Below, piece by piece: positions 1 to 64,000 of a stretch of DNA of 64,000 bases. The notes below the pieces were generated by a model. The model worked only from the letters and a program-made list of their open reading frames with translations. It ran no database searches and was not told the DNA's origin. Each line of letters starts with the position of its first letter. Within the stretch, counting starts at the first letter, position 1. Source of the stretch: Escherichia coli (GTDB lineage: Bacteria > Pseudomonadota > Gammaproteobacteria > Enterobacterales > Enterobacteriaceae); assembly GCF_002854065.1 (NCBI RefSeq), contig NZ_CP024147.1; one strand, written 5' to 3'. Made by a program: the position numbers and the translations under genes.

Positions 1-312
1 AAGCCATGGGTGATTAAAGAGGCCGGATTGTAATAATTGTACACTCCGGAGTCAATTCTCTTTCCTTATTTACCGCGCTTTTCCGCACCTTTTCGCAGGG
101 AAAACGTACGGCCTCACACCAGTGAAAACCAGCATGGCGCGCCGGGTGGAGGATTATACGGGCTGATGGGTAAAGCGCAAGGATCGTCCTGGATCTTTAT
201 TAGATCGATTAAGCCAATTTTTGTCTATGGTCATTAAATTTTCCAATATGCGGCGTAAATCGTGCCCGCCTCGCGGCAGGATCGTTTACACTTAGCGAGT
301 TCTGGATCATCC

Positions 313-321
313 TGTGGATAA
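313..321 (-). promoter_or_regulatory. DnaA box (TGTGGATAA, reverse complement of TTATCCACA) in the dnaA promoter region, with GATC sites nearby
   Basis: Exact 9-mer match to the DnaA box consensus about 210 bp upstream of the dnaA start; GATC cluster at 385-410. Confidence 0.6.
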
Positions 322-530
322 ATCGGGAAAATCTGTGAGAAACAGAAGATCTCTTGCGCAGTTTAGGCTATGATCCGCGGTCCCGATCGTTTTGCAGGAT
401 CTTGATCGGGCATATAACCGCAGACAGCGGTTCGTGCGTCACCCTCAAGCAGGGTCTTTTCGACGTACGTCAACAATCATGAATGTTTCAGCCTTAGTCA
501 TTATCGACTTTTGTTCGAGTGGAGTCCGCC

Positions 531-1934
531 GTGTCACTTTCGCTTTGGCAGCAGTGTCTTGCCCGATTGCAGGATGAGTTACCAGCCACAGAATTCAGTA
601 TGTGGATACGCCCATTGCAGGCGGAACTGAGCGATAACACGCTGGCCCTGTACGCGCCAAACCGTTTTGTCCTCGATTGGGTACGGGACAAGTACCTTAA
701 TAATATCAATGGACTGCTAACCAGTTTCTGCGGAGCGGATGCCCCACAGCTGCGTTTTGAAGTCGGCACCAAACCGGTGACGCAAACGCCACAAGCGGCA
801 GTGACGAGCAACGTCGCGGCCCCTGCACAGGTGGCGCAAACGCAGCCGCAACGTGCTGCGCCTTCTACGCGCTCAGGTTGGGATAACGTCCCGGCCCCGG
901 CAGAACCGACCTATCGTTCTAACGTAAACGTCAAACACACGTTTGATAACTTCGTTGAAGGTAAATCTAACCAACTGGCGCGCGCGGCGGCTCGCCAGGT
1001 GGCAGATAACCCTGGCGGTGCCTATAACCCGTTGTTCCTTTATGGCGGCACGGGTCTGGGTAAAACTCACCTGCTGCATGCGGTGGGTAACGGCATTATG
1101 GCGCGCAAGCCGAATGCCAAAGTGGTTTATATGCACTCCGAGCGCTTTGTTCAGGACATGGTTAAAGCCCTGCAAAACAACGCGATCGAAGAGTTTAAAC
1201 GCTACTACCGTTCCGTAGATGCACTGCTGATCGACGATATTCAGTTTTTTGCTAATAAAGAACGATCTCAGGAAGAGTTTTTCCACACCTTCAACGCCCT
1301 GCTGGAAGGTAATCAACAGATCATTCTCACCTCGGATCGCTATCCGAAAGAGATCAACGGCGTTGAGGATCGTTTGAAATCCCGCTTCGGCTGGGGGCTG
1401 ACTGTGGCGATCGAACCGCCAGAGTTAGAAACCCGCGTGGCGATCCTGATGAAAAAGGCCGACGAAAATGACATTCGTTTGCCAGGCGAAGTGGCGTTCT
1501 TTATCGCCAAGCGTCTACGATCTAACGTACGTGAGCTGGAAGGCGCGCTGAACCGCGTCATTGCCAACGCCAACTTTACCGGACGGGCGATCACTATCGA
1601 CTTCGTGCGTGAGGCGCTGCGCGACTTGCTGGCATTGCAGGAAAAACTGGTCACCATCGACAATATTCAGAAGACGGTGGCGGAGTACTACAAGATCAAA
1701 GTCGCGGATCTCCTTTCCAAGCGTCGATCCCGCTCGGTGGCTCGTCCGCGTCAGATGGCGATGGCGCTGGCGAAAGAGCTGACTAACCACAGTCTGCCAG
1801 AGATTGGCGATGCGTTTGGTGGTCGTGACCACACTACGGTGCTTCATGCCTGCCGGAAGATCGAGCAGCTGCGTGAAGAGAGCCACGATATCAAAGAAGA
1901 TTTTTCAAATTTAATCAGAACATTGTCATCGTAA
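531..1934 (+). CDS. dnaA: Chromosomal replication initiator DnaA (GTG start, 467 aa)
   Basis: ORF 519..1934; translation from [14 protein letters not shown] onward is recognisable as E. coli DnaA with Walker [11 protein letters not shown]; followed by dnaN-recF-gyrB. Confidence 0.95.
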
Positions 1935-1938
1935 ACCT

Positions 1939-3038
1939 ATGAAATTTACCGTAGAACGTGAGCATTTATTAAAACCGCTACAACAGGTGAGCGGTCCGTT
2001 AGGTGGTCGTCCTACGCTACCGATTCTCGGTAATCTGCTGTTACAGGTTGCTGACGGTACGTTGTCGCTGACCGGTACTGATCTCGAGATGGAAATGGTG
2101 GCACGCGTTGCGCTGGTTCAGCCACACGAGCCAGGAGCGACGACCGTTCCGGCGCGCAAATTCTTTGATATCTGCCGTGGTCTGCCTGAAGGCGCGGAAA
2201 TTGCCGTGCAGCTGGAAGGTGAGCGGATGCTGGTGCGCTCCGGGCGTAGCCGTTTTTCGCTGTCTACCCTGCCAGCGGCGGATTTCCCGAACCTCGATGA
2301 CTGGCAGAGTGAAGTCGAATTTACCCTGCCGCAGGCGACGATGAAGCGTCTGATTGAAGCGACCCAGTTTTCTATGGCGCATCAGGACGTTCGCTATTAC
2401 TTAAACGGTATGCTGTTTGAAACCGAAGGTGAAGAACTGCGCACCGTAGCGACCGACGGCCACCGTCTGGCGGTCTGTTCAATGCCAATTGGTCAATCTT
2501 TGCCAAGCCATTCGGTGATCGTGCCGCGTAAAGGCGTGATTGAACTGATGCGTATGCTCGACGGCGGCGATAATCCGCTGCGTGTGCAGATTGGCAGCAA
2601 CAATATTCGCGCCCACGTTGGCGACTTTATCTTCACCTCTAAACTGGTGGATGGTCGCTTCCCGGATTACCGCCGCGTTCTGCCGAAGAATCCGGACAAA
2701 CATCTGGAAGCAGGCTGCGATCTCCTCAAGCAGGCGTTTGCTCGCGCGGCAATTCTCTCTAACGAGAAATTCCGCGGTGTGCGCCTGTATGTCAGCGAAA
2801 ACCAGCTGAAAATCACCGCCAACAACCCGGAACAGGAAGAAGCGGAAGAGATCCTCGACGTTACCTATAGCGGTGCGGAGATGGAAATCGGCTTCAACGT
2901 CAGCTATGTGCTGGATGTTCTGAACGCACTGAAATGCGAAAACGTCCGCATGATGCTGACCGATTCGGTTTCCAGCGTGCAGATTGAAGATGCAGCCAGC
3001 CAGAGCGCGGCTTATGTTGTCATGCCAATGAGACTGTA

Positions 3039-3039
<1 letters not shown>
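1939..3039 (+). CDS. dnaN: DNA polymerase III beta sliding clamp
   Basis: 366 aa ORF starting [21 protein letters not shown]; canonical position after dnaA. Confidence 0.95.
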
Positions 3040-6555
<3,516 letters not shown>

Positions 6556-6569
6556 TGGCGTTAACCATG

Positions 6570-6672
6570 CGAGCGTGCCTGATGCGCTACGCTTATCAGG
6601 CCTACGAGACTCCTGCAATATATTGAATTTGCATGTTTTTGTAGGCCGGAGAAGGCGTTCACGCCGCATCCG
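6570..6672. repeat. REP (repetitive extragenic palindromic) elements downstream of gyrB
   Basis: Imperfect palindromic units of the GCCTGATGCGCTACGCTTATCAGGCCTAC / GCCGGATGCGGCGTGAACGCCTTCTCCGGCCTAC type. Confidence 0.55.
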
Positions 6673-6687
6673 GCAAGAAGCTATAAG

Positions 6688-6722
6688 AAAAGGGCGGAGA
6701 TCATCTTCGCCCTTTTTATTTC
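6688..6722 (+). terminator. Rho-independent terminator candidate (GC hairpin plus T-run)
   Basis: aagggcggagatcatcttcgccctt followed by TTTTTATTT. Confidence 0.5.
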
Positions 6723-6785
6723 TGCAATCCGCAATTATCATCCCGCAGTTCTATACTTTTTGGGTCAACACGTAACGCTTTACAG

Positions 6786-7193
6786 GTGATTATAATGGGG
6801 CTTTTTGATGAAGTTGTCGGCGCCTTTCTGAAAGGCGATGCGGGGAAATATCAGGCTATTTTAAGTTGGGTTGAGGAGCAGGGCGGTATTCAGGTGCTGC
6901 TGGAAAAACTGCAAAGTGGCGGCTTAGGGGCCATTCTCTCAACCTGGTTGAGTAATCAACAGAGCAATCAATCAGTTAGCGGCGAGCAACTGGAATCGGC
7001 GCTCGGCACAAATGCGGTGTCCGATCTCGGGCAAAAACTTGGCGTGGATACCAGTACAGCTTCCAGTTTACTGGCAGAACAATTGCCGAAGATTATTGAT
7101 GCACTCTCACCGCAAGGTGAAGTGCCACCACAAGCCAATAACGATCTGCTTTCCGCAGGCATGGAACTGCTGAAAGGGAAACTCTTCCGCTAA
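6786..7193 (+). CDS. yidB: DUF937-type conserved protein YidB
   Basis: 135 aa ORF in the position between gyrB and yidA. Confidence 0.75.
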   Translation: MIIMGLFDEVVGAFLKGDAGKYQAILSWVEEQGGIQVLLEKLQSGGLGAILSTWLSNQQSNQSVSGEQLESALGTNAVSDLGQKLGVDTSTASSLLAEQLPKIIDALSPQGEVPPQANNDLLSAGMELLKGKLFR

Positions 7194-7307
7194 GCAAATG
7201 GGGAGCATGCAACCCGCGTTGCATCCCCCTTTTCCCTCGGGTGTTGTACTGATTTTTGAGCGGAATCGCGTTAGCATGGGTCAGGAACCAATCTACCTGG
7301 GGAACTC

Positions 7308-8120
7308 ATGGCTATCAAACTCATTGCTATCGATATGGATGGCACCCTTCTGCTGCCCGATCACACCATTTCACCTGCCGTTAAAAATGCGATTGCCGCA
7401 GCTCGCGCCCGTGGCGTGAATGTCGTGCTAACGACGGGTCGCCCTTATGCAGGTGTTCACAATTACCTGAAAGAGCTGCATATGGAACAACCGGGTGACT
7501 ACTGCATTACTTATAACGGCGCGCTGGTACAGAAGGCCGCTGATGGTAGCACCGTGGCGCAAACTGCTCTCAGCTATGACGACTATCGTTTCCTGGAAAA
7601 ACTCTCTCGCGAAGTCGGTTCTCATTTCCACGCACTGGACCGCACCACGCTGTACACCGCCAACCGTGATATCAGCTACTACACGGTGCATGAATCCTTT
7701 GTTGCCACTATTCCGCTGGTGTTCTGCGAAGCGGAGAAAATGGACCCCTATACCCAGTTCCTGAAAGTGATGATGATTGATGAACCCGCCATCCTCGACC
7801 AGGCTATCGCGCGTATTCCGCAGGAAGTGAAAGAGAAATATACCGTGCTGAAAAGTGCGCCGTACTTCCTCGAAATTCTCGATAAACGCGTTAACAAGGG
7901 TACGGGTGTGAAATCACTGGCCGACGTGTTAGGTATTAAACCGGAAGAAATCATGGCGATTGGCGATCAGGAAAACGACATCGCAATGATTGAATATGCA
8001 GGCGTCGGTGTGGCGATGGATAACGCTATTCCTTCGGTGAAGGAAGTGGCGAACTTTGTCACCAAATCCAACCTTGAAGATGGCGTGGCGTTTGCCATTG
8101 AAAAGTATGTGCTGAATTAA
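7308..8120 (+). CDS. yidA: HAD-superfamily sugar phosphatase YidA (Cof-type)
   Basis: 270 aa; IDMDGTLL HAD motif I near the N-terminus and GDQENDIAM motif near the C-terminus. Confidence 0.85.
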   Translation: MAIKLIAIDMDGTLLLPDHTISPAVKNAIAAARARGVNVVLTTGRPYAGVHNYLKELHMEQPGDYCITYNGALVQKAADGSTVAQTALSYDDYRFLEKLSREVGSHFHALDRTTLYTANRDISYYTVHESFVATIPLVFCEAEKMDPYTQFLKVMMIDEPAILDQAIARIPQEVKEKYTVLKSAPYFLEILDKRVNKGTGVKSLADVLGIKPEEIMAIGDQENDIAMIEYAGVGVAMDNAIPSVKEVANFVTKSNLEDGVAFAIEKYVLN

Positions 8121-8126
8121 TCTATG

Positions 8127-8158
8127 GGCGGGCAAACAGCATAAACGCGTTTGCCCGC
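8127..8158. terminator. Bidirectional terminator hairpin between convergent yidA and yidX
   Basis: gcgggcaaac...gtttgcccgc perfect stem between two convergent genes. Confidence 0.5.
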
Positions 8159-8165
8159 TTACTGA

Positions 8166-8822
8166 TTATTGGTTTACTGCATATACAACCAGAAATTGCA
8201 GCGGTGCAGTAATGATGTCCAGCGTAACAGTCACTGGCAGTAATGCTGCGGAAACACCATCCGGAATGCCTCTGGGTGAATAGTATTCATAAAATCGCAC
8301 TTTAAATGGATGGTAGAACGCCATCACCTTTGAGTAATCCATGTTTTTATTTTTCTCATGGATTGTGCCTTTTAGGTTTTCCAGTGACCTGGTACAGTGT
8401 TGAACACCACAGGCAAAACCATAATGCGTTGCCAGTGCCTTTTCTTCTTCGTTATTCCAGTAGTAGTAAAGCGATATTGTGCCGGTAAATTTCTTTTTCC
8501 CCGCATTTAAAACAAATCTTGCGTCATCGGCAACCTGAATATTGTGCCGGTTAAGTGCTGGATCATTGAGCATCTTAACGATGTCATCGGCACCATCAGT
8601 GATAAGGTAATCCAGCGATTCCCCTACAAAAACATAGCCTTTTGTTCCATTACTATCTTTTGCCTGCGATAGCCCAGTGATGGTGTCTGACTGCGATTGA
8701 TACTTTCCTGAACTACCCTTTGCGGTATGGGAAACCAGAGCATACGAGATACAGCCTGAAAGCATCAGCGCCAGTGGGAATAAACTGGCAGCCTTAAAAA
8801 ATCCCTTAAAATTCAACTTCAT
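8166..8822 (-). CDS. yidX: Putative lipoprotein YidX
   Basis: 218 aa from [24 protein letters not shown] (lipobox LSGC); ORF open further upstream but this Met fits a signal peptide. Confidence 0.7.
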
Positions 8823-9031
8823 GATTAATCCTTTAAACGAGTAGCTAAGCCGTTGAAAGCATACTCTTCTTTCCCTCCTGTTTAGCGCCTGATCTCCCTT
8901 TTCAGATTTCTGCCCGATATAAGACCTTTTCTTATGAGGTGTTTTTTTGTGGACTAATATCTGTTGCAAGGCTATGGGTTCGCCCCGGCACTGGTTTATA
9001 TCTCCGCCGTCGCGTTGATTGGCGCGCTCTC

Positions 9032-10132
9032 TTACATCCTGCTGGTGGGCGATGTGAAGCGCGTTGGATAATCTTTCAACTGTGGAATATGCGCCACACC
9101 ACTGCGCATAATCCACTTTCTTAAAGCCGGTGCGGTCAGGCATCGGCTTTTTACTATCTTGCCGAAGAGTTTTAAACGCAGTTTGCGGGTGGCGCGCCAG
9201 TAAGCGGCGTTGCTCTTCTCCGGCTGTTTCAGGAACACCGCACGCAGAATCTCTGCGCTATCCAGCGCATAGCTTATCCCCTCCAGCGAGCTGGCGCTGA
9301 TAAATCCCGCCGCTTCACCAATCAGAAAGGCGTTGTCCTTACCGCAGATAAAATCCTGCCAGCGTGAGGGAAACAGCACTGTGCATTTTTCGCTTTTCAC
9401 CGCTTTGCCAAACTGGAACTGAAAGGCGCTCATTTTCTCTTTCAGCGTCGCGAAACGCGTCTGTCCGTCTTTCATTGGATAGGCACCACCAAAGATAAAA
9501 TAACCGTCTTTGCTGATACTCCATGAATAACAGTCAGTTATCGCATTATCAAAGATGCAGGAGTAGAACGGCACCGGATGTTTCTCTGCGAACCACTGCT
9601 GGATTGCGACATATTTACGGATTTGATGATCCGGGTAGAGATGTCGCCGCACCATCGAGTTGGCACCATCGGCACCGACCAGATAGCGGGCGGTAATATG
9701 CTGCTCCCAGCCGTCTGCACGAAAAATGACATGCCATTTATCATCCTCACGCCAGATTTTTCGACACAGGCTGTCGTGATAAACCTCAACGCTGGCGGGG
9801 ATCAGCGATTTCATCCACAAGTCGAAAGCATGGCGATTAATATTGATATAGCTTCGCTGGTAGTTACGCGTGAGCGATGCGGCGACGTCGACAGTTTTGA
9901 CGCTGAAAATCTGTGGATTGGCGATCACATCGACAGGAAGCGTCAGTCCATCGCGAATAAAAGATCGCTGCGCGTCCGGTGCCAGCAGACCGCCGCAGGG
10001 TTTGCTGAAACCTTCAGTACCACACTGGTGCTTTTTATCCAGCGCGATCACCTGCATTTTGCCTGCTAACTTTCGCGCCAACGCCGACCCTGCCGGGCCG
10101 AGGCCAATAATCGCCACGTCGAAATGTTCCAT
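9032..10132 (-). CDS. cbrA: FAD-dependent oxidoreductase CbrA (YidS)
   Basis: [22 protein letters not shown]ossmann GxGxxG; position next to yidR. Confidence 0.75.
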
Positions 10133-10196
10133 CTTTTCACTCACATTCATCACGATGGCGAAAGACTATTGTCTGAAAGTGAAGTCCTTGTGAAGT

Positions 10197-11447
10197 ATGA
10201 TGGCGGGACCCGTTTTGTATCAGGACCGCGCCATGAAACAGATAACCTGTGCTCCCCGTAATCATCTGCTGACCAATACCAATACCTGGACGCCCGACAG
10301 CCAGTGGCTGGTATTTGACGTGCGTCCTTCTGGCGCGTCGTTTACCGGCGAGACCATTGAGCGTGTGAATATCCATACCGGTGAGGTCGAGGTTATCTAT
10401 CGCGCGTCACAGGGCGCACACGTCGGCGTGGTGACCGTTCATCCGAAGTCAGATAAATATGTCTTTATTCACGGCCCTGAAAATCCTGATGAAACATGGC
10501 ATTACGATTTCCATCATCGACGCGGAGTCATTGCTGAAGGCGGCAAGGTGAGCAATCTCGATGCAATGGATATTACCGCGCCGTACACCCCAGGAGCGCT
10601 GCGCGGCGGCAGCCATGTGCATGTCTTTAGCCCGAACGGTGAAAGGGTGAGCTTTACCTATAACGACCATGTAATGCATCAACTCGATCCGGCGCTGGAT
10701 TTGCGAAACGTCGGCGTGGCTGCACCGTTTGGCCCGGTCAACGTACAAAAGCAGCATCCGCGTGAATACAGCGGTAGCCACTGGTGCGTGCTGGTGAGTA
10801 AAACCACGCCCACGCCGCAGCCTGGCAGTGATGAAATCAATCGTGCTTATGAAGAAGGATGGGTAGGAAATCACGCGCTGGCGTTTATTGGCGACACACT
10901 TTCGCCAAAGGGCGAGAAAGTGCCGGAGCTGTTTATCGTTGAGTTACCGCAAGATGAAGCTGGCTGGAAAGCAGCAGGTGATGCGCCGTTAAGTGGAACG
11001 GAAACAACCCTGCCCGCGCCACCGCGTGGCGTCGTGCAGCGACGTTTAACCTTTACCCACCATCGGGCTTATCCGGGGTTAGTCAACGTCCCGCGCCACT
11101 GGGTGCGCTGTAATCCGCAGGGTACGCAAATCGCGTTTTTAATGCGTGATGATAACGGCATTGTGCAACTGTGGCTTATCTCGCCACAGGGCGGCGAGCC
11201 GCGCCAGTTAACCCATAACAAAACGGATATTCAGTCTGCATTTAACTGGCATCCATCAGGAGAATGGTTGGGCTTTGTGCTGGATAATCGAATTGCTTGT
11301 GCCCATGCGGAAAGCGGGGAGGTTGAGTATTTAACCGAAAACCACGCCAATCCACCTTCTGCGGACGCCGTGGTCTTCTCGCCGGATGGTCAGTGGCTGG
11401 CGTGGATGGAAGGCGGCCAGCTGTGGATCACCGAAACTGATCGCTAA
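10197..11447 (+). CDS. yidR: Beta-propeller (TolB/WD40-like) protein YidR
   Basis: about 416 aa ORF, synteny with cbrA and yidQ. Confidence 0.7.
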   Translation: MMAGPVLYQDRAMKQITCAPRNHLLTNTNTWTPDSQWLVFDVRPSGASFTGETIERVNIHTGEVEVIYRASQGAHVGVVTVHPKSDKYVFIHGPENPDETWHYDFHHRRGVIAEGGKVSNLDAMDITAPYTPGALRGGSHVHVFSPNGERVSFTYNDHVMHQLDPALDLRNVGVAAPFGPVNVQKQHPREYSGSHWCVLVSKTTPTPQPGSDEINRAYEEGWVGNHALAFIGDTLSPKGEKVPELFIVELPQDEAGWKAAGDAPLSGTETTLPAPPRGVVQRRLTFTHHRAYPGLVNVPRHWVRCNPQGTQIAFLMRDDNGIVQLWLISPQGGEPRQLTHNKTDIQSAFNWHPSGEWLGFVLDNRIACAHAESGEVEYLTENHANPPSADAVVFSPDGQWLAWMEGGQLWITETDR

Positions 11448-11448
11448 A

Positions 11449-11781
11449 TCAGTTATCAGGCATTCTGGCCGGTGGAATAACCGCATTGGTGGCTTGCGCG
11501 TTGGCTTCGCTTTTTTCAACGCGCGAGCGCACCGAGCTGTCTTTGCGGAACACATCCCACGGCAGTAAAAGCGTGTCCATCACAGCGGTAAACGGCATAT
11601 CGAGAATCGCCAGCGACTTAGTGCCCCAGTTGGTTTCATCGTCGCCAATCATGGTGGCGCTGGCGCGGGTGCCGGGATACGTTCCTTCTTTCCCCCCGGT
11701 ATGGGACATCACGCTGGAGCATCCTCCGAGTAATGTCATTCCGCTGCATATCATGAACGCTAACAACACATTTCTTATCAT
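11449..11781 (-). CDS. yidQ: Small lipoprotein YidQ
   Basis: 110 aa from MIRNVLLAFMICSGMTLLGGC (lipobox); adjacent to ibpA. Confidence 0.65.
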   Translation of the reverse strand: MIRNVLLAFMICSGMTLLGGCSSVMSHTGGKEGTYPGTRASATMIGDDETNWGTKSLAILDMPFTAVMDTLLLPWDVFRKDSSVRSRVEKSEANAQATNAVIPPARMPDN

Positions 11782-11955
11782 AATAAATTCATCTGTTGAT
11801 CGTGGGTGTTGGCCTGATGAGTTATAGCGATCCCTTGCTGAAAATAACATCATCATTACGTCGCTCTGTGGCGGCTATCGCACTTTAACGTTTCGTGCTG
11901 CCCCCTCAGTCTATGCAATAGACCATAAACTGCAAAAAAAAGTCCGCTGATAAGG

Positions 11956-11986
11956 CTTGAAAAGTTCATTTCCAGACCCATTTTTA
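11956..11986 (+). promoter_or_regulatory. Sigma-32 heat-shock promoter of ibpA
   Basis: CTTGAAA (-35) and CCCATTTTTA (-10) with typical spacing about 100 bp upstream of ibpA. Confidence 0.65.
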
Positions 11987-12086
11987 CATCGTAGCCGATG
12001 AGGACGCGCCTGATGGGTGTTCTGGCTACCTGACCTGTCCATTGTGGAAGGTCTTACATTCTCGCTGATTTCAGGAGCTATTGATT

Positions 12087-12500
12087 ATGCGTAACTTTGA
12101 TTTATCCCCGCTTTACCGTTCTGCTATTGGATTTGACCGTTTGTTTAACCACTTAGAAAACAACCAGAGCCAGAGTAATGGCGGCTACCCTCCGTATAAC
12201 GTTGAACTGGTAGACGAAAACCATTACCGCATTGCTATCGCTGTGGCTGGTTTTGCTGAGAGCGAACTGGAAATTACCGCCCAGGATAATCTGCTGGTGG
12301 TGAAAGGTGCTCACGCCGACGAACAAAAAGAGCGCACCTATCTGTACCAGGGCATCGCTGAACGCAACTTTGAACGCAAATTCCAGTTAGCTGAGAACAT
12401 TCATGTTCGTGGTGCTAACCTGGTAAATGGTTTGCTGTATATCGATCTCGAACGCGTGATTCCGGAAGCGAAAAAACCGCGCCGTATCGAAATCAACTAA
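12087..12500 (+). CDS. ibpA: Small heat-shock protein IbpA
   Basis: 137 aa [20 protein letters not shown]...; alpha-crystallin domain. Confidence 0.95.
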
Positions 12501-12611
12501 TTCCCTAAGGCCGCCTTGCGCGGCCTGACATCTCCATGCTCGCCGTTAGGGAGCATATGCGAATCTTCGGATTTGCAGGTACTTACTCGCTTCTTAGAAG
12601 GAGAAATGACT

Positions 12612-13040
12612 ATGCGTAACTTCGATTTATCCCCACTGATGCGTCAATGGATCGGTTTTGACAAACTGGCCAACGCACTGCAAAACGCCGGTGAAAGCCA
12701 GAGCTTCCCGCCGTATAACATTGAGAAAAGCGACGATAACCACTACCGCATTACCCTTGCGCTGGCGGGTTTCCGTCAGGAAGATTTAGAGATTCAACTG
12801 GAAGGTACGCGCCTGAGCGTAAAAGGCACGCCGGAGCAGCCAAAAGAAGAGAAAAAATGGCTGCATCAAGGGCTTATGAATCAGCCATTTAGCCTGAGCT
12901 TTACGCTGGCTGAAAATATGGAAGTCTCTGGCGCAACCTTCGTAAACGGTTTACTGCATATTGATTTAATTCGTAATGAGCCTGAACCCATCGCAGCGCA
13001 GCGTATCGCTATCAGCGAACGTCCCGCGTTAAATAGCTAA
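12612..13040 (+). CDS. ibpB: Small heat-shock protein IbpB
   Basis: 142 aa [24 protein letters not shown]...; paralog of ibpA immediately downstream. Confidence 0.95.
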
Positions 13041-13055
13041 CTAGCTATTCTCTTT

Positions 13056-13085
13056 GCCCCGCCATTCTGGTGGGGCTTTTTTTGT
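13056..13085 (+). terminator. Rho-independent terminator after ibpB
   Basis: gccccgccattctggtggggc hairpin followed by TTTTTTTGT. Confidence 0.6.
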
Positions 13086-13235
13086 CTTTCTTCTTCAACA
13101 ATGCGTTAAATTTCTACTGTTTAAGATATTTCGGCACGTTCTTTCCCGTGATAATGTGCGCTATAAGGCAAATCTGCTTCACCGATTCAGCCATAATCCG
13201 TAGCAATTAAAATGTTATCTCAAGAGAAATGGACG

Positions 13236-14897
13236 ATGAGTGATATAGCATTAACGGTCAGTATTCTGGCTTTGGTGGCAGTCGTCGGTTTGTTTATCGG
13301 CAACGTCAAATTTCGCGGCATAGGATTAGGTATTGGCGGCGTGCTGTTTGGTGGGATCATCGTCGGCCATTTTGTTTCTCAGGCGGGGATGACATTAAGT
13401 AGCGATATGCTGCATGTTATTCAGGAATTTGGCCTGATCCTGTTCGTTTATACTATCGGGATTCAGGTAGGGCCGGGCTTCTTTGCCTCATTGCGCGTCT
13501 CCGGATTACGCCTCAACCTGTTTGCTGTTCTGATCGTCATCATCGGTGGTCTGGTTACCGCCATCCTGCATAAACTGTTTGATATTCCACTGCCGGTAGT
13601 GCTGGGGATTTTCTCCGGTGCGGTTACCAATACGCCAGCGCTGGGGGCAGGGCAGCAGATCTTGCGCGACCTGGGTACACCAATGGAAATGGTCGATCAG
13701 ATGGGGATGAGTTACGCGATGGCGTATCCATTCGGCATTTGCGGGATTTTGTTCACCATGTGGATGTTGCGGGTTATTTTCCGCGTCAATGTCGAGACAG
13801 AAGCCCAGCAGCACGAGTCTTCACGCACCAATGGCGGCGCGCTGATCAGGACTATCAATATTCGCGTTGAGAACCCTAACCTGCATGATTTAGCCATTAA
13901 AGATGTACCGATTCTCAACGGCGACAAAATTATCTGCTCGCGTCTGAAACGCGAAGAAACCCTAAAAGTTCCTTCGCCAGATACCATTATCCAACTGGGC
14001 GATTTGCTGCATCTGGTGGGGCAGCCAGCGGATTTACATAATGCGCAACTGGTGATTGGTCAAGAGGTTGATACCTCGCTGTCCACGAAAGGCACTGATT
14101 TGCGCGTCGAGCGTGTGGTGGTCACCAATGAAAACGTGCTCGGAAAACGTATTCGCGACCTGCACTTTAAAGAACGCTATGACGTTGTTATCTCGCGCCT
14201 GAACCGTGCCGGGGTCGAACTGGTCGCCAGTGGCGATATCAGCCTGCAGTTCGGCGATATCCTCAATCTGGTGGGGCGTCCGTCCGCAATTGATGCCGTT
14301 GCCAATGTGCTGGGGAATGCGCAGCAAAAACTGCAACAGGTTCAGATGCTGCCAGTGTTTATTGGCATCGGGCTTGGCGTATTGTTAGGTTCTATTCCCG
14401 TCTTTGTGCCAGGATTCCCGGCCGCGTTGAAACTGGGGCTGGCGGGCGGTCCGCTGATTATGGCGTTGATCCTCGGGCGTATCGGCAGTATCGGCAAGCT
14501 GTACTGGTTTATGCCGCCAAGTGCCAATCTCGCGCTGCGGGAGCTGGGGATCGTGCTGTTCCTCTCGGTCGTTGGTCTGAAATCTGGTGGAGATTTTGTG
14601 AATACCCTGGTCAATGGCGAAGGGCTAAGCTGGATTGGTTATGGTGCCCTGATCACCGCCGTTCCGCTGATTACTGTTGGCATTCTGGCGCGGATGTTAG
14701 CCAAAATGAATTACCTGACCATGTGCGGGATGCTGGCAGGTTCCATGACCGATCCTCCGGCGCTGGCGTTTGCTAATAATCTTCATCCAACCAGCGGTGC
14801 GGCGGCGCTCTCTTACGCCACTGTCTATCCGTTAGTGATGTTCCTGCGCATTATCACCCCCCAATTACTGGCGGTGCTCTTCTGGAGTATCGGTTAA
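13236..14897 (+). CDS. yidE: Putative transporter YidE (AAE family, two TrkA-C domains)
   Basis: about 553 aa membrane protein with duplicated hydrophobic halves around a soluble middle region; position next to ibpB. Confidence 0.75.
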
Positions 14898-15610
14898 CTC
14901 TTGTCCGGGTGGAGTCGCCGTAAATGGTACTCCACCTGGTATTCGCTGGCATTTCTGAACATCACTGAATAATTCAAAAACTCCCCGCTCTCGCTATATG
15001 ACAACGAGGTGATCCGCAGCAGTGGCGTGTGTTCCGCTACCTTCATTTGCCGCGCCAGCAGTCTATCGGCGAGCACCGGCGTCAGGCTTTCATAATTACC
15101 GCCAATCAAAATCCCGCACTCTTGTTCAATATATTCAAACTTCGACCCTTCCAGATGTTGCAGCGAAAGGTTACGGAACAGTTTTACCGGCATATAGCTG
15201 TCTTCCAGCATCAGCGGTTTCCCTTCCACAAAACGAACGCGACGGGAGAAGTAGATCTGCTCGTTGATTTGAATCCGCAACTGGCTGGCAATGGCCGGAG
15301 GCGCAGGCATGATTTCAAAAATCAGCACCTGGCTGGTGACTGTTTTTCCCTGCCGTTTTAACACCTCCACCAGCCCGGTCAGGCTGGCGGTTTGATGCAG
15401 CACATCTTTGCGCACCAGGTAAGTGCCGCTGCCGTGGCGGCGGACCACCAGCCCCCACGCTACCAGCAGGTCAATCGCTTTACGGATGGTCATCCGCGAT
15501 ACCGCAAACTCTTCTGCCAGCTTTTTTTCACCGGGAAGAAGGCTGTTTAGCGTGAAATCTGCGGAATTAAGTTTAATTCTTAACCGCTCCGCAATGCTTT
15601 TGTAGATCAT
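14894..15610 (-). CDS. yidP: GntR/HutC-family transcriptional regulator YidP
   Basis: 238 aa from [17 protein letters not shown] motif [22 protein letters not shown]; divergent from the glv genes. Confidence 0.75.

Positions 15611-64000: not shown

Follow-up and report, generated by a model that had tools for sequence, protein, structure and literature searches.

A widespread deletion of the D-galactonate operon in Escherichia coli and the diverged patch across its junction

What has become of the D-galactonate operon on an Escherichia coli chromosome where the two genes that flank it in K-12 stand almost side by side? The DNA analysed here, hereafter the window, is a 64,000-nucleotide segment of an E. 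coli chromosome, which starts about 530 bp upstream of dnaA and is, up to about 37.7 kb, oriented in reverse of K-12. In this segment the spacing between yidX and cbrA is exactly 209 bp (8823-9031), the yidX frame ending at an ATG at 8822-8820 and the cbrA stop codon occupying 9032-9034, both on the minus strand, and the annotation of K-12 MG1655 gives the order cbrA, dgoT, dgoD, dgoA, dgoK, dgoR, yidX. The original prediction had placed the K-12 dgo operon at this position and had put the gap, and the distance from the end of the cbrA ORF to yidX, at about 210 bp, all of which agrees with annotation and ORF coordinates. It had furthermore proposed either loss or ancestral absence of the operon, as a trait of this lineage in keeping with other metabolic gene losses in the window.

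Extent and consequences of the deletion

When the interval is aligned with K-12, as had been proposed as a check, two abutting blocks are obtained, the first with window 7000-8957 running up to K-12 position 3,875,302 and the second with window 8958-11500 running from 3,870,551. K-12 3,870,552-3,875,301, a segment of 4,750 bp, is unmatched and the operon is missing from the window. The lost segment comprises the 141 bp directly upstream of dgoR, the whole of dgoR, dgoK, dgoA and dgoD, and the 5' 1,179 bp of dgoT. Compared to K-12 dgoRKADT with its GntR/FadR-family repressor DgoR, the chromosomal locus and the flanking genes are thus the same, and the last 37 dgoT codons and 135 bp of yidX-dgoR spacer are kept, whereas four of the five genes are gone, dgoT is truncated and the operator/promoter region is deleted. 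The features of the interval are:

8166..8822, minus strand: yidX, gene for a 218-aa lipoprotein, K-12-type allele (ORF list; RefSeq annotation of CUWW06, a near-identical genome; 99.8% identical to K-12 yidX)
8823..8957, no strand: what is left of the yidX-dgoR spacer, 135 bp (alignment to K-12 3,875,302-3,875,437)
8957..8958, no strand: deletion junction (abutting BLAST blocks; the 4,750 bp of K-12 3,870,552-3,875,301 are missing between these bases)
8918..8987, no strand: diverged patch across the junction, 70 bp, putative foreign arms of the deletion allele (21 substitutions and 1 indel relative to K-12)
8958..9071, plus strand: 3' remnant of dgoT, 37 codons and stop, pseudogene fragment (translation; tblastn 36/37 to K-12 DgoT residues 394-430)
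9032..10132, minus strand: cbrA, 366-aa allele, its last 40 bp overlapping the dgoT remnant (CUWW06 annotation; the exact protein is recorded as E. coli CbrA)

In K-12 the deleted segment starts with ATTGTAGTACAACAATATAAGTTTGTACTACA, which is absent from the window, and its 141-bp stretch carries the paired inverted repeats ATTGTAGTACAAC...TTTGTACTACA. The DgoR operators have been described as inverted repeats overlapping the dgo promoter (PMC12288454), and both operators and promoter, which in K-12 begin directly to the right of the retained spacer, are gone. The 114-bp dgoT remnant translates in frame and is tagged as a partial pseudogene by RefSeq in CUWW06, in O157:H7 EC4115 and in O145:H28 genomes. 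Direct reading of 8823-9031 combined with a repeat scan revealed, at the junction, neither an IS sequence nor an IS end nor a duplicated target site, the BLAST blocks leave no microhomology at 8957/8958 (0 bases of slide), and the nearest IS1 is found at 39337-40105. A promoter and terminator scan of 8600-9300 gave nothing above shuffle expectation. On the plus strand at 9123-9150, inside cbrA and about 55 nt past the dgoT stop, a GC-rich hairpin runs into a stretch of T (AAAGCCGGTGC...GCATCGGCTTTTT), and this is likely the dgo operon terminator, located within the convergent cbrA and kept despite the loss of the operon.

Both flanking genes show variation of their own. The window cbrA encodes 366 aa as compared to 354 aa in K-12, because a single base at 9068 (A vs C) removes the K-12 TAG stop by converting it to TAT, and the 12 extra codons overlap the dgoT tail. 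The long cbrA allele is also found in O145:H28 and in dgo-positive B2 strains (e.g. APEC O1), and its presence in the latter means that it is unrelated to the dgo deletion. As for yidX, two E. coli alleles exist that are only about 70% identical as DNA, a K-12 type in K-12, the window and O157:H7 and a B2 type in APEC O1, SCU-484, CFSAN061768, HS-02 and O145:H28, and Escherichia sp. E1V33 has yet another form, 91.6% identical; the adjacent yidA shows 96-99% identity across all carriers of these alleles. In the deletion allele no stop interrupts the yidX frame upstream until past the junction, and the resulting 325-aa ORF (window 8166-9143, minus strand), named 'putative replicase' in EDL933 (AAG58893.1, YidX cluster), seems to be an artefact of annotation caused by the scar.

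The remaining truncated dgoT tail favours a deletion, and not ancestral absence, as the origin of the yidX-cbrA gap. That dgo was never present here in this lineage and was instead inserted in that of K-12 might be thought compatible with the plasticity of the locus, since yidX and cbrA are Escherichia-specific neighbours of dgo that Salmonella and Klebsiella are devoid of, but this explanation is next to impossible and indeed already refuted by the remnant, whose 37 in-frame codons specify residues 36/37 identical to K-12 DgoT. It is likewise at odds with the finding that dgoRKADT adjoins yidA at the syntenic position in Salmonella and Klebsiella oxytoca, and with the presence of the full operon in 5,010 of 5,426 E. 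coli genomes. Of the two options in the original prediction loss is therefore upheld, and ancestral absence is not.

The operon could also have been relocated elsewhere in the genome or to a plasmid, with catabolism kept. A few dgo matches are located on plasmids, and the difference between the 413 genomes carrying the junction (see below) and the 404 of 5,426 complete E. coli genomes in which nothing matches the 4,750-bp segment implies that nine carriers apparently match the dgo segment elsewhere. Judging from the sequence searches such a relocation is nonetheless very unlikely. By tblastn with the five K-12 Dgo proteins, no intact dgoR, dgoK, dgoA, dgoD or dgoT and no DgoD, DgoA, DgoK or DgoR homologue was found in the 64-kb window, the only matches being the dgoT remnant and a weak MFS paralogy to UhpC and UhpT. 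The chromosome of strain 100416, the closest complete genome, was queried with a chimera of a lineage marker (window 37700-39340) and K-12 dgoD, and was matched in one place only, by the marker half and not by dgoD; this search for homologues elsewhere, too, had been suggested as a check, and for the window and the 100416 chromosome it bears out the loss. Furthermore, at least 404 of the 413 carriers are devoid of any dgo DNA. In addition, yidX is found directly downstream of cbrA in 24/24 of the contigs read that encode the exact CbrA of the window.

With no regulator, transporter, kinase, aldolase or dehydratase left, the strain is predicted to be incapable of taking up or catabolising D-galactonate, and we infer that loss of the whole pathway at once avoids the problem of toxic intermediates associated with partial loss. 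Some isolates without structural dgo genes have been reported, and D-galactonate is a gut sugar acid, the use of which is under selection during colonisation of the mouse gut (PMC12288454). Among the phylogroups, E has been found to do worst on D-galactonic acid lactone by a wide margin, with a growth yield of 0.40 as compared to 0.82-1.01 in the others (PMC3147056).

Distribution of the allele and other lesions in the window

A 131-bp junction probe, covering 8890-9020 and centred on the junction, was compared with 5,426 complete E. coli genomes and matched 413 of these (about 8%), in all cases at full length, once per genome and on the chromosome. An assembly artefact is ruled out by the occurrence of the same junction in 413 independent complete assemblies, and chance does not come into question for a difference in structure as it would for a statistical pattern. 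The carriers are mostly O157:H7 and O145:H28, whose genomes are 98.5-100% identical to the probe, and the others stem from chickens, pigs, baboons, deer, water and humans. O157:H7 (EC4115, EDL933-type) and O145:H28 have the junction base, the 114-bp dgoT remnant and the diverged patch in common with the window, their flanks being 1-4% different from it; O157:H7 differs in having K-12-type bases at 8984 and 8987, and hence a shorter foreign arm, as well as a 354-aa cbrA, and O145:H28 differs in having the B2-type yidX allele. With a junction of 3,875,302 to 3,870,551, the 114-bp remnant and the diverged patch all in place, the window deletion is the O157:H7-type allele, which the O157:H7 reference genomes themselves carry. 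The dgo loss is a known, ordinary and widespread polymorphism that is not specific to this lineage, and the notion that it would be a feature of the lineage is contradicted by the identical junction that 413 E. coli genomes share with Escherichia sp. E1V33.

The original prediction had moreover taken the loss to fit with other metabolic gene loss in the window, and the corresponding explanation would be a lineage-specific reductive evolution in which dgo fell to an IS1-driven decay resembling that of Shigella and EIEC. The window does contain two IS1 copies, a truncated tnaA and a truncated porin gene, and is missing adeD-adeQ and bgl genes, and a loss of catabolic pathways together with IS1-associated lesions elsewhere in the window is what such decay has in common with it. 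The junction itself is however devoid of IS, target duplication or repeat, which differs from Shigella/EIEC-type decay, and the same allele is found in non-invasive E. coli and in another Escherichia species. An identical junction in 413 genomes from many serotypes and hosts, and in that other species, means that the deletion predates the lineage, and the 1-6% divergence of the flanks along with two yidX allele types excludes that the 413 carriers are one recent clone. CUWW06, in addition, has an IS-associated content unlike that of the window and yet the same dgo locus. Reductive evolution is therefore an exceedingly improbable cause of the deletion, in which the IS1 lesions elsewhere had no part, and the supposed fit with other metabolic loss fails, the allele being older. 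A loss of the galactonate genes that does involve a mobile element is found at the same locus in the O141:H4 strain P13-6, where an IS91-family element occupies the site, the deletion takes in cbrA and reaches yidK, and 197 bp of dgo promoter sequence are left; this is a separate, IS-associated event, in contrast to the window allele, which has no mobile element.

The IS1 copies are found at 39337-40105 and 51178-51945. The first lies between a LamB-family porin gene (38264-39217, minus strand) and tnaA and joins the two, both being truncated at the 5' end; the tnaA ORF (40165-41475) has K-12 homology from 46 nt into the gene and is followed by tnaB, and tryptophanase is probably inactive, to judge from this truncation. 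CUWW06 is entirely without the tnaA'-tnaB segment. The identification of the 38264-39217 porin as bglH was rejected, as the gene has no DNA similarity to K-12 bglH and adjoins yicN in many E. coli. A Shigella identity of the window was considered as well, but its exact CbrA and YidX proteins are both on record as E. coli. Relative to K-12 the dnaA-to-uhpT part (1-39336) is reversed and the tnaA-to-glmU part (40106-64000) is forward, the two being joined at the IS1, and this arrangement implies a putative IS1-bounded inversion of about 50 kb which flips dnaA-dnaN-recF-gyrB relative to the atp/oriC side and has its other end outside the window. If inverted, dnaA-dnaN-recF-gyrB would meet the replication fork head-on.

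Several further differences from K-12 are found in the window. Both adeD and adeQ, in K-12 located between uhpT and yicN, are missing at 37723-37793, and the window yicN is only 79% identical to that of K-12 and is followed by the porin gene that K-12 is devoid of; this yicN-porin arrangement is common to other carriers of the dgo deletion. The 48766-56451 region replaces K-12 cbrB, cbrC, yieK, yieL and bglHBFG (3,897,434-3,906,865), and includes an IS1, a small ORF with pentapeptide repeats (52583-53053) and two large ORFs (48908-51022 and 53522-56035), which RefSeq calls 'type III effectors' and which match neither Pfam nor NCBIfam. Between ilvN and uhpA the window has an insertion of 3.4 kb as compared to K-12 (29268-32665), the ORFs of which likewise match no Pfam or NCBIfam family, one of them being annotated as frameshifted in CUWW06. 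The glv locus (15900-18850, with extra sequence at 18122-18612) is on the other hand more intact than in K-12, CUWW06 being annotated with an intact 6-phospho-alpha-glucosidase, for which K-12 has the glvG pseudogene, and with a single fused PTS IIB/IIC gene, and this runs contrary to a general metabolic loss.

The diverged patch across the junction

The 70 bp of 8918-8987 hold 22 of the 106 differences from K-12 found in 3.4 kb, where 1.8 would be expected (Poisson P = 4e-17). The patch diverges by about 30% from every dgo-positive E. coli, and the seven dgo-positive haplotypes of K-12, A19, 06_3288, CFSAN061768, HS-02, APEC O1 and SCU-484 agree mutually and differ from it. None of the 5,007 dgo-positive genomes turned out to carry the patch when the E. 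coli collection as a whole was queried with a K-12/patch chimera, the best full-length identity to the chimera being 96.2%, which corresponds to all patch mismatches. It does not obviously appear to have been described so far.

On the dgoT side, 7/9 of the substitutions are synonymous and in third codon positions (P = 0.008), which is what a gene diverging while still at work leaves behind, in contrast to decay. In the 35 bases concerned, the window has 9 differences from K-12, 8 from Salmonella and 10 from K. oxytoca, whereas the next 79 bp are E. coli-like, with 2 mismatches to K-12 as compared to 14 and 12 to Salmonella and K. oxytoca, respectively. The synonymous bias and the Salmonella/Klebsiella-level distance together place the junction inside short arms of a dgo locus about as distant from E. 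coli as that of another genus. The left arm of the patch still aligns to the Escherichia-type yidX-dgoR spacer.

The obvious alternative is that an ordinary K-12-like dgo operon was deleted in situ in an ancestor and that the scar subsequently gathered neutral mutations. This would be in agreement with the ordinary E. coli sequence outside 8918-8987 and with the freedom of a dead remnant to gather changes, and two of the changes do look unconstrained: the left arm alters the TGTGATCTAA motif, which is conserved in the aligned Enterobacteriaceae (E. coli, Salmonella, Klebsiella and locus L018), and the dgoT remnant carries an Ala-to-Leu codon change, GCG to TTG, the Leu variant of which (YLLQGYGF) was found in 0 of about 130 DgoT homologue proteins checked. 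Because TGTGATCTAA is altered and the Ala-to-Leu change is seen in no examined DgoT homologue, part of the patch divergence may indeed represent decay after the deletion and not donor sequence. As an account of the whole patch, deletion in situ is however unlikely, since the divergence is limited to 70 bp with sharp edges and the equally dead 8988-9031 has zero differences from K-12, since the synonymous third-position changes on the dgoT side are the signature of a functional gene, and since the patch is invariant among carriers whose flanks are 1-6% apart. The left arm furthermore contains, at 8921-8937, a perfect small hairpin, ATAAGA-CCTTT-TCTTAT, where K-12 has another one, GCAT...ATGC; the changes seem to compensate one another, a hint that a structure upstream of the dgo promoter may be conserved.

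A donor was sought with several approaches. An exact 24-mer of the patch had E1V33, itself a carrier of the deletion, as its sole match in the GTDB species representatives, and a search for relatives of E1V33 by way of its exact YidX protein gave only E1V33 on record. Scans of JGI metagenomes for an intact locus, i.e. a Gly codon followed by the right patch or the left patch followed by a non-T base, gave zero matches, and the homologue DNA of loci L017 (DgoT 92-93% identical), L018 (89%), L028 (Salmonella) and L029 (K. oxytoca) is no nearer to the patch than is K-12. A foreign origin of the arms is what these 70 bp suggest, with no donor among the genomes searched.

The junction and patch are the same in nine other aligned carriers, eight E. 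coli and E1V33, the latter being the one other species found with the identical junction. E1V33 is identical to the window over 8888-9016 although the divergence of the region is 6.1% (P of zero differences = 4e-4), and the tract in common is thus an identical one set within flanks diverged at species level. Within E. coli the same junction is found beside both yidX allele types. The right arm ends at 8975 in strain 06-00048, at 8978 in O157:H7 and at 8987 in the window, O145:H28 and E1V33, which makes the window a carrier of the longest version seen. A junction in two yidX contexts and arms of varying ends are expected if the allele moved by homologous recombination, and taken together these sequence comparisons suggest that a deletion allele with short foreign arms was spread by recombination.

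Proposed history and meaning of the allele

According to the history that we consider most likely, a single old deletion would have removed the operators, the promoter, dgoR, dgoK, dgoA, dgoD and the first 1,179 bp of dgoT, and this deletion would have formed in a diverged relative, or on DNA derived from one. The deletion allele would then have entered E. coli via homologous recombination, and later recombination with ordinary E. coli alleles would have trimmed the foreign flanks until the arms of about 40 and 30 bp that cannot be separated from the junction remained. We are rather confident in the overall explanation, namely that the window carries one old 4,750-bp deletion, identical by descent among its carriers, which did not arise in this lineage, probably has foreign arms and would have been spread by recombination. 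The more specific reading is put forward tentatively, as a possibility of somewhat less than even standing: the allele may be a horizontally propagated dgo-null, a scar originating in an unsampled Escherichia-like relative diverged at genus level, which crossed species (E. coli and E1V33) and spread by homologous recombination, leaving about 40 and 30 bp of donor DNA with the trimming still ongoing.

By itself the dgo deletion represents no new biology, as the same lesion is found in the O157:H7 references and fits the published weak growth of phylogroup E, and caution should be taken not to count it as part of the strain's own IS-driven decay. The junction patch that is common to the window and E1V33 does however constitute a small and tractable case of deletion alleles moving by recombination. 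If the horizontal reading is true, the allele would be a clean natural example of a gene loss that was gained by horizontal transfer, and it might possibly also reflect niches, for instance that of EHEC, in which the loss of galactonate catabolism is selected for.
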